A stretch of 64,000 nt of DNA from Acidobacteriota bacterium (GTDB taxonomy: Bacteria; Acidobacteriota; UBA6911; RPQK01; JAJDTT01): NCBI GenBank assembly GCA_965217775.1, contig CBDCJH010000002.1, positions 3,616,001 through 3,680,000 on the forward strand, in the 5' to 3' direction. Numbering within the stretch: the first letter of the stretch is position 1; each line of letters begins with the position of its first letter. A program made the position numbers and the translations under genes. Positions 1 to 64,000 of this stretch are shown here, one piece after another. The notes beneath the pieces are model-generated. The model had not been told where the DNA came from. It searched no databases and saw only the letters and a program-made list of their open reading frames with translations.

Positions 1-205
1 CCAACCGTTCCGCGGGTTGGGGCTGATCGTCGGGGGAGAGTTCCCACTCGACCTGCACCGCCTCCCCGGCGTCATTGGGAAAGTCGACGGCCCGCACTTC
101 ACCGGGCGGCCGGGGGGATTGCGCCAGGACCGGAGAGGCCCCTCCCGAGAGGACGAGACCGCCGGCCAGCACCGAAAAGAAAATCGATTTGTCCATCTTG
201 TTCAC
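1..205 (-). CDS. Partial (runs off the window edge) exported/membrane protein, probably the FN3/DUF6754-type partner of GlmL clusters
   Basis: Manual translation: VNKMDKSIFFSVLAGGLVLSGGASPVLAQSPRPPGEVRAVDFPNDAGEAVQVEWELSPDD. It has a signal peptide and a D-x-P-N-D-x-G motif; the GTG start overlaps the TGA of the upstream gene (GTGA, 202-205). Confidence 0.6.
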   Translation of the reverse strand, partial: MNKMDKSIFFSVLAGGLVLSGGASPVLAQSPRPPGEVRAVDFPNDAGEAVQVEWELSPDDQPQPAERL

Positions 206-1326
206 GCCTCGATCAGTTCCACGTTGGCCCGCGGCACCACCAGCCGCCGGCCCGACTCCGAGCGGACCTCCAGCACCCGTGCCCGGGACCCGGAGCCCAG
301 AACCTGGGGTTCGGCCGGAAGCCCGGAGACCACGCCGATCAATCCGAAATGCGGGTCCCGGATCACCCGCACCGGCGTTCCCAACTCCAGCCTGCCGACA
401 GGACGCGCCTCGTCCACTTCCACTGCCTCTCCGGGAGCCGACGGAATCACGATTTCCGGCCGCAGGACCCCGGCGCGAATCTGAGTCGCCCCGTTGACTG
501 ACGCTGGGTCCCCTTCCCGGGAGGCCAGCAACTGGAAGGTCTTGCGGGCCATGGCGATTCGGCCGAACCCTTCGGTGATGATCAGGGTCGTCGCCACCGG
601 TTCCGATCCGGTGATGGCGACCCCCAGGTCGTAACCCAGGATCTCCCTTAGATCCGCATCGTCCATGCCTCCCGAGACCAGGGCCGAGATGCCGATCCGA
701 AAGGCCTTGCGGACGGCTCCTCCCGTCATCCGGCTGCCGCCGACCACGACGGCTCCCTTCATCCCCTCTTCCAGCCGCTCGGCCGTCAACTCTTCCTTCT
801 CGTCCCGGCAGGCCATTCGGACGGGCCCGAAGGCCTCGCCGCCGATTCCAAAGATCCCCTGGATGAAGGTGGCGTCCGCCTCCAGCACGACCCCTTCTCC
901 CGGGATCTCCTCGACCACCTGGCCGGCCAGATAGGCCAGGACCCGGACCGGGATCGGTTCTCCGCGAAGGATGACCTGCCCCGTGACTTGGGAAATGGAC
1001 TCGATGGTCCCCGCAACCCTGGCCCTGCACTCCGACTTGAACAACCCGAAAATGCCCTTGGTCCGAGCCAGGGCCTCGCCGGCTTCCACCCGCATGCCGG
1101 GCTCCTTGAGCATGCATTCGGGGACGTCCGCGGGGGGCAGCGACAGGAGGTTGGCCACGTTGACCGGCGTGATGCTTCCCGGCATGAAGGTCTGGGCGAC
1201 CACCTCCCGGGAGTCCACCTGCTGTCCCGCCCGAACCAGAACATCTCCCTTGATGGGCAGGATCCGCCGGCAGCGATGTCGGGTTCGAGGACTGACCTTC
1301 AGACCTGGGGTGTATGCGTGGGCCAT
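202..1326 (-). CDS. Conserved protein associated with GlmL/MutL clusters (barrel-sandwich hybrid-like N-terminal part, KOW-like C-terminus)
   Basis: 374-aa ORF MAHAYTPGLKV...VNGATQIRAGVLRPEIVIP...GTPVRVIRDPHFGLIG; directly downstream of the GlmL-like gene. Confidence 0.8.
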   Translation of the reverse strand: MAHAYTPGLKVSPRTRHRCRRILPIKGDVLVRAGQQVDSREVVAQTFMPGSITPVNVANLLSLPPADVPECMLKEPGMRVEAGEALARTKGIFGLFKSECRARVAGTIESISQVTGQVILRGEPIPVRVLAYLAGQVVEEIPGEGVVLEADATFIQGIFGIGGEAFGPVRMACRDEKEELTAERLEEGMKGAVVVGGSRMTGGAVRKAFRIGISALVSGGMDDADLREILGYDLGVAITGSEPVATTLIITEGFGRIAMARKTFQLLASREGDPASVNGATQIRAGVLRPEIVIPSAPGEAVEVDEARPVGRLELGTPVRVIRDPHFGLIGVVSGLPAEPQVLGSGSRARVLEVRSESGRRLVVPRANVELIEA

Positions 1327-1341
1327 CCTCCGTTGACCTCG

Positions 1342-3162
1342 TCAATCCCGTTCCGGAACCGCGGGCACCAGTTCCAAATCCCGGACCCATTGAGTCATGG
1401 CCTTCCGGCAAGCCTCACGACCGGAGGGCAACGTCAGCGGACGTCCCCTCGCGTCCAGCAGGACTCCCACCGTCCCGCCCCTGAGCTCACCCTCCAGGGG
1501 CCGGCCGGGACCCGCCCCCGCATCCACTTTCCGTGCCGGCTCCACCACAATTCGCGCACTGGCTCCCAGGCCCAGCGGCAGCCGCTTGACCTCGCCGAAG
1601 GAGAGGGCGCCCTCGTTCTCCAGGCCGTCGCCGGAGATGGAATAGCGGAAGGCCGGGCTGCCCCAGGCGCCGGTTCCCCTGGGAGCCACGCAGGTTCCCA
1701 GGGAGATGAGGCAATCCCTCTGGAACACCTGGAGCGCGGCCTCCGGGTGGACCTGGGCCAGAACCCCCAGGTGCGGCATCATGAAGATGCTGTCCTTGGC
1801 CAGCCAGGTGATCCCCTCGGGCTGAAAGGCGTCCACCAGGAGCGCCGCCGTCTGCTGCATCAAGGGGGCATGGGAAAGGACTCCTCCCGATCCCACCAGC
1901 AGATCCAGCTTCATGTTGTCCACCAGGGTCTGTCCGCTGGCCTCCTGCCTGAAGGTGTCTCCCACGGTCCTCTGCTGCTGCACGCCCTTGAGCGTGGTGG
2001 CGAACTGCTTGTGCTGGTCATAGGCCAGGCGCAGGGCCTCGCGCGCCACGGCCTGCTCGAAGCACAGGGATTCCCGGGTCTGGGGAATCGTGGTGGGGCG
2101 GATCATCTTGTTCTTGACGTGGTTCCGCAGCTCCCCCTCCTCCATCTCCAAGTGGACCCAACGGAGGATGGAGGGCAGCGTCGCTTCGGCACAGACGTTG
2201 GAGATGGAGTAGCTCATTCCCAGGTTGGCGCTCACGGTGCGGTTGAAGGTGCCGTCGAAGACGCTGAAGACGTCGGTCGTGGCCCCGCCGATGTCCACGC
2301 CGACCACGTTGATCCGCTGCTGTTCGGCGATCCTCTGCAGGATGTTCCCCACCGCCCCCGGGGTGGGCATGATGGGGGCGTCGGTCCACTGGATCAGCCG
2401 TTCGTAGCCGGGGGCATGCGCCATGACGTGTTCCAGAAACAGGTCATGGATCTTGTCCCGGGCCGGACCCAGATTCTCCCGCTCCAGGACCGGACGCAGG
2501 TTGGGAACGACGGAGAGCTGGACCGACTCGTCGAAGGTCTGCTCCACCAGCGGCGCCGCGTCCCGGTTCCCCGCGAAGATCACCGGCATCCGGTACTCGG
2601 CTCCGAAGCGGGGCTGGGGACGGGCCGGCGCGATGAGCTCGGCCATCTGCACGACGTGGCGGGTGGTCCCGCCGTCGGTCCCTCCCGAGATCAGCACCAT
2701 GTCGGGCCGCAGCTCCCGGATCCGGTGGATCTGCTGGTGGGGGAGGCGGCGGTCATTGGAGGCAAGAACGTCCATGACGATGGCGCCGGCGCCCAGGGCC
2801 GCCCGCTTGGCGCTGGCGGCCGTCATCTCCCGCACCACGCCGGCCACCATCATCTGGAGGCCACCGCCGGCACTGGAAGTGGAGATGTAAAGATCGCACC
2901 CTTCACCATCGGCAGCGGGCCGGAGAATCCGGCCGGCATCGTCGATGAGGCGGCGGCCAGCCATTTCGGCCACCTCCGAGACGGCGTTCACGACGCCCAG
3001 GGTCACGTCGGCCGCCGGTTCCTCAACCGTCGTGGGAGCCTCGCCCCGGTGGGTCTGCCGGTATTCTCCACCGACCTTTTGGATGAGGATGGCCTTGGTG
3101 GTGGTGCTCCCGCAGTCGGTGGCCAGGATCACGTTGATGGATTCGGGATCGATCTGCTTCAT
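1342..3162 (-). CDS. glmL: Glutamate mutase L (GlmL/MutL-like) ASKHA ATPase
   Basis: Phosphate-1 motif ILATDCGSTTTK, TSSAGGGL, phosphate-2 motif VDIGGATTDVFS and GSGGVLSHAP. The ATG at 3162 overlaps the stop of the upstream ORF. Confidence 0.85.
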   Translation of the reverse strand: MKQIDPESINVILATDCGSTTTKAILIQKVGGEYRQTHRGEAPTTVEEPAADVTLGVVNAVSEVAEMAGRRLIDDAGRILRPAADGEGCDLYISTSSAGGGLQMMVAGVVREMTAASAKRAALGAGAIVMDVLASNDRRLPHQQIHRIRELRPDMVLISGGTDGGTTRHVVQMAELIAPARPQPRFGAEYRMPVIFAGNRDAAPLVEQTFDESVQLSVVPNLRPVLERENLGPARDKIHDLFLEHVMAHAPGYERLIQWTDAPIMPTPGAVGNILQRIAEQQRINVVGVDIGGATTDVFSVFDGTFNRTVSANLGMSYSISNVCAEATLPSILRWVHLEMEEGELRNHVKNKMIRPTTIPQTRESLCFEQAVAREALRLAYDQHKQFATTLKGVQQQRTVGDTFRQEASGQTLVDNMKLDLLVGSGGVLSHAPLMQQTAALLVDAFQPEGITWLAKDSIFMMPHLGVLAQVHPEAALQVFQRDCLISLGTCVAPRGTGAWGSPAFRYSISGDGLENEGALSFGEVKRLPLGLGASARIVVEPARKVDAGAGPGRPLEGELRGGTVGVLLDARGRPLTLPSGREACRKAMTQWVRDLELVPAVPERD

Positions 3163-3473
3163 TTGCCGGCCGAATCGAGTTCTTCGATCCGGCGACAAAG
3201 ATAGTCCACCGAGCCCCGATGCTCAAGAAAGGCGGCCAAGTGCCGGTGTCCGTGGGACTGGGTGAGTCCCGAGAGCATGGGCGACAGGAAATGCAGCAGC
3301 TGGGAACCCAGGAAGTTGAGGGGGCGGGACATTTCAAGAAACATGAGAGCCGACGTGGCCAGCCGGCGCCGCACCAGTTCCCGGCAGATCCGATCGGCCA
3401 CCTGGCGCTGCTCGTCCGAGGGTTGGAACTCGGACGGAGTGTCTACGGCAAAGGCGTGCCGCCAACCCTTCAT
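3159..3473 (-). CDS. Small conserved hypothetical protein of the GlmL cluster
   Basis: MKGWRHAFAV...LMFLEMSRPLNFLGSQLLHFLSP; coupled to the glmL start through ATGA. Start trimmed from the ORF track. Confidence 0.7.
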   Translation of the reverse strand: MKGWRHAFAVDTPSEFQPSDEQRQVADRICRELVRRRLATSALMFLEMSRPLNFLGSQLLHFLSPMLSGLTQSHGHRHLAAFLEHRGSVDYLCRRIEELDSAGK

Positions 3474-3570
3474 CGATTTTCCGTCGTCCTTTGTTGCCAA
3501 TCTCAGGTCCCCGGGACAGTGTGGGGAATTATAGCCCGAATTTCTTGGAACTTGGGAATCGCGCCCATGC

Positions 3571-3598
3571 TTTACACCCGGAGAGCGGCTGCTACAAT
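3571..3598 (+). promoter_or_regulatory. Putative sigma70 promoter for the FAH gene
   Basis: TTTACA (3571-3576), 16-nt spacer, TACAAT (3593-3598) with an extended TG; a divergent TATAAT lies on the minus strand at 3528-3533. Confidence 0.45.
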
Positions 3599-3663
3599 AC
3601 ACGGGCTGAACAGAGCGTGAGGACTCCGGGAGCAGGCTCCCGCACTCGCAGGGAGAGAACGAA

Positions 3664-4629
3664 ATGAAACTAGCCACGTGCAGCCGGGGGGAACGCTCCT
3701 TCGTCGCCGTAGCCACGGACGATGGACGGGTGGTGGACCTGGTTGCCGCCGACGCCGAGCTGGCCCGGAAGGAGGAGAGCCCTCCCCACGCGTTCTTTCA
3801 GGACATGATCGAATTTCTGGAGCACGGGAACCAATCCCGGGAGGCTGCCGAACGGGCCGCCCGGGCAGCCCTGGAGACATCTGGGTCCCAGGCGGACGGA
3901 GCCGCCGTGCACCGACTTTCCGACGTGCGCCTGCGGGCTCCGGTGGCGGTGCCCCGGAAGCTCTTCTGCCTTGCCGGCAACTTCCAGGACCACATCGAGG
4001 AAGGCGGACATAAGATGGACTCCCAGGACAAGGAGACCCCCCGCTTCTTCATGAAGCCCGCCAGCACCTGCGTGATCGGTCCTGGGGACGGCATTCGGAT
4101 TCCACCCGTGGCCCGGGCCATTGACTGGGAGGGAGAGCTGGCGGTGGTCCTGGGCCGGCGGGGCAAAAAAATCTCCCGGGACCAGGCGCTCGACTACGTG
4201 GCCGGATATACCATCATGAATGACGTGTCGGAGCGGAAGCTCAAGATCTGGCCCCGGAGCGAGGACCGCCCCCAGGACGAGTGGTTCGATTGGCTCAACG
4301 GGAAGTGGCTGGATTCCGCCGCGCCCATGGGACCCTGGATCGTCACCACCGACGAGATCCGGGACCCCCAGGACCTGCAGATCAGCACCTACGTCAACGG
4401 AGACCGAAAGCAGCACAACAGCACCAGCCAGATGCTGATTTCAGTGGCCGAACTCATCGAGTACATCTCGGCCATCGTCATGCTGGAGCCGGGAGACGTG
4501 ATCAGCACCGGCACCGTCTCCGGCGTCGGAAACGTCACCGGGGAGTACCTCAAACCGGGAGACCGGGTGGAGGTGAATATCTCGAAAATCGGCGTTCTGG
4601 GAAACCCGGTCGTCGCAAGTTCCAGCTAG
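3664..4629 (+). CDS. Fumarylacetoacetate hydrolase family protein
   Basis: KLFCLAGNF, FFMKP, DWEGELAVV, YTIMNDVSER, GK..D...PMGP and LEPGDVISTGT motifs. Confidence 0.93.
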   Translation: MKLATCSRGERSFVAVATDDGRVVDLVAADAELARKEESPPHAFFQDMIEFLEHGNQSREAAERAARAALETSGSQADGAAVHRLSDVRLRAPVAVPRKLFCLAGNFQDHIEEGGHKMDSQDKETPRFFMKPASTCVIGPGDGIRIPPVARAIDWEGELAVVLGRRGKKISRDQALDYVAGYTIMNDVSERKLKIWPRSEDRPQDEWFDWLNGKWLDSAAPMGPWIVTTDEIRDPQDLQISTYVNGDRKQHNSTSQMLISVAELIEYISAIVMLEPGDVISTGTVSGVGNVTGEYLKPGDRVEVNISKIGVLGNPVVASSS

Positions 4630-4708
4630 GAGCCTGCGGCGCAGACTCCTAGCCGTCCGCGGGCGCACCGTTTTTCAATCCTGATTCGCATTCGAGGGTG
4701 AGGTAATT

Positions 4709-5218
4709 ATGGCTCGATATATCGAAATCACTCTCAAGAAACGCAAGATCAGTTGCGTCGCCCGTCTCCTGGACGAGAAGGCGCCCCGGACCTGCGAGGC
4801 GGTCTGGAACGCCCTGCCCCAAGAGGGAGAGGTGTACCACGCCAAGTACGCCAGCAACGAGATCTACATCCTGGTCCCCGCCTTCGCTCCCGAGGAGCCG
4901 GGCCCCGAGAACTGTTCGATGGTTCCGGCGGCCGGAGACGTCATGTATTTCACGCTGGACTCCGGCCTCCAACTGCCGGTCCGGTCCGAATCGGGGGCTC
5001 CGGTCATCGATCTGGCCGTATTCTACGACCGGGACAATCTGCTCCTCTCCCCCAAAATGGGGCCGACGCCCGGCAACGTCTTCGCCACCATCATCAAGAA
5101 CCGGGACGCCATACGCGACGGGGGCAACAGCGTCTGGCGCGAAGGGGCGGTGGGAGAGACTCTGGCCTACAGCCGGCTGGAGGGCGAGGCATTGCGCGCC
5201 TGGGGCATCGAGCCGTAG
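4709..5218 (+). CDS. DUF3830 family (cyclophilin-like fold) protein
   Basis: ARLLDEKAPRTC..VWNALP...HAKYASNEIY signature; RBS GAGG upstream. Confidence 0.8.
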   Translation: MARYIEITLKKRKISCVARLLDEKAPRTCEAVWNALPQEGEVYHAKYASNEIYILVPAFAPEEPGPENCSMVPAAGDVMYFTLDSGLQLPVRSESGAPVIDLAVFYDRDNLLLSPKMGPTPGNVFATIIKNRDAIRDGGNSVWREGAVGETLAYSRLEGEALRAWGIEP

Positions 5219-5256
5219 GTTCGATCTCGGAATGCCGTCTGCCCGGTCGTGCAGGG

Positions 5257-6216
5257 TCAGATGTGGATTCCGGGCCAGGCCTCACGAATCCGCTGCTCCA
5301 GGATCGACTTTGACACCGGTTTCTCCAGCCGCAGCCGAGCGGTCGCATTCTTACCCAGAGCGTCGCGGGGGGCCAAGCCCACGATTTCCGAGGAGGAGAC
5401 CCTGGTGCCCAACTCATGGGCGTGGCGGTCCACAGTCTCGAAGAGCCGGACCAGGGAAGTCCTGCGAAAGTCGGTGAGATTGGTGCTGACCTGCCCCTGA
5501 TTCCGGCTGGCGATCCACAACCCCAGCGCCTTGACGCCGGGCAGGCCACCGTCCCGTTCCCGGATCCGGGCGGCCACTTTCCGTGCCACGGTCAGATCGG
5601 GATCTTCGAGAACCATGTTGTAGGCGATCAGATAGTCCCGCGCTCCGACGCAACTGACTCCGACCGTCGGATGGGGGCGAGGGGGTCCGAAGTCGGGTGC
5701 CCAGGCGGGGTTTCGCGCCATCCGCCGTCGCAGCGACACCAGACCTCCCCGCCGGAGGTACGCCAGGGATCTTCGCTCGGGACGGGTCGCCGCCCGCTCG
5801 TAGAGATAGACCGGGAGTTGGATCTCTTCCGCCAGAGCCTTTCCCAGCCGGCGAGCGCTCCGGATGCAGTCGGACATGGTGACGCCGCGGATCGGCACGA
5901 ACGGAATGACGTCCACGGCGCCGATCCGGGGATGGACGCCTCGATGCCGGGAGAGGTCCAGGAGGTCGACGGCCCGGCGGCACAGCGCTGCCGCGGCCTG
6001 CTCAAGGCCCGGAAGAGAGCCCGCCAAGGTGAAGACGGTCCGGTGGTGGTCGACGTCGGCGTCCCAATGGAGCACAGCGGCGGCGGGCGTCTCGGCCGCC
6101 GCCCGGGCCAGTTCGCGGAGAACGGCCGGGTCGCGGCCTTCGCTGACGTTGATCACGCACTCGGCAAGCGAGGATATCGCCGTCCGCTTGTTCTCCCCAC
6201 CTCTCCCCACACTCAC
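5257..6216 (-). CDS. ftcD: Glutamate formimidoyltransferase
   Basis: ECVINVSEGRD, DVDHHRTVFT, HRGVHPRIGAVDVIPFVP, GARDYLIAYN, QVSTNL and SEIVGLAP motifs. Start uncertain; GTG at 6216 follows an AAGGGAG RBS. Confidence 0.9.
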   Translation of the reverse strand: MSVGRGGENKRTAISSLAECVINVSEGRDPAVLRELARAAAETPAAAVLHWDADVDHHRTVFTLAGSLPGLEQAAAALCRRAVDLLDLSRHRGVHPRIGAVDVIPFVPIRGVTMSDCIRSARRLGKALAEEIQLPVYLYERAATRPERRSLAYLRRGGLVSLRRRMARNPAWAPDFGPPRPHPTVGVSCVGARDYLIAYNMVLEDPDLTVARKVAARIRERDGGLPGVKALGLWIASRNQGQVSTNLTDFRRTSLVRLFETVDRHAHELGTRVSSSEIVGLAPRDALGKNATARLRLEKPVSKSILEQRIREAWPGIHI

Positions 6217-6900
6217 CCCCGAATCTCCCTTGCGTTGCCCCCCATGACACAGTCGTTCCTCTGCGACCATCGCGCCCAAGACTCGTCTTGCTCCACACTA
6301 TTGGATATACTCGCCATTCTTGAATCTTCGAACGAATGCTTGGGAGACCAATTCCAACCAGAAACATGCGTCAGGCGTCCCGGGATAATTTCCACCAAAC
6401 AGTCAAAGATTCGGAAGAAAAGTCATGGCGTCCATTACGGGGTCGTCTGGAAATAGCTACGTTCGAACCGGGCGGTGTCTGCCCCCCCGATATCAGAAAT
6501 CTGAATCGTTTCCCCTATAGCAAGACCACCTGCATATTGCACGCGCCGTTATCGAGATCCTGCATAGGATTCGCAGCTGTATCACCGAACAGCTCGGACA
6601 CGCATTCTGACACCGGCCGGGAGACTCCTCCGTGCCAATATCTCGCACTTGCGCCACGTATGATCACCGCTCGCGACGGCACTGATCTTCTACGGCGTCA
6701 TGGTACACTAGAAGTTAGATTACTCCACATTAACCAAACAATACCTCCTACGCTTCGGACCTACCTATCATCGGCCCCAGCAAGCGTGGTCGGCATCTAG
6801 ATTTATTGAATGTCTTAGACTTCATGCTCAGGTGTACGTGTAACATTGTCAACCTCCGGAACATGTCTCGCCAAAAAGAACCTGATCGAGAGCAGACTCA

Positions 6901-9900
6901 TTGGACACATATATGAACTTACCAACACAACCCTCCGTGCCAAGTGGCCTTCCTGCCTATTTGGTTGGACAAGCCGGATTTGATCACCTTTGCACCCTCC
7001 TCGGCATTGAAACCACAGCCCGCAAACAAAGTGTCGTTGGCAGCGAGGCCGTTAGACGTGCTCTGAAACAACTCGGCCCTGCGCCACGAGGCCTTCGCAG
7101 GGCCGGTCGCCTGAAGTGGAGCTTGGTAACCTTCTATAGCTCGCCACGACATCGGCTTAGGAACTGGCAAATTCACGTAGATGCTGACCTCGATTCATCC
7201 AAGTTAATACCATCCCTTGAAGCAAACATTATAAGCAAATTCGACAACGATCTGTATACCGCCGCGATCGATGATGCCGCATTAGTCGACTGCCATAACT
7301 TCTTTGACGCTGAGGAGGAATTGGAGCCATGGAAACAACCCGCCGTCGGTGCCCTGCCGATAATACATAGAGAAATCCTCAACTGGCAGAAGCTCGAACT
7401 CAAACGGCGTGATATCGTGGCGTTAGCCGCCTTCGCCGTCGCGACGATTCTGGAGGACTCACGTTTACTCTTCTGGGCCGCTGAAACAGTTGACGACCTC
7501 GCTACAGAATTCTCGTTCATGGGCGACTCTTTCACCTCCAGAGTCGACGATGTAGAGTCTGATCAAATCTCCAACGTTCCAGCCAGGAAGCAAAATGTCG
7601 TACAAACGTTTCGCAATGCATGCAAGGACTTGGCTGAAATCGCATTGAAACTCCGCTGTGACCCACCGGACTTCCAGTTATTCCAAGATCTGTCACGTCG
7701 CTACGACGCTGTCCGGGACTTAAGAGAACGCGCCATCAGCGAATTGGTAGCAAACCAGGTAACGAATTTTCTGACTGCAATCGAAGAAACCATCCTCTCG
7801 CAAGCCACAGACGCCTCATGGCTGGGGGGAGAAGTAGAGAAGATTCTCGCGTCATGGGCTGGAGAGTATCCCACCAACAATACCGATCTTGAAACCCTGA
7901 AAACCGATGTCGAGAGGGTTAAGCACGACTTGCCAGTCGCCATAAATGCGTGGCATTCGGCGGTCAAGACTACACAGACGATGTTGCGAGATTTGCGTGA
8001 GGTCGAAGTGGAAGGAGGTCTCGCCGGTCAGCTTAGTGCAAACAGGCGTGCCGAAGAACTCTATACGGCCATCGCAGCCGCAAAACGCGGCGAGATCGAT
8101 GCGATTCATCATGCGCTCCAATTAGCGTCGCCTAGTGGCCAAGGCTGCACAATCGCATCTGCCGCTCAGTCAGAGGAGGAACCTCTTAGTAACCAGAATG
8201 CAGAATTGACGGATAACGACAACGGCATCGAAACAACCCAGGAGCACCAAGCGCCCTTCCAGCATCAACCTGAACCACCTCCGGCCAAACCAGACATTGT
8301 CGGAGGCGGCGATGTTCATCCCACTATCGTCCAAGAAACAACCGCGACAGACGCCACCGAATCCCCCACCGCGACCGATCAAGCCACCACTCGCAATATC
8401 TCGGACGAATCCACCCTCCCACAATCTGAGACTGGAGACCAACTTGACTCACCTATCAGCGCGCTCGCTGAACCTGCTTGGCAAGCCATTGGACATCACC
8501 TTCCAGGTATCGCCTACCACATCGTACGCCTGACACCGTTTGAACAGCGAAACCCGACGTTTCCTCCCGCGGATCTCGTCGCAGCGGCCGCTGTGGCTAA
8601 TTCCGTAAATGTACCAAATGATAAAGTCGTAGAGACGCTTACCGAGTACTTGACAGGGATTCATCCTAACGACTTGAAACGGGATAATGAAGACGTCCGC
8701 GATGCTTTACACTTGTTACTTTTGTCAGCAACATTGCGTCCCGCTCTCTTCGCTCCATCAGCTGGCGGACTGTCGCAGTTGCGGCATTTAGAACTATCTT
8801 CTGCTTTTTCCTCAGTGTACGAACTTGCCGAAGTCGTCGCCAATCACGCAGAGTCATTGCAGGCCATAAGCCTTGACGTTGCCCGAGTTCGAGGCGCCCT
8901 TAGTAAGACTGCGTGGCAATACCAAGTTGAACAGCACATGGAAGCTGTTCAACAGTGGCTTCGAAATGCCGGCTCTCAGCGCATCCTCCATGGTCCTACA
9001 CAACGTGTGTGGAAACACTGGCAACGTAAAGATGGCATATTGGGAGAACTCGTCGATCTTCTCTTGAACATCGACCAAACAAATCAAGATAGAGTCCGGG
9101 AGATCCAAGCGAAACTTGAAGACCGACAGGCATACGTTACTCTTGTCAATTACACAGACCGGATTCAACTAGGACGAAAGACGGGCAAAAACATCGAAGG
9201 CCGTGCGTTGACCCAGCTTCGCAAGCACACAGTTCCGATACTAGAGTTCTTGCGGAATTGGCATCGCCTCCTCGCAGCTAAACCAGATCCTACAAATTAC
9301 ATCGACCGCACAATCGTCTCCCTTCGGCACGCTTTGCATATACACGGTCCGGCCGCTATCTTGACACTCAACAATTTCGAGCTCCAACAGCCAATACTGC
9401 CAGTTGCCGCTGCCATTAAATGGGCTCGCATTTCCATTGAAGATTTAGTGGCCTTATTCGACAGCACGGATGCCGTCGATGTCACCGAGCGACAACCGCA
9501 ACTCGTCAACGTCGATCACGATCTCGTGTTCGCCGTTGACGTGGATATAGATCGTGACTATCACTTCGCGGATGGCCAAGACCCTAAACTATGTCTCAGC
9601 TACCTTGCCCAAACAGCCTTGCGTCCCCCGACATTACCAGAAGCGTTTCACGCACGTTCCGGGAGAGGTGATTTAATTGGTGCTAGGCTAGCGTGTGATC
9701 GTATGGACGCAGTCGCCGACTCAGAAGCTGACCGTTGTCGCATTGATCTCGATAACATTATCCAACAAAAGCGTCGCGAATTACGCGCGCTCCGGATGAA
9801 GTTAACCGGCGACATTGAACAGAGCTATTGTCTAGGACAACTCACGCCGGACCAACGCGATGATCTAGCCGCGCGGTGTGTCGCGACCCACGTGGCTACT

Positions 9901-12900
9901 ACACACGCAGACACCGTAACGATCGCAATCAAAGAACTGAGAGCAATTGATGGGTGCCTCCGCGAGTATCGCGATAAGAGCACTGCAACGTTGATCAATA
10001 GCATTCGTGAATTGAAAGGCAAGGCGACGCCCGAGGAAATGTCACTCATTAAGGAGGCCCAAGACACGAATGATCTCGTAACAGTGCGAGAGTACGCGGA
10101 ACGTCTTAAAAATGGAAATCCAATTATAGCCACCGGCTCATCCGAACCGGACAGTTTTGCTGATTTTCTCGACGCCCTGCCCGAGATCAATAATGTACTT
10201 GAAGCATCGAATCGCCCGACACACGGTTCGATTATTGCGGCGGTTAAACGGCGAGAAAGCGTCGCTAGCATTAATTTTGCGTCCATGACCGAACATGAAG
10301 CCACGCAGGCGAGCCATCTCCTAGAGGCGTGGTATCAGATTGCTAGATATCACGAACTGGACAATCGCCTACTCCGCGATCTTTTCTCCCTACTCGGTTT
10401 TGACGTAAAGACAGTCGAGACCGCTGGCGACCGGATAGCAGTAGTCCAAACTGAACCGTTGCAAGACCGAACGCTGTGTCCGATACACATGTTCGGCTCC
10501 GCTGCTAACGGTCAGTACAGGGTCCTACTAAACTGGCGCACACCGGCCCGTGATTCGCTCGTCCAGGCAATCGGCGGACTACGCGGCCAACTTATGGTCC
10601 TCCATTTCGGTCCCCTTGGCGATGATAGAGAGTTCCTTCGCAATTGGTCCTTACAAAACCAACGTCTTTTCCTAGCGATTGACGAAGCTCTGGTACTCTT
10701 TCTTGCCGCAAGACCCAACGGTCGTTTAAAAGCCCTATATGATTCCACACTTCCATACACGGCCGCAGATCCGTTTGTCACGACTTCAAGCCTAGTACCT
10801 CCCGAAATGTTTTATGGTCGCACCTACGAACGGGAGGAAGTGATGAACCAATATGGCGGCTGTTTCGTCTACGGCGGTCGCCAACTTGGGAAGACGGCGC
10901 TTCTCCGTTCCGCAGAAACAGTCTTTCACCACCCAAAGACTAGGCACATCGCTAAATGGATCGATCTCAAAGTTCGTGAAATTGGTTATGCCCGTCAGAC
11001 TGAAGACATTTGGAGCGTTCTTTGGAAAGAGCTAACCGAGGTCGGTATCATTCCTGAAATGGGCTCTCAGCCTAAAGGTACACGCAGCCTCGTTTCGACT
11101 CTCACGCGCGCCATAAAAGAGTGGCTCAAGGACAACAAAGACAGTCGGATCCTATTGCTACTGGACGAAGCGGATGCTTTTCTCGAGGCAGACGCCCACA
11201 CAGATTTCCTTGAGTCTACACGACTCAAGGGATTGATGGATGAAACCGAACGTAGGTTTAAGGTAGTATTTTCTGGTTTACACAATGTATTGCGGACCAC
11301 AGAACGAGCCAACCACCCGCTCGCTCACTTCGGTGATCCCATCTGCATCGGCCCACTTCTCCACAACGGCGAGTGGCAAAGCGCGAGGTCCTTAGCAAGG
11401 GAACCGCTTGCTGCAATCGGTTTTGGATTCGAACATGACAACGTTGTTACGCGTGTACTTGCAAGAACCAACTACTATCCATCGCTTATACAACTATACG
11501 GTGCTGAGTTGGTCCGGTACTTACGTGACTCAACTAGAGTACCTCCCTATCAGGTACGAGCCGACGATGTTAATGCCGTTTTCATGAGGGATGGTCTTCG
11601 CAACTATATTCGAGCCCGTTTTCTTCTCACGCTGCAGCTTGATCCACGCTATGAGGTCATCGCCTATTCAATGGCTCTAGACTTGCAGGAGCACGCGGAG
11701 AACTTGGCAAACGGGTTGTCTTCTGAACACATCGCAGAACAAGCACGATCATGGTGGCCGGATGGCTTCGATATCCCCGACATTGAGTTTGATACGCTAC
11801 TACATGAGATGGCCGGTCTAGGGGTCTTGCGACGCACGATAACAGAGTCCCATGAAGGACAACGTTACACGTTTCGCAACCCCAACGTTTTATTGTTGCT
11901 AGGCACAGCCAGTGATATCGAAAAAGCGCTGTATAAGCCACGAGAATTACCAAAGATATTTGAGGCATCATCGTTTCACGCTAGGTATGTTGGCGACGAT
12001 GATTCACCAAAGCGAGGTCCGCTTACCTACGATCAGGAGGCACGACTTCGAAATCACAGAGGCGTCGCGATACTTACGGGCACTCAAGCAGCAAATATTA
12101 GACAGGTTAGCAAGTTTCTCTCGGGTCGATTAGGGTCGAGTAATTTCAGGGAACTTGAGCCATGCTATGACACAAATAGATTGGAACGCCAGCTCACAAG
12201 TTTACGACCTGATCGACGACAGGGCCTCCATGTCTACATGGTGCCCTTCGAAACTCCGTGGAGTGCGCTATGGCTTGACAGAGCTGCCAAAACTCTTAGG
12301 AGAGTCCAGCGACGCAATCTAATTCGAGTCGTGTTCATTGCTGAACCACAGACTCTATGGAGTGTGTTGGCCGACATCGACGAAAACGCGATTCTTGCGT
12401 ATCTTAAGTCGGACACTAGGTATCTTAAGTCGGACGCTCGACAAACTCGCAAACGGATTGATTGGATAGGTCTTGGACCTTGGGATTTCAGCTTCCTGCG
12501 CCGATGGTGTGATGACCACGATCTTCAGGTCGATCAGGAGGTTATCGATAAGTTGATGGAAATGTCGGGAGGATGGCCGAAGATCTTGGAGCAATACGAC
12601 CGATCTCCTCATAAGCATTCACGAAATAGGTTGGCGGCATTGGATCAATTCATTATCCGCCACCGTTCCGATCTGTTGCGGCATCTGGGAATCGATACGC
12701 CTCTAGTTCAATTCGAGCTTGAAACATTGTTTTCGTACGAGGCATTCACGCCCGATCAGGTGATCCAGCTTGTAAAAATGCAACGAGAGTCACGGGAAGA
12801 ATCTCTTAGCAGCGTTTCGTTGCGGCGACGTTTGATCTGGGCACAACATCTCGGCATTCTGCAGAACCCGACTGGAACCTGGCAGGTCAATCCTCTAGTT

Positions 12901-12927
12901 CAGAAAATGCTAAAGAAAGAGTCTTAA
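6901..12927 (+). CDS. 2008-aa multidomain STAND-type P-loop NTPase (one intact and one degenerate NTPase module)
   Basis: FYGR, Walker A GGRQLGKT (10873-10896), Walker B ILLLLDEAD, TNYYP helical motif and a winged-helix-like LHEMAGLGVL. A second module has a degenerate Walker A (ILTGTQAA), SGGWP and a second wHTH-like segment. Confidence 0.85.
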   Translation: MDTYMNLPTQPSVPSGLPAYLVGQAGFDHLCTLLGIETTARKQSVVGSEAVRRALKQLGPAPRGLRRAGRLKWSLVTFYSSPRHRLRNWQIHVDADLDSSKLIPSLEANIISKFDNDLYTAAIDDAALVDCHNFFDAEEELEPWKQPAVGALPIIHREILNWQKLELKRRDIVALAAFAVATILEDSRLLFWAAETVDDLATEFSFMGDSFTSRVDDVESDQISNVPARKQNVVQTFRNACKDLAEIALKLRCDPPDFQLFQDLSRRYDAVRDLRERAISELVANQVTNFLTAIEETILSQATDASWLGGEVEKILASWAGEYPTNNTDLETLKTDVERVKHDLPVAINAWHSAVKTTQTMLRDLREVEVEGGLAGQLSANRRAEELYTAIAAAKRGEIDAIHHALQLASPSGQGCTIASAAQSEEEPLSNQNAELTDNDNGIETTQEHQAPFQHQPEPPPAKPDIVGGGDVHPTIVQETTATDATESPTATDQATTRNISDESTLPQSETGDQLDSPISALAEPAWQAIGHHLPGIAYHIVRLTPFEQRNPTFPPADLVAAAAVANSVNVPNDKVVETLTEYLTGIHPNDLKRDNEDVRDALHLLLLSATLRPALFAPSAGGLSQLRHLELSSAFSSVYELAEVVANHAESLQAISLDVARVRGALSKTAWQYQVEQHMEAVQQWLRNAGSQRILHGPTQRVWKHWQRKDGILGELVDLLLNIDQTNQDRVREIQAKLEDRQAYVTLVNYTDRIQLGRKTGKNIEGRALTQLRKHTVPILEFLRNWHRLLAAKPDPTNYIDRTIVSLRHALHIHGPAAILTLNNFELQQPILPVAAAIKWARISIEDLVALFDSTDAVDVTERQPQLVNVDHDLVFAVDVDIDRDYHFADGQDPKLCLSYLAQTALRPPTLPEAFHARSGRGDLIGARLACDRMDAVADSEADRCRIDLDNIIQQKRRELRALRMKLTGDIEQSYCLGQLTPDQRDDLAARCVATHVATTHADTVTIAIKELRAIDGCLREYRDKSTATLINSIRELKGKATPEEMSLIKEAQDTNDLVTVREYAERLKNGNPIIATGSSEPDSFADFLDALPEINNVLEASNRPTHGSIIAAVKRRESVASINFASMTEHEATQASHLLEAWYQIARYHELDNRLLRDLFSLLGFDVKTVETAGDRIAVVQTEPLQDRTLCPIHMFGSAANGQYRVLLNWRTPARDSLVQAIGGLRGQLMVLHFGPLGDDREFLRNWSLQNQRLFLAIDEALVLFLAARPNGRLKALYDSTLPYTAADPFVTTSSLVPPEMFYGRTYEREEVMNQYGGCFVYGGRQLGKTALLRSAETVFHHPKTRHIAKWIDLKVREIGYARQTEDIWSVLWKELTEVGIIPEMGSQPKGTRSLVSTLTRAIKEWLKDNKDSRILLLLDEADAFLEADAHTDFLESTRLKGLMDETERRFKVVFSGLHNVLRTTERANHPLAHFGDPICIGPLLHNGEWQSARSLAREPLAAIGFGFEHDNVVTRVLARTNYYPSLIQLYGAELVRYLRDSTRVPPYQVRADDVNAVFMRDGLRNYIRARFLLTLQLDPRYEVIAYSMALDLQEHAENLANGLSSEHIAEQARSWWPDGFDIPDIEFDTLLHEMAGLGVLRRTITESHEGQRYTFRNPNVLLLLGTASDIEKALYKPRELPKIFEASSFHARYVGDDDSPKRGPLTYDQEARLRNHRGVAILTGTQAANIRQVSKFLSGRLGSSNFRELEPCYDTNRLERQLTSLRPDRRQGLHVYMVPFETPWSALWLDRAAKTLRRVQRRNLIRVVFIAEPQTLWSVLADIDENAILAYLKSDTRYLKSDARQTRKRIDWIGLGPWDFSFLRRWCDDHDLQVDQEVIDKLMEMSGGWPKILEQYDRSPHKHSRNRLAALDQFIIRHRSDLLRHLGIDTPLVQFELETLFSYEAFTPDQVIQLVKMQRESREESLSSVSLRRRLIWAQHLGILQNPTGTWQVNPLVQKMLKKES
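12399..12435 (+). repeat. In-frame 21-bp-period tandem duplication
   Basis: GTATCTTAAGTCGGAC at 12399 and 12420, encoding YLKSDTR-YLKSDAR. Confidence 0.9.
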
Positions 12928-12932
12928 CTAAA

Positions 12933-14048
12933 ATGAGGCTATGGGATTTGCCTGGGGCCGTACGGTTTGTTGATGCGATACAGCAGTCATTACGTGCTGG
13001 TGTGAATGTGGTTGCTCGGTTTCCCAGGACGGTTCCATCAGGATTCCGGGACACAGTTTCATTGGGTCTAACTCAGTTACTTGCTGTCGGAAGTATCGAG
13101 TGCGGACCCTCGCCGTTCGAACAGCTCTGTGGGAAGTTTTCTCCCGGTAGATTTTTTCAAGAGGACGACCTGCAGGAGCTGTGCGAGGATGATGGCTTTC
13201 AGGGACGTCTTATTTGGCTGGAGCGCCTCGACGAACGAACGTGGCCCAACTGGCGGACCTTCTTGACACGATATGCACAAGCAAGTCGGAACGTTTCTGC
13301 TTTTGGACGAACGTTATTTATGGCGACGCTTGACGGGGCACCGCCTGGGGATCCACTGGACGCTGACGTCACAATCGTGACGCATGATTGGTCTAATGTC
13401 ATAGACGAAATTGACCTTCTGTTTCTGGCCAATGATCGGTTGTTGCCGACGAAGTCCGATCCGGTTCAACGGCTACTACTCTCTACTACCGTGGCGAGGG
13501 TGGCGTCTTGGGACTTCGAGACGGCGGGACAGATGCTCGACGGCGGGACAGAAATTATTCTCGATCCCTTGGAGATGTTGAGGTCAATTGCAATTTGCAA
13601 GGGCTGGACAACTGCCACACCAGTTGCTTGGGAATTGGGAACTGCTTCGGGTAGTGGGGTTGTCCACCCAGCCCTTGCTGCTCTCGAAAACCCAGCAAGG
13701 GAGATCCGCCGACGGCTGTGGAGCGCTCAGGCGTCCGTACTGTTTCCACTCATCGAGTCTCGACGGGACGAGATCGTACGGCGGAATCTGTATGTAATTC
13801 GACGATACCTGCACAACTGCGGTGACGATGCGACAGATCCTCGGGACATGGAGATCGGTGACCTGTATTCCATGTTTCGGCGCGCAAATGGAAGCTGGCG
13901 ACTCCGAAAAAGCGTCAAGAGTCTCCGCAATGCCCGTAATGCACTTGCCCACCTAGATCCGTTACCGGCACAACAAGCCCTTGAACTGGCGCGAGTCAAT
14001 CGTGGCTATAATTCTAGAATGGGCAGGACCCATTTTACGATAAACTAG
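12933..14048 (+). CDS. 371-aa protein with a C-terminal HEPN-like RNase motif and a possible inactive NTPase-like N-terminus
   Basis: C-terminal DMEIGDL...LRNARNALAHL (R-x4-H at 13935-13952); starts 5 nt after the NTPase stop. Confidence 0.7.
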   Translation: MRLWDLPGAVRFVDAIQQSLRAGVNVVARFPRTVPSGFRDTVSLGLTQLLAVGSIECGPSPFEQLCGKFSPGRFFQEDDLQELCEDDGFQGRLIWLERLDERTWPNWRTFLTRYAQASRNVSAFGRTLFMATLDGAPPGDPLDADVTIVTHDWSNVIDEIDLLFLANDRLLPTKSDPVQRLLLSTTVARVASWDFETAGQMLDGGTEIILDPLEMLRSIAICKGWTTATPVAWELGTASGSGVVHPALAALENPAREIRRRLWSAQASVLFPLIESRRDEIVRRNLYVIRRYLHNCGDDATDPRDMEIGDLYSMFRRANGSWRLRKSVKSLRNARNALAHLDPLPAQQALELARVNRGYNSRMGRTHFTIN

Positions 14049-14155
14049 TTATCAGCATGATTCCATGCTCGGCCAGGGGCGAGCCTTTACGCGAAATCGC
14101 GACAGTTTCAAGGCCGAGAGGATTAGGATTGGACTAATGAGAACAGCCCGCTGAC

Positions 14156-15058
14156 TCAGTTGCGCCTACTGTTTCGCTCGATCCCCTCTTCTTGCTTTAC
14201 TCGTTTCGTTCTCATTCCCGAGTTCTCTCCCTGCAGGATCACCCGGGCTACCGTAAGGATCAGGATTCGACCGGCTTTGCCGTCCCGCTTGAGGACCTTT
14301 GAGGTCTCGTGGGAGGTGGCGCCCGTGGTGAGGATGTCGTCTACCAGGACCAGATCCTCTCCCGAGATTCGGCGTGCCTGCCGGAGCCGGAAGGCGTTGC
14401 GGACGTTCCTCCTTCGAGCCTTCAGGTCGAGTCCGAACTGGGGCAGAGTCGGACGCGACCTGCAAAGGCCCGGGAACACCGGAAGGTTCAGTCTTCGGCC
14501 CAGGGTTCGAGTCAGGAGGAGCGTCTGGTCGAATCCCCGTTTCCTCCGGCGCCGCGGATGGGAAGGGACCGGGACCAGCCAGGAAGGTGAAAAGGGATCG
14601 GGCCGCGCCCGGTAGGCTTCCTCCAGCAGGGACGCCAGAGGATGCGCCAGGCGGCGGTGGCCGGAGAATTTGAAGCGATGGATCAACAGTCTCAGGGTTC
14701 CGGCGTACGGTCCCCAGGCCCGAGTCGAGTGATGGAAGGGTCGTGTCCCCCGGCAGGACGCGCAGGGCTCCGGAGCCCCTGGATCTTTCTCCCGATCCGG
14801 AACCGGCAAATCACCGGCCGGCGCAGGCCCGCCACAAATCGGGCAGAGAGGATCCTGGAACCTGGGCAGTTGCAGGAAGCATTCGGAACAAAGGGGACTG
14901 GCATCCGGATTGGCGACCCAGCGGCCGCACAGGACGCAGCTTTGGGGAAAAAAGAGGACTTGGAGCCCCTGGAAAAGGCGCTTCCACAGAGTGATCCCCG
15001 GAACGGAAGACACACTGAACGAAACGTCCGATCCGGAAAACCTGCGAAGAGAATCCAA
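14156..15058 (-). CDS. comF: ComF family protein (double zinc ribbon plus PRTase domain)
   Basis: FPQSCVLCG, CSEC, CPICG, CASC, VPVP.H..R...RGFDQ and LVDDILTTGAT motifs. Confidence 0.9.
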   Translation of the reverse strand: MDSLRRFSGSDVSFSVSSVPGITLWKRLFQGLQVLFFPQSCVLCGRWVANPDASPLCSECFLQLPRFQDPLCPICGGPAPAGDLPVPDREKDPGAPEPCASCRGTRPFHHSTRAWGPYAGTLRLLIHRFKFSGHRRLAHPLASLLEEAYRARPDPFSPSWLVPVPSHPRRRRKRGFDQTLLLTRTLGRRLNLPVFPGLCRSRPTLPQFGLDLKARRRNVRNAFRLRQARRISGEDLVLVDDILTTGATSHETSKVLKRDGKAGRILILTVARVILQGENSGMRTKRVKQEEGIERNSRRN

Positions 15059-15074
15059 GTCCCCGAGGGAAGTG

Positions 15075-15434
15075 TCAGGAAAGTCGGCCCGACTCTTTCA
15101 TCTCCTGACAGTGGACGCAGAGAAGTGCCCAGGGCACAGCCTCCAGCCTCCGGCGCCGCACGGTTTCGCCACAGTGGGTGCACTCACCATAAGAGCCGTC
15201 CTGGATTCGTTCCAGGGCCTCCTCAACCAGGATGATCAATTGCCGTTCCAGGTTGCTGAGGCTGAACATGAACTCTTTGGTGTAGGACTTGGAGGCCCGA
15301 TCCGCCATGTCCATGGCTTCGCCCTCGCCGTCTATCTCCCGGCCATAACTCTCGGCCTTGTGGACGACGTCGATGAGTGCGGTTTTCTTTTGCAGGAGCT
15401 GCTTCTTGAAGTAGTCCAGGTCTCTGGATCTCAT
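15075..15434 (-). CDS. dksA: TraR/DksA family transcription factor
   Basis: DMADRA coiled-coil tip and YGECTHCG...RLEAVPWALLCVHC zinc finger. Confidence 0.88.
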   Translation of the reverse strand: MRSRDLDYFKKQLLQKKTALIDVVHKAESYGREIDGEGEAMDMADRASKSYTKEFMFSLSNLERQLIILVEEALERIQDGSYGECTHCGETVRRRRLEAVPWALLCVHCQEMKESGRLS

Positions 15435-15544
15435 GCCAAACCTCCACTACTTTGTGTAACTCAATATACGACAGGCTCCCGAAAAGGTTCAGGTTCCGTG
15501 GTGAAGGTTGCAATCGGGAGCTGTGGGCCCCCGAAATTCGAGGA

Positions 15545-15901
15545 TCAGGCCTGCGGAGTGAGCACCAGCAGCCGGCCGTCGCTCCACAGTTTCTCCAATT
15601 GGTAGAAGGCTCGTGCACGCAGCGAGAAGATGTGGACCACGAAATCCAGATAGTCGAGTAGAATCCACTCGCCGCCTTCGTATCCCTCGACATGCGTGGG
15701 CCGGACCTTCTCCTGGTTCCTCAGGCGATGCCGGATCTCGTCGCAGATCGCCTGATTCTGTCGCTGGTTGTTCCCCTGGCAGATCACGAAGAAGTCGGTG
15801 AAGGACGAGATCTCGGAGATGTCCACGACCTGGACATCCTCTCCCCTCTTTTCTTGAATAGACTCACAAACCAGGGTCAGCAATTCTCTTGTTGTCTTCA
15901 T
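15545..15901 (-). CDS. rsfS: Ribosome silencing factor
   Basis: EKRGEDVQVVD, FTDFFVICQG and WILLDYLDFVVHIF...FYQLEKLW; start trimmed to ATG 15901. Confidence 0.93.
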   Translation of the reverse strand: MKTTRELLTLVCESIQEKRGEDVQVVDISEISSFTDFFVICQGNNQRQNQAICDEIRHRLRNQEKVRPTHVEGYEGGEWILLDYLDFVVHIFSLRARAFYQLEKLWSDGRLLVLTPQA

Positions 15902-16526
15902 AGAGGTGGTACTTCCGAATGTACTGCAAAACCGTGGGAGAAACCTGCCCGGAAAGGGGACGGCCCCTTCCGGTGAGGCTCTCCCGGACTCGGCTCGAGC
16001 TGATGTCGGGCGCTCCGATGTCCACCAGGATGGAGCGTCCCGAACGGATCTCCGGACTGGAGGAACTCCCTGCTCTGATCTGCTCCAGCCGTATTTCCGG
16101 AAAGAGGGCGGCATCGACTCGTGCTCCCGCCCGCTGCACGAAGACACAGCAATTGTCCCGCAGGAGGACCGAATGGTCCTTCCAGATGTGGATGTCCCGC
16201 AACGAGTCGCTTCCACCGATGAAGCAGAAACGGTGGCTGGGGTAGCTCTCGCGCAAGAGTGCCATGGTCTGGACGGTGTAACTGGGTCCGCGGCGCCTGA
16301 GCTCGAAGTCGGAAGCGTACAGGCGGGACTCTTCCAGGGTCTCCAGAACGACCATGGCAAGGCGATGATGCTGCGCAGCCACCCCGTTCCTCGGCTTGTG
16401 GGGAGGCAGCCGGGACACCATCAGGAGGACCCGGTCCAGCGCCAGCAGGCGCCGAACCTGGTCGGCAATATAGGTATGCCCCCGGTGGACAGGGTCGAAG
16501 GTGCCCCCGTAGATACCGACCCTCAA
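15864..16526 (-). CDS. nadD: Nicotinate-nucleotide adenylyltransferase
   Basis: GIYGGTFDPVHRGH, PPHK, SYT, FIGGSD and ISSS.VR motifs. Confidence 0.95.
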   Translation of the reverse strand: MRVGIYGGTFDPVHRGHTYIADQVRRLLALDRVLLMVSRLPPHKPRNGVAAQHHRLAMVVLETLEESRLYASDFELRRRGPSYTVQTMALLRESYPSHRFCFIGGSDSLRDIHIWKDHSVLLRDNCCVFVQRAGARVDAALFPEIRLEQIRAGSSSSPEIRSGRSILVDIGAPDISSSRVRESLTGRGRPLSGQVSPTVLQYIRKYHLYEDNKRIADPGL

Positions 16527-17524
16527 CCCTTGGCGACTCCCAACTGCTCGGTCAACGACCGCTTCAATTCCTGGATTCCATCACCCCGGACCGACGAGAT
16601 GCGGCCAAAGGGAACACCTTCCCGGGAACAGTACTCCTGGAGTCTCCTCACCTTTGCCAGGTTTGCGGCATCCATTTTCGAAGCCGCCACCATTTGAGGC
16701 TTGGCCGGCAGGGCGGCCCCATAGAGCGCCAATTCCTTCTGAACCGTCCGCACCGCAATGACGGGGTCCTCCGGACCGAAGTCCGTGACGTCCACCAGAT
16801 GAAGCAGGACACGGCATCGTTCGATGTGCCTGAGAAACTGGCCGCCCAGACCGTGACCCTCGTGGGCGCCCTTGATCAGGCCCGGGATGTCGGCGACGAC
16901 GCAGGTCCGAAAACCTTCCAGCGAAACCGTTCCCAGATTGGGCGTCAGGGTGGTGAAAGGGTAGTCGGCGATCTTGGGGCGAGCCGAGGAGATCACCGAG
17001 ATCAGAGTCGATTTCCCGGCGTTGGGGAGCCCGACCAGACCGACGTCGGCCAGCACCTTGAGCTCCAGGACAAGGTGCTTTTCCTCTCCCGCCCCGCCGG
17101 CTTCCCACCTTCTGGGAGCTTGATTGGTGGAAGTGGCGAAGGCCGCATTGCCGCGCCCGCCCCGGCCGCCCTTGGCTACCAGACGATTGAGGCCCGGTTG
17201 GTCCAGATCGAACAAGAGCTCGCGCGTGCTCTTGAGATAGATCTGAGTGCCGACCGGGAGATCGATGAACAGGTCCTTGCCCTTCTTCCCGTGGCGCTGG
17301 GAGCCGGAACCGTGAGAGCCGCTGCCGGCTTTGAACTCCCGCTTGTAGCGGAACGGCAGCAGGGTGTTCAGGTGGTTGGTGCTGCGGAAGTAGACGTTTC
17401 CCCCATCGCCGCCGTCGCCGCCGCTGGGTCCTCCGCGGGGAACGAACTTCTCCCGGCGAAACGCCAGGCAACCGTTCCCCCCGTCGCCGGCTTTGACGAA
17501 AACTCTGGTGTGGTCCAGAAACAT
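16523..17524 (-). CDS. obgE: GTPase ObgE
   Basis: MFLDHTRVFVKAGDGGNG, GLPNAGKST, YPFTT and DIPG; start trimmed to ATG 17524. Confidence 0.97.
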   Translation of the reverse strand: MFLDHTRVFVKAGDGGNGCLAFRREKFVPRGGPSGGDGGDGGNVYFRSTNHLNTLLPFRYKREFKAGSGSHGSGSQRHGKKGKDLFIDLPVGTQIYLKSTRELLFDLDQPGLNRLVAKGGRGGRGNAAFATSTNQAPRRWEAGGAGEEKHLVLELKVLADVGLVGLPNAGKSTLISVISSARPKIADYPFTTLTPNLGTVSLEGFRTCVVADIPGLIKGAHEGHGLGGQFLRHIERCRVLLHLVDVTDFGPEDPVIAVRTVQKELALYGAALPAKPQMVAASKMDAANLAKVRRLQEYCSREGVPFGRISSVRGDGIQELKRSLTEQLGVAKG

Positions 17525-17570
17525 GCACGCAAAGTGGAGATCCAGGGTCCGATCTCCGGAATTCTGCGGG

Positions 17571-17822
17571 CTAGCTGATAATGTGAACGTAACGCCCCAG
17601 CCGTCCCCGGCGCTGGAACCGGACTTTACCTGCAGTGCGGGCGAAAAGGGTGTCGTCGCGGCCCCGGCCCACATTGGTGCCGGGCTTGATGGGAGTCCCC
17701 CGTTGGCGGACCAGAATCGACCCGGCCGTGACCAACTGGCCGTCGAACCGCTTGACGCCGAGACGCTTGGAATGGCTGTCCCGGCCATTTCGAGAACTGC
17801 CCAAACCCTTCTTGTGTGCCAT
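17571..17822 (-). CDS. rpmA: 50S ribosomal protein L27
   Basis: [24 protein letters not shown]. Confidence 0.98.
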
Positions 17823-17827
17823 GGCGT

Positions 17828-18163
17828 CTACTCCCGGACCGGACTCTCGTCTCCAATTCGAATGGGCCCGATCTCCACTTCGGTGAAGCGCTGGCGATGA
17901 CCTTGCTTGCGCCGATACATCTTGCGGCGCTTGAACTTGAAGACCGTGACCTTCCGATCCTTACCCTGCTCGACGATGGTGCCGGTGACGCGGACGTCAC
18001 TCAGCAACGGCGTGCCGACCTCGGTGGAATCCGGATGGCCGACCAACAACACGTCCTCCAGGCTGACCGCATCGCCTACTTCTCCCGCGATGCGCTCCAG
18101 CCGGACCCGGTCCCCTTCGGCGACCCGATACTGTTTCCCGCCGCTACGAATGATTGCGTACAA
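17828..18163 (-). CDS. rplU: 50S ribosomal protein L21
   Basis: [13 protein letters not shown]...[14 protein letters not shown]. Confidence 0.98.
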
Positions 18164-18200
18164 ACCGATTCTCCCGGATCGACGTATTCAGAGGCTGCTT

Positions 18201-18229
18201 AGTATATTTGCGAACCCCGATCCTGTCAA
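18201..18229 (-). promoter_or_regulatory. sigma70 promoter of rplU-rpmA-obgE
   Basis: Minus strand TTGACA (18229-18224), 17-nt spacer, TATACT (18206-18201). Confidence 0.8.
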
Positions 18230-18300
18230 AAATCCACCCCCCGCAAGGTGCCCCGCCGGAATCGGTCAGGTACCGGCTGTTCACTATCGTCTCCCGGGGA

Positions 18301-19752
18301 TCACATCCTCCAGAAGGGACGCGTGAAGAGCACCAGGAGCGTGTAGAACTCGAGGCGGCCTGCCAGCATGCAGATGCTCAGGACCCATTTTGCCGCCGCC
18401 GGAAGTCCCCCGTAGTTTTCGGCGGGGCCGACCTGTCCCAATCCGGGGCCGATGTTGAACATGCAGGCCGCCACCGCGGAAATGGTGGTGAGCACGTCCA
18501 TCCCCAGAGCGGCAAGACATAAGCAGGCCACGAAGTTGACCAGGAACGCCAGATAGACCAGGTTGAGCAGACTCCGGATCGTCTTCTCCGGGATCGCCCG
18601 CCCGCCGAAGCGAACGGCAAAGACGCCGTGAGGCTCCACCAACTGGTGGAACTCGCGGCCGACGACCCGGAACAGGACGCCGATGCGCGCCACCTTCATG
18701 CCTCCCGCCGTCGAGCCGGTGCACCCGCCCACAAACATGAGCACCAACAGCAGGAGCTGAGCAAAGGAACTCCATCCCTGAAAGTCGGCAGAGGAGAACC
18801 CGGTGGTCGTCATAATGGAGACGACCTGGAAAGACGCCAACCTCAGGGACTCCCCGAGAGAGTACTCCGAAGCCTGTACCAAGGTCGCCGACATGGCCGC
18901 CGTCATGACCCCGATGACGATCAGATAGAGGCGCAGTTCCACGTCGCCCCAGAAGGAGGAGACCCTGCGTTCCACCAACAGGCGGTAGTGCCGGGTGAAA
19001 TTGATGCCGGCCAGAACCATGAAGAGCACGATGACGATTTCCAAGGCGGGATTTTCGAAGGCTTCGATGCTTCCGTTGCGCGTCGAGAAACCGCCCGTGG
19101 CCAGGGTGGAAAAGGCGTGGCAGAGGGCGTCGAATTTCCCCATACCCGCCAACCTCAGGGCCGCGTAGCTGGCCAGCGTGAACGCGATGTAGATCTTCCA
19201 CAAAGCCAGGGCAGTCTCCGCGATGCGGGGCCTGAGCCGTTCGGAACGGGCTCCCGAGAACTCGGCCCGGTAGAGCTCCCGGCCACCGGCTCCGATCAGC
19301 GGAAGAATGGCGATCCCCAGCAGGATGATGCCCATCCCGCCCAGCCAGTGGGTCAACGAGCGCCAAAGCAGCAGGCTGGCCGGAAGGGCCTCCACGTCCG
19401 CCAGAACCGTGGCCCCCGTGGTGGAGAAACCGGAGACCGACTCGAAGACCGAATCGGTGAAACTTGGAAAATGGGGAGAAAAATAGAAGGGGAGAGCCCC
19501 CAGAAGTGCAGCGATCAGCCAGGTGGCCACAACCAGGAGCAAGCCTTCGCGGCGGCTCAGGGCCCTGAAGTGGAGCCGAAACACCAGGATCAGCAGCACT
19601 CCGGCGATTACGCCCACCGCCAGCGAGGCGGTCAACGGGGTCAGGCCCTCGTCGCCATTGGCCAGCGCGAAGCAGACGCAACCCAAAAGGCCCACGGAAA
19701 GGCCCAGCGCAAAGAATCCCAGGAGATGCAGGAGGTTGGACCAGCGAATCAA
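18301..19752 (-). CDS. trkH: Trk potassium uptake membrane protein
   Basis: Four pore loops (SGFSTTG, ATGGFS, TTTGF, NIGPG), GGCTGSTAGGMK and GRLE. Confidence 0.95.
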   Translation of the reverse strand: MIRWSNLLHLLGFFALGLSVGLLGCVCFALANGDEGLTPLTASLAVGVIAGVLLILVFRLHFRALSRREGLLLVVATWLIAALLGALPFYFSPHFPSFTDSVFESVSGFSTTGATVLADVEALPASLLLWRSLTHWLGGMGIILLGIAILPLIGAGGRELYRAEFSGARSERLRPRIAETALALWKIYIAFTLASYAALRLAGMGKFDALCHAFSTLATGGFSTRNGSIEAFENPALEIVIVLFMVLAGINFTRHYRLLVERRVSSFWGDVELRLYLIVIGVMTAAMSATLVQASEYSLGESLRLASFQVVSIMTTTGFSSADFQGWSSFAQLLLLVLMFVGGCTGSTAGGMKVARIGVLFRVVGREFHQLVEPHGVFAVRFGGRAIPEKTIRSLLNLVYLAFLVNFVACLCLAALGMDVLTTISAVAACMFNIGPGLGQVGPAENYGGLPAAAKWVLSICMLAGRLEFYTLLVLFTRPFWRM

Positions 19753-21125
19753 CGTCCGCCTTTCCGTCGTTCCTTCAGGAAGGCAGACTCCAGGTAGGGC
19801 ACCAGGCTCTCCAGACAGAAGAAGACCACCCGGTCACCAGTCTGAATGATGGCGTCTCCTCGCGGCACCAGGACTTCTCCGGAGGGCCGGCTAATGGCGC
19901 CCACCACGGTCCCGGCGGGCATGTGGATCTCGCGCAGGCTTCTTCCCACATATTTGGAGCCTGGAGTCGCCAGCAGCTCGATGGCTTCCGCTTCCTCCTC
20001 CCGAAACGTGGTGACCGACAGAACGTGACCCTGGCGGACGAACTGGAGGATCCGATCAACGGCGGCGACCCGGGTGCTGAAACTGGAGTTGATGCCCAGG
20101 AGTTGGGCCATGGGGAGAAAGTCGAGGCGATTGACCAGAGCCACCGCCTTCCGGGCCCCCAACCGTTTGGAAAGAAGGGAGGCGATGATGTTGACTTCGG
20201 ATTCAGGCGTGACGGCGAGGTAAGCATCGACCCCCTCGACGGCGTTTTCCATCAGAACCCTCTCGTCTGCCCCATCCCCGTGAACCACCACCGTGCTTTC
20301 GACCCGTGTGGAGATCTTTCGGCATCGTTCCAAATCCTTCTCGAAGAGCTTGACCTGGACCCCCTGCCGCTCGAGCCGGAGGGCCGCTTCGACCCCCAGT
20401 TGTCTGCCGCCCACGATGAAGACCCGCTCCACCTTCTTTGGAAGCGGGACTCCCATGAACCGGAAGACCGACTCCGTCTCCGGGGCAGGCGCCACGATGT
20501 AGACGTGGTCTCCAGCCTGAAGTCTGTCGCCGCCCCTCGGAATGAAGGTCTGCCGCCCGCGGAAGATGATCGCCATCAGAGAGTTCTTGGGCGGAGTACT
20601 CCGGTCCAGTTCGGCCATGCTCTTCCCCACCACCCAACTGTCCGGCTCGAGGTTCATCCCGAAGAGCCGCACCCGGCCTTCGGCGAACTCCAACACGTCG
20701 GAGATCCCCGGCAGTCCGATCACGCGAAGAATGCGCTCCGCCGTCTCCTGGTCGGGGTTGATGACCAGATCCACCTTCAATTGAGAGCCGTCGAAGAATT
20801 CCCTCCAGCGATCGGCCTCGGGGGTGCGGAGGCGGACCACCTTGATCTTGACGTTGGAGTGCCGTTGAGCGATCAGGCACCCGAGAATGTTGGCTTCGTC
20901 GCTGCTGGTGACCGCGATCAACATTTCGGCTTCCCGAATGCCGGCCTGCTCCAGAGTACGGATGCTGCTGGCGTTGCCGTGGACGATCTTGGCGTCCAGA
21001 CTCTCTTCCAGCAGCTCACAGCGTTCCCGGCGCTTCTCGACGATGACGACGTCGTTCCTCTCCTGGGCGAGACGGCGGGACACCATGGCGCCGACCGCAC
21101 CGCCACCAAGCACGACGATTTTCAT
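19749..21125 (-). CDS. trkA: Trk system NAD-binding regulatory subunit
   Basis: Two RCK domains (MKIVVLGGGAVG; FIVGGRQLG) and TrkA-C domains. Confidence 0.95.
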   Translation of the reverse strand: MKIVVLGGGAVGAMVSRRLAQERNDVVIVEKRRERCELLEESLDAKIVHGNASSIRTLEQAGIREAEMLIAVTSSDEANILGCLIAQRHSNVKIKVVRLRTPEADRWREFFDGSQLKVDLVINPDQETAERILRVIGLPGISDVLEFAEGRVRLFGMNLEPDSWVVGKSMAELDRSTPPKNSLMAIIFRGRQTFIPRGGDRLQAGDHVYIVAPAPETESVFRFMGVPLPKKVERVFIVGGRQLGVEAALRLERQGVQVKLFEKDLERCRKISTRVESTVVVHGDGADERVLMENAVEGVDAYLAVTPESEVNIIASLLSKRLGARKAVALVNRLDFLPMAQLLGINSSFSTRVAAVDRILQFVRQGHVLSVTTFREEEAEAIELLATPGSKYVGRSLREIHMPAGTVVGAISRPSGEVLVPRGDAIIQTGDRVVFFCLESLVPYLESAFLKERRKGGR

Positions 21126-21139
21126 TTGGTTCGGGATAC

Positions 21140-21796
21140 CTACGGATTGGATCTGAGGAGTTCGACGGAGGATCGAGGACGGCCCAGCCAGCGGAACGAC
21201 GAGATCAATTGCCGAAAAGTAGGAAGTGCCTTGGAAATCGATGCCTCGTCCCGGGCCGAGAGGACGAAAATGACGAAATAGTCCGTGACCTCGGTAAAGG
21301 CGACGACTTCCTGCTTGCCGCCCGGACAGTCACACGTTTTGGCCACGACCCTGGGCCGGCTGCGGGTCTCCGGATTCAACTCCAGGTTCAAGTGCAGGTC
21401 ACTGATCTCCAATTTCGGACAGAGCACTTCCTGTCCAGCCAGCTCGGACTGCAGGAACTTCTCCAGGTCCTCGTCCTGACTCCTGGGGAAGAATCTGGAG
21501 AAGGCGACGACGTCGGCCTCTCTCCACTGCGTCCCTTCGGGGTGCATGACGAAATTGGCGACCTGAATCGCCGACCCGACGTCGATGGTCCAGCCCGCGG
21601 GTTCGGTCACCAGAAAGGAATATTCCAGGCCCCTGATGCGCAGCGTCCTTCCCCCTTCCAGTGACGGTATGGAAACGAGGAGACACGCGATTGAGATACA
21701 GATCTTCAGCAGTCGGCTCGAGAGAGAAGTGTTGGCCGGAACCGTCAGGGCCCGGCAAACGGGCTGCGGATTGAGAGGGCCGAAAAACCGATTCAT
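21140..21796 (-). CDS. Hypothetical exported protein
   Basis: 218-aa ORF with a hydrophobic signal-like segment (ICISIACLLVSIP); co-oriented just upstream of trkA. Confidence 0.6.
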   Translation of the reverse strand: MNRFFGPLNPQPVCRALTVPANTSLSSRLLKICISIACLLVSIPSLEGGRTLRIRGLEYSFLVTEPAGWTIDVGSAIQVANFVMHPEGTQWREADVVAFSRFFPRSQDEDLEKFLQSELAGQEVLCPKLEISDLHLNLELNPETRSRPRVVAKTCDCPGGKQEVVAFTEVTDYFVIFVLSARDEASISKALPTFRQLISSFRWLGRPRSSVELLRSNP

Positions 21797-21983
21797 TCCG
21801 GCGCAAGTCTAGCAGGAACGGGAGGAGGGAGGCGCGTTGAGTTTCGCCTTGCCGTTGGCTATCCTATAGCCTCGTTCCGGAAGGAGACACGGAGCGCACT
21901 ACCGGGCGGCGGATTCCCCAGGCTCGACCGTCTCGTGAGCGTCTCTTCAGAGAAATACCGGCACCTGCCAAAAGGTAATCAGC

Positions 21984-23270
21984 ATGCCCGATGAGAGCCT
22001 ATCCATTACCGATAACCGGACCGGTAAACAGTACGATCTGGCTGTCTCGGACGGTACCATTCGCGCCATAGAGCTTCGCCAGATCAAGACATCGGAAGAC
22101 GACTTCGGTCTCATGGCCTACGATCCTTCGTTCCTCAACACGGCCTCCTGCCGGAGCACGATCACCTATATCGACGGAGACAAGGGCATCCTGCGCTATC
22201 GAGGCTACCCCATAGAACAGCTGGTGGGCGAGTACAGCCACCTTGAGGTCGCATACCTGCTCCTGTACGGCGAGCTTCCGGACAAGGCCGAGTTCCATCA
22301 ATGGAACGGTGACATTCGGAAGCATGCCGAGTTGCCGACGGCCGTCCTGCGACTGGTTCGAAGCTTTCCCCCCGGGGGCTTTCCCATGGCCATGCTGGCG
22401 ACGGGGGTGGCCGCCCTCTCCAACTTCTATCCCGACGCCCGTACCGTTCTGGACCCGGAGCTGCGTCTCCTCCAGATCCATCGGCTCCTGGCCAAGGTCC
22501 CGGCCCTGTCGGCCCAGCTCTTCCGCTGCCTCCAGGGCTTGCCCCTTACCCAGGACGCGGGCGGACTCTCCTACGCCGGAAGCTTCCTGCAGATGGCGTT
22601 CGACCGGGCGCCGGAACCCGTGTTCGAGAAGGCGATGGAGGCCCTGTTCATCCTTCATGCCGACCACGAACAGAACTGCAGCACCAGCGCCATGAGAGGC
22701 GTCGGCAGTTCCCAGTGCGACCCGTACCTGACGACGGCCGCCTCCATCGGCGCCCTGTCCGGGCCCCTGCATGGAGGAGCGAACGAGGCGGTCATCCGCA
22801 TGCTGGAGTCGATCGGATCCAAGGACCGGGTACCCGGGCACGTGCAGCGGGTCAAGGGAGGCGAACTCCGCCTCATGGGATTCGGGCACCGCATCTACAA
22901 GAACTACGATCCCAGGGCCAAGATCATCAAACAACTGGCCCACGAGGTTTTCGAAGTGACCGGTTCCGATCCCCTGCTGGACGTGGCGCTTGAGTTGGAG
23001 AGGATCGCCCTGCAGGACGACTACTTCATCTCGCGAAAGCTCTATCCCAACGTCGACTTCTATTCCGGCCTGATCTACCGGGCTCTCGGCTTCCCTTCTT
23101 CCATGTCCACCGTCCTCTTCGCTCTGGCCAGAACGGCTGGCTGGCTGGTTCAGTGGGAGGAACTGGCGCGGGACCGGGAACAGAAGATCGCCCGGCCACG
23201 GCAGATCTACGAGGGATATCCGGTGAGAGACGTACCGGTTCGGAGGTCCTCGCCAATCCCGTCTTCTTGA
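21984..23270 (+). CDS. gltA: Citrate synthase
   Basis: SCRSTITYIDGDKGILRYRGY, ILHADHEQNCST, GPLHGGANE, GFGHRIYKNYDPRA and YPNVDFYSG. Confidence 0.97.
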   Translation: MPDESLSITDNRTGKQYDLAVSDGTIRAIELRQIKTSEDDFGLMAYDPSFLNTASCRSTITYIDGDKGILRYRGYPIEQLVGEYSHLEVAYLLLYGELPDKAEFHQWNGDIRKHAELPTAVLRLVRSFPPGGFPMAMLATGVAALSNFYPDARTVLDPELRLLQIHRLLAKVPALSAQLFRCLQGLPLTQDAGGLSYAGSFLQMAFDRAPEPVFEKAMEALFILHADHEQNCSTSAMRGVGSSQCDPYLTTAASIGALSGPLHGGANEAVIRMLESIGSKDRVPGHVQRVKGGELRLMGFGHRIYKNYDPRAKIIKQLAHEVFEVTGSDPLLDVALELERIALQDDYFISRKLYPNVDFYSGLIYRALGFPSSMSTVLFALARTAGWLVQWEELARDREQKIARPRQIYEGYPVRDVPVRRSSPIPSS

Positions 23271-23298
23271 CTCCAGCCAGTTGCGGTATAATCGTGCG

Positions 23299-23526
23299 AT
23301 GCCGATTTATGAATACCGCTGTCTGGATTGCGACACTCATTTCGAGCAGATCGTCCTGGGCGCCCAGAGCGATGCCGAGTGTCCCAGTTGCAGCGGAGAC
23401 CGCTTCGAGCAGCTTTTCTCCTCATTCGCCGTCGGCGGCGGGTCCATGGAATCCGGCTTCAAGGAAACCGGTCCCTGCGGCTGTGGAGCGCCCCAACGAG
23501 GAATGTGCGGGCAACTCGCCAACTAG
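23299..23526 (+). CDS. FmdB family zinc ribbon protein
   Basis: MPIYEYRCLDC...CPSCS; TATAAT at 23287-23292 just upstream, so the mRNA may be leaderless. Confidence 0.88.
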   Translation: MPIYEYRCLDCDTHFEQIVLGAQSDAECPSCSGDRFEQLFSSFAVGGGSMESGFKETGPCGCGAPQRGMCGQLAN

Positions 23527-23551
23527 CTGATCGTCCGGACGACGCTGAACT

Positions 23552-24619
23552 ATGCAACAAACAACCACGGAGACCTATAAAGACCGGCTGGAGTCGATCA
23601 GCAGGTCCCTGCGGCCGCATCCCGATCAGCATCTGGAATTCCTCGGCAAGAAGGACATCATCGAGCGGATCCTCTATCTGCGGGAACTCAAGAACGTCCT
23701 GATCCTGGGCCACAACTACATGGAGCCGCTGGTCTTCCATCTGTCCGGCGAAGGCGAGAGAGGCGATTCGTTGGCGCTGAGCCGCTACGCCGCCAAGTCG
23801 GACAAACCCGTCATCCTCTTCGACGGCGTCCTCTTCATGGCGGAAACGGCCAAGATCCTGAATCCGGAAAAGAAGGTGCTGATCGCGGACCTGAATGCGG
23901 GCTGCAGTTTGGCAGACCCCTTCTCGGCCGAGGACGTGAGGTTCTATCGAAAGCGTTATCCCAACGCTCCGGTGGTCACCTACATCAACAGCTACGCCGA
24001 GATCAAAGCCGAATCCGACTACTGCTGCACCTCCGCGAACGGGCTCAAGGTCATCGAGCATGCGGCCCGGGAATTCGGTGCGGACCATGTGGTCTTCCTC
24101 CCCGATTCCCTGATGGGGGAGAACCTGCAACAGGAACTGGTCCGGAGGGGATCCGATCTGGATCTGATCTACCCGGGCAAGTATGACCGCAACTTCGGTC
24201 GCTGCGAGGTCCACGAGAAGTTCACCGCCAGCCACATCCGGGACATCCGGAAGCAATACGACATTCCCCGGGGAGGGAACGACGCCGCGGTCCTGGTGCA
24301 CTGGGAGTGCCTGCCCGAGGTCCTGGAAGAGGCCGACTTCTACGGCAGCACCTCCCAGATGGCCGGTTACGTGAAGAATCACGCCGAGCTGCGCCGCGTC
24401 TACATGGCCACCGAGTGTGAAATGTCGGCGAATCTGGCCACCGAATTCCCGCAGGTGGAGTTCGTCAGAACCTGCAGCATTTTCTGCCGCCACATGCGTA
24501 GAATCAGTCTCGAGAAGATCCTTCACAGCCTGGAGCATGAGGTCTACGAAGTGGAGGTGCCGGAGCCGATCCGCCGGGCCTCCCTGGGAGCCATCCAACG
24601 GATGCTGAGCATCGGCTGA
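23552..24619 (+). CDS. nadA: Quinolinate synthase
   Basis: ILGHNYM, GDSL.L, FMAETAKILNP, AGCSLA, YINS, CTSAN, CEVH and C.HM motifs. Confidence 0.95.
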   Translation: MQQTTTETYKDRLESISRSLRPHPDQHLEFLGKKDIIERILYLRELKNVLILGHNYMEPLVFHLSGEGERGDSLALSRYAAKSDKPVILFDGVLFMAETAKILNPEKKVLIADLNAGCSLADPFSAEDVRFYRKRYPNAPVVTYINSYAEIKAESDYCCTSANGLKVIEHAAREFGADHVVFLPDSLMGENLQQELVRRGSDLDLIYPGKYDRNFGRCEVHEKFTASHIRDIRKQYDIPRGGNDAAVLVHWECLPEVLEEADFYGSTSQMAGYVKNHAELRRVYMATECEMSANLATEFPQVEFVRTCSIFCRHMRRISLEKILHSLEHEVYEVEVPEPIRRASLGAIQRMLSIG

Positions 24620-24677
24620 TTCGGGATCTGGGCCGGAATCGGTCGGAACGCGACTGGGCTGCTGCAGAGAATAGACC

Positions 24678-25772
24678 ATGAAGCTGGACGGGCTGGACAC
24701 ACCTTCGGTCCTGGTCGACGTGGATATCATGACCGCGAACCTGGACCGATTGGCCGGTTACTGCCGGGAACACCGCCTCAATTTGAGGCCCCACGTCAAG
24801 ACCCACAAGATTCCTGAATTGGCGCAACTCCAGGTCAGGAAAGGCGCCGTGGGCGTTACCGTTGCCAAGCTGGGTGAGGCCGAGGTCATGGTGGACGGCG
24901 GAGTCGAGGACGTCCTGCTGGCATATCCGGTGTACGGAGAGATCAAGTGGAAGCGTTTGGCCGCCCTGGCCCGCCGCGCCCGGATCTCGGTGGCGTTGGA
25001 TTCGCTGGAGGTGGCCCAGGGCATCTCCAGGCATGCGCGCGAGGCCGGGGTCAGGATTCCCATTCTGGTGGAGTTCGATACCGGGATGCGGCGTTGCGGT
25101 TTGACCATCGGCCCGGAGGCCATCCAGGTGCTGGAGCGGATCGCCGAACTTCCGGCACTGGATTACGAGGGGCTGCTGATCTACCCCGGTCATTTCCTCG
25201 TGGACCCGGAACGGCGCAATCAGCTTCTGACGCTGGAGAACCGGCAATTGTCGACTTTGCTGAGTCTGCTGGACGACGCCGGGATCCCCTACCCGGTCAT
25301 CAGCGCCAGCTCGACCCCGACGGCCTACATGTCGCACCAGTTCGACAACATCAACGAGGTTCGTCCGGGCACCTACATCTTCAATGACCGGAATACCATC
25401 GGTTGCCAGGCCGCCGATCTGGCGGACTGCGCCGTCTCCGTCCTGTCCACCGTCGTGAGCACCAGCGTTCCCGGCAAGGCCGCCATCGACGGGGGCAGCA
25501 AGACCTTCTCCAGCGACAAGTTCCTCTCCGGAGACGGCGTGGGATTCGGTCACGTGATGGGAGACCCGGGCGCCGTGGTGGAATACCTTTCCGAGGAGCA
25601 CGGGCACCTGGTGCTGGCCAAGGCTTCCAGAAAATACCGCGTCGGGGACCGGGTTCGCGTCATCCCCAATCACGTCTGTGCCTGCGTCAACATGCACGAC
25701 CGCATCTACGGGGTCCGGGACGACGAGGTGGTGACCGAATGGCGCGTGAGTGCCCGGGGCGCCGTGCAGTGA
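24678..25772 (+). CDS. PLP-dependent D-threonine aldolase/DSD1 (alanine racemase fold) family enzyme
   Basis: LDTPS, LRPHVKTHK, EVRPGTYIFND, DGGSK, SEEHG and PNHVC motifs. Confidence 0.9.
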   Translation: MKLDGLDTPSVLVDVDIMTANLDRLAGYCREHRLNLRPHVKTHKIPELAQLQVRKGAVGVTVAKLGEAEVMVDGGVEDVLLAYPVYGEIKWKRLAALARRARISVALDSLEVAQGISRHAREAGVRIPILVEFDTGMRRCGLTIGPEAIQVLERIAELPALDYEGLLIYPGHFLVDPERRNQLLTLENRQLSTLLSLLDDAGIPYPVISASSTPTAYMSHQFDNINEVRPGTYIFNDRNTIGCQAADLADCAVSVLSTVVSTSVPGKAAIDGGSKTFSSDKFLSGDGVGFGHVMGDPGAVVEYLSEEHGHLVLAKASRKYRVGDRVRVIPNHVCACVNMHDRIYGVRDDEVVTEWRVSARGAVQ

Positions 25773-25843
25773 ACTGAACCGGACCGGGACGTCGCCCTCA
25801 GCCGTGGCGGTGCCCGATCCAACCCTGAGGAGATTCAAGCAAA

Positions 25844-26821
25844 GTGGCGTCGGCCGGAGAACTTCTGTACCTGTCGCGAGCGGACATCGAGCGGCTCGAT
25901 CTGTCCATGGCGCGCATCATCGAGGTGATGGAGGAAACCCTGATCCAGAAGGGATCGGGGAACGTGGAGATGCCGCCGAAGCCGGGAATCCACACTCGGC
26001 CCGACGCCTTCATCCACGCCATGCCGGCGTACGTCCGGCCCACGGGCGCCGCCGGAATGAAGTGGGTCGGAGGCTATCCCGGAAACTCGGCCCGGGGTCT
26101 GCCCTACATCACGGGTCTCGTGATCCTTAACGACCCCGCATCCGGAGTCCCCCTGGCGGTGATGGACGCCACCTGGATCACGGCGGTCAGGACCGGCGCG
26201 GCCACCGGTGTGGCGGCACGCCATCTGGCCCGCCGCGACGCTCTCACGGCCGCCATCCTGGGGTGCGGCGTCCAGGGCCGATCCAACCTGGAGGCGCTGA
26301 CGGTGGTCCTGCGCGACCTCCGGGACATCCGTGTCTACGACACTCGCCTGGAAGCGGCGCACAGCTTCGCCCGGGAGTGCGTGGAACGTCACGGTCTCTC
26401 GTGCACGGTCTGCGCCTCCCCCCGGCAGGCCGTCCAGGCCGCCGACGTGGTGGTCACCGCAGGCCCCATGCCGCGTCCACCTGCGCCCGTGATCGAACCC
26501 GACTGGCTCGCGGACGGGGTCTTCGTCTGCGTCCTCGATTTCGACTGCTATGTGACGCCCGCGGCCTTTCACGCCGCCGATCTGCTGGTCACGGACGACG
26601 TGGCGCAACTCGACTACTATCGCGGGGTGGGATATTTCGAAGGCCTCCCCGACCGGCTTTCCGACCTGGGAGACGTGGTTCGGGGACGGGGAGGACGCCG
26701 GAAGAAGGAGCAACGGATTATTTCCGTCAACCTGGGACTGGGCGCGGAAGACGTCGCGGCCGCCCAACTGATTTACACGAGTGCACTGAACCAGGGGTTG
26801 GGAACCTCCCTTCCCCTCTGA
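25844..26821 (+). CDS. Ornithine cyclodeaminase/mu-crystallin family protein
   Basis: MPPK, HAMPA, GMKWV, ITAVRTGA, GCGVQG and GLGAED motifs. Confidence 0.9.
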   Translation: MASAGELLYLSRADIERLDLSMARIIEVMEETLIQKGSGNVEMPPKPGIHTRPDAFIHAMPAYVRPTGAAGMKWVGGYPGNSARGLPYITGLVILNDPASGVPLAVMDATWITAVRTGAATGVAARHLARRDALTAAILGCGVQGRSNLEALTVVLRDLRDIRVYDTRLEAAHSFARECVERHGLSCTVCASPRQAVQAADVVVTAGPMPRPPAPVIEPDWLADGVFVCVLDFDCYVTPAAFHAADLLVTDDVAQLDYYRGVGYFEGLPDRLSDLGDVVRGRGGRRKKEQRIISVNLGLGAEDVAAAQLIYTSALNQGLGTSLPL

Positions 26822-26849
26822 TCCGCTGAGATAAGAAAGGAGCGTTGCA

Positions 26850-27428
26850 ATGGTTTTGACTGCATCGACCATGTTGGGTCTCGGCATCGAGGCCCCGGAT
26901 TTCCAGTTGCCGGACGTGACCACGGGTGAAACCGTCTCGCTGGACAGCTTCTCGGGGAACAAGGCCCTGTTGGTCATGTTCATCTGCAAACACTGTCCCT
27001 ACGTGGTCCATGTCCAGGAGGAGCTGGCCCGGCTGGGGAACGAGTACCAGGCCCGGGACGTGGGCGTGGTGGCCATCGGCGCCAACGACGTGGACGCCTA
27101 CCCGGGAGACGCCCCCGGCGAGCTGAAGAGCATGGCTCAGGAGCATGGGTTCCAGTTCCCCTATTGCTTCGATGAGACCCAGGAGATCGCCCAGGCCTAT
27201 ACGGCGGCCTGCACGCCGGACTTCTTCCTCTTCGACCAGGACCGGCGCCTGGCCTATCGGGGTCAGTTGGACGACAGCCGGCCGGGAACCGGCACGCCGG
27301 TGACCGGCGAAGACCTGAGAGGGGCCCTCGACACGGTTCTGGCCGGGGACACCCCCGATCCGGAACAGCGGCCCAGCCTGGGTTGCAACATCAAATGGAA
27401 GCCGGGCAACGAACCGGCCTATTTCTGA
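26850..27428 (+). CDS. Thioredoxin-like AhpC/TSA family protein
   Basis: APDFQLPD, FICKHCPYV, AACTPDFFLFD, YRGQLDDSRP and SLGCNIKW. Confidence 0.92.
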   Translation: MVLTASTMLGLGIEAPDFQLPDVTTGETVSLDSFSGNKALLVMFICKHCPYVVHVQEELARLGNEYQARDVGVVAIGANDVDAYPGDAPGELKSMAQEHGFQFPYCFDETQEIAQAYTAACTPDFFLFDQDRRLAYRGQLDDSRPGTGTPVTGEDLRGALDTVLAGDTPDPEQRPSLGCNIKWKPGNEPAYF

Positions 27429-28864
27429 GGCTGATCCGAACCTGATTCGGGTGCCGGCGGTCGACCGGCCGGTCGATCCGGTCCACTTTCGCCGACGCGC
27501 TTCAGGCCCTCTTGAGCGTACCGGTTGCCGGGATTCAGACCCACGGCGCGGCCGTAGTGGGCCCGGGCTCCGGCCCGGTCCCCCTCCAACTCTGACAAGT
27601 ATCCCAGGGCAGCCCAATTGTAGTCGTCTTCCGGGTCGAGGGACACCGCGGCCCGGAACGACTCACCCGCCTCCCCGACTTGGCCTTCCCGGAGCAGAGC
27701 GACTCCGAGGTTGTAGTGCGGCCGCGACTTTCCGGGACTCTTGGCCACCGTGTCGCGCCAGAGTAAAAGGTCGTCGTTCCAGATCCGGTTGCGCGCCAGC
27801 GTCGGCGGAATCGTAAGTGCCGCCAGGATCCCGATGCCCACCCATTGGGCCCGGTTCGGCCAACGGCTTTCCGGCCGGCGGTGAAGCAAGAGCCAGGCTG
27901 GCATCAGGGAGAAACCGGCCACTGGCAAGTAGAGCCGCGTCTCACTGAAGGGATCCAGGTTGGGCAGGACCCAGGTCGGCAGGCTGAAGGCCAGGACCCA
28001 GAGCAGACCGACCCCCAGTGGGGTACGGAGCCGGCGCGAGCCCAGCAGCCCCATCACCGCGGTGAGGATTGCAGCTGCCGAGATGACCGTCAAAAGCAGC
28101 TGCGGCTCCGGGACCTGATGGTCCAGGTTCAGGTTGGCCGGCCATAGAAAGAGTCCCAGACCCTTCCAGAACATCACCGGTTGCAGCAGCCAGTAGCCGG
28201 CCGGGTCGGGATGGTTCCATGCCATTCCCGCCGGCGAGTACTTGACCAGCGACCAAGCAAGGGCCAACCCGTTGGCCAAGGTCAAACCGGCCCACCATCT
28301 CCATCGATCCCGATTCAAAACCCAGAGAAATGGGAGCAGCATGGCAGCTTCGGCACGGCTCCAGAGGGCCAGTTGGAAGCAGAGGACGGCGGCCCAGGGG
28401 CGGCGCGTGGCCAGCAGGAGAGCCCCCAGACCGAAGCCGCTCATGAGCAGAACCGAGCGGGCCCAGACGTAGTTCACGGCCTGCGTCTGCAGCGGATGAA
28501 GACCGAACAGCAGCGACGTGGCCAGGGCCAAGCCCGGCTGTCGGAACCGCTCCAGGATCAGAAGGAAGAGGAGCAACACGACCGCCAGATGGAGCAGGAC
28601 GCTCGCCAGGTGAAAAGCCCAGGGCTGAGCACCCGCGATCAGGTAGTTCAGATGGAAGGTCCAGAGTGTCAAGGGCCGGCCGCCGTACTGTTCCAGGAAA
28701 GTCCCGTAGTCGAAGCGCTCGGTCACCAGGGGGCTTTCCAGGATCAGCGCGTAGTCGTCGAAGTGGAAGGCCGCCGGAAAGGAGTTGAGATAGACGGCAC
28801 CGGTGACCAGCACGAGTGCCACCGCCGCAAGTCTCGTACCGCCTTGAGAATCCACGAGCCCCAT
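27419..28864 (-). CDS. TMTC-like membrane GT-C glycosyltransferase with C-terminal TPRs
   Basis: YLNSF..AFHFDD, RPLT, FGLHPLQTQAVNY, ETRLYLP, RNRIW...LWRD and a TPR segment (HYNLGVAL); start trimmed to ATG 28864. Confidence 0.8.
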   Translation of the reverse strand: MGLVDSQGGTRLAAVALVLVTGAVYLNSFPAAFHFDDYALILESPLVTERFDYGTFLEQYGGRPLTLWTFHLNYLIAGAQPWAFHLASVLLHLAVVLLLFLLILERFRQPGLALATSLLFGLHPLQTQAVNYVWARSVLLMSGFGLGALLLATRRPWAAVLCFQLALWSRAEAAMLLPFLWVLNRDRWRWWAGLTLANGLALAWSLVKYSPAGMAWNHPDPAGYWLLQPVMFWKGLGLFLWPANLNLDHQVPEPQLLLTVISAAAILTAVMGLLGSRRLRTPLGVGLLWVLAFSLPTWVLPNLDPFSETRLYLPVAGFSLMPAWLLLHRRPESRWPNRAQWVGIGILAALTIPPTLARNRIWNDDLLLWRDTVAKSPGKSRPHYNLGVALLREGQVGEAGESFRAAVSLDPEDDYNWAALGYLSELEGDRAGARAHYGRAVGLNPGNRYAQEGLKRVGESGPDRPAGRPPAPESGSDQPQK

Positions 28865-28915
28865 ATTATGGTCCGGCACCGCCTTTACCCCACCCGGCGG
28901 GTGGCCTTTTTGGGC

Positions 28916-29110
28916 GGGAGGGAAAACTTTCTTGTCGCCTGCTGGAGGGGCGACTTTCTTGTCGCCCACTGGGACAGGCGGCATTCTTGCCGCCTGCTCT
29001 TCTGTGTTGCTGCGTAATTCGGCGGCCGGAAAGTGTACAGTGGGGACTCCGTCCCCCCTGCCCCCCCCTGATCGGGGACAGGAATGTCCCCGCTCCCAGG
29101 GCGACAAGAA
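28916..29110. repeat. Cluster of REP-like palindromes
   Basis: GGAGGGGCGACTTTCTTGTCGCCC (28944-28967), a degenerate copy at 28916-28939, GGGACAGGCGGCATTCTTGCCGCC (28971-28994), inverted GGGGACAGGAATGTCCCCGCTCCCA (29074-29098) and a half unit GGGCGACAAGAA (29099-29110). Confidence 0.75.
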
Positions 29111-30259
29111 GTCACGGTAGGAACGGCAGTTTCCTGCCGCCCCCCGCACAGATCCGGACGTGCCCGTTAAGGCATCCGGCTCCTACCTTGGGTGTGGACG
29201 GCCAGCGGAACCGCTGCCCCGGCCACGGGTGACGGATCTTCACGGATGGCCAGAGCAATTCCGTCATCCGTCGCAACCGTCCCCAACTGAAGCGGTCGCG
29301 TTGGGACCGGCGGCGCAAGGCTCGCAGCCACCGCCGTTGCAGCAGATAGCAGAAACCTCGCAGCCAGCGCGTACTCCCCGGAACCGCAAAATAGTTCAGC
29401 CAGCCGTTCAGGACCCGGCTCAACCATTTCCCGACCTCCCAGTGATCCGCGTGCCGTTGTCTCCACAGCCTCTCCCCCACCCGTCGCAGGGTCCGGTTCA
29501 TCCGTTTCGCGCTTGGCTTCCGCCCCAGCCGGAAGCGTCCCTTCCGGGTCTTCGCACAGTAGTGCGTGAACCCCAGAAAGTCGAACGTCTCCGGTTTCCG
29601 CTCCCCGCGTCGTCGCCGATCCGCTGCCGCAAATCGTCCGAACTCCACCAGTCGCGTCTTTTCCGGGTGCAGTTCCAGCCCGAACTCGGCGCACCGTTCC
29701 CCCAGGTCTCGGAGAAACCGTTTCGCGTCCGCCCGTCTCTGGAATCCGGCCACGAAGTCGTCCGCATATCGCACCAGGATCGCTTCGCCTTTTGGGACTC
29801 GTGGGCGCCACGTCCGATGGAACCACTGGTCCAGCACGTAGTGCAGGTACACGTTAGCCATGACCGGGGAGACGATGGCGCCCTGAGGCGTCCCTTTCCC
29901 CGTGTCCGACCAGGTCCCATCTTCCATCACCCCGGCGTTCAGCCACTTGCGCAGCAGCCGCAGCACCCGCCGGTCTCCGATCCGCCGTTCCACGAACCGC
30001 AGCAGCCGGTCCCGGTCGATGGCATCGAAAAACGTCCGAATGTCCGCGTCCACGATCCAGTTGACTTTCCGCCGTTCGATCCCGTAGGCCAGTGCATCCA
30101 GCGCGTCATGCGCCTTCCGTCCGGGCCGGAACCCGTAGCTGAGCCCGAGAAACTCCGCCTCGTAAATCGGCGTCAGGAGCTCGTCCACGACTGCCTTCTG
30201 GAGGATCTTGTCCTCCAGCGCGGCCACGCCGAGCGGTCGTGTCCTTCCATCCGGCTTTT
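29111..30259 (-). mobile_element. 5'-truncated group II intron
   Basis: Minus-strand domain V/VI GAGCCGGATGCCTTAACGGGCACGTCCGGATCTGTGCGGGGGGCGG...CCTACCGTGAC ending in AC at 29111. Intron-protein homology stops at about 30259 (KPDGRTRPLGV preceded by TAA). Confidence 0.88.
29112..30259 (-). pseudogene. ltrA: Group II intron reverse transcriptase/maturase, N-terminally truncated, no endonuclease domain
   Basis: SYGFRPGR, DADIRTFFD, GTPQG, YADD, FDFLGF and GWLNYF. RT0/RT1 are missing and the ORF reads through into DV/DVI, probably because of a frameshift near HPWP. Confidence 0.85.
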
Positions 30260-30294
30260 AGCCTGGCGCACAGTCGCCGCTCCACACCGCGAGT

Positions 30295-30323
30295 TTGACA
30301 CGTATTGGGGGCTTCGCTATCGT
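30295..30323 (+). promoter_or_regulatory. sigma70 promoter
   Basis: TTGACA (30295-30300), 17-nt spacer, TATCGT (30318-30323). Confidence 0.7.
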
Positions 30324-30395
30324 GAGTCCTCCCCGGCGACCGGCCATCCTGGGCTACGTTCATCCCAGATTGAACCGACGGGTCCGGGAGAACTC
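30324..30395 (+). ncRNA. Candidate structured cis-regulatory leader RNA
   Basis: Nested complementarity GAGTcCTCCC/GGGAGaACTC, GACC/GGTC and CTGGG/CCCAG, plus loop GTTCA complementary to downstream TGAAC; lies between the promoter and the CDS. Confidence 0.5.
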
Positions 30396-30443
30396 GCGGA
30401 CGCTGGCGCTCCAGTCCGCTGGAACCGAGTCAGGAGAATCCAA

Positions 30444-31241
30444 ATGACAGACGGAAAGACCAAGACCCTGCTCGTCATCACGGCCCACCCGGCCGACGCC
30501 TTCGATCTGGCCGGAGGCACCATCGCCCTGCACCGGCAACGCGGAGACCAGGTGCACGTGGCTTCCGTGACCCACGGAGCCCGCTCCCACGCCCCCAGCA
30601 TCTACGACGACAAACAGGAGGCTCTGGACGAGGCGGCAGAGGCCCGGCTGCTCCAGGAGATCATCCAGGAGAAGAAGCAGGAGTTCGAAGCCGCCGCCCG
30701 GGCGGTCGACGCCACCGCGACCCACTTCCTGGGAGAAGACGACGAGCCCTTCGTGGCCACTCGCAGCACCATCCTGCGCTTGGCGGAGCTCTACCGGACG
30801 GTCCGGCCCGACATCCTGATCACCCATCACCGCACCGAGCAGAACCATCACGACCACCCGGCCGTGGGAGACGCCTCTGTCCGGGCCATTGTCACCGCCG
30901 CGCGGTGGTTGGAGGGTTCGCGGCTGGAGCCTTACGACGTGCCGACCGTCTACTACTACGGCACCCAGGACCGGCGCGACGTGCGGATCAACCGCGGCAC
31001 GGTCGGCGTGGCGGCGACCCACATCATGGATATCGAGAGCGTGGTCGACCAGAAGCGGGAGGCGCTCAAGGCCTTCGCTACCCAGAAGTACCAGGGTAAG
31101 GGTTACTCGACACCTGAGTACCTGAACCGCCGCTTGGAGAGCGTCGAGGGCCACTACGGCCTCTTCAGCGGGTGCCGCTACGCCGAAGAGTTCATCGCCC
31201 GCGGGCCCCACGTGACGCGGCTGCTACCCTCGGTCCGCTGA
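30444..31241 (+). CDS. PIG-L/LmbE family metallohydrolase (GalB-like HPAD motif)
   Basis: MTDGKTKTLLVITAHPAD...GGTIA, RPDILITH, HHDH, K..AL.AF.TQ and YAEEF; RBS AGGAG upstream. Confidence 0.88.
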   Translation: MTDGKTKTLLVITAHPADAFDLAGGTIALHRQRGDQVHVASVTHGARSHAPSIYDDKQEALDEAAEARLLQEIIQEKKQEFEAAARAVDATATHFLGEDDEPFVATRSTILRLAELYRTVRPDILITHHRTEQNHHDHPAVGDASVRAIVTAARWLEGSRLEPYDVPTVYYYGTQDRRDVRINRGTVGVAATHIMDIESVVDQKREALKAFATQKYQGKGYSTPEYLNRRLESVEGHYGLFSGCRYAEEFIARGPHVTRLLPSVR

Positions 31242-31415
31242 CTCGAACGGGGAGATTACCAGTAGTCAGGGGGCTGCTACGTGGAATACTTGTGGAATTG
31301 GTCAGTCCAGTCACCGCGCTCAAGTTACAATGCAGAACCTTCAAGAGTTTCAGCGACCATACAGCGTGGAGATGACTTCGCTCATGGCAGCCAGACTTGC
31401 TAACAGGCCGTGGAA

Positions 31416-31682
31416 TCAGGCCGCTTCGCTCTCTTTGCGCAGTCGTGCTTGTGCCAAGTCGTAGGCCGCTTGTAGGCGCATCCAGAAATCGGCATTCGAC
31501 CAACCCATCGCTTCGAGCTTCAAGGCCATCTCAGGTGAAATCCCCGCCTTTCCGTTCAGCACGCGGGAAAGAGTGACCCGGGCCACGCCCAGCTTCTCTG
31601 CTGCCTCCGTGATACTAAGTCCCGCTGCTGTACAATCTTGTATGAGACCACGTCCGGGATGGGGTGGGTTCTTCATCGGCAT
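31416..31682 (-). CDS. higA: HigA family antitoxin
   Basis: [11 protein letters not shown] ([23 protein letters not shown]), ISPEMALKL and [10 protein letters not shown]. Confidence 0.95.
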
Positions 31683-31695
31683 TCCACCAGTCCTC

Positions 31696-31974
31696 CTAAT
31701 GGTAGTCGATCAGGTCCACGTCAAAGACATCGCCTGCCTCAAAGCGGAATATGATCCGCATGTTGGCAGAAACCCGAACACTCCAGAAGCCCTGCAGATT
31801 CCCCTTGAGCGGGTGCAGCCGGTAGCCTGGAGTGTTCAGGTCCTTCGTACCGACGGCCACATCAAGGCGGGAGAGGATCTCCTCGATCCGTCCGACTTGA
31901 TCGGGCCGTAGCTTGCTTTTGTCGCCCCGCTCAAATAGCCGCTTCAAGCCTCGGTGCCGCAACGTCCTGAGCAC
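31696..31974 (-). CDS. higB: HigB (RelE-like) toxin
   Basis: [34 protein letters not shown] and DYH terminus; toxin gene precedes antitoxin gene. Confidence 0.95.
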
Positions 31975-32047
31975 TTGCGAATTGTATCGTTATACGACTC
32001 AGCGTGATACCCCTTTCGGGTTTGGCCGCACCGCTCATTGCAGCCAA

Positions 32048-32350
32048 CATCACCCCACCGAGCACATCCATCACGACTATACGGCCGTGGGAGACGCCTC
32101 TGTGCGAGCCGTAGTCACCGCGGCGGCGCGTCGGCTGGAATGTTCGCGTCGAGAGCCTTACGACGTGCCGACAGTCTACTACTACGGCACCCAGGACCGG
32201 CGCGACGTGCGGATCAACCGAGGCACTGTGGGCGTCGTGGCCACGCACATCGTGAACATCGAGAGCGTGGTGGACCAGAAGCGGGAGGCGCTCAAGACCT
32301 TCGCCACACAGAAGTACCAGGGCAAGGGCTACTCTAGACCCGAGTATCTT
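32048..32350 (+). pseudogene. Diverged internal fragment duplicating part of the PIG-L gene
   Basis: Aligns to about 30826-31124 (shared EPYDVPTVYYYGTQDRRDVRINRGTVGV); has no start and ends at the IS1595 terminus. Confidence 0.88.
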
Positions 32351-32386
32351 AAGGGGATTATATACAAAAGTCCCGACACTCAAGCA

Positions 32387-32602
32387 TTAACGACGGTTCC
32401 TGGGCTTTTTGATCCACCGGGGTTTGACGGGACGGAGGACTGCCCGCGCCAGCTTGGCCATTCGATCTAATGAGGCCTCTCCCGGCACCTTCAAATTGAT
32501 CTCCTCCTCCTTCTCCGCCTTCGTCGGCTGGTAAGAAGAATGGACCAGTTCTACGGTTCTGGATTTCGGATTCTTGCGAACTGTGGATTTCCTATTGCTC
32601 AT
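32387..32602 (-). CDS. Small hypothetical passenger protein of the IS1595 element
   Basis: 71-aa ORF MSNRKSTVRKNPKSRTVELVHSSYQPTKAE inside the IRs. Confidence 0.55.
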   Translation of the reverse strand: MSNRKSTVRKNPKSRTVELVHSSYQPTKAEKEEEINLKVPGEASLDRMAKLARAVLRPVKPRWIKKPRNRR

Positions 32603-32853
32603 TTTCCAGCCCTATTGCCCAGCGGGGAAGGTCTTCGATCGGATGCATTTGCTCAGGTCGCTTCCTGAGCTTGAAGGTAACGGATCGTCCTTCCGCCATC
32701 CTCACAAGACGCCCGGCTTGTTGCTCTGAGACCTCGCCCTTGGTCCAGACGTTGAACCGGATTTCACTCGGCCTGATGCCAAGACCGAGAAGGTAGTCAT
32801 TTCGTCTATCGAGACGAATGTGATGGCACTGGAAGCCGCCACCTCAGTCCGGT

Positions 32854-33798
32854 TCAACTGACCAAATCCTGGTACCGGAGCCGCTGCCCAATGGCCCGAT
32901 CAGCGACCAGAGACATCGGAGCCAGCGTTCCCAGTTCCCGCATATTGTGGCGTCCTGCGAACTCGCCGACGTAGCGGTGAAGATGACGCTCGGACAGCCG
33001 GTGGAAGGTGCCCATATACGCCCGCTTCAACATCGACCAGAAGGACTCAACACCGTTGGTGTGAACCGAACCCCGAACGTATTCCAACTGGGAATGACGG
33101 ACGGACTCATGATTGTCCAGCGATGCATAGGAGGAGGAATCGTCCGTGTAGACCGCCGCGTCCGGGTCGATCCGATCCTGGACGAATCCCTGGAGTGTCT
33201 CCTGGGTCGTGTCCTCGACGACCTGAGCAGACACGCGGTTGGTCTTCCGGTCTTTCACGCCCACGACAGCGGTTTTCCCAACCGGGCCGCGCCCCTTCAA
33301 CTGAGACCGCTTCTGCTTCGGCAGGTTCTTCCGCTTGCCACCAAACCAAGTCTCATCCACCTCGACCGGACCCCAGAATCTCTGCTCCGGGTCCAAGTTC
33401 CAGGCCTGGCGAATCCGGTGTGCCAGGTGCCAGGCTGACTTCTGCGTGATGCCCAGCTCGCGGTGGAGCTTCATGCTGGAAACACTCTTCAGATTCGTGG
33501 CGAACAGGTAGAAGGCGTAGAGCCAGTTCTGATAGCCGATCTTGCTTGACTGCATGAAGGTCCCGGTCTTGATGCTGAAATGCTTTCCGCATTCCTTCTC
33601 ACGGCAACGAAACGGCATCGTCTTATGCTTGCATCCAATCTGGACATTGGTGACCCCGCAGTAGGGACAGCAGACCTCTTCCGGCCAACGTCGCTTGATG
33701 AACCATGCTTCAGCAGTCTTGTCATCCGGGAACCGTTGGAAGAATTGACGGGTCGAAAGACCCTCTCTGTAGTGTTTTCCGGGTGCCTTGTAAACCAT
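32854..33798 (-). CDS. IS1595-family DDE transposase
   Basis: Zn ribbon (CPYCG...FRCREKEC), VEVDETWFGG, VYTD, HTNGVESFWSMLKR and HLHRYVGEF. Confidence 0.95.
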   Translation of the reverse strand: MVYKAPGKHYREGLSTRQFFQRFPDDKTAEAWFIKRRWPEEVCCPYCGVTNVQIGCKHKTMPFRCREKECGKHFSIKTGTFMQSSKIGYQNWLYAFYLFATNLKSVSSMKLHRELGITQKSAWHLAHRIRQAWNLDPEQRFWGPVEVDETWFGGKRKNLPKQKRSQLKGRGPVGKTAVVGVKDRKTNRVSAQVVEDTTQETLQGFVQDRIDPDAAVYTDDSSSYASLDNHESVRHSQLEYVRGSVHTNGVESFWSMLKRAYMGTFHRLSERHLHRYVGEFAGRHNMRELGTLAPMSLVADRAIGQRLRYQDLVS

Positions 33799-33822
33799 TG
33801 AATTATCCTCAGTTACAAGACA

Positions 33823-33852
33823 ATTATACAAGACAGTCCCGATACTTGTCAA
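33823..33852 (-). promoter_or_regulatory. Consensus sigma70 promoter for the IS1595 transposase
   Basis: Minus strand TTGACA (33852-33847), 18-nt spacer, TATAAT (33828-33823). Confidence 0.75.
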
Positions 33853-34002
33853 CCCCTTTTTGGGACTTTTGTATATAATCCCCTTTTTCTTCACCAAAAC
33901 CTCATTTAACTTCGGATTTGTCCTGGATCGTCTAAATTCGCTCGCTACCGGGCCGACTTCCGTGGTCCGACGACACGGCTGAGAGCGTCACCATGCGTCC
34001 CG

Positions 34003-37000
34003 TCACTCTTGAAGCGTTATCGAGAGCTTGGAAATCCTCCAACTGGTGCTGTCCTCAATCCTGCTCGCTGCAAATTCAAACGAGTATTCGTTGCCCGACG
34101 AAATTACGGTAAACGACGTGTTGATGTTAAGAGCTACGCCGCTACACCTGACGGAACCACGACCGAGATACAGACAGCCGTTCCCCGCGTTACCGACGTC
34201 ACCAACGGTAAACCGGGCAAATCTAACGCCCGCTTCGGGAGTTCCTTTAGGAAACTCCAGCGTGCATTCGCTTCCGGTCTGAATCGTGTTTCCGGCAGCA
34301 CATACCTTGCTCGCATCCTCATCGTCATCATCAGGGGGAATATCCACCAATCGCCAACTGGAACTCCCGCTCGTTCCGTCGTTGCAACTGAAAGTTACCC
34401 TGCCCGAAGTCGTTGTTGCGAACGTCAATCGGAACGTACAGCGATCGCCGTCGTCGTAGTTCAGCGTGACCGTTCCGGTATTCGAACCCGTGTTCCGGTA
34501 GGTATAGCTTCCAACGTATTCGTCCGATCCCTCGGTTTCCTTGAAACGGCCGGGACTGATGAAGTCGATGAAATAGTTTGGCCGTTCCGTCAGCACACGC
34601 TTGCCAACGGCGACTTCGTTGAACGCATCTTGATCGGCTGGAGCGAGCGACGGTGGCGGCGGCTCGGTGACGGTTACTGTCGCCGAGTCCGAAGCCGTCT
34701 GTCCGTCGGCGCTGCGGACCGTGATTCGATAGGTCGTCGTTCTGGTCGGGGAGACCCGACGCGATCCCGAGGTCGGAACCGTGCCGATCCCCGGTGTGAT
34801 GGATGCGCTGGTTGCGTTCGTGGACGACCACCTCAGGGTCGCACTCTGGCCCCGTTCGATGGACGTGGGCGATGCCGACAGCCTCACCGTCGGGCGCGGC
34901 GGCTCGGTGACGGTTACTGTCGCCGAGTCCGAAGCCGTCTGTCCGTCGGCACTCCGGACCGTGATGCGGTAGGTCGTCGTTCTGGTCGGGGAGACCCGAC
35001 GCGACCCCGATGTCGGAACCGTGCCGATTCCAGGAGTGATGGATGCTCTGGTTGCGTTCGTGGACGACCACCTCAGGGTCGCGCTCTGGCCCCGTTCGAT
35101 GGACGTGGGCGATGCCGACAGCCTCACCGTCGGGCGCACCTGCGGAGCTTCGGGGCGGGTCCCGCCCTTCACCGGCACCACCGGGAGAGTCGTGAAGATA
35201 CCGTTGGCGAAATCCATCTCCAAGGCTATCCCGGCGAACCTTCTCCCATCAGGCGCCAGGCACCTCACGGATCCCACGAAATCCGATGTCCCTGTGCCGA
35301 CGAAGATCTCATTGATGAACTGGGCGGTTTGCCCGCTAGCCTCCAACTGGATATCCACCTGTTCCAGCACGGAGCCCCCCCGCATCAAGTAACAGGACAC
35401 CGTCATCTCTCGCGCTTCCAGGTTGCGGAGCGCCACGCCGGTATTGATGCCTCCCGCTAGGCGGCGAGCCGGGAAGAGGGCGTCAGCGACGGGTTCGCTG
35501 GCTCCGACTCCCGCCACTCCCGCACCTGGGAGAGAAAAGCGAAGGACTCCGCCGATAGGCCCATCCGATATCACCCGCACCGATCCCACGACGGTATCTC
35601 CCCGACCGTGCGTCGAAATCGTCAGCTCTCCTAGCGGCGGCAGCGCCGCACGCACGCGAAGACCTCCGTCCCCACGCACCTCCAGGCTGTTTCTGATTTC
35701 CACCACCGAATCCGCGGCGATCCCATTGCCATCCTGATCAAAAAAGTAGAGGGTGGGACGGACCCGCATGGTCGACACGTTCAACAACACGACATCGGAG
35801 GTGATGGAAGAACCATTGGCGAAATGGGCAAACTCCAGGGTGGTCTCCCGGTTTCCGGCTCCCGACGGGGCCACAGGCACCACCGGCAGGGTTGTGAAGA
35901 TGCCGTTGTTGGGATCAATCTCCAAGGCTATCCCGACGACCCTTCCCCCATCGGGCGCAGTGCACCTCACTGATCCCACGAAATTGGACGTATTCGTGCC
36001 GGGGAAGATCTCATTGATGTACTGCGCGGTCTGCCCGTCCGCCGCCAACTGGATATCTGCTTCATCCAGCACGGAGCCCCCCCGCATCAAGTAACAGGAC
36101 ACCGTCATCTCTTCCGTTTCCATGTTGCGGAGCGCCACGGCAGTGTTGATGCCTCTCGCTTGGCGGCGAGCCGGGAAGAGGGCGTCATTGACGGGTTCGC
36201 TGGCCCCGACTCCGGCTACTCCTACTCCAAAATATTGTAGGTCAAAGCGCAGCACTCCGCCGATGGGTCCATCTGACACCACTCTCACGGACCCCGTCAC
36301 CAACTCACCTCGTCCGTGGGTCGAGATCGTGAGTTCTCCTAGCGGCGCAATCTCCGTTCGTACCTTCAGAGCTCCATCCTCAAGCACCTCCAGATCTGCC
36401 GTGATCTCCACCACCGATTCGGCGTCAATTCGATCGCCCTCCTGATCATAAAAGTAGAGGATTGGACCGATCGGCTTGGTCGCAACGTTCAACAACACCA
36501 CATCGGAGGTGACGGAAGAACCATTGGCGAAATGGGCAAACTCCAGAGCAAACTCCTCGTCGATGAACTGCCGGATTTTGGGATAGAAAAACGAGAATCG
36601 AGTGTAAACTGAGTAATCGGGCTGAGTCGGGCAGACATTATCCCCACCACTTCCGCCGCTCAGTGCCCCTACGATGGTTCCAGGACCGCTGAAGATGGCG
36701 GACCCGGAAGAGCCCCCCTCCGTGAAGCCTCGTCCCAATGGATAGGAGACGTTGAGGTAGGAATCGTCGGAAACTCCAATCCCAGGGTCGGGAATGGTCT
36801 CACCAAAGGAAATCCGCTTGAACTTTCCCCATATACTTCCAGGATGATGAATCCCGGTGACCTGCGCGCCGACCGGTTGTGGGTCCGCGTCCCAGCCTTG
36901 GAACATCACACCGTCGGGGAGACTACCTTCGAGTCGCAGCAGTGTCATATCGCCACCCGGCTCCCCGGGGGACTCGCTGTCGGGGTACCCTGTGGTCGCG

Positions 37001-39288
37001 AGCAGACGCGCCCCCTCGGTACGCGGCACGCTCCCTAAGTCCGGCGGTTCTCCGTTACAGGTTCGCGTCTGGTACAACCAAGCCGCCGTCACGCTACGGG
37101 CTTCCTCCTCGGTTTGTACGCAGTGGGCAGCGGTGAGAAAGTAGGGCGTGAAGTCCTGCCGGCTGTTGCTCAGCACCGTTCCCGAGCAGGCTTCACTGGT
37201 GCCTTCGCTCGTCTCAATGAATATCCTCGCGACTCCAGTTGCGGAACTCGACCATTCTGAGTGGCAGGTCACATCCAGATGACAGTCCGCGGCGTCCGTC
37301 TCTACTGTCGCCGTGATCGTACCCTCGGCGACGACGCCCGTATCAAAGACTAATATCGAGACGAAGTAGGTTCCGGCTCGAAGCGGCGGCTCGGAGCGCC
37401 GGGTGATACCGATCCATTCGTCGCCCGTGGGTTTTTGGGATCCGTGGTCAAAGAAAGGTCTCCCATCCTGAACGTTGTCCTCGCCATGGCGGACAAGCAG
37501 AGCCACATCGGCATCGGATTCCAGCGTGAAGGTTACAAGCGTGGCGGCCTCGGGAACCTCCAGCCGGAACGATTTATCCCCGACGAATAGTGTCGGGGAA
37601 TCAACCGGACCCAGACGGAAGTCTGCAGGCGCTCCGGGCGTGAGCAGTCCGCCGCTTATCTGCTCCGGATCCTCTTCGTCGGTTTCCACTTCCGCCGTGA
37701 GTGTGCCCTCGGCGACGACGCCGGTGTCATAGACTAGTATCGAGACGAAGTAAGTTCCGGCTAGAAGCGGCGGGTCGGATTCGGGGGTAATGACGATATC
37801 CTCATTACCCGTGTCTCCCCGCGAAGCGTAATCATAGACAACCCTCCCATCCCGCACGCCGTTGTCCTCACCATAGCGGGCATACAAATCCACGTCGACA
37901 TCGGGATCGGCGGATTTCAGCGTGAAGGTTACTTGGGAGGCGTCCTCGGGCACCTCCAGCCGGAACGAGTTATCCCCGTAGAATAGTGTCGGGGAGTCAA
38001 CCGGACCCATACGGAATTTGACGGCCTGCCCGGGTGTGAGTGTTCTGCCGCTGTCCGGCTCCGGATCTTCTTCGTCGAGTTCCACTTCCGCCGTGAGCGT
38101 GCAGTTAACGACGACGCCCGTATCAATAACAACTACCGATACGAAGTAGGTTCCGACTCGAAGCGGCGGGTCGGATTGCCCGGTAACGACAATCTCCTCG
38201 GTTCCCACAACAACCTTGTCAATGCCGTAGTCAAAGATTGGCCTCCCATCCTCAAGATCGTTGTCCTCGCCATAGCGGACAAGCAGAGCCACATCGGCAT
38301 CGGATTCCAGCGTGAACGTGACACGGGAGGCGTCCTCAGGAACCTCCAACCGGAACGAGTTATCCCCGTTGAATAGTGTCGGGGAGTCAACCGGATCTAT
38401 TCGGAATTCGACGGGCTGCCCGGGCGTGAGTCTCCTCGCCGCTTTCGGACGCGGCGATTGCAGGGAGGTGGACCGTTTGACCGACTGTATCGACTTGTCC
38501 AGCCACGACGGCTTCGACCGTGTTCCCACCGCAACCTCGATCGGGCCGGCGAGCAACAGCTTTTCCAATTCCCGTCTGTCGGGGCTTTCCGACGCGGTCT
38601 CCATGTCGGCTCCGAAAGCATCGTCCCAGATATGGCTGATCGCAACGATTTGAAACGGCACGGCTTCTGTTGCAGCCTCCTCATGGGGCAGATACTCGAT
38701 CGTCAGGCTGTCGCCGAAGACGATGCCGCTCCAGAAGTCTCCGTCCCCGTACAGACCCGAGCCGCGGTAGGGCCCCACGATCTGCCCGCTCGCCGAGTGG
38801 AGCCACAGACTACCTGCCCCGATGGCGAAGTCTTGAAAGTGAATGCGCATGGCGCGGGCACTGGGAGAGGTCACCTTCAAGCGCCAGACGCGTCCGGCCG
38901 CGGTCGAGTGCCACGCTTCCCTGGCGGTTGTCATGACGGTTTCCCCGGAGAGGCTCAACGTGACCACCCCTGGTGGCAACTGACGGTGAACGCCGATGAC
39001 GGGAGGCCGGCCCGGTTGCGGCTGCACACGCTGCAAATCGTCGGGCCCCAGTGGCGGTAAAACGGCCGTCGCAGGGGATGGAAGACTCAGTTGAAGGCTG
39101 GGCGGTCTGACCGCTGCTGCCTTCGGCCGCTGTTGTTTTTCCAGAACCAGCGGCCCGATCCGTTGGCCCCATCCTGACTGCGTCAGCAGTGCGAGTGTAA
39201 GGACCAAGAAAATTCCGCGGCGCCATGACACCGGGGAAACCGTGGAACTCACGCAGGTTCCGGATTCGTCAAACTTGCCATTTAACAT
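34003..39288 (-). CDS. Secreted S1 (lysyl endopeptidase-like) protease: 3 PPC-like domains, protease domain, 2 AHFAN repeats, 2 Ig-like repeats
   Basis: Signal peptide (LVLTLALLTQSGWG); triad YFLTAAHC / GDMTLLRL / EGGSSGS. Confidence 0.88.
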   Translation of the reverse strand: MLNGKFDESGTCVSSTVSPVSWRRGIFLVLTLALLTQSGWGQRIGPLVLEKQQRPKAAAVRPPSLQLSLPSPATAVLPPLGPDDLQRVQPQPGRPPVIGVHRQLPPGVVTLSLSGETVMTTAREAWHSTAAGRVWRLKVTSPSARAMRIHFQDFAIGAGSLWLHSASGQIVGPYRGSGLYGDGDFWSGIVFGDSLTIEYLPHEEAATEAVPFQIVAISHIWDDAFGADMETASESPDRRELEKLLLAGPIEVAVGTRSKPSWLDKSIQSVKRSTSLQSPRPKAARRLTPGQPVEFRIDPVDSPTLFNGDNSFRLEVPEDASRVTFTLESDADVALLVRYGEDNDLEDGRPIFDYGIDKVVVGTEEIVVTGQSDPPLRVGTYFVSVVVIDTGVVVNCTLTAEVELDEEDPEPDSGRTLTPGQAVKFRMGPVDSPTLFYGDNSFRLEVPEDASQVTFTLKSADPDVDVDLYARYGEDNGVRDGRVVYDYASRGDTGNEDIVITPESDPPLLAGTYFVSILVYDTGVVAEGTLTAEVETDEEDPEQISGGLLTPGAPADFRLGPVDSPTLFVGDKSFRLEVPEAATLVTFTLESDADVALLVRHGEDNVQDGRPFFDHGSQKPTGDEWIGITRRSEPPLRAGTYFVSILVFDTGVVAEGTITATVETDAADCHLDVTCHSEWSSSATGVARIFIETSEGTSEACSGTVLSNSRQDFTPYFLTAAHCVQTEEEARSVTAAWLYQTRTCNGEPPDLGSVPRTEGARLLATTGYPDSESPGEPGGDMTLLRLEGSLPDGVMFQGWDADPQPVGAQVTGIHHPGSIWGKFKRISFGETIPDPGIGVSDDSYLNVSYPLGRGFTEGGSSGSAIFSGPGTIVGALSGGSGGDNVCPTQPDYSVYTRFSFFYPKIRQFIDEEFALEFAHFANGSSVTSDVVLLNVATKPIGPILYFYDQEGDRIDAESVVEITADLEVLEDGALKVRTEIAPLGELTISTHGRGELVTGSVRVVSDGPIGGVLRFDLQYFGVGVAGVGASEPVNDALFPARRQARGINTAVALRNMETEEMTVSCYLMRGGSVLDEADIQLAADGQTAQYINEIFPGTNTSNFVGSVRCTAPDGGRVVGIALEIDPNNGIFTTLPVVPVAPSGAGNRETTLEFAHFANGSSITSDVVLLNVSTMRVRPTLYFFDQDGNGIAADSVVEIRNSLEVRGDGGLRVRAALPPLGELTISTHGRGDTVVGSVRVISDGPIGGVLRFSLPGAGVAGVGASEPVADALFPARRLAGGINTGVALRNLEAREMTVSCYLMRGGSVLEQVDIQLEASGQTAQFINEIFVGTGTSDFVGSVRCLAPDGRRFAGIALEMDFANGIFTTLPVVPVKGGTRPEAPQVRPTVRLSASPTSIERGQSATLRWSSTNATRASITPGIGTVPTSGSRRVSPTRTTTYRITVRSADGQTASDSATVTVTEPPRPTVRLSASPTSIERGQSATLRWSSTNATSASITPGIGTVPTSGSRRVSPTRTTTYRITVRSADGQTASDSATVTVTEPPPPSLAPADQDAFNEVAVGKRVLTERPNYFIDFISPGRFKETEGSDEYVGSYTYRNTGSNTGTVTLNYDDGDRCTFRLTFATTTSGRVTFSCNDGTSGSSSWRLVDIPPDDDDEDASKVCAAGNTIQTGSECTLEFPKGTPEAGVRFARFTVGDVGNAGNGCLYLGRGSVRCSGVALNINTSFTVISSGNEYSFEFAASRIEDSTSWRISKLSITLQE
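34657..35137 (-). repeat. Two near-identical 240-bp tandem units (80-aa Ig/PKD-like)
   Basis: RPTVRLSASPTSIERGQSATLRWSSTNAT...TVTVTEPP occurs twice; lines 34681 and 34921 begin with the same 30 nt. Confidence 0.92.
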
Positions 39289-39750
39289 GGTTCTGCTTTC
39301 TCCCTACGGATCTGCGCCGTGGAGGATTTGTGAAACGACTCGGGCGGTTGACCTTGGCTTCGATGAACCGTGCCGTAGAAGACTCATCGTTCGCCATGTC
39401 ACAAGAGGGCCCGCAGTTCGAAAAGATCGATTGAAAAACCGGTTCCAATCGTCGATGACATTGTCGAAAGGCCCCCAGTGGTCCGGTAAGCGGCCATGTC
39501 CGGTAGCCAACGGATCGTCCACTCGGCGGGCGGATCACAAACACCAACTATCAGCACTGGTTTCAGGAGCCGAAGCGGCCCAGTCGGTGTCGGTGGCCGT
39601 TGCCTGAGTCGACCACTTGCGTTTATCCATGAACTACTGATCCTCGCGAGCCACTCGACGGCGTAGCCGTGAAGGCGTCATTCCTCGGTCTTAACTATCT
39701 ATGACGTATGAGAAACGAGAACCGGACGGTCTCGCCGCGAAAAATGTGAA

Positions 39751-40018
39751 TTATTCGCCCCTGGAAACCTTCGAAAACACCTCGGCGAATGCGCGTGCGT
39801 TTGCCGGCCGCGCCGAACGGGGGGCCGTCACGATCGAAGCTGCGAACCCGATCACGGCCGCTCCGGTGTCCTACCTTGCACCGGGCCCGGCGACGCTACC
39901 GAGCCGCCGGTGCCGGATCCGGTCCTCCACCTCGTCGATGTCGGGGGCAGCGAACGGATGCCGGCCGGACACCATCCCGTACAGGACGACGCACAGGGAC
40001 CAGACGTCGTCGGCTTCA
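39751..40018 (-). pseudogene. 3' fragment of a duplicated Ser/Thr kinase gene
   Basis: EADDVWSLCVVLYGMVSGRHPF...RPANARAF matches 51870-52140; in-frame TAG at 39871-39873. Confidence 0.88.
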
Positions 40019-40357
40019 TTTTGCGACTGTCATTGTGTTGGAGCAGTTGTTTACGGTATTGGATTCACCGGGCACCGGGTCGACGCACGCCCCGTAGGTG
40101 TACCTCCCCGGACTCGACGGAAGCGTCGTTCTGATCCACTCGAAGCTGGTTTCCGAGTCGTCAAGAATTCCCAGGGAGTCCGTACCGATTTCCGTATCAA
40201 ATGCTGAGATCGTCGCGTCTGTCGAGCGATAGTACCGTAGCAACGAGGACGACGAGTTGCCGGCGCCCTGGCTGCAGACCGTCGCACTCAGGTCAAAAGA
40301 ATTCCCGGCGACCGGACTCGTGTCGCTGACCGTCGGCGATTCCACCACCAAGTCAGG
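40016..40357 (-). pseudogene. Orphan CARDB-like repeat unit
   Basis: PDLVVESPTVSD...YGACVDPVPGESNTVNNCS is homologous to the repeats of the 3033-aa gene and is preceded by an in-frame TAA. Confidence 0.8.
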
Positions 40358-40403
40358 TTAACCGAAAACACTGAGGGTGCACGACAAAAAAGTGACGACC
40401 GGA

Positions 40404-41684
40404 TCAAGCTGCGGCTTTGGAATTGGCTCGCCATTCCCAGAAGTCCTCAAAACGCCCACTGAGCCGAACGCACCGAAGGGCCATGATCGAATTAGCTCCC
40501 CGCACACTCCAATGCATCCCGGAACGTTTGAGTCGTGCCCCGATGGCGTTTTTGCATCCGGCTTCCACCACGCCGGTTGAGGTACAGAGTCCCTGGGCCT
40601 CGAACTGGGCGTAACGCATGCGATGTCGATGCTCTTGGAAATAAGTGCAGGCCGCTTTTCCCTCCTCGTGATGAGAGGCCTCGGCGGCGAGGACCGACAG
40701 GAGGGTCTCGATCCGACCGGAATCGAGTTCCGCGCAACGTTTTTGCGCCCACTCCTGCCCGGACTGGCGGTCGGTATACAGACTCTTCGAGAGCGCATGG
40801 AGTCGCTCTTTGGCGTGGAAACGATCGACTATCTGCACCGCCTCCGGGAAGAGCTCGCCGGAGAGATTCCAGATCCACCTCGCTCCGTCTCCCAGGACGA
40901 CTTGCCGTGGCGCTTGCCCAAAACGGCGTCGTTGGCTTTCGCGCTCGACTCGTTGGGCGAACTCCGAAAGCTGGGGGTCCGTATCCAGGGTGGCGGCGCT
41001 CTCGATCGCTGCGGTGTAAGTGACCGAGTGCGGGTCGCGCTGGGGCCGACCCTGGGCGTCCCGTCGCTCGGCGCTCCAAACCGTACAGAGCTTGGCTTCC
41101 CGGGTTCGGGCCGACCCATCAGGCTGTTTGCCCGCCCGCCCCTGTACCTCGGTCGATCGCATCGGCACCCCGGTGCCGTCCAGGCCCAGATAGAGCGTCG
41201 AGGGCAAAGGGAGCCCCGAGTCGGGCTCCCGGGTCTGGCGTTCATAGCCCGCGACTTGCTCTCCCAGAGCCTGGGCCGACCGCTGCACCTGTTTGGTCCC
41301 CACGTCCACTCCGGCCAACTCCTCCAACAACTGACTGCTTTCCTGAAAGCTGACCATGGAGGCAACTGCCCCCACCATCCGCATCAGGGCGGGAGACAAA
41401 GAACTCCCCTCCAGTCCCAGCGCTCGATCTCGGGGACAGAAGCCATGGCCGCAATCCCCGCAGTGATAGTAGGCGCGCGCCAATCGCATCGGTCCCAGCA
41501 CGGTGACGAACTGTTTGGTCCGCCGACCCGCGTAGCGCGCGCTCCCTCCACAGGAGCAGTTGGCGTCGGAATGATCCTGGTTCAGATGCGTTTCCACCGT
41601 CCGGGCCGCCAGCTCGAGGACTTGACGCCGGAGGGCTGTCTCCAGCGCTTCAAAGTCCAGGGCGGCGGCGGCCGCGGGTCCCAT
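40404..41684 (-). CDS. ISKra4-family DDE transposase
   Basis: LDGTGVP, VLGDGA.WIW, IVD.FHA.E and G.VEAGCK..IG.RLK.SGM.W motifs. Confidence 0.88.
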   Translation of the reverse strand: MGPAAAAALDFEALETALRRQVLELAARTVETHLNQDHSDANCSCGGSARYAGRRTKQFVTVLGPMRLARAYYHCGDCGHGFCPRDRALGLEGSSLSPALMRMVGAVASMVSFQESSQLLEELAGVDVGTKQVQRSAQALGEQVAGYERQTREPDSGLPLPSTLYLGLDGTGVPMRSTEVQGRAGKQPDGSARTREAKLCTVWSAERRDAQGRPQRDPHSVTYTAAIESAATLDTDPQLSEFAQRVERESQRRRFGQAPRQVVLGDGARWIWNLSGELFPEAVQIVDRFHAKERLHALSKSLYTDRQSGQEWAQKRCAELDSGRIETLLSVLAAEASHHEEGKAACTYFQEHRHRMRYAQFEAQGLCTSTGVVEAGCKNAIGARLKRSGMHWSVRGANSIMALRCVRLSGRFEDFWEWRANSKAAA

Positions 41685-42109
41685 CAGGGTCCGGACTTCT
41701 CGCTGGATTTCTTGGGCCAGCGTTTTTTGGAGCCCTTTTTTTGGCCCGTCCGGGCCGGAGAGGGGTCCAGTTTAGCCTGACAAATCTGCTCGCTGACCTC
41801 CACCAACTCCTTCACCAAGCTCCGCAATCGGCGATACTCGTCGATCTGCTCTCGAGTCCGTTGGACGGCTGGCCCCGGGGGAATGATCTTGGTCACGGTC
41901 TTGCCCGCCACGCGACGGGTCAAGGAGAAACTGGGCCCGTGGCCCCGGTCGCCGGGCTGGGCGCAGTGACAGTTCGGCTTGCCGCAACGGCGGTAGCGGG
42001 CCACCAGGGACCCGGGCCGGAGATCGCCGAGTTCGAGCAAGGCCTGCAACAACTGCTGGCGTCGTCGTTGGAGTTGGCGCTGAGGGGAAAGATCTGGGGA
42101 CATGGGCAC
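41684..42109 (-). CDS. IS-associated orfA (DUF6788-like), probably fused to the transposase by -1 frameshift
   Basis: GSL...YRRCGKPNCHC...HGP motif; slippery A-AAA-AAG near its 3' end. Confidence 0.8.
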   Translation of the reverse strand: MPMSPDLSPQRQLQRRRQQLLQALLELGDLRPGSLVARYRRCGKPNCHCAQPGDRGHGPSFSLTRRVAGKTVTKIIPPGPAVQRTREQIDEYRRLRSLVKELVEVSEQICQAKLDPSPARTGQKKGSKKRWPKKSSEKSGP

Positions 42110-42206
42110 GCTCCTCTCTGACAGTCATAGTAACTGTCAGAGAGTCTAAGCCCAATCTCCGACGTTCTCTGGCCTTCACTACCAGCATCACTTTCGTGTC
42201 GTGCAC

Positions 42207-45200
42207 CTAACGACCGACTGACACTATGCTGGAGCAGTTGTTTGCGGTATCGGATTCACCGGGCACCGGGTCGACACACGCCCCGTAGTGGTACGTCCCC
42301 GGACTCGACGGCGTCGTCACTCTGATCCACTCGAAACTCGTTTCCGAGGCGTCGAGAATTCCCACGGAGTCCGTACCGACTGCCGTATCCTCCGCTGAGA
42401 TCGTCAGGTCTGTCGAGCGATAGTACCGTAGCGTCGTAGAGGACGACCTGCCGGTACCCTGGTTGCGGACCGTCGCACTCAGGAAAAAAGGAGAAGCCTG
42501 GACGGCCGGAGGGCGCCAGGAGCCCTCAAAAGGATCCACCACCAAGTCAGGTGCGCCAACTGTGACTTCCACCGCACTGGAGCAGTTGTTTGCGGTGTCG
42601 GATTCATCGGTCACCGTGTCGACACACGCCCCATAGTAGTATGTCCCCACAGTCGACGGGGCCGTCAATCGGATCGACTCGTTGCTGGTTCCCGAGGCGG
42701 CAAGAATTTCCACGAAGTCCGTACCGACTTCCGTATCATACGCTGAGATCGTCGCGTCCAACGAGCGATAGTACCGTAGCGTCGTAATGGACGCCGAGCT
42801 GCCGGTACCCTGGTTGCGGACCGTCGCACTCAGGTCAAAAGAATTCCCGACGACCGGACTGCTGTCGCTGACCCTAGGCGATTCCACCACCAGGTCAGGT
42901 AGACCGTGAACTGTGACTATCACCGCGCCGGAGCAATTGTTTCCGGTCTCGGACTCATCGGGAACCGTGTCGACACACGCCCCGTAGTAGTACCTCCCCG
43001 GACTCGAGGGGGCCGTCAATCGGATCGACTCGTTGCTGGTTTCCGAGGCGTCTAGAATTCCCACAAAGTCCGTACCGACTTCCGTATCGAACGCTGAGAT
43101 CGTCGCGTCTGTCGAGCGATAGTACCGTAGCACCGAGGACGGCGAGCTGGCGGTGCCCTGGTTGCGGACCGTCGCTCTCAGGTCAAGAGAATTCCCGACG
43201 ACCGGATTGTTGTCGCTGACATTCAGCGATGACACCACTAGGTCAGGTGCACCGCGAACTGTGACTTCCACCGCGCTGGAGCAGTTGTTTCCGGTATCGG
43301 ATTCATCGGACACCGTGTCGACGCACGCCCCGTAGTAGTATGTCCCCGGACTCGAGGGGGCCGTCAATCGGATCGACTCGTTGCTGGTTTCCGAGGCGTC
43401 TAGAAATCCCACGAGGTCCGTACCGACTGCCGTATCCCCCGCTGAGATCGTCGCGTCTGTCGAGCGATAGTACCGTAGCGTCGTAAAGGACGACGACCTG
43501 CCGGTGCCCCGGTTGCGGACCGTCGCACTCAGGCGAAAAGAATCCCCGGCCGCCGGACTGCTGTCGCTGACCGTCGGCGATTCCACCAGCAGGTCAGGTC
43601 CAGGAGCAGCGCCAACTGTGACTTCCACCGCACTGGAGCAGTTGTTTGCGGTGTCGGACTCATCGGACACCATGTCGACACACGCCCCGTAGTAGTATGT
43701 CCCCGCACTCGACGGGGCCGTCAATCGGATCGACTCGTTGCTGGTTCCCGAGGCGGCAAGAAATCCCACGGAGTCCGTACCGACTTCCGTATCGATCGCT
43801 GAGATCGTCGCGTTTGTCGAGCGATAGTACCGTAGCGTCGTAGAGGACGACCTGCCGGCGCCCTGGTTGCGGACCGTCGCACTCAACGTGAAGGATTGCC
43901 CGGCGGTCGGACTGCTGTCGCTGACCGTCGGCGATTCCACCACCAGGTCAGGTGCGCTAACTGTGACTTCCACCGCGCTGGAGCAGTTGTTTGCGGTGTC
44001 GGACTCATCGGACACCGTGTCGACACACGCCCCGTAGTAGTATGTCCCCGCACTCGACGGGGCCGTCAATCGGATCGACTCGTTGCTGGTTCCCGAGGCG
44101 GCAAGAATTCCCACGGAGTCCGTACCGACTTCCGTATCAATCGCTGAGATCGTCGCGTCTGTCGAGCGATAGTACCGTAGCGTCGTAAAGGACGACGACC
44201 TGCCGGTGCCCTGGTTGCGGACCGTCGCACTCAGGTCAAAAGAATTCCCGGCGGTCGGACTACTGTCGCTGACCGTCGGCGATTCCACCACCAGATCAGG
44301 TGCAGGAGCAGCGCCAACTATGACTTCCACCGCGCTGGAGCAGTTGTTTGCGGTATCGGATTCATCGGATACCGTGTCGACACACGCCCCGTAGTAGTAT
44401 GTCCCCGCACTCGACGGGGCCGTCAATCGGATCGACTCGTCGCTGGTTCCCGAGGCGGCAAGAATTCCCACGAAGTCCCTCGTTCCGACTTCCGTATCGC
44501 TGGTCCCGATCGTCGCGTCGGCAGAGCGGTAGTAGTGCAGAAATACCGATGAGGTCGCGTCGCCGGCGCCCTGGTTGCGGACCGTCGCACTCAACCTGAA
44601 CGATTGCCCGGCCGCCGGACTACTGTTGCTGACCGTCGGCGATTCCACCACCAGGTCAGGTGCAGGAGCAGCGCCAACCGTGACTGCCACCGCGCTGGAG
44701 CAGTTGTTTGCAGTGTCGGACTCATTGGGCACCGTGTCGACGCACGCCCCGTAGTAGTACCTCCCCGGATTCGACGGCGCCGTCAATCGGATCGACTCCT
44801 CGCTGGTTTCCGAGGCGTCAAGATACCCCACGTAGTCCCTCGTTCCGACTTCCGTATCGCTGGTCCCGATCGTCACGTCGGCAGAGCGGTAGTAGTGCAG
44901 ATATGTCGATGAGGTCGCGTCGCCGGCGCCCTGGTTGCGGACCGTCGCACTCAACGTGAACGTTTGCCCGGCCGCCGGACTCCTCTCGCTGACCGTCGGC
45001 GATTCCACCACCAGGTCAGGTGCAGGAGCAGCGCCAACCGTGACTGCCACCGCGCTGGAGCAGTTGTTTGCGGTGTCGGACTCATCGGGCACCGTGTCGA
45101 CGCACGCCCCGTAGTAGTACCTCCCCGGATTCGACGGCGCCGTCAATCGGATCGACTCCTCGCTGGTTTCCGAGGCGTCAAGATACCCCACGTAGTCCCT

Positions 45201-48200
45201 CGATCCGACTTCCGTATCGCTGGTCCCGATCGTCACGTCGGCAGAGCGGTAGTAGTGCAGATATGTCGATGAGGTCGCGTCGCCGGCGCCCTGGTTGCGG
45301 ACCGTCGCACTCAACGTGAACGTTTGCCCGGCCGCCGGACTCCTCTCGCTGACCGTCGGCGATTCCACCACCAGGTCAGGTGCAGGAGCAGCGCCAACCG
45401 TGACTGCCACCGCGCTGGAGCAGTTGTTTGCGGTGTCGGACTCATCGGGCACCGTGTCGACGCACGCCCCGTAGTAGTACCTCCCCGGATTCGACGGCGC
45501 CGTCAATCGGATCGACTCCTCGCTGGTTTCCGAGGCGTCAAGATACCCCACGTAGTCCCTCGATCCGACTTCCGTATCGCTGGTCCCGATCGTCACGTCG
45601 GCAGAGCGGTAGTAGTGCAGATATGCCGATGAGGTCGCGTCGCCGGCGCCCTGGTTGCGGACCGTCGCACTCAACGTGAACGTTTGCCCGGCCGCCGGAC
45701 TACTCTCGCTGACCGTCGGCGATTCCACCACCAGGTCAGGTGCAGGAGCAGCGCCAACCGTGACTGCCACCGCGCTGGAGCAGTTGTTTGCAGTGTCGGA
45801 CTCATTGGGCACCGTGTCGACGCACGCCCCGTAGTAGTACCTCCCCGGATTCGACGGCGCCGTCAATCGGATCGACTCCTCGCTGGTTTCCGAGGCGTCA
45901 AGATACCCCACGTAGTCCCTCGATCCGACTTCCGTATCGCTGGTCCCGATCGTCACGTCGGCAGAGCGGTAGTAGTGCAGATATGTCGATGAGGTCGCGT
46001 CGCCGGCGCCCTGGTTGCGGACCGTCGCACTCAACGTGAACGTTTGCCCGGCCGCCGGACTCCTCTCGCTGACCGTCGGCGATTCCACCACCAGGTCAGG
46101 TGCAGGAGCAGCGCCAACCGTGACTTCCACCGCGCTGGAGCAGTTGTTTGCGGTGTCGGACTCATCGGGCACCGTGTCGACGCACGCCCCGTAGTAGTAC
46201 CTCCCCGGATTCGACGGCGCCGTCAATCGGATCGACTCCTCGCTGGTTTCCGAGGCGTCAAGATACCCCACGTAGTCCCTCGATCCGACTTCCGTATCGC
46301 TGGTCCCGATCGTCACGTCGGCAGAGCGGTAGTAGTGCAGATATGTCGATGAGGTCGCGTCGCCGGCGCCCTGGTTGCGGACCGTCGCACTCAACGTGAA
46401 CGTTTGCCCGGCCGCCGGACTCCTCTCGCTGACCGTCGGCGATTCCACCACCAGGTCAGGTGCAGGAGCAGCGCCAACCGTGACTTCCACCGCGCTGGAG
46501 CAGTTGTTTGCGGTGTCGGACTCATCGGGCACCGTGTCGACGCACGCCCCGTAGTAGTACCTCCCCGGATTCGACGGCGCCGTCAATCGGATCGACTCCT
46601 CGCTGGTTTCCGAGGCGTCAAGATACCCCACGTAGTCCCTCGATCCGACTTCCGTATCGCTGGTCCCGATCGTCACGTCGGCAGAGCGGTAGTAGTGCAG
46701 ATATGTCGACGAGGTCGCGTCGCCGGCGCCCTGGTTGCGGACCGTCGCACTCAACCTGAACGATTGTCCGGCCGCCGGACTGCTCTCGCTGACCGTCGGC
46801 GATTCCACCACCAGGTCAGGTGCAGGAGCAGCGCCAACCGTGACTTCCACCGCGCTGGAGCAGTTGTTTCCGGTCTCGGACTCATCGGGCACCGTGTCGA
46901 CGCACGCCCCGTAGTAGTATCTCCCCGGACTCGACGGGGCCGTCAGTCTGATCGACTCGTCGCTGGTTTCGGAGGCGCGAAGAAACCCCACGGAGTCCGT
47001 ACCGACTTCCGTATCACCGGCTGAGATCGTCGTGTCAGTCGAGCGGTAGTAGCGCAAGGTTGTGGCGACGGACTCGATTGGTCCGCGATTACGGACAGTG
47101 GCCATGAGGGTGAAGGTTGCCCCACTCTCCACGCTGGCGTCGCTTACCGCAGCAGACTCGACAACCAAGTCCAAGTCGGGCTTGATTTCGTCATCATCGA
47201 TTACCGGCACCACCGGGAGAGTCGTGAAGATACCGTTGTTGAAATCCAGTTCCAAGGCTATCCCGGCGAACCTTCCCTCATCAGACGCGATGCACCTTAC
47301 TGAGCCCACGAAATTCACCGCATTCGCGTGGTCGAAGATCTCATCGATAAAATGGGCGGTTTGCCCGTTGGCCGCCAACTGGATATCTGCTTCATCCAGC
47401 ACGGAGCCCCCCCGCATCAAGTAACAGGACACCGCCATCTCTTCCGCTTCCATGTTGCGGAGAGCCACGCCAGTGTTGATTCCTCTCACTTGGCGGCGAG
47501 CCGGGAAGAGGGCGTCATTGACGGGTTCACTGGCCCCGACTCCGGCCACTGCTACATCTGGTATGTCAAAGCGCAGCACTCCGCCGATGGGCCCATCTGA
47601 CACCACTCTCACGGACCCCGTCACCAACTCACCTCGTCCGTGGGTCGAGATCGTGAACTCTGCCAGCGGCGGCAACTGCGTCCGGACCGTCAACGCTCCA
47701 TCCTCTGCGATCCGCAGATCTCTCGTGATTTCCACCACCGATTCGGGGTCAATCTGATCGCCCTCCCGATCATAAAAGTAGAGGGCGGGACGGGTCCGAT
47801 GGGGAGCTACATTCACCAACACCACATCGGAGGTAGTGGAAGAGCTATTAGCGAAATGGGCAAACTCCAGGGTAGTCTCCCTGTTTCCGCCTCCCTTCTG
47901 GTCCACGGGTACCACCGGCAGCGTCGTGAAGATTCCGTTATTGGAATCCAACTCCAAGGCTATCCCGGTAAAACGTCTCTCATCAGGCGCGATGCACCTC
48001 ACCGAGCCCACGAAATCCGACGTATTCGTGCCGGGGAAGATCTCATTGATGAACCGCGCGGCCTGCCCGTCCGCTGCCAACTGGATATCTGCGTCTTCCA
48101 GCACGGAGCCCCCCCGCATCAAGTAACAGGACACCGTCATCTCTTCCGTTTCCATGTTGCGGAGCGCCACGCCAGTGTTGATGCCTCTCGTTTGGCGGCG

Positions 48201-51200
48201 AGCCGGGAAGAGGGCGTCATTGACGGGTTCGCTGGCCCCGACTCCGGCCACTCCTAAATCTCGTATGTCAAAGCGCAGCACTCCGCCGATGGGTCCATCT
48301 GACACCACTCTCACGGACCCCGTCACCAACTCACCTCGTCCGTGGGTCGAGATCGTGAGTTCTCCTAGCGGCGCAATCTCCGTTCGTACCTTCAGAGCTC
48401 CATCCTCAAGCACCTCCAGATCTGCCGTGATCTCCACCACCGATTCGGCGTCAATCCGATCGCCCTCCTGATCATAAAAGTAGAGGATGGGACCGATCGG
48501 CTTGGTCGCAACGTTCAACAACACCACATCGGAGGTGATGGAAGAACTATTGGCGAAATGGGCAAACTCCAGAGCGAACTCCTCGTCGATGAACTGCCGG
48601 ATCTGAGGATAGAAAACCGAAAAGTGTGTTGCGCCACTAAAAAAAGGGCCGGACGAGCAGTCGTACACCTTTTTTTGGGGTGCGAAGCTCTGCACTCCCA
48701 CTACAGTTTCAGGTTTGCTGAAGAGGGCCGATCCGGAAGAGCCCTCCTCTACTACGCCTTGCGTGTAGCGGACGATGGCGTAGACATCGTCAGAAGTTTC
48801 AAAACGTGGGTCGGAAATGATCTGACCGAAGGAAATCCGCTTGAATTGGCCCCAGTCATCGCTCCCAGGATGGTGAATGCCCGTGACCTGCCTGCCGACA
48901 GGCTGAGGGTCCGCGTCCCAGCCTTGGAACATCACACCGTCCGACAGATCGCCTTCGAGCCGCAGCAGCGTCATATCGCCGTTGGGTTGTCCGATTTCCG
49001 AGTGCCCTGTGGTCGCGAGCAGACGCGCCCCCTCGGTACGCGGCACGCTCCGTAAGTCCGGCGGTTCTCCGTTACAGGTTCGTGTCTGGTAGAACCAGAC
49101 CGCTATCACACTACGCGCTTCCTCCTCGGTTTGAACGCAGTGGGCGGCGGTGAGAAAGTAGGGTGTGAAGTCCTGCCGGCTGTTGTTAAGCACCGTGCCC
49201 GAACAGACTGCACTGCCGCCCTCGCTCGTCTCAAAGAATATCCTCGCGACTCCAGTTGCGGAACTCGACCATTCCGAGTGGCAGGTCACATCCAGGTGAC
49301 AGTCCGCGGCGTCCGTCTCCACTGTCGCCGTGATCGTGCCCTCGGCGACGACGCCTGTATCAAGGAGAACTACCGTGACAAAGTAGGTTCCGGCTCGAAG
49401 CGGCGGGTCGGAGCGCCGTGTGATACCGATCCGCTCCTTGCTCGCGTAGTCAGAGGCGAGCCTCCCGTCCTGCACATTGTTGTCCTCGCCATAACGGACA
49501 GCCAGAGCCACATCGACATCGGGATCGGCGGACTCCAGCGTGAAGGTGACTCGGGAGGCGTCCTCGGGCACCTCCAGCCGGAACGAGTGGCCCCTGTTGA
49601 ATAGTGTCGGGGAATCAACCGGACCCAGACGGAAGTCGGCAGGCCGCCCGGGGGTGAGCGGTCCGCCGCCGATGGGCCCCGGATCCTCTCCGTCGCGTTC
49701 CACTTCCGCTGTGAGCGTGCCCTCGGCGACGACGCCCGTATCCCAGAAAACTAGCGAGACAAAGTAGGTTCCGGCTCGAAGCGGCGGGTCGGATTCGGGG
49801 GTAATGACGATCTCCTCATTACCCGTGCCTCCCCGCGAACCGTAGTCATAGACAAACCTCCCGTCCTGCAACTCGTTGTCCTCACCAAAGCGAGCATACA
49901 AACCCACGTCGACATCGGCATCGGCGGATTCCAGCGTGAGGGTGACTCGGGAGGCGTCCTCGGGCACTTCCAGCCGGTACGAATAACGCCCGTTGAATAG
50001 TATCGAGGTGTCAACCGGACCCAAACGGAAGTCGGCAGGTTGTCCGGGAGTGAGCGGTCCGCCGCTGATCGGCTCCGGATCCTCTCCGTCGCGTTCCACT
50101 TCCGCCGTGAGCGTGCATTCGGCGACGACGCCGGTATCATAGAGACTTACCGAGACAAAGTAGGTTCCGGCTCGAAGTGGCGGATCCGATTCGGGGGTAA
50201 TGACGATCTCCTCATTGCCCGTGAGTCCCTCTGAGACGTAGTCAGTAACAGGCCTCCCGTTCTGCACGTCGTTGTCCTCTCCATAGCGGACATACAAATC
50301 CACGTCGACATCAGGATCGGCGGATTCCAGTGTGAAGGTCACTCGGGAGGCGTTGCCGGGAACCTCCAGCCGGAATGAGTCATCCCCGGTGAATAGTGTC
50401 GAGTTGTCAACCGGACCCCTACGGAACTCGACCGGCCGCCCGGGTGTGAGCCTTCTTGCGGCTTTCGGGCGCGGCGTTTGCAGGGAGGTGAACCGCTTGA
50501 CGGACTGCATTGCCTTTGCCAGCCGCCACGGCTTCGACTGTGTTCCCACCGCAACCTCGATCGGGCCGGCGAGCAACCGCTTTTCCGATTCCCGTCTGTC
50601 GGGGCTTTCCGACGCGGTCTCCATGTCGGCTCCGAAAGCATCGTCCCAGATATGGCTGATCGCAACGATTTGAAACGGCACGGCGTCTGTTGCGGCCTCC
50701 TCATGGGGCAGATACTCGATCGTCAGGCTGTCGCCGAAGACGATGCCGCTCCAGAAGTCTCCGTCCCCGTACAGACCCGAGCCGCTGTAGGGCCCCACGA
50801 TCTGCCCGCTCGCCGAGTGGAGCCACAGACTACCCGCCCCGATGGCGAAGTCTTGAAAGTGAATGCGCATGGCGCGAGCACTGGGAGAGGTCACCCTCAG
50901 GCGCCAAAGGCGGCCGGAAGCGGTCGATTGCCACGCTCCCGTGGCGGTTGTCATGACAGTTTCACCGGAGAAGTTCAGAGTGACCACCTCCGGTGGCAAC
51001 CGACGGTGAACGCCGATGACGGGAGGCCGGCCCTGTTGCGGCTGCACACGCTGCAAATCGTCGGGCCCCAGTGGCGGTAAGACGGCCGTCGCAGGCGATA
51101 GAATACTCAGTTGAAGACTAGGCGGTCTGACCGCTGCCGCCTTCGACCGCTGTTGTTTTTCCAGAACCAGCGACCCGATCCGTTGGCCCCATCCCGACTG

Positions 51201-51308
51201 CGTCAGCAGAGCAAACGTCAGGACCAATAAAATTCCCAGGCGGCATAACACAGGGAAAACCATGAAACTCAACCGAGTTGTGAATTCGTCAAGCTTTCCA
51301 CTTAGCAT
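42207..51308 (-). CDS. Giant secreted S1 protease/adhesin: 3 PPC-like domains, protease, 2 AHFAN repeats, 14 CARDB-like repeats
   Basis: Signal peptide; triad YFLTAAHC / GDMTLLRL / EEGSSGS; 14 units of DLVV...ATVRN.G...YGACVD...NNCS. Confidence 0.9.
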   Translation of the reverse strand: MLSGKLDEFTTRLSFMVFPVLCRLGILLVLTFALLTQSGWGQRIGSLVLEKQQRSKAAAVRPPSLQLSILSPATAVLPPLGPDDLQRVQPQQGRPPVIGVHRRLPPEVVTLNFSGETVMTTATGAWQSTASGRLWRLRVTSPSARAMRIHFQDFAIGAGSLWLHSASGQIVGPYSGSGLYGDGDFWSGIVFGDSLTIEYLPHEEAATDAVPFQIVAISHIWDDAFGADMETASESPDRRESEKRLLAGPIEVAVGTQSKPWRLAKAMQSVKRFTSLQTPRPKAARRLTPGRPVEFRRGPVDNSTLFTGDDSFRLEVPGNASRVTFTLESADPDVDVDLYVRYGEDNDVQNGRPVTDYVSEGLTGNEEIVITPESDPPLRAGTYFVSVSLYDTGVVAECTLTAEVERDGEDPEPISGGPLTPGQPADFRLGPVDTSILFNGRYSYRLEVPEDASRVTLTLESADADVDVGLYARFGEDNELQDGRFVYDYGSRGGTGNEEIVITPESDPPLRAGTYFVSLVFWDTGVVAEGTLTAEVERDGEDPGPIGGGPLTPGRPADFRLGPVDSPTLFNRGHSFRLEVPEDASRVTFTLESADPDVDVALAVRYGEDNNVQDGRLASDYASKERIGITRRSDPPLRAGTYFVTVVLLDTGVVAEGTITATVETDAADCHLDVTCHSEWSSSATGVARIFFETSEGGSAVCSGTVLNNSRQDFTPYFLTAAHCVQTEEEARSVIAVWFYQTRTCNGEPPDLRSVPRTEGARLLATTGHSEIGQPNGDMTLLRLEGDLSDGVMFQGWDADPQPVGRQVTGIHHPGSDDWGQFKRISFGQIISDPRFETSDDVYAIVRYTQGVVEEGSSGSALFSKPETVVGVQSFAPQKKVYDCSSGPFFSGATHFSVFYPQIRQFIDEEFALEFAHFANSSSITSDVVLLNVATKPIGPILYFYDQEGDRIDAESVVEITADLEVLEDGALKVRTEIAPLGELTISTHGRGELVTGSVRVVSDGPIGGVLRFDIRDLGVAGVGASEPVNDALFPARRQTRGINTGVALRNMETEEMTVSCYLMRGGSVLEDADIQLAADGQAARFINEIFPGTNTSDFVGSVRCIAPDERRFTGIALELDSNNGIFTTLPVVPVDQKGGGNRETTLEFAHFANSSSTTSDVVLVNVAPHRTRPALYFYDREGDQIDPESVVEITRDLRIAEDGALTVRTQLPPLAEFTISTHGRGELVTGSVRVVSDGPIGGVLRFDIPDVAVAGVGASEPVNDALFPARRQVRGINTGVALRNMEAEEMAVSCYLMRGGSVLDEADIQLAANGQTAHFIDEIFDHANAVNFVGSVRCIASDEGRFAGIALELDFNNGIFTTLPVVPVIDDDEIKPDLDLVVESAAVSDASVESGATFTLMATVRNRGPIESVATTLRYYRSTDTTISAGDTEVGTDSVGFLRASETSDESIRLTAPSSPGRYYYGACVDTVPDESETGNNCSSAVEVTVGAAPAPDLVVESPTVSESSPAAGQSFRLSATVRNQGAGDATSSTYLHYYRSADVTIGTSDTEVGSRDYVGYLDASETSEESIRLTAPSNPGRYYYGACVDTVPDESDTANNCSSAVEVTVGAAPAPDLVVESPTVSERSPAAGQTFTLSATVRNQGAGDATSSTYLHYYRSADVTIGTSDTEVGSRDYVGYLDASETSEESIRLTAPSNPGRYYYGACVDTVPDESDTANNCSSAVEVTVGAAPAPDLVVESPTVSERSPAAGQTFTLSATVRNQGAGDATSSTYLHYYRSADVTIGTSDTEVGSRDYVGYLDASETSEESIRLTAPSNPGRYYYGACVDTVPNESDTANNCSSAVAVTVGAAPAPDLVVESPTVSESSPAAGQTFTLSATVRNQGAGDATSSAYLHYYRSADVTIGTSDTEVGSRDYVGYLDASETSEESIRLTAPSNPGRYYYGACVDTVPDESDTANNCSSAVAVTVGAAPAPDLVVESPTVSERSPAAGQTFTLSATVRNQGAGDATSSTYLHYYRSADVTIGTSDTEVGSRDYVGYLDASETSEESIRLTAPSNPGRYYYGACVDTVPDESDTANNCSSAVAVTVGAAPAPDLVVESPTVSERSPAAGQTFTLSATVRNQGAGDATSSTYLHYYRSADVTIGTSDTEVGTRDYVGYLDASETSEESIRLTAPSNPGRYYYGACVDTVPNESDTANNCSSAVAVTVGAAPAPDLVVESPTVSNSSPAAGQSFRLSATVRNQGAGDATSSVFLHYYRSADATIGTSDTEVGTRDFVGILAASGTSDESIRLTAPSSAGTYYYGACVDTVSDESDTANNCSSAVEVIVGAAPAPDLVVESPTVSDSSPTAGNSFDLSATVRNQGTGRSSSFTTLRYYRSTDATISAIDTEVGTDSVGILAASGTSNESIRLTAPSSAGTYYYGACVDTVSDESDTANNCSSAVEVTVSAPDLVVESPTVSDSSPTAGQSFTLSATVRNQGAGRSSSTTLRYYRSTNATISAIDTEVGTDSVGFLAASGTSNESIRLTAPSSAGTYYYGACVDMVSDESDTANNCSSAVEVTVGAAPGPDLLVESPTVSDSSPAAGDSFRLSATVRNRGTGRSSSFTTLRYYRSTDATISAGDTAVGTDLVGFLDASETSNESIRLTAPSSPGTYYYGACVDTVSDESDTGNNCSSAVEVTVRGAPDLVVSSLNVSDNNPVVGNSLDLRATVRNQGTASSPSSVLRYYRSTDATISAFDTEVGTDFVGILDASETSNESIRLTAPSSPGRYYYGACVDTVPDESETGNNCSGAVIVTVHGLPDLVVESPRVSDSSPVVGNSFDLSATVRNQGTGSSASITTLRYYRSLDATISAYDTEVGTDFVEILAASGTSNESIRLTAPSTVGTYYYGACVDTVTDESDTANNCSSAVEVTVGAPDLVVDPFEGSWRPPAVQASPFFLSATVRNQGTGRSSSTTLRYYRSTDLTISAEDTAVGTDSVGILDASETSFEWIRVTTPSSPGTYHYGACVDPVPGESDTANNCSSIVSVGR
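42210..47180 (-). repeat. Tandem array of 14 units of about 345-360 bp; core 44281-46920 has an exact 360-bp period
   Basis: GATTCCACCACCAG(G/A)TCAGGTGCAGGAGCA recurs at 44281, 44641, 45001, 45361, 45721, 46081, 46441 and 46801. Confidence 0.97.
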
Positions 51309-51869
51309 GGTTTTTCTTTCTCGCTAGGAACCTGCGCCGTGGATGATTTGTGAAACGACTCGGGCGGTTGACCTTGGCTTCGATGAACCGTGCGGTAGAA
51401 AACGTTGCGTTCACCAAGTCGGAAGAGCGCCCGCGGCTCCACAAGATCGAGGGGAAAACCGGTTCTGATCGTTGATGGCACGGTCGAAAGGCTCCCCTGA
51501 GGTCCGATGGGCGGCCATTTTTAGGAGCCAAAGGACCGTCCACTCAGCGAGCGGCCGTAGGTGAGGGCCCGGCCGGGAGGTTCGGCCTTGAACATCCCGG
51601 AAACCGTGAGGCCTTGTCGGGAAGATGCCGCCGCATCTACCGTTCCAAAACCGATCACTAATCACCTATTGCCAACACTGGCTTCACGAGCCGAACCGGC
51701 CCCCTCGGTTGTCGTTGCCCGAGTAGACCGCTATCGCTTTTCCATGAACTACTGATCCGAACGAGCCACACGACGGCGTCGTCGTGAAGGCGTGCCTGTC
51801 TTGGCACCTGTAACTCCTAATGACGCCTGGGAAACGAGAACCGGACAGTCTCGCTACGAAAAATGTGGA

Positions 51870-54587
51870 CTATTCGTCCCTGGGAACCTTCGAAAGGGCC
51901 TCGTCGAATGCGCGCGCGTTTGCCGGCCGCTCCGACCGGGGGGCCGATAAGATCGATGCCGCGAACTCGATCACGGCCGCTCCGGCCTTCGACGCTGCGG
52001 TTGGCCCGGCGGCGCCAACAAGACGCCGGCGCCGGATCCGGTCCACCATCTCGTCGATGTCGGGGGCGGCGAACGGATGCCGGCCGGACACCATCTCGTA
52101 CAGAACGACGCACAGAGACCAGACGTCGTCGGCTTCATCGGCCAAGCGGCCGGAGAGCACTTCCGGCGACATGTAGCGCAAGGTGCCCCCTGCGGTCACG
52201 GCATCGTCCGTCTCACGGGTCAGGCCGAAATCCAGCAGTTTGGGCGACCCGTTCGACGTGAAGCCGATATTGCTGGGCTTGATGTCTCCATGCAGGAGTC
52301 CCTTGTCGTGCAGCGTCGCCAGCGCGTCGGCCAGCCGGGCGATGGCGGAAACGGCCTCCAACGGAGGGATCGGACCGTCACGCAATCGATCCTCGAGCGT
52401 GCCGCCGGGAAGGAACTCGACGATGAGGAACGGACGGCCGCGCCAGAACTCGATACCGTAGATCTGAGCGGCTGCCGGATGCGTCACCGTCGCCATGGTC
52501 CGCCCTTCCGGCCTCAGCCTCATCAGGTGGTGGGCCGACCCCCTCCCCAGGGTCTTGATCGCGACGTCTCGGGCCAGTTGCAGGTCACGCGCCAGATAGA
52601 CCGCTCCCATGCCCCCGACACCCAGGCGCCGCGTCAGTCGAAACTTGCCCGCCAGGAGCTTCGGGACCTCCGTCTCTTGGTAAGCGACTCCGCATTCGCA
52701 CTCGGGCGGAGCACCGGCCACCACGACGCATCGGCAGACGGGACACTCCCGCGCCGGCGGCGGCTCCGATGGTCGGGCGTCCGGCGCCTGCAGCAGACGT
52801 AGGCGCGCGACCGCCAACCCGGCGGCGGCCCCGAGCGCCTCGAGAAACGGAAGATCGACGGTGCGCACGATCCGATCGTCGAAACGGCGTCCCACCACGA
52901 GCACGCCGAAGACCTCCGTTCCCGGACCGGGTAGCGGCAGGATCAAGTCGGCGGAAGTCTCGACGACCCACGCCGCATCGGCAGGCGGCAACAGCGGGAA
53001 GACCGCTGTCTTGTCCTCCGGATTGACCCGCAATGGACCGCCGGCCGTCTCCAGCAGGTGGACGATGGCAGAGACGCGCGGCAGGGGAGCGATCCGGGCG
53101 TCCGGCGCGCGGAAATCTTGTGCTTCCGTTGGGGAATCGGTCGCAATCAGCAGGGCAGCCGGCGACCCGCAACCGCGCTTGGCCGTTCGGGTCACCGCCC
53201 GGCTGACCTTGGTCATCCGCCCGGCCTGAGCCAACGCGACCCCCGCGGCGGCCAGTGCCCGCCTCTGGTCCTTGGTCTCGGGGAAGATCCAGGCGTCCAG
53301 GCGAATCAGGATCCGGTCGCGGCCGATGGTCACCAGCAACATGATCCCGGTTGCCGCGAACAGCAACTGCGCCAGCGGATCCGTAGTGACCGCTCCGACC
53401 GTGCGCTCGGGATGACCCGCCACCATCCAGCCCAGGGCCACCGCGGGAACGGCGGCCGCAGCTCCCAACAGGCCCCGGCGCATCAGCACCCGCCTGTAGC
53501 ACGCCCGGACCACCTCTCGCGGGTGGGGCACGCGCACCGCGAGTACGGAATACCAGAGCAGAATCATTCCGGGGAATCGCATCAGAACGACCACCAGAAG
53601 GAGGGGTGACCATCGAAAGTTGGACACCCACATCCCTGGCGAGAACACCTCGGCGACACTGACCGTGACCCAAGCTACTACGTAAATGAGGAACCCGCTG
53701 CTGAACACGACGACGCGTCTCACCTCGTCGGCTGGCGCAGTGTGCGCACGTAACGCAATGACCGCGGCCGCCGCCAGCGCCAACAGAGCAGTGATGGCGA
53801 AGGATCCATCGATGGCCAGAGAAACGGGCGCCTTCGCGTAACCGGCTCGCGCGAACTCCAGCGTCGCCACGTACGTTACCCAGAGGGTTGTGCCGACTGC
53901 CACGCTGACTGGAACCATGTGGCGCGCGAGATCATCGAGCCGGGTTCGCCGATGGATCCGCGGACACTCTCGGGCGAACGCCCAGAGAAACGCAGGGGCG
54001 AAGTGGAACGCGGGCACGTAAAAATAAACGAAACTCCTCGTTAGCGGAGGTAATTCCCGGAGAAACGCGTCGACCATATGCGGTGGCGGGAGTTCTCCGA
54101 GAAACGCCGGCAGCATGTGAAACGGCCCCAGCGTGGCCCTGACCAGGAAAAAGCCTCCGAGCAGCCAAGTTCGCGGTTCCCGAACGCCGCCGAACAGCAG
54201 TAGGAACGCACTCACGCCATGCCCGAGGAACAGCATCACCATGTAAACGGCCACCTCGCCATGCTGGCGGTGGTAGTCGGTCCATTCCCACGGGAGCAGC
54301 ATCAGCGCGACCGCCACCTCGACCGTGGCGATGACCATCAGCGCACGAAATACACGGCCCATGAACGCCCCGGTGCCCGGAACGGGGCCGGTCGCCGGCA
54401 GGGTTGCCGGTGTTTGTCCAGCATGGCGTCGGCTTCTGAAGACACGGGCGATGACGCGCAGGTTCTCAAGCTTCTCGCGGTCGGCAGGCACGGCGAGTTC
54501 CGCACATCGGTCCCATTGGACATCGTGGTCCAGCGTGAGCGCGTCCGCCACATCGGCTATGAGATCGTTACGATCTTTGTCGCTCAT
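51870..54587 (-). CDS. Membrane-embedded Hanks-type Ser/Thr protein kinase
   Basis: Multiple TM helices, a GAF-like region, CPVC...CEC, then GVGGMGAVY, VAIK, HGDIKPSN, DFG and YMSPE. Confidence 0.92.
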   Translation of the reverse strand: MSDKDRNDLIADVADALTLDHDVQWDRCAELAVPADREKLENLRVIARVFRSRRHAGQTPATLPATGPVPGTGAFMGRVFRALMVIATVEVAVALMLLPWEWTDYHRQHGEVAVYMVMLFLGHGVSAFLLLFGGVREPRTWLLGGFFLVRATLGPFHMLPAFLGELPPPHMVDAFLRELPPLTRSFVYFYVPAFHFAPAFLWAFARECPRIHRRTRLDDLARHMVPVSVAVGTTLWVTYVATLEFARAGYAKAPVSLAIDGSFAITALLALAAAAVIALRAHTAPADEVRRVVVFSSGFLIYVVAWVTVSVAEVFSPGMWVSNFRWSPLLLVVVLMRFPGMILLWYSVLAVRVPHPREVVRACYRRVLMRRGLLGAAAAVPAVALGWMVAGHPERTVGAVTTDPLAQLLFAATGIMLLVTIGRDRILIRLDAWIFPETKDQRRALAAAGVALAQAGRMTKVSRAVTRTAKRGCGSPAALLIATDSPTEAQDFRAPDARIAPLPRVSAIVHLLETAGGPLRVNPEDKTAVFPLLPPADAAWVVETSADLILPLPGPGTEVFGVLVVGRRFDDRIVRTVDLPFLEALGAAAGLAVARLRLLQAPDARPSEPPPARECPVCRCVVVAGAPPECECGVAYQETEVPKLLAGKFRLTRRLGVGGMGAVYLARDLQLARDVAIKTLGRGSAHHLMRLRPEGRTMATVTHPAAAQIYGIEFWRGRPFLIVEFLPGGTLEDRLRDGPIPPLEAVSAIARLADALATLHDKGLLHGDIKPSNIGFTSNGSPKLLDFGLTRETDDAVTAGGTLRYMSPEVLSGRLADEADDVWSLCVVLYEMVSGRHPFAAPDIDEMVDRIRRRRLVGAAGPTAASKAGAAVIEFAASILSAPRSERPANARAFDEALSKVPRDE

Positions 54588-54954
54588 TACTCGTCCGGGT
54601 TCGCGTCATTGTGCTGTTCGACATCGGCGCTGGCGCAAGATCCGCTGCAATCGGACTCGCCCGGCGTTGACAGCTTGTCTTGTTCAACCTCTTATGACGT
54701 CTGACTGGCAAATTTCGGACGGGTGCAGCTCGATTGGCAAGATTTTGGGGATCTCGGTGTGCGGACCGCCAGCACCGGACGGGCACCGGCCTTCCTGTGG
54801 CTATCTGTTGAGCCTGAACGTCGAGAACGATGTCGGAGTGGAAGCTCCCCGCAGTATCGTGGACGAGGAAGTCGCTATCATGGTCCCAGGACTTTCCCCA
54901 TTTTTCTGGGAGTTCGGGAGAACAGGAGAAGCAGGGTTGAGCGAGGATCGCGAC

Positions 54955-55120
54955 GTAGGGGCACCCCTTGTGGGTGCCCGCGGTCGCCCCTTACCGCTCG
55001 GCCCGGGGAGGGCGACCACACACACAAGGGTCGCCTCTACGATAATTTCTTGGATCGAAGACGCCACCCACATGGGGCGCCCCGGCGAACAATTCGTGGT
55101 CCGACGAGGGCTCCCCTACG
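54955..55120. repeat. GTAG-type REP palindromes
   Basis: GTAGGGGCACCCCTTGTGGGTGCCC (54955-54979), inverted GGGCGACC...AAGGGTCGCCTCTAC (55010-55040) and a degenerate GGGCTCCCCTAC (about 55108-55119). Confidence 0.8.
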
Positions 55121-55157
55121 AACAATTCTTCGCCCATTTGCACAACATTATTGGGCG

Positions 55158-55772
55158 TCAGTCTTTCGGCATGACCGTGCTCAGCCGAATCACGGCCCGC
55201 TTCAGGGCCTTGCGCGCCGCGTCCGCGCTAGGCAGGCGTTCGATGGCCGCGAGTTGCTGGTAGTTGTATCCGAGTTCCGCGCGTCCGACGATCAGCCGTC
55301 GATCACGGTCGTTCAGACCCTTGAGTCCATCCCGGTAGCGTTTCCACATCTCTTTGTTCAGCAACTGTTGATGCTGTGGAGACGCATCCTCAAAGGGACG
55401 AAGGGGTTCCTGCGGCGGCGTGAAACGGCCGGCGTCCAGACGTCGAGTGGCGCGTCGCAACTCGTCCTGGACGCGGTTCTCCACGGCGCGCCGCAGATAG
55501 CCCCGCAAGGCGGTCATGTGCTTCGACTCGAACCAGTTGAGCCGCGCGAAGGTGTGATGCAGGACGTCTTGCGCCAGGTCGCTCGTGGTGATCCCGTTGC
55601 GGGCCCACTGCGGCAGCCGGCCCCGCGCGCGTCTCCGCACCCAGGGCGCATACCGTCTGAACAGCGCCTCTATCGCTGATGCTCTCCCCCGTCTCACCCG
55701 TTCCAGAAGACGTTGCTCGGAACCGCCGCTTTGCGAATCGCTTTCGCTCGACCGCTTCGACGGTGGGGACAT
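55158..55772 (-). CDS. ECF sigma-70 factor
   Basis: Region 2 (DLAQDV, GYLRRAVENRVQDELRR) and region 4 (YQQLAA...DAARKALKRA); upstream of the kinase. Confidence 0.9.
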   Translation of the reverse strand: MSPPSKRSSESDSQSGGSEQRLLERVRRGRASAIEALFRRYAPWVRRRARGRLPQWARNGITTSDLAQDVLHHTFARLNWFESKHMTALRGYLRRAVENRVQDELRRATRRLDAGRFTPPQEPLRPFEDASPQHQQLLNKEMWKRYRDGLKGLNDRDRRLIVGRAELGYNYQQLAAIERLPSADAARKALKRAVIRLSTVMPKD

Positions 55773-55887
55773 TTGGTCCGTTATCCTAATCCGGCATAGC
55801 CGGAACCAAAAATTCTTCGCCGGAGCGGCGCCTTGCCGGCTGCCGACTCTTCGTCTGGGCCAGTCTTGCCCCGCTTTGGAACGAAGA

Positions 55888-55912
55888 GGGCGCCCACAAG
55901 GGGCGCCCCGAC
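55888..55912 (-). repeat. GTAG-type REP variant
   Basis: GGGCGCCCACAAGGGGCGCCCCGAC, an inverted homolog of the 54955 unit. Confidence 0.7.
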
Positions 55913-56109
55913 GGAAAATTCTTTTTTCATTTGCACAAGACTCTGGGAGTAAGAAAGTAACCGGTGCGGATCGTTCCGGAACGCCCCGCCGCCAGAATCT
56001 GTCCTCGCCACAATCACTCGATTTCTCCGGACAGGCACGCCGCTGCGCGGCCGGCGCCTCGTCCTCAGATGTCCAAACCTGCTGGCTTCGACAGATCCGA
56101 GTCCGGTAT

Positions 56110-57591
56110 TCATGGCAGGCGGGTCGAGCCCATGAGGAAGCGGTCGCACTCCCGGGCGGCTTCCCGGCCTTCGCGGATGGCCCAGACCACCAGGCTCTGC
56201 CCCCGCCGGACGTCGCCGGCGGCGAAGAAGCCCGGCACGCTGGTGACGTAGTCGCCGAAGTCCGCCTTGATATTGGAACGGGGGTCCCGTTCCAGCCCCA
56301 GTTGATCGGGGAGCCGGTCCTCGGGGCCCAGGAACCCCATGGCCAGCAGGAGCAGTTGGGCCGGCCACACCCGCTCCGTTCCCGGGATCCGTTCGAACGA
56401 CGGGCTCCCTCCGTTCCGCGACCACCGGATCCCCACGGTGTGGACCTGCTGCAGACGGCCCGAGGTGTCGCCCTCCATCCTGACGGTCATGATGGCGAAA
56501 CGGCGGGGGTCCGCTCCGAAGCGGGCGGCGGCCTCCTCCTGTCCGTACTCCATGCGGTAGATCCGGGGCCACTGGGGCCAGGGGTTGTCCGGGGCCCGAC
56601 TGTCAGGCGGCCGGGGAAGGATCTCGAACTGGACCAGGCTGCGGCAGCCGTGGCGAAGGGCAGTCCCGACACAATCGGTTCCCGTGTCTCCGCCTCCGAT
56701 GACGATGACGTCCTTGTCCCGGGCCGAAATGTATCGTCCGTCCTCGAGATTGCTGTCCAGCAGGCTCTTGGTGTTGGCGTGCAGATAGTCCATGGCGAAG
56801 TGGACGCCGTCCAGGTGCCGCCCCTCCACCGGCAGGTCTCTGGGCTTGGTGGCGCCGCAACAGAGGACGGCCGCGTCGTAATCGTCTCTCAGCCGGGAGG
56901 CGGAGTAGTTTCCGCCCACGTCCATCCCGGTGAGAAAACGGACCCCCTCCGCCGCCAGGAGCTCGACCCGGCGCCACACCACCTCCTTGTCCAGCTTCAT
57001 GGCCGGGATGCCGTAGGTCAGGAGCCCTCCGATTCGATCCGCCCGCTCCAGGACGGTGACCTCGTGCCCAGCCTGGTTCAACTGGTCCGCACAGGCCAGG
57101 CCCGCCGGTCCCGACCCCACGACGGCGACCTTCTTCCCGGTGCGGCGGGAAGGTGGCCGGGGAACGATCCAACCCTCCTCGAATCCCCGGTCGACGATCG
57201 AGCACTCGATGCTCTTGATGGTGACCGGCGGCTCGATGATGCCCAGGACGCAGGAGCCCTCGCACGGCGCGGGACAGACCCGTCCCGTGAACTCGGGGAA
57301 GTTGTTGGTTTTGTGGAGACGTTCCAGGGCCTCTCGCCAGAGTCCCCGGTAGACCAGATCGTTCCACTCCGGGATCAGGTTGTGGATGGGGCAGCCGGTG
57401 GCCATCCCGGCCATCACCTCACCCGTGTGGCAGAAGGGGACGCCGCAGTCCATGCAGCGGGCTCCCTGGCGCTGCAGCGAGGAATCGGGGAGATGTTGGT
57501 GGAACTCGCCCCAGGTTCCGATCCGCTCGCCGGGAGTCAGGACCGGAAGCGACTCCCGCTCGTATTCCATGAAGCCGGTGGGCTTACCCAT
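56110..57591 (-). CDS. gltD: Glutamate synthase small subunit
   Basis: [42 protein letters not shown] and [14 protein letters not shown]. Confidence 0.97.
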
Positions 57592-57635
57592 CTGGCGCTC
57601 TATTCATACTCTCCGGCAGACGTCTCTGATCTGTC

Positions 57636-62230
<4,595 letters not shown>

Positions 62231-62234
<4 letters not shown>

Positions 62235-63229
62235 GATGCCCTCCCCGGCTGGACACCGGCGCCGCCGGTCCGGGCGTTGCCGCCCCGACCCAACGCGGGC
62301 AGGTTGTTGCCGCCGGTCAGCTTCGGGGAGCGGACCTTGCCATTCTGGTTCCCCGAATTTTTCAACAGGTCCATGAACCGGTGGGCCGCCAGGCTCAGCC
62401 GCGCGTGGCGCCGAATGATGACTCCCAGGGGCCGGACCATGCCCGGCTCGGCCAGAGGCACCGCCGCGAGGGCCCCGGACCGGACTTCCCGCATCAGGGT
62501 GGGCTGGGGCAGGAGGGCCACGCCGGCCCCGACCTCCACGGCCTCCTTGATGTTTTCAATGTTGTCGAACTCCAGGACGACATTCACGCTGACGCCCTGC
62601 TCCCGCAGGAAACGGTCGACCTCGCGCCGGATCACCAGGCCTTTCTCGAAGCCGATGTAACTTTCCTTGGCGAGGTCCTTGGCGTGAACGATGGAGCGGT
62701 TGGCCAAACCGTGTCCGGGAGGACAGACCAGCACCATGGGTTCGTCTCTCCAGGGACGAGTCGTGAGCTCCCGCGTGTTCCTGGGAAACGAAACCAGCCC
62801 CAGATCCGCCGTCCCCTCCACAACCCTCCGATAAACTCGATCCGGGTGCAGATAGTCGATGCGAACCTCCGCGTTCCGGTAGCTCCGGCGGATCCTGTCC
62901 ACGTACTGGCTCATGTCCCTGAGCCCGACGGAGTAGATGGCTGCCACCTGAACCGTGACCTCCATCCGCTCCCCCTCCTGGCGAATGGAAGCCTCGAGCT
63001 CCGTGTACTCGTTCAGCATCTTCTTGCATCCCCGGTAGTAGATCTTCCCCAGCTCCGTGGTCTGAAGAGGCCGGGTCGAACGGTCGATCAGGCTGAGGCC
63101 CAGTTTCCTCTCCAGTTGCAACATGGCCTGGCTGGCGGCGGACTGGGAAAGTCCATTGAGGCGGGCAGCCTGAGAGAAGCTGCGAAGGCGCACGACGTCA
63201 CAAAACATCTTCAGGGACTCTATTCGCAT
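62231..63229 (-). CDS. LysR-type transcriptional regulator, co-oriented upstream of gltB
   Basis: [20 protein letters not shown]...SQSAASQ HTH; start trimmed to ATG 63229; AT-rich tract at about 63240-63290. Confidence 0.92.
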
Positions 63230-63497
63230 CGCGGAAGTATACACTTTTCTAATACGGCGGCAACATAGTATAAGATTAAATAATATTGATCCGGACTCCC
63301 CCCTGTTTTTCGGAGAGGTGGAGGGAAATGATTTTCCGGGAGCCGCCCGGTTTACCGGGATGCCTCTCGCGCGTATCATCTTGCCGGTTGAGACAGAGAC
63401 CGGCTACGGTGGGTCACTGAGCCACGGCGGCCAGGACCGACGAGCCCCCAGGCCCGGGGCGATTTCTCGCCGCCGGCTGTTGAGAGGAGATCCGATA

Positions 63498-64000
63498 GTG
63501 AATCAATTTCACGGCGTTTATCCAGCGCTGGTCACTCCCGTGGACGACCGCGGCAACATCCGGACGGGAGCCCTCAGAGACCTGATGGAGTGGCACCTGG
63601 AGGTGGGGGTCGACGGGTTCTACATCGCCGGCGGCACCGGGGAAGGCCTGTTGTTGACCCAGGATCAACGCCGGGCGCTCACCGAAGCGACCGTCCGAGC
63701 GGCTGACGGAAGGGTTCCCATCATCGTCCACGTGGGACACGTCTCCACCCGGGCGGCCGTCGACCTGGCCCGTCACGCCGCTTCGGAGGGCGCCGACGCC
63801 GTCAGCGCCATCCCGCCCATCTATTACGGTACGGACCCGGCATCCATCGTGGGGCACTACACGGCCATCGCCTCGGCCACACCGTTGCCCCTCATCGTCT
63901 ACCACATTCCCGCGGCCACCCACTCCCGGATGACCGTGGGCCTGATGACCGAACTGCTCCGGTTGCCGACCGTCAAGGGGATCAAGTTCAGCGACTACAA
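63498..64000 (+). CDS. DapA/N-acetylneuraminate lyase family protein (partial)
   Basis: Manual translation from GTG 63498: NQFHGVYPALVTP...GFYIAGGTGEG...VYHIP...KGIKFS; RBS AGGAG. Confidence 0.9.
   Translation, partial: MNQFHGVYPALVTPVDDRGNIRTGALRDLMEWHLEVGVDGFYIAGGTGEGLLLTQDQRRALTEATVRAADGRVPIIVHVGHVSTRAAVDLARHAASEGADAVSAIPPIYYGTDPASIVGHYTAIASATPLPLIVYHIPAATHSRMTVGLMTELLRLPTVKGIKFSDY

Follow-up and report, generated by a model that had tools for sequence, protein, structure and literature searches.

Here we describe, in a 64,000-nucleotide stretch of acidobacterial DNA (the window), a two-gene cassette that we read from its sequence, with slightly better than even confidence, as a horizontally mobile two-component conflict system, anti-phage or anti-plasmid, in which an NTPase switch (protein A) would govern a HEPN effector (protein B) and which would belong to a large unnamed family. 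The two genes form a linked pair on a mobile segment, their motifs are conserved, the N-terminal heads of A are modular across the family, and several relatives of A have defence genes as neighbours.

An insertion absent from congeneric genomes

The cassette lies within an inserted segment whose boundaries are breaks in homology with congeneric genomes (Table 1): homology stops at window positions 6168-6185 and restarts at 14218-14241. The insertion site is empty in all five congeners checked (G001, G002, G004, G005 and G006), where the flanks are adjacent, with a gap of 206-683 bp; in G005 and G006 the cassette is nevertheless present elsewhere in the genome. The ends of the segment showed neither direct nor inverted terminal repeats. 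GC content is 0.49-0.56 over positions 6001-13500, as against 0.62-0.68 upstream and 0.60-0.64 downstream, and among related loci the cassette is more than 2 points below its flanks in 12 of 17. Housekeeping genes stand on either side, for an FAA hydrolase and a DUF3830 protein at one flank and for a DZR_2 protein, RsfS, Obg and TrkH/TrkA at the other. The first-pass annotation had described a lower-GC two-gene cassette between housekeeping genes, and the reading frames, the GC drop and the neighbours all bear this out. In the leader, the 154-aa reading frame matched nothing in Pfam, nor did tblastn find it in 31 related loci, and promoter-like sites are no commoner than in shuffled sequences.

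Table 1. Features of the inserted segment, in window coordinates
Feature	Position	Strand	Remarks
Inserted segment holding the cassette	6171..14226	.	boundaries from homology break against five congeneric genomes; ~8.05 kb
Leader of insertion, non-coding	6171..6900	+	154-aa ORF at 6336-6800 probably spurious
Gene A	6901..12927	+	2008 aa from TTG 6901, or 2004 aa from ATG 6913
A residues 1-430, type-1 N-terminal head	6901..8190	+	variable part, no known family
A residues 431-520, linker	8191..8460	+	low-complexity, acidic/polar
A residues 521-1150, conserved mid region	8461..10350	+	start of family-wide core
A residues 1151-1300, conserved domain before P-loop	10351..10800	+	invariant residues
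A residues 1301-1690, P-loop NTPase module	10801..11970	+	FYGRxxE, Walker A/B, GLHNVLR, TNYYP, wHTH-like end
A residues 1691-2008, C-terminal module	11971..12924	+	STAND-like motif order, without Walker motifs
Gene B	12933..14048	+	371 aa ORF
B residues 1-235, conserved N-terminal domain	12933..13637	+	no known family
B residues ~250-360, HEPN-like domain	13680..14012	+	RNALAH at bases 13935-13952

Linkage and distribution of the two genes

Gene A was confirmed as a 2008-aa reading frame from its TTG start; the public gene call for an identical protein has 2004 aa, implying the ATG start. The start of B does lie 5 nt beyond the stop of A, as first reported (12927 to 12933). Homologs of the two proteins travel together: among loci found through B, an A homolog is directly upstream in 28 of 31, ending 0-80 nt before B, and in 20 loci the upstream reading frame overlaps the B start codon by 4 nt. 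Conversely, a search with the A core through a sample of 201 genomes of the phylum led to five, and in each of them B lies directly downstream. The co-occurrence that the first-pass annotation had proposed to check holds from both directions, and the pair is translationally coupled. No third conserved gene stands beside A and B in related loci. The cassette is mobile, as its empty sites in congeners show, and its distribution is patchy: 4 of 41 relatives have B, and 5 of the 201 phylum genomes have the A core.

Domain organization of protein A

The main structural point, absent from the first-pass annotation, is that by sequence comparison A divides into a swappable head, its first ~430 residues, and a conserved unit, residues ~520-2008. 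The type-1 head of the window's A is found in 44 of 150 close family representatives, among which there are at least three unrelated helical head types. Sequence searches gave no recognisable fold or homolog for it, no standalone homolog of 234-746 aa and no paralog within its own genome. In an alignment of 19 sequences, the linker that follows is the least conserved part and has the most insertions. The 1,500-residue core then begins: hhalign alignments start at A 515-534 in proteins of Bradyrhizobium, Brasilonema, Salinibacter and Microvirga, and the core of A aligns to proteins with different heads at E values from 1e-77 to 1e-188.

Within the core, the mid region has no internal repeats and no Pfam or PDB match. 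The domain that precedes the P-loop is among the best conserved stretches of A, and its invariant residues include G1166, F1167, C1193, G1199, S1200 and Y1206, as well as H1235, R1243, R1247, D1261 and E1262.

The NTPase module has an intact P-loop, and the GGRQLGKT, LLLLDEAD and NYYP motifs quoted by the first-pass annotation are where it placed them: Walker A (GGRQLGKT) at residues 1325-1332 (bases 10873-10896), Walker B (LLLLDEAD) at 1418-1425 (bases 11152-11175) and TNYYP at 1523-1527. Both Walker motifs are invariant in 19 of 19 homologs; in a larger set of family members, 248 of 250 have Walker A and 250 of 250 have Walker B. In STAND NTPases a helical arm and winged-helix domains come after the NTPase, and then a long repeat sensor (TPR, WD40 or LRR). 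For A, the motif patterns in question (GPL..., TNYYP and the wHTH-like end) come solely from reading the alignment, and no repeats were detected.

An hhGRExE-type motif just ahead of the P-loop marks STAND NTPases, and ORC/Cdc6 also has one. FYGRTYERE at residues 1304-1312 is a motif of this type (FYGRxxE, 1304-1310), with F1304, G1306, R1307 and E1310 invariant, and the AAA_16 match on A begins exactly there, at profile position 2. That match scores 21.2 bits (cut-off 32.6) and ATPase_2 scores 15.6 (cut-off 33.2). Among the 19 homologs, AAA_16 matches 19, AAA_22 16, ATPase_2 11, nSTAND6 four (best E 0.0013) and NB-ARC two; AAA_22 and AAA_16, precomputed on some relatives, are general P-loop models. 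No curated STAND family model matched A above threshold. For the first-pass term "STAND-like", Pfam support is sub-threshold only, and membership in the STAND class is not established; we treat the sub-threshold domain calls on both proteins as provisional.

The C-terminal module was first taken to be a second, degenerate STAND module. Profile comparison did not support this: hhalign of residues ~1690-2008 against A's own NTPase module gave a probability of 0.3% and an E value of 0.24, and Pfam had no match in 1691-2008 for A or its 19 homologs. What is left of the claim is the motif order (GGVxVIxG, VxLVP, RVVFxAxP, LGPW..FLRRW and SGGWP, followed by a wHTH-like LRRRLxW..LGLL), which, as read from the alignment, resembles a STAND core stripped of its Walker motifs. 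Two short forms, L005 and L007, keep only this module of A upstream of an intact B, which could mean that the module restrains B.

Protein B and its HEPN-like domain

B has 174 homologs at E<=1e-3, none of them named and none with a Pfam domain. Its N-terminal domain matched only Rab32, and that weakly (E 0.019), and hhalign found no similarity between this domain and the modules of A. The C-terminal domain carries RNALAH at residues 335-340; across 24 sequences, R335, N336, L338, A339 and H340 never vary. Of 120 B homologs, 119 have the pattern R[NHDQ]x[LIVM][AS]H, and the single exception still has Rx4H. Taken with the counts for the Walker motifs of A, this conservation indicates that the catalytic motifs of both proteins are under selection.

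When 21 C-terminal pieces were compared with Pfam, HEPN_Swt1 matched 11 (best E 0.0013), DUF4145 six, and HEPN_RiboL-PSP and Abi_2 one each (Abi_2 at E 0.1), all below threshold. The window's own piece matched HEPN_Swt1 at E 0.1 and 13.3 bits (cut-off 27.5), at profile positions 75-101, across the Rx4H. PMC3710099 counts DUF4145 and Swt1/Abi2 among the HEPN families and gives Abi2/AbiD/AbiF as HEPN proteins. B matched no curated HEPN family model above threshold, and profile searches with B found no HEPN chain in the PDB. Of the "HEPN-like partner" originally proposed, the invariant Rx4H stands and the Pfam matches converge on HEPN, but every one of these is sub-threshold, and the HEPN assignment is accordingly a provisional one.

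Heads and neighbours across the wider family

The family comprises 4,942 representative clusters. Members occur in Acidobacteriota, Gamma- and Alphaproteobacteria, Rhodothermota, Gemmatimonadota, Binatia, Verrucomicrobiota, Cyanobacteriota and Actinomycetota, and carry no annotation beyond "hypothetical protein" or "AAA family ATPase". If our reading is true, thousands of representative clusters have so far gone unnamed.

One relative has a full sigma-70 as its head, with regions r1.2, r2, r3 and r4. The head of distant relatives is pPIWI-RE, with pPIWI_RE_X, MID and RNaseH_pPIWI_RE domains, and their genes follow a PprDinG gene and precede one for a B-like protein; through such fusions, an Argonaute-like family that is still poorly understood would be connected with an ATPase and a HEPN output. 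A Brasilonema relative has an HKD+Snf2 helicase as partner in place of B.

The neighbourhoods of plasmid relatives were inspected in seven of 28 records, and defence neighbours were clear in four of the seven. A Methylocystis relative adjoins DruH (E 0; Druantia); an Agrobacterium relative has a WYL regulator and E1-E2/JAB (CBASS-like), RelBE and PIN genes nearby; a Salinibacter relative adjoins a PDC-S37/Hhe-like gene; and a Microvirga relative has PprDinG directly upstream (E 1e-149). At 28 MAG loci, most of the 119 neighbour ORFs have metabolic functions; matches to defence or mobile-element models are few, with raw counts of at most 4 for any single MTase model, 3 for rve and 2 for PDC-S01. 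Defence neighbours, for which the first-pass annotation had proposed to check the homologs of the pair, are clear in four of seven inspected plasmid relatives but only sporadic in the 28 MAG loci, and are not seen in the window, with its housekeeping neighbours.

Comparison with known systems

Neither A nor B matched any family of PADLOC-DB v2.0.0 (2023) at E<=1, and neither matched NCBIfam, was identified among solved structures by profile searches of the PDB, or had a match in phage or viral collections. The early impression that the architecture is unlike any named system agrees with this result for PADLOC-DB v2.

Avs/AVAST and bacterial NACHT proteins resemble A in being large single polypeptides centred on a STAND/AAA_16-type P-loop NTPase; like A, they vary in their terminal domains, are patchily distributed and move horizontally. 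That a signal switches on a nuclease effector would be a further likeness, which for A-B is a proposal. Avs proteins have a long repeat sensor region after the NTPase. A has instead a short Walker-less module there, and no repeats were detected in A; its variable part is N-terminal, ~630 conserved residues and a further conserved domain lie ahead of its P-loop, and the effector of A-B is on a separate protein. This anatomy of swappable head, 1,500-residue core and separate HEPN partner differs from Avs-type STAND sensors, and the PADLOC Avs models matched neither A nor B.

In PrrC and RloC a HEPN RNase stays silent until, in an infected cell, a regulator that contains an NTPase sets it free. 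The likeness of A-B to these proteins, and to AbiD/AbiF, would be an NTPase-regulated HEPN RNase; there, however, NTPase and HEPN share one chain of a few hundred residues, whereas A-B is two proteins. Apart from the single Abi_2 match above, B had no sequence match to PrrC, RloC, AbiD or AbiF.

The Avs architecture is taken here as general background, and the literature beside that comparison is 10.64898/2026.01.04.697583. As described in PMC12839542, BREX joins an ORC/STAND-like ATPase (BrxC) to an inactive STAND-like component (BrxB), and the BREX-related DUF499 (Hma-type) ATPases carry a HEPN endoRNase thought to be a suicide or last-resort effector. The combination of ORC/STAND-like ATPase, inactive STAND-like component and HEPN recalls what we propose for A-B, but the HEPN of DUF499 proteins is at the ATPase N-terminus rather than on a separate protein. 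No DUF499 or Brx model of Pfam or PADLOC matched A or B, and no methyltransferase, PglZ or helicase was linked to A-B among the neighbour ORFs of the 28 MAG loci. Finally, pPIWI-RE systems (REase, DinG helicase and pPIWI-RE; "Ppr" in PADLOC) are connected to A through its distant pPIWI-RE-headed relatives, whereas the window's A is without a PIWI module in Pfam searches. The accessible text of the 2013 description of pPIWI-RE (PMC3702460) mentions neither a P-loop protein fusion nor a HEPN partner.

Proposed mechanism and alternatives

Protein A would be an NTP-driven switch. Its interchangeable head would serve as the input, and residues ~520-2008 as the transducer, in which the mid region and the conserved domain would be followed by an active STAND/ORC-Cdc6-type P-loop module and then by the C-terminal module that has no Walker motifs. 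Protein B, whose translation is coupled to that of A, would dock on A and supply the output through its HEPN-type RNase domain. On receiving a signal at its head, A would change its nucleotide state and assembly, which would bring the HEPN domains of B together into an active nuclease, and cutting of RNA would then shut down the infected cell or the invader. Binding of A to B, RNase activity, trigger, direction of signalling and outcome are all parts that we infer; the RNase and abortive-infection readings of the first-pass annotation come from motifs only, and we assign the sensing and signalling ends of A from the pPIWI-RE and sigma-70 fusions only. B is intact beside a truncated A in three loci (L004, L005 and L007), which fits an effector in need of activation better than a free toxin. 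If this reading is right, the A-B layout would also amount to a natural experiment on the rewiring of one NTPase switch to different inputs.

In one alternative, distinctly unlikely in our estimate, the main effector would be A, acting as a restriction-like ATPase machine that targets nucleic acids. Its residues 1151-1300, with their invariant H, R, R and D-E, would form a nuclease or other enzyme, and the HEPN of B would be no more than an auxiliary or back-up suicide module, a role proposed for the HEPN domains of BREX-related DUF499 ATPases. The strong conservation of that domain would agree with such a machine, as would the fusion of distant relatives to a pPIWI-RE nuclease module downstream of a DinG helicase, the relative that pairs with an HKD+Snf2 helicase-nuclease in place of B, and the last-resort role of HEPN on ORC/STAND-like ATPases described in PMC12839542. 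However, Pfam profile searches of A and 19 homologs detected no nuclease family, no methyltransferase or other self-marking gene is linked, and the retention of B in all five genomes found through A, with its nearly invariant Rx4H, argues that B is not optional in this subfamily.

Very unlikely, to our mind, is a toxin-antitoxin or addiction module, mainly self-maintaining, in which a HEPN toxin, B, would be held in check by A through its C-terminal module. In favour of it, the two genes show tight coupling and the cassette is mobile, HEPN toxins in such pairs are known (PMC3710099), and L005 and L007 keep exactly what would be expected if the module neutralises B. On the other hand, a 2,000-residue A with a strictly conserved P-loop and sigma-70 or pPIWI-RE heads far exceeds the needs of neutralisation; L004 and L025 keep the module only in part (from HMM positions 156 and 94), and L004 nevertheless has an open B frame; and the truncated forms derive from only about three events.

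Head swapping is typical of conflict systems and we count it as a mark of one here; together with an insertion unrelated to its neighbours, the presence of B in so few relatives, and relatives adjoining DruH, E1-E2/JAB, Hhe-like and PprDinG genes, it leaves little credence for a non-conflict pair on a mobile segment, an accessory regulator or RNA-processing complex (e.g. in transcription or RNA turnover), with which the sigma-70 head of one relative, the ribosome- and translation-related neighbours RsfS and Obg, and the absence of matches in PADLOC and in phage or viral collections would be compatible.

Beyond the conflict system that we favour, a broader reading, which we consider rather unlikely, would make the A core and B a general "transducer-executioner" chassis for interchangeable N-terminal inputs, a new and very widespread branch of prokaryotic innate immunity with plug-in sensor logic in about 5,000 representative clusters. 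The (A-B)2 unit, with one active and two Walker-less STAND-like modules per pair (the A NTPase, the A C-terminal module and the B N-terminal domain), might then mimic a six-module AAA+ ring that closes a HEPN dimer. The pPIWI-RE head would be a guide-programmable input to an Argonaute-coupled abortive response, and the complete sigma-70 head an integrated decoy of a phage-attacked host protein, comparable to the integrated domains of plant NLRs, which raises the testable idea of integrated decoys in bacteria. In the window itself, the cassette is a clean case of a solitary insertion with defined empty sites.

Linkage of the two genes across bacterial genomes

The association of a giant P-loop ATPase (protein A) with a small HEPN-like partner (protein B) is real and non-random. 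The first-pass annotation had treated the two genes as a unit, and their co-occurrence was recovered from both directions. A genome scan with the alignment of B yielded 31 loci, from Acidobacteriota, Gammaproteobacteria, Rhodothermales, Binatia, Gemmatimonadetes, Opitutales and one distant Bradyrhizobium, and A was matched by tblastn in 29 of them. In all 28 of the loci L001-L028 the match to A ends 0-80 nt before B, and a 4-nt overlap joins the upstream ORF to the start of B in 20 loci. The upstream ORF is single and uninterrupted in 19 loci, with a length of 1,769-2,094 aa, and is split in 4; in L029 and L030 only remnants of B were found. Starting from the other gene, a profile of the A core (residues ~520-2008) matched 5 of 201 genomes of a phylum sample, and B lies directly downstream in all five.

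At E<=1e-3, 174 homologs of B were recovered, with identities of 44-84% among the 120 listed. Among 41 relatives it is present in four, namely the window's own genome and 3 of 8 congeners, and in 0 of 32 genomes outside the genus. A search for phage carriage covered 50,697 phage records without a match, and B had none in IMG/VR.

The cassette as an insertion between housekeeping genes

Because the homology of congeneric genomes to the window breaks off upstream of gene A and restarts downstream of gene B (Table), a stretch of ~8.05 kb is extra in the window. The flanks, with genes for an FAA hydrolase and a DUF3830 protein upstream and for a double-zinc-ribbon protein, RsfS, Obg and TrkH/TrkA downstream, are 206-683 bp apart in all five same-genus genomes checked, two of which (G005 and G006) carry the cassette at other genomic places. 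The source genome has a single copy. GC content falls from 0.62-0.68 to 0.49-0.56 in the region of A and B. The public gene call for a protein identical to A is 2004 aa long, which implies ATG 6913 as its start. No target-site duplication, terminal inverted repeat, terminal repeat, integrase or tRNA was found at the insertion ends, nor any tRNA gene within the window, and promoter and terminator scans of the insertion gave scores at shuffle level. The 730-nt leader of the insertion contains a sole ORF of 154 aa, which has no homolog in the 31 related loci.

Coordinates of the cassette, its boundaries and related features (window positions unless a locus is named)
Feature	Position	Strand	Remarks
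Gene A	6901-12927	+	2008 aa from TTG start
Gene B	12933-14048	+	371 aa; begins 5 nt after A
Extra segment	6171-14226		~8.05 kb
Break of congener homology	6168-6185
Restart of congener homology	14218-14241
Tandem duplication in A	12399-12438		21 nt, in frame
Rab32-like segment of B	12933-13220		B residues 2-97
Transposase beside short form	L004:7650-8300		IS4/5-family DDE
Short form of A, then B	L005:8985-11074
Short form of A, then B	L007:9036-11089
pPIWI-RE-headed A relative	L031:35-10885		Bradyrhizobium
pPIWI-RE-headed A relative	L035:1-14616		Microvirga, NZ_CP069357.1
Sigma-70 fusion	L033:5292-12161		Brasilonema octagenarum plasmid pBOCT2, CP030123.1
B remnant and neighbor	L029:10591-13452		953-aa protein
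B remnant and neighbors	L030:8971-10429	-	two ORFs

Domain organization of protein A

All domain calls for A and B rest on sequence profiles. A itself matched general P-loop models only, below threshold (AAA_16, 21.2 bits versus a cut-off of 32.6, plus ATPase_2), and Pfam matches among 19 full-length homologs were to AAA_16 (19), AAA_22 (16), ATPase_2 (11), nSTAND6 (4) and NB-ARC (2). The motifs FYGRxxE, GGRQLGKT, LLLLDEAD, GLHNVLR and TNYYP show no variation among 19 sequences. Since 248 of 250 family proteins retain Walker A and all 250 retain Walker B, the ATPase is almost certainly active.

The NTPase module (residues 1301-1690) shares 91% identity with the nearest homolog, as compared with 72% for the head (1-430), 80% for the mid region (521-1150), 87% for the domain at 1151-1300 and 82% for the C-terminal module (1691-2008). 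Within the head type of the window, head, mid region and C-terminal module have diverged to a similar degree and the NTPase is the most conserved part. No profile similarity was found between head and mid region, and no internal repeats were found in A. The idea that the head is a decoy of a protein of its own genome was rejected, as neither a paralog there nor any standalone homolog of 234-746 aa was found.

The C-terminal module had been read in the first-pass annotation as a second, degenerate STAND module, a reading that gained no support from a profile comparison of residues 1691-2008 with the NTPase module (probability 0.3%). The order of its motifs resembles that of the first module and the Walker motifs are absent, and a second STAND module may be kept as a suggestion at the level of pattern. 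A variable insertion of this module, missing in homologs, contains the tandem duplication listed in the Table (19/19 and 18/19 bases), which encodes YLKSDTR/YLKSDAR.

A conserved core behind exchanged heads

At E<=1e-3 the profile of A residues 1150-2008 matched 4,942 representative clusters, of which 2,389 remained at E<=1e-30, in a search space of 1.84 billion. The head of the window's protein is carried by 44 of the best 150 representatives, and clustering of the heads of full-length members gave groups of 53 (the window's type), 39 and 14, plus small groups, with no profile similarity between head types. A low-complexity linker follows each head, and the conserved unit begins near residue 520.

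The core aligns at E 1.8e-77 to 7e-188 with four distant proteins, of 3,065 aa from a Bradyrhizobium MAG and of 3,394, 2,289 and 1,927 aa from plasmids of Microvirga, Brasilonema and Salinibacter, respectively. The Bradyrhizobium and Microvirga heads comprise pPIWI_RE_X, MID and RNaseH_pPIWI_RE, a fusion that goes unmentioned in the accessible part of the 2013 pPIWI-RE paper (PMC3702460). The annotation "RNaseH domain-containing protein" is found on 7 among 25 plasmid records listed. The Brasilonema head is a complete sigma-70 with regions 1.2, 2, 3 and 4 at residues 71-368, followed by the A core at 786-2287; this fusion and its partner recur on two metagenome contigs (L056 and L057) at 91% and 95% identity, the values being equal for both contigs, which may be duplicate entries of a single sequence. 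The Salinibacter head is coiled-coil-like.

The partners vary as well. A B-like protein follows the A relative in Salinibacter (probability 99.9%), Thiodictyon and Methylocystis; in Bradyrhizobium and Microvirga the B-like partner has an added AAA_33 kinase-type P-loop; in Agrobacterium a 529-aa protein with a weak AAA_33 match comes next; and in Brasilonema an HKD(PLD)+Snf2 helicase stands in place of B. On the boldest reading, which seems unlikely, the family would be a transducer-executioner chassis of universal use that takes plug-in sensors, an Argonaute-like module and a sigma-70 integrated as a decoy among them.

Protein B as a likely HEPN protein

The whole of B had no Pfam match. Its residues R335, N336, L338, A339 and H340 do not vary across 24 sequences; of 120 homologs, 119 retain the motif and the other still has Rx4H. 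C-terminal pieces of 140 residues from 21 B proteins gave weak matches to HEPN_Swt1 (11), DUF4145 (6), HEPN_RiboL-PSP (1) and Abi_2 (1), and the window's own B aligns with the Rx4H part of HEPN_Swt1. DUF4145 and Swt1/Abi2 are HEPN families according to the accessible portion of PMC3710099. The C-terminal domain of B is likely to be HEPN-like.

The N-terminal domain of B has no profile similarity to the modules of A. Its sole match was a weak one to Rab32 (E 0.019; 0.019-0.083 over four PDB sequences), in which LWDLPGxxRF...VVVRFPG aligns with the switch-II to beta-4 part. This may hint at an NTPase-like fold devoid of a P-loop or may be chance, and at E 0.019 the match was set aside as too weak.

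Relation to known systems

In keeping with the novelty put forward at first pass, no PADLOC-DB v2 profile matches A or B at E<=1. NCBIfam gave no match to either, every membership test run against curated models was negative, and the PDB, searched by sequence and profile with the two whole proteins, the A core and the C-terminal domain of B, returned nothing meaningful. Source records name the relatives only "hypothetical protein", "ATP-binding protein", "AAA family ATPase" or "RNaseH domain-containing protein". The accessible literature yielded no description of the A-B pair; supplements of the STAND survey 10.64898/2026.01.04.697583 and of PMC12839542 may list the family, and it may already have a name.

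In its predicted mode of action the pair would resemble both NTPase-gated HEPN nucleases and sensors of the STAND type (Avs, bacterial NACHT). A further parallel is with the BREX-related ORC/STAND-like ATPases bearing HEPN and paired with an inactive STAND protein, as described in the part of PMC12839542 available. Its layout sets the cassette apart from those systems: A has a variable head at the N-terminus, 630 conserved residues in the mid region, one further conserved domain and a short tail without Walker motifs, and the predicted effector is a protein of its own.

A putative defense switch and its alternatives

The sensor/switch-plus-RNase interpretation proposed at first pass is a reasonable one, and judging from these sequences we lean, not strongly, towards a defense switch. 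A would be an NTP-dependent switch with the N-terminal head as its input, as can be inferred because the head position is exchanged and relatives hold pPIWI-RE or sigma-70 there. Modules of the pPIWI-RE type bind guides and targets, and sigma-70 binds RNA polymerase and promoters. The conserved core would transduce the signal to B, the output, made by coupled translation and predicted to be a HEPN RNase. HEPN nucleases require a dimer, and assembly driven by A would activate that of B. An A-centered restriction-like machine is a rather improbable alternative.

Shortened forms of the cassette bear on the behavior of B. A is reduced to its C-terminal ~150-300 residues in five loci. In the sister loci L005 and L007 only the C-terminal module is open (~320-340 aa; HMM positions 16-307 of 308), followed by intact B, with no NTPase within 3 kb upstream. 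L004 has a truncated A (353-aa ORF) and intact B with a transposase just upstream, and its contig also holds a full-length copy (L003), at a distance of ~70 kb. The presence of an intact B beside a shortened A in these three loci argues against free toxicity of B. Retention of exactly the C-terminal module in L005 and L007 would suit a toxin-antitoxin or addiction module, a reading that we hold to be improbable. The short pair there may be functional or a shared remnant. The short form was rejected as a separate general architecture, because L022 is cut by the contig end, L004 adjoins the transposase, L025 is decayed and the sister loci count as a single event. In L009, L015, L026 and L027, frameshifts or inserted sequence break A into 2-4 ORFs, and B is open or cut by the contig end; these splits could be decay or assembly errors. 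A function of the pair outside conflict is as improbable as addiction.

Genomic context of the relatives

Among 119 neighbor ORFs around the 28 MAG loci, called crudely as greedy longest ORFs of 100-900 aa (two upstream, three downstream), no recurrent third gene was found. Any one methyltransferase model matched at most 4 of them, rve 3 and PDC-S01 2, with one each for CTD7 (ABC-3C), EcoEI_R_C and a phage integrase domain; the remainder are metabolic. Five flank proteins of the window, including the 154-aa ORF, had no match in the 31 loci.

The plasmid neighbors of A relatives, inspected in 7 of 28 records, are more telling. DruH (E 0) and a DEAD helicase lie directly downstream on the Methylocystis plasmid, and a PprDinG helicase gene directly upstream on that of Microvirga. 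In Agrobacterium a WYL regulator lies upstream and E1-E2/JAB and patatin genes downstream, with RelBE and PIN nearby. The Salinibacter plasmid has a PDC-S37/Hhe-like gene and a transposase, and the Thiodictyon plasmid integrase and recombinase genes.

The two B remnants have neighbors of their own. That in L029 lies beside a protein of 953 aa in which a GxGKS P-loop is combined with a long coiled coil, and that in L030 beside a nucleotidyltransferase-like ORF and a small helical ORF; from their translations alone, these neighbors are likely to be conflict genes.

Follow-up and report, generated by a model that had tools for sequence, protein, structure and literature searches.

The window, a stretch of 64,000 nucleotides, carries an inserted island with two genes, here called A and B.

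6171..14226, no strand assigned: inserted island of about 8.06 kb, holding genes A and B only
6901..12927, plus strand: gene A, 2008 aa, with a variable N-terminal part of 1160 residues, a conserved core (1161–1700) and a C-terminal region (1701–2008)
12933..14048, plus strand: gene B, with an ATG start, 371 aa, from the ORF list

The ends of the island (6170/14227) were placed by blastn against genome G002, which has a 206-bp spacer instead. In all five same-genus genomes tested, the island is absent and its flanks lie 207–684 bp apart. The GC content of the island is 49–56%, against 61–68% in the flanking kilobases. Neither repeats of 8 nt or longer flanking the island nor tRNA genes in positions 1–25000 were found, and promoter and terminator scans around the A–B operon gave counts no higher than those of shuffles.

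The first-pass annotation of this DNA had described the open reading frame at 12933..14048 by the strings RFVDAIQQSLRAGVNVVARFP, RLIWLERL and LFMATL, all of which are present in the translation, and had taken B for the partner of gene A. The pairing holds in most of the 33 loci compared. Here the A stop codon and the B start are separated by 5 nt. In 24 of the 33 loci, the gene immediately before B encodes a homologue of A that aligns over at least ~1270 residues, C-terminal pieces of A are found in six more, and an NTGA start/stop overlap marks the start of B in 24. Judged by this gene arrangement, B is translationally coupled to an ATPase of ~2000 aa in most of the 33 loci, which come from several phyla.

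Homologues of B are numerous. Of 8000 candidates scored, 174 were retrieved at E ≤ 0.001, and a search of cluster representatives gave 1060 at E ≤ 0.001, of which 686 passed E ≤ 1e-10. The conservation counts given below for B refer to 138 homologues of 26–82% identity. Fused B-type forms were not found among proteins of 668–2000 aa, a search that amounts to weak evidence, and tblastn returned no match to B in phage records.

Gene A encodes the ATPase of the pair, and its recognizable features are as follows.

10798..11535, plus strand: AAA+ ATPase core of A, residues ~1300–1545, of the AAA_22/AAA_16/ATPase_2 (STAND/ORC-like) type
10873–10896, plus strand: Walker A motif of A, G1325-GRQLGKT1332
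11152–11175, plus strand: Walker B motif of A, LLLLD1422-E1423-AD

Across 19 full-length homologues, the window protein shows pairwise identities of 28% over residues 1–1160, 53% over 1161–1700 and 34% over 1701–2008, and the Walker A and B residues are invariant (19/19). The window protein itself gives a weak Pfam AAA_16 match; AAA_22 and/or AAA_16 were retrieved in 18 of the 19 homologues (E ≤ 0.01), with AAA_22 above its 27-bit cut-off in nine, and the atlas neighbours of A are AAA_22/nSTAND1-type clusters. No Pfam domain was found outside the ATPase in the window protein or in the 19 homologues, and a sequence search of A against the PDB retrieved only ATP synthase beta at chance level (E 0.24). 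The earlier proposal of a complex with two inactive NTPase modules is not supported: a single dead module was found, in B, and hhalign comparisons among nine segments of A gave no probability above 5%. The N- and C-terminal halves of B, compared in turn with ten segments of A, reached 1.5% at best.

The one dead module found occupies the N-terminal part of B.

12933..13682, plus strand: inactive AAA+ (ORC/Cdc6-STAND-like) domain, B residues 1 to ~250, built on an alpha/beta core of five strands with lid-like helices, and lacking Walker A

The AlphaFold2 model of B (pLDDT 94.1, pTM 0.90) has helices at residues 7–21, 38–44, 61–69, 80–85 and 104–120, strands at 25–30, 51–56, 92–97, 128–134 and 148–152, and helices thereafter, matching the P-loop-like alternation of helix and strand that had been read from the letters of the N-terminus. 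Foldseek comparison of B with the PDB gave seven matches at E ≤ 0.001 (3.3e-4 to 9.5e-4), all of them clamp-loader or ORC AAA+ subunits. When B was compared with all PDB representatives using VIA-align, the best 50 rows were all AAA+ or STAND proteins (Z 11.1–8.0), aligned over model residues 1 to ~220–256, and 229 of the 950 chains re-aligned to B had Z ≥ 8. The highest scores belonged to Cdc6 (7jgr_G, Z 11.1, rmsd 4.7, 209 aligned) and 1fnn_B (Z 11.0), followed among others by Avs5 (9jap_A, Z 10.5), Avs3 (8dgc, Z 9.0) and BrxC (9zdx_A, Z 8.8; 9zll_A, Z 8.5); the absence of BrxB, HepT, RnlA and other HEPN structures from the matches listed for B or for its isolated C-terminal domain does not exclude them. 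After strand 5, helices 159–222 align to AAA+ lids (ranges to 220–256), and only a loop (135–147) lies between strands 4 and 5.

The reading of B as lacking Walker residues is borne out for Walker A, since the loop between strand 1 and helix 1 has no K[ST] in any of the 138 homologues. This loop instead reads P31 (132/138)-x3-P35 (117)-x-G37 (101); one homologue, P0210, has GIGKS just past the Walker A-position loop. At residue 97, the Walker B position that closes strand 3, 97 of the 138 homologues have an acidic residue (54 E, 43 D), and G follows in 83, so that some nucleotide or metal contact by B is possible. Arginines are conserved at R126 (135/138) and R119, candidates for the arginine finger that nSTAND2 pairs are described as keeping in both proteins (PMC8195603). 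Between the N-terminal domain and the ATPase of A, or any Pfam STAND family, no profile similarity was detected (best hhalign 1.5%). The structural model thus supports an AAA+ fold of the ORC/Cdc6-STAND-like type without the P-loop lysine in the N-terminal half of B. The iSTAND concept of inactive STAND/AAA+ domains, as outlined in PMC7159879, PMC8195603 and PMC12839542, combines an AAA+ core of STAND/ORC-Cdc6 type with loss of Walker A, both seen in B, and with loss of the Walker B acidic residues.

Two other assignments for this region were rejected. A profile built from 38 close homologues of B matched Rab32 (E 0.012), beginning at the Rab 'WDxxGxxRF' motif. With the profile of the N-terminal domain, Rab32 (0.023) was outranked by UPF2 (0.006), and in the 138-sequence profile Rab was gone, with UPF2 and ferritins in its place. 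The Rab/Ras identity is a chance one, the fold being AAA+ and not Ras-like. Similarly, the 'AAA family ATPase' label on a B-like protein of a Microvirga plasmid does not signify an active N-terminal NTPase; its source is an extra C-terminal AAA_33 domain (residues ~390–485).

The C-terminal part of B is all-helical and contains the only invariant residues of the protein.

13698..14027, plus strand: helical domain, probable HEPN RNase, B residues ~256–365, with helices 256–284, 286–295, 308–317, 322–339, 346–354 and 358–365
13755..13766, plus strand: E275-x-x-R278, conserved acidic/basic pair with a candidate for the upstream acidic residue of HEPN sites, within the long helix that opens the domain
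13935..13952, plus strand: R335-N-A-L-A-H340, putative catalytic motif of a HEPN domain, at the C-terminus of helix 322–339

An R-x4-H had been proposed at 13935–13952, and R335 and H340 are located exactly there. Given the composition of B (39 R, 5 H), 0.52 such motifs are expected by chance, and one is no more than chance; the motif stands out because it is conserved, not because it is present. R335 and H340 are kept in 138 of 138 homologues and are the sole invariant columns of the alignment, answering the question of whether the Arg and His are conserved. Among the other motif columns, L338 is kept in 136 and A339 in 116, and the residue following R335 is N in 128, H in five, D in four and R in one. 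A second Rx4H (362–367) is unconserved, with R in five and H in one of the 138. In the full-length model, the motif helix 322–339 is followed by a loop (340–345) and helix 346–354, a HEPN-like layout that recurs in the model of the isolated C-terminal domain (helix 93–110, then helix 117–134). Position 275 is E in 127 and D in nine of the 138, and R278 is kept in 134, with a spacing of E-x2-R and not E-x3-[KR]. In the published HEPN survey (PMC3710099), the family is characterized by Rx4-6H, mostly N, D or H after the R, an upstream acidic residue typically in Ex3[KR], and a four-helix up-down bundle.

Comparisons with known HEPN domains all fell below significance. In the window protein, HEPN_Swt1 (PF18731) gave no match at E ≤ 1. 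Among 59 B members searched at E ≤ 1, HEPN_Swt1 was the commonest Pfam family, with 13 matches against at most four for any other, while 79 further members gave 17 Pfam matches at E ≤ 0.05, including 11 to HEPN_Swt1, one to HEPN_RiboL-PSP and two to DUF4145, these over the motif region. No B member searched reached the HEPN_Swt1 gathering cut-off of 27.5 bits, the best homologue scoring 22.9. Profile–profile alignment of B with a true Swt1-HEPN protein gave a probability of 9.5%, and with its family 7.6%, the motif helix alone being aligned; this comparison is weak because the profile is shallow (Neff 1.5; the homologues of the L012 neighbour gene are all 76–100% identical). For the isolated C-terminal domain, Foldseek found nothing at E ≤ 0.001 (best 2.8). 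The best VIA-align match was Cas13b (9fcv_A, residues 1000–1122, Z 6.8, rmsd 3.7, 93 aligned), and AbiF (8vz6_B, Z 5.5), 1wwp_B (Z 5.5), 2hsb_A (Z 5.3) and Csm6 (4rgp_B, Z 5.1) scored lower; Z values up to 6.8 are in a range that the tool calls common for helical bundles, and no match reached Z 8. Structures of Cas13b, AbiF, HEPN-T, Csm6 and HI0074 appear within the top 50 fold matches of this domain, interleaved with unrelated helical bundles. The earlier assignment of the C-terminus to a HEPN RNase is therefore upheld in part: the invariant motif, its place at a helix end, the N after R and the candidate upstream Glu fit, whereas the Pfam, hhalign and fold matches stay below threshold. We regard the C-terminal domain as a probable HEPN.

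Since every HEPN comparison of B is sub-threshold, B could also be a regulatory or adaptor subunit with no nuclease, in which the C-terminal helices form a lid- or collar-like extension, the Arg and His bind phosphate, nucleotide or A, and any effector activity belongs to the N-terminal 1160 residues of A. This would agree with the Foldseek alignments, which cover the whole of B (370–457 columns) with three-domain clamp-loader and ORC subunits, and with the view in PMC12839542 that BrxB-type iSTANDs are adaptors or sensors. However, the AAA+ matches by VIA-align end at B residues ~220–256 in 46 of the 50 listed rows and at 261–268 in three more, and beyond that only Mdn1 (6or5, rmsd 9.8) and Rad24-RFC (8fs8, rmsd 23.7) extend. 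The invariant pair moreover forms exactly R-N-x-x-x-H at a helix end, with N in 128 of 138, the recurring Pfam families in B are all HEPN, and no Pfam domain was found in A outside its ATPase. An adaptor without nuclease activity is accordingly an unlikely account of B.

A constitutively active RNase is a further reading of the same domain. B would then act as in a toxin–antitoxin pair, restrained by A or by its C-terminal tail until A is lost or inactivated, and HEPN toxins with cognate neutralisers are described as common in PMC3710099. Three loci (L001, L005 and L007) keep an intact B after an ORF with only the last part of A (329, 249 and 353 aa, respectively), which would fit a tail that is sufficient to neutralise B, but these remnants agree equally well with B doing no harm when A is missing. 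An ATPase of 2000 aa with invariant Walker motifs also far exceeds the needs of a neutraliser, and the dead AAA+ domain of B suggests a regulated assembly. We consider a toxin–antitoxin-like arrangement quite unlikely.

The pair is mobile and patchily distributed. B was found in four of 41 related genomes, this one included, and occurs in Acidobacteriota, Gammaproteobacteria, Binatia, Gemmatimonadetes and Opitutales, as well as on plasmids. In 13 of 17 loci, a Pfam neighbour of defence or mobile-element type (labels assigned by the analyst) lies within three ORFs, such as AbiEii, PIN, DndB-like, type I R subunit, methylases, ABC-3C parts, DUF4143 and transposases; in the other four, neighbours are only of housekeeping type or unassigned. 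On the Salinibacter plasmid pSR118, the A/B pair adjoins a DUF3320 protein and type I-E cas genes. None of the 5027 models of PADLOC-DB v2.0.0 (2023) matched A or B at E ≤ 1, so the defence role is argued from context alone. The nearest folds of B, ORC/Cdc6 and clamp-loader subunits, would also suit a housekeeping function in RNA processing or replication and not in conflict. We find this very improbable, as the island is missing from the same site in five of five congeners, B was found in four of 41 relatives, and the neighbours are variable and often of defence or mobile-element type, with carriage on plasmids.

Taken with the context, A and B are more plausibly a self-contained, horizontally mobile conflict module, most likely directed against phages, with A as the ATPase and B as a dead AAA+/HEPN effector activated by assembly; we hold this reading with some confidence. 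The poorly conserved N-terminal ~1160 residues of A would sense the invader. The effector B would combine an 'iSTAND' AAA+ domain, unable to bind ATP in the usual way, with a HEPN-type, presumptively metal-independent RNase. The dead AAA+ domain of B would dock onto the ATPase of A in the same way as the inactive subunits of ORC, clamp loaders and BrxC–BrxB. After sensing, an ATP-dependent assembly would pair two HEPN domains and thereby complete a composite R-x4-H site, and the ensuing RNA cleavage could halt the cell or the phage. The analysis itself establishes the folds, the lost Walker A, the invariant motif, the operon linkage, the mobility and the patchy distribution; RNase activity, contact between A and B, activation through oligomerisation (the first-pass annotation had likewise proposed co-assembly and HEPN dimerisation only upon activation) and a part in defence are predictions.

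Of the systems in the literature, nSTAND2 comes nearest; in it, an inactive STAND fused to HEPN or GT4 is partnered with an active STAND (Kaur, Iyer, Burroughs and Aravind 2021, eLife; PMC8195603). According to that account, the effector of the eroded module is variable, most often GT4 or HEPN, and a hetero-oligomer is predicted. A and B are likewise adjacent genes, one with an active and the other with an eroded module, the latter fused to a probable HEPN. The two could be a plain member of this two-gene system (Kaur et al. 2021), which shares the logic of a mobile operon with an active and an eroded, HEPN-fused STAND; the inactive rows published in the supplement to PMC8195603 also begin at residue 1 and, compared by eye only, are Pro-rich at the place of the P-loop, as B is. 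PF20702 is nevertheless absent from A, from B and 59 of its homologues (E ≤ 1), from 79 more B homologues (E ≤ 0.05) and from 19 A homologues (E ≤ 0.01), and searching the whole genome at E ≤ 1 did not retrieve it. The published rows bear motifs that were not seen in B. Membership in nSTAND2 is thus highly unlikely, the separation being drawn by Pfam profile, with the published alignment viewed by eye only. A also differs in its ~2000 aa, of which ~1300 residues precede the ATPase, and no GT4 variant occurs among the B homologues examined.

As a mobile conflict module, A/B also resembles parts of BREX. BrxB and BrxF are iSTANDs in which a Walker-less domain stands beside the ORC/Cdc6-type ATPase BrxC, and in some subtypes the domain is fused to a nuclease effector (PglW, PglZ), as reported in PMC12839542 (PDB 9zll, 9zdx). 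A STAND/ORC-like domain without Walker A beside an active ORC-type ATPase is common to both, and the fold comparison with B also retrieved BrxC. The A/B island, however, contains none of the BREX genes, neither a methyltransferase nor PglZ. Lid-like helices are retained in B, whereas BrxB, in the description given in PMC12839542, has no helical bundle and carries a three-stranded cap after strand 4. The effector in B is a probable RNase and not a DNase.

With the Swt1/Abi2 clade of HEPN domains (Anantharaman et al. 2013, PMC3710099; PF18731), as that survey presents it, B shares the R-N-x-x-x-H at a helix end, an all-alpha domain, a candidate upstream Glu and an association with ATPases in conflict systems. 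Fusions of HEPN to STAND ATPases and to DUF499 AAA+ proteins are listed in the same source. B differs in scoring below threshold, with the motif helix alone aligned, and in that its HEPN lies C-terminal to a dead AAA+ domain, on a polypeptide separate from the active ATPase. The Avs (AVAST) proteins, too, join a STAND-type switch to a nuclease-type effector, and Avs5 (9jap) and Avs3 (8dgc) rank high in the fold comparison with the N-terminal domain of B. An Avs protein, however, unites effector, active NTPase and sensor in one chain, whereas B is a separate chain that combines the effector with a dead NTPase domain of its own; no PADLOC Avs model matches A or B.

More tentatively, and with less than even expectation, we suggest that A/B founds a large unnamed defence family of at least 1060 B-type clusters (50% identity), spread over several bacterial phyla and plasmids, in which an ORC/STAND-type ATPase hub connects exchangeable sensors at its N-terminus with a dead AAA+/HEPN effector on its own chain. 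In one branch, pPIWI-RE (Argonaute-like) would replace or extend the sensor, and a kinase-like P-loop domain would be added to the effector, so that recognition of nucleic acids through a guide would be coupled to a STAND-type switch and to an RNase.

If the reading of A and B as an assembly-activated conflict module is correct, an inactive AAA+ domain joined to a HEPN would be a widespread but unannotated architecture of immune effectors, with no match to the B protein of the window in Pfam, NCBIfam or PADLOC. Next to nSTAND2 and BrxB of BREX, A/B would independently provide a second example of a dead STAND/ORC-like subunit linking an active ATPase switch to a nuclease, and the hetero-assembly of active and inactive AAA+ modules, known from ORC and clamp loaders, would be a recurrent design of prokaryotic immune systems as well. 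The pPIWI-RE-fused branch could represent a new path from Argonaute-like sensing to abortive infection. A/B would then offer a compact two-gene system for how the assembly of an ATPase licenses a HEPN RNase.

Genes A and B are adjacent and co-directional in the ORF list.

6901-12927, co-directional with gene B: gene A, the giant ATPase gene, 2008 aa.
12933-14048, co-directional with gene A: gene B, its partner, 371 aa, starting 5 bases after A.

The association of the two genes was surveyed in 33 loci, recovered with the B profile from one-genome-per-species contigs. Directly upstream of B, A was detected by tblastn over at least ~1270 residues in 24 of the 33 loci and only as C-terminal pieces in six further ones, two of which are cut by contig ends. 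In three loci no A was retrieved by tblastn, and there B is partial or distant. The start codon of B overlaps a TGA (NTGA) in 24 of the 33 loci, and in 22 of these 24 the upstream ORF terminates on that very TGA, according to the ORF lists. A third conserved gene is absent from the 17 loci examined, where neighbours vary from one locus to another.

The AAA+ core of A comprises residues ~1300-1545. In the window, A gives a weak Pfam match to AAA_16; AAA_22 and/or AAA_16 were retrieved at E <= 0.01 in 18 out of 19 full-length A homologues, in nine of which AAA_22 scores above its cut-off. None of the 19 deviates at Walker A (G1325-T1332) or Walker B (D1422, E1423). Conservation peaks in residues 1161-1700 (53% mean pairwise identity), whereas residues 1-1160 and 1701-2008 reach only 28% and 34%, respectively, the pattern expected of a conserved switch combined with a fast-evolving sensor. 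The least conserved stretch, residues 421-525 (8161-8475; mean column identity 0.27 versus 0.43-0.69 elsewhere), contains many Gln, Pro, Thr and Glu residues and probably forms a disordered linker.

B of the window has no Pfam, NCBIfam or PADLOC match at E <= 1. A word-indexed search, which scored 8000 candidates, retrieved 174 homologues at E <= 0.001; exhaustive searching found 1060 representatives (50% identity) matching B at E <= 0.001, 686 at E <= 1e-10 and 203 at E <= 1e-30. Of the 150 relatives listed, almost all measure 350-390 aa and match B along its full length. An alignment of 138 members, with 26-82% identity to B, was used to assess conservation. W4-x-L-P-G8 at the extreme N-terminus (12942-12956) is one of the family's best-conserved stretches, with W4 and P7 each kept in 132 and G8 in 137 of the 138 members; the AAA+ fold offers no obvious role for it. 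This motif also produced a spurious Rab 'WDxxG' match: the similarity to Rab32 (E 0.012) vanished with a more diverse profile and was dropped.

The first-pass annotation, whose quoted strings are all present in the translation of B, had described the N-terminal half as a dead STAND-like domain devoid of Walker residues. This description is supported by structure prediction. The AlphaFold2 model based on the 138-sequence alignment (mean pLDDT 94.1, pTM 0.90) begins with helix 7-21, strand 25-30, helix 38-44, strand 51-56 and helices 61-69 and 80-85, followed by strand 92-97, helix 104-120, strands 128-134 and 148-152 and five helices up to residue 222. Foldseek searches against the PDB retrieved seven chains at E <= 0.001, all of them clamp-loader or ORC AAA+ subunits (RAD17-RFC, A. 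pernix ORC2, Drosophila ORC3, E. coli clamp-loader chains, CTF18-RFC and HolB). In VIA-align, a Foldseek-independent fold search of 48,161 PDB representatives, the best 50 rows are all AAA+ or STAND proteins, headed by Cdc6 (7jgr_G, Z 11.1, rmsd 4.7, 209 residues aligned; 1fnn_B, Z 11.0), Avs5 (Z 10.5) and the AAA+-like domain of Sir3 (Z 10.3), with Dark, NRC2, Apaf-1, CED-4, RdrA, Avs3 and BrxC among the further top rows. The match ends at or before residue 256 of the model in 46 of the 50 rows, mostly at 208-256, and re-alignment of the top Foldseek chains (Z >= 8 in 229 out of 950) agrees with VIA-align. The loop between strand 1 and helix 1, where Walker A would lie, reads P31-x3-P35-x-G37 (conserved in 132, 117 and 101 of 138 members, respectively), and K[ST] occurs there in none of the 138. 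One homologue, P0210, carries GIGKS just behind the loop (residues ~37-41), possibly the relic of a lost Walker A. An acidic residue is kept at the Walker B position in 97 of the 138 members. The same annotation had also proposed two inactive NTPase modules per complex; this count is not supported, as profile comparisons of A segments with one another, and of B with A, revealed none beside the dead module of B, whose N-terminal domain bears no profile similarity to the ATPase or any other part of A (hhalign, best probability 1.5%).

Residues ~256-365 of B are all-helical in models of both the full-length protein and the isolated domain. The R-x4-H annotated at 13935-13952 lies exactly there, as R335-N-A-L-A-H340. 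A lack of conservation of its Arg and His had been set beforehand as a refuting outcome; B passes this test, these two residues being the only invariant columns of the alignment (138/138). The flanking columns N336 (128/138), L338 (136/138) and A339 (116/138) are also well kept, while a second Rx4H (362-367) is not conserved. Since composition alone predicts 0.52 Rx4H motifs in the arginine-rich B, a lone one is unremarkable, and the case rests on conservation and structure. Of five HEPN features taken from Anantharaman et al. 2013 (PMC3710099), four agree with B, the last of them provisionally: Rx4-6H is present without exception; N, H or D follows its Arg in 137 of 138 members; the motif closes helix 322-339 and leads through a loop into helix 346-354; and a candidate for the upstream acidic residue, E275, is E in 127 and D in nine members, accompanied by R278 in 134, with E-x2-R spacing rather than E-x3-[KR].

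B did not reach the fifth feature, a significant resemblance to HEPN domains already described. In Pfam, HEPN_Swt1 is the family matched most often: at E <= 1 it was retrieved by 13 of 59 members, while no other family was retrieved by more than four. At E <= 0.05, 11 members of a further set of 79 match it; these 79 also yielded two matches to DUF4145, a family of the HEPN clan, one to HEPN_RiboL-PSP and two to DUF2019. All of these matches are confined to the motif-bearing region and fall below the cut-off (best 22.9 versus 27.5 bits). Against a genuine Swt1-family HEPN protein encoded near the pair at locus L012, hhalign gave B 9.5%, and 7.6% against the family profile of that protein, which is shallow. 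The isolated domain (pLDDT 84.5) had no Foldseek match (best E 2.8). Its best VIA-align row is 9fcv_A (Z 6.8, rmsd 3.7, 93 residues aligned), matched in its C-terminal part, which in Cas13b corresponds to the HEPN2 domain. The entry 9fcv is associated with a Cas13b preprint (bioRxiv 10.1101/2024.11.17.623997). Other rows include AbiF (Z 5.5), 1wwp (5.5), 2hsb (5.3), Csm6 (5.1) and HI0074 (4.8), interleaved with GPCRs and designed bundles in a Z range common for helical proteins. We regard a HEPN RNase as the probable identity of this domain, the first-pass observations on B as confirmed, and their interpretation as partly supported.

Three loci with relatives of B carry an intact B behind an ORF holding only the last part of A.

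L001, 9015-11074: intact B and A remnant ORF of 329 aa.
L005, 9255-11089: intact B and A remnant ORF of 249 aa.
L007, 8943-11098: intact B and A remnant ORF of 353 aa.

These remnants may be the B-binding part of A or decaying copies. They are compatible with B being harmless without A, and equally with a toxin-antitoxin arrangement in which the tail of A neutralises B. The ORF at 7650-8300, upstream in L007, resembles a transposase by eye.

The A/B segment has a GC content of 49-56%, versus 61-68% in the flanks. In five congeneric genomes the flanking genes are separated by 207-684 bp, and two of these five carry the pair elsewhere in the chromosome. Compared with one congener, G002, the insertion corresponds to 6171-14226 and stands in place of a 206-bp spacer. 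It reaches into one neighbouring gene.

14156-15058, minus strand: ComF-like phosphoribosyltransferase, judged from translation alone.

The last ~24 codons of this ORF (14156-14226) lie inside the insertion, which appears to have replaced its 3' end, because congener homology starts only at 14218-14241. B was found in four of 41 related genomes, including the window's own (three of eight others of the genus, none of 32 outside it). The 33 loci belong to Acidobacteriota, Gammaproteobacteria, Binatia, Gemmatimonadetes and Opitutales MAGs; relatives of B also occur on five plasmids, and none was retrieved by tblastn from phage records. On Salinibacter ruber pSR118 (L035, 6215-13134), A (1927 aa, 'ATP-binding protein') and B (377-aa hypothetical protein) are surrounded by transposase genes, type I-E cas genes and the gene for a DUF3320 protein of 1721 aa. 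Defence- or mobile-element-type domains, assigned by hand, occur within the three nearest ORFs on either side in 13 of 17 loci. The Swt1-family gene of L012 constitutes a small HEPN module of its own, ~1.5 kb downstream of the pair and within the same variable region.

L012, 12545-15224, minus strand: bona fide Swt1-family HEPN gene (47.3 bits), adjoining a DUF5343 gene.

In a distant branch, a complete pPIWI-RE (Argonaute-like) module, consisting of pPIWI_RE_X, MID and an RNaseH-like PIWI domain, is N-terminal to the A-type AAA_22 ATPase.

L033, 35-9229: pPIWI-RE-fused A, 3065 aa.
L033, 9236-10882: B-like partner, downstream of the fused A.
L036 (Microvirga plasmid NZ_CP069357), 1-7683: pPIWI-RE-fused A.
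L036, 7683-9296: B-like partner, downstream of the fused A.

The partner resembles B from end to end (hhalign 99.7%, motif RNKVAH) and has in addition a kinase-like P-loop domain, AAA_33, at its C-terminus (E 2e-10 and 4e-14); this domain explains the 'AAA family ATPase' label in the plasmid record. The 2013 pPIWI-RE paper (PMC3702460) mentions neither HEPN nor AAA+.

The closest printed description is the nSTAND2 system of Kaur et al. 2021 (PMC8195603), a mobile two-gene operon encoding a pair of STAND proteins. In one of the pair the NTP motifs are eroded and GT4 or HEPN is fused to the module; assembly of the two into a hetero-multimer is predicted. A/B share this logic of an active and an eroded STAND protein. 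However, Pfam PF20702 (nSTAND2) has no match in A, B, their homologues or this genome, so that membership fails on the sole criterion compared, the Pfam family. The iSTAND concept (PMC7159879, PMC12839542) also fits B. Unlike BrxB as outlined in PMC12839542, B keeps lid-like helices and lacks the cap, and the island contains no other BREX gene. Full-text searches on nSTAND2/iSTAND, HEPN with Cdc6 in anti-phage defence, and pPIWI-RE/HEPN/AAA retrieved no paper on the A/B pair. We rate A/B as a distinct, large, unannotated family whose design principle is already published.

We infer that A would act as an ATP-driven sensor and switch and B as the effector chain. By analogy with inactive ORC and clamp-loader subunits and with BrxB and BrxC, the dead AAA+ domain of B would dock on the ATPase module of A. 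Known HEPN RNases, such as Cas13, Csm6 and RNase L, need paired domains for a complete site. Oligomerisation following sensing would pair two B HEPN domains, leading to RNA cleavage and abortive infection.
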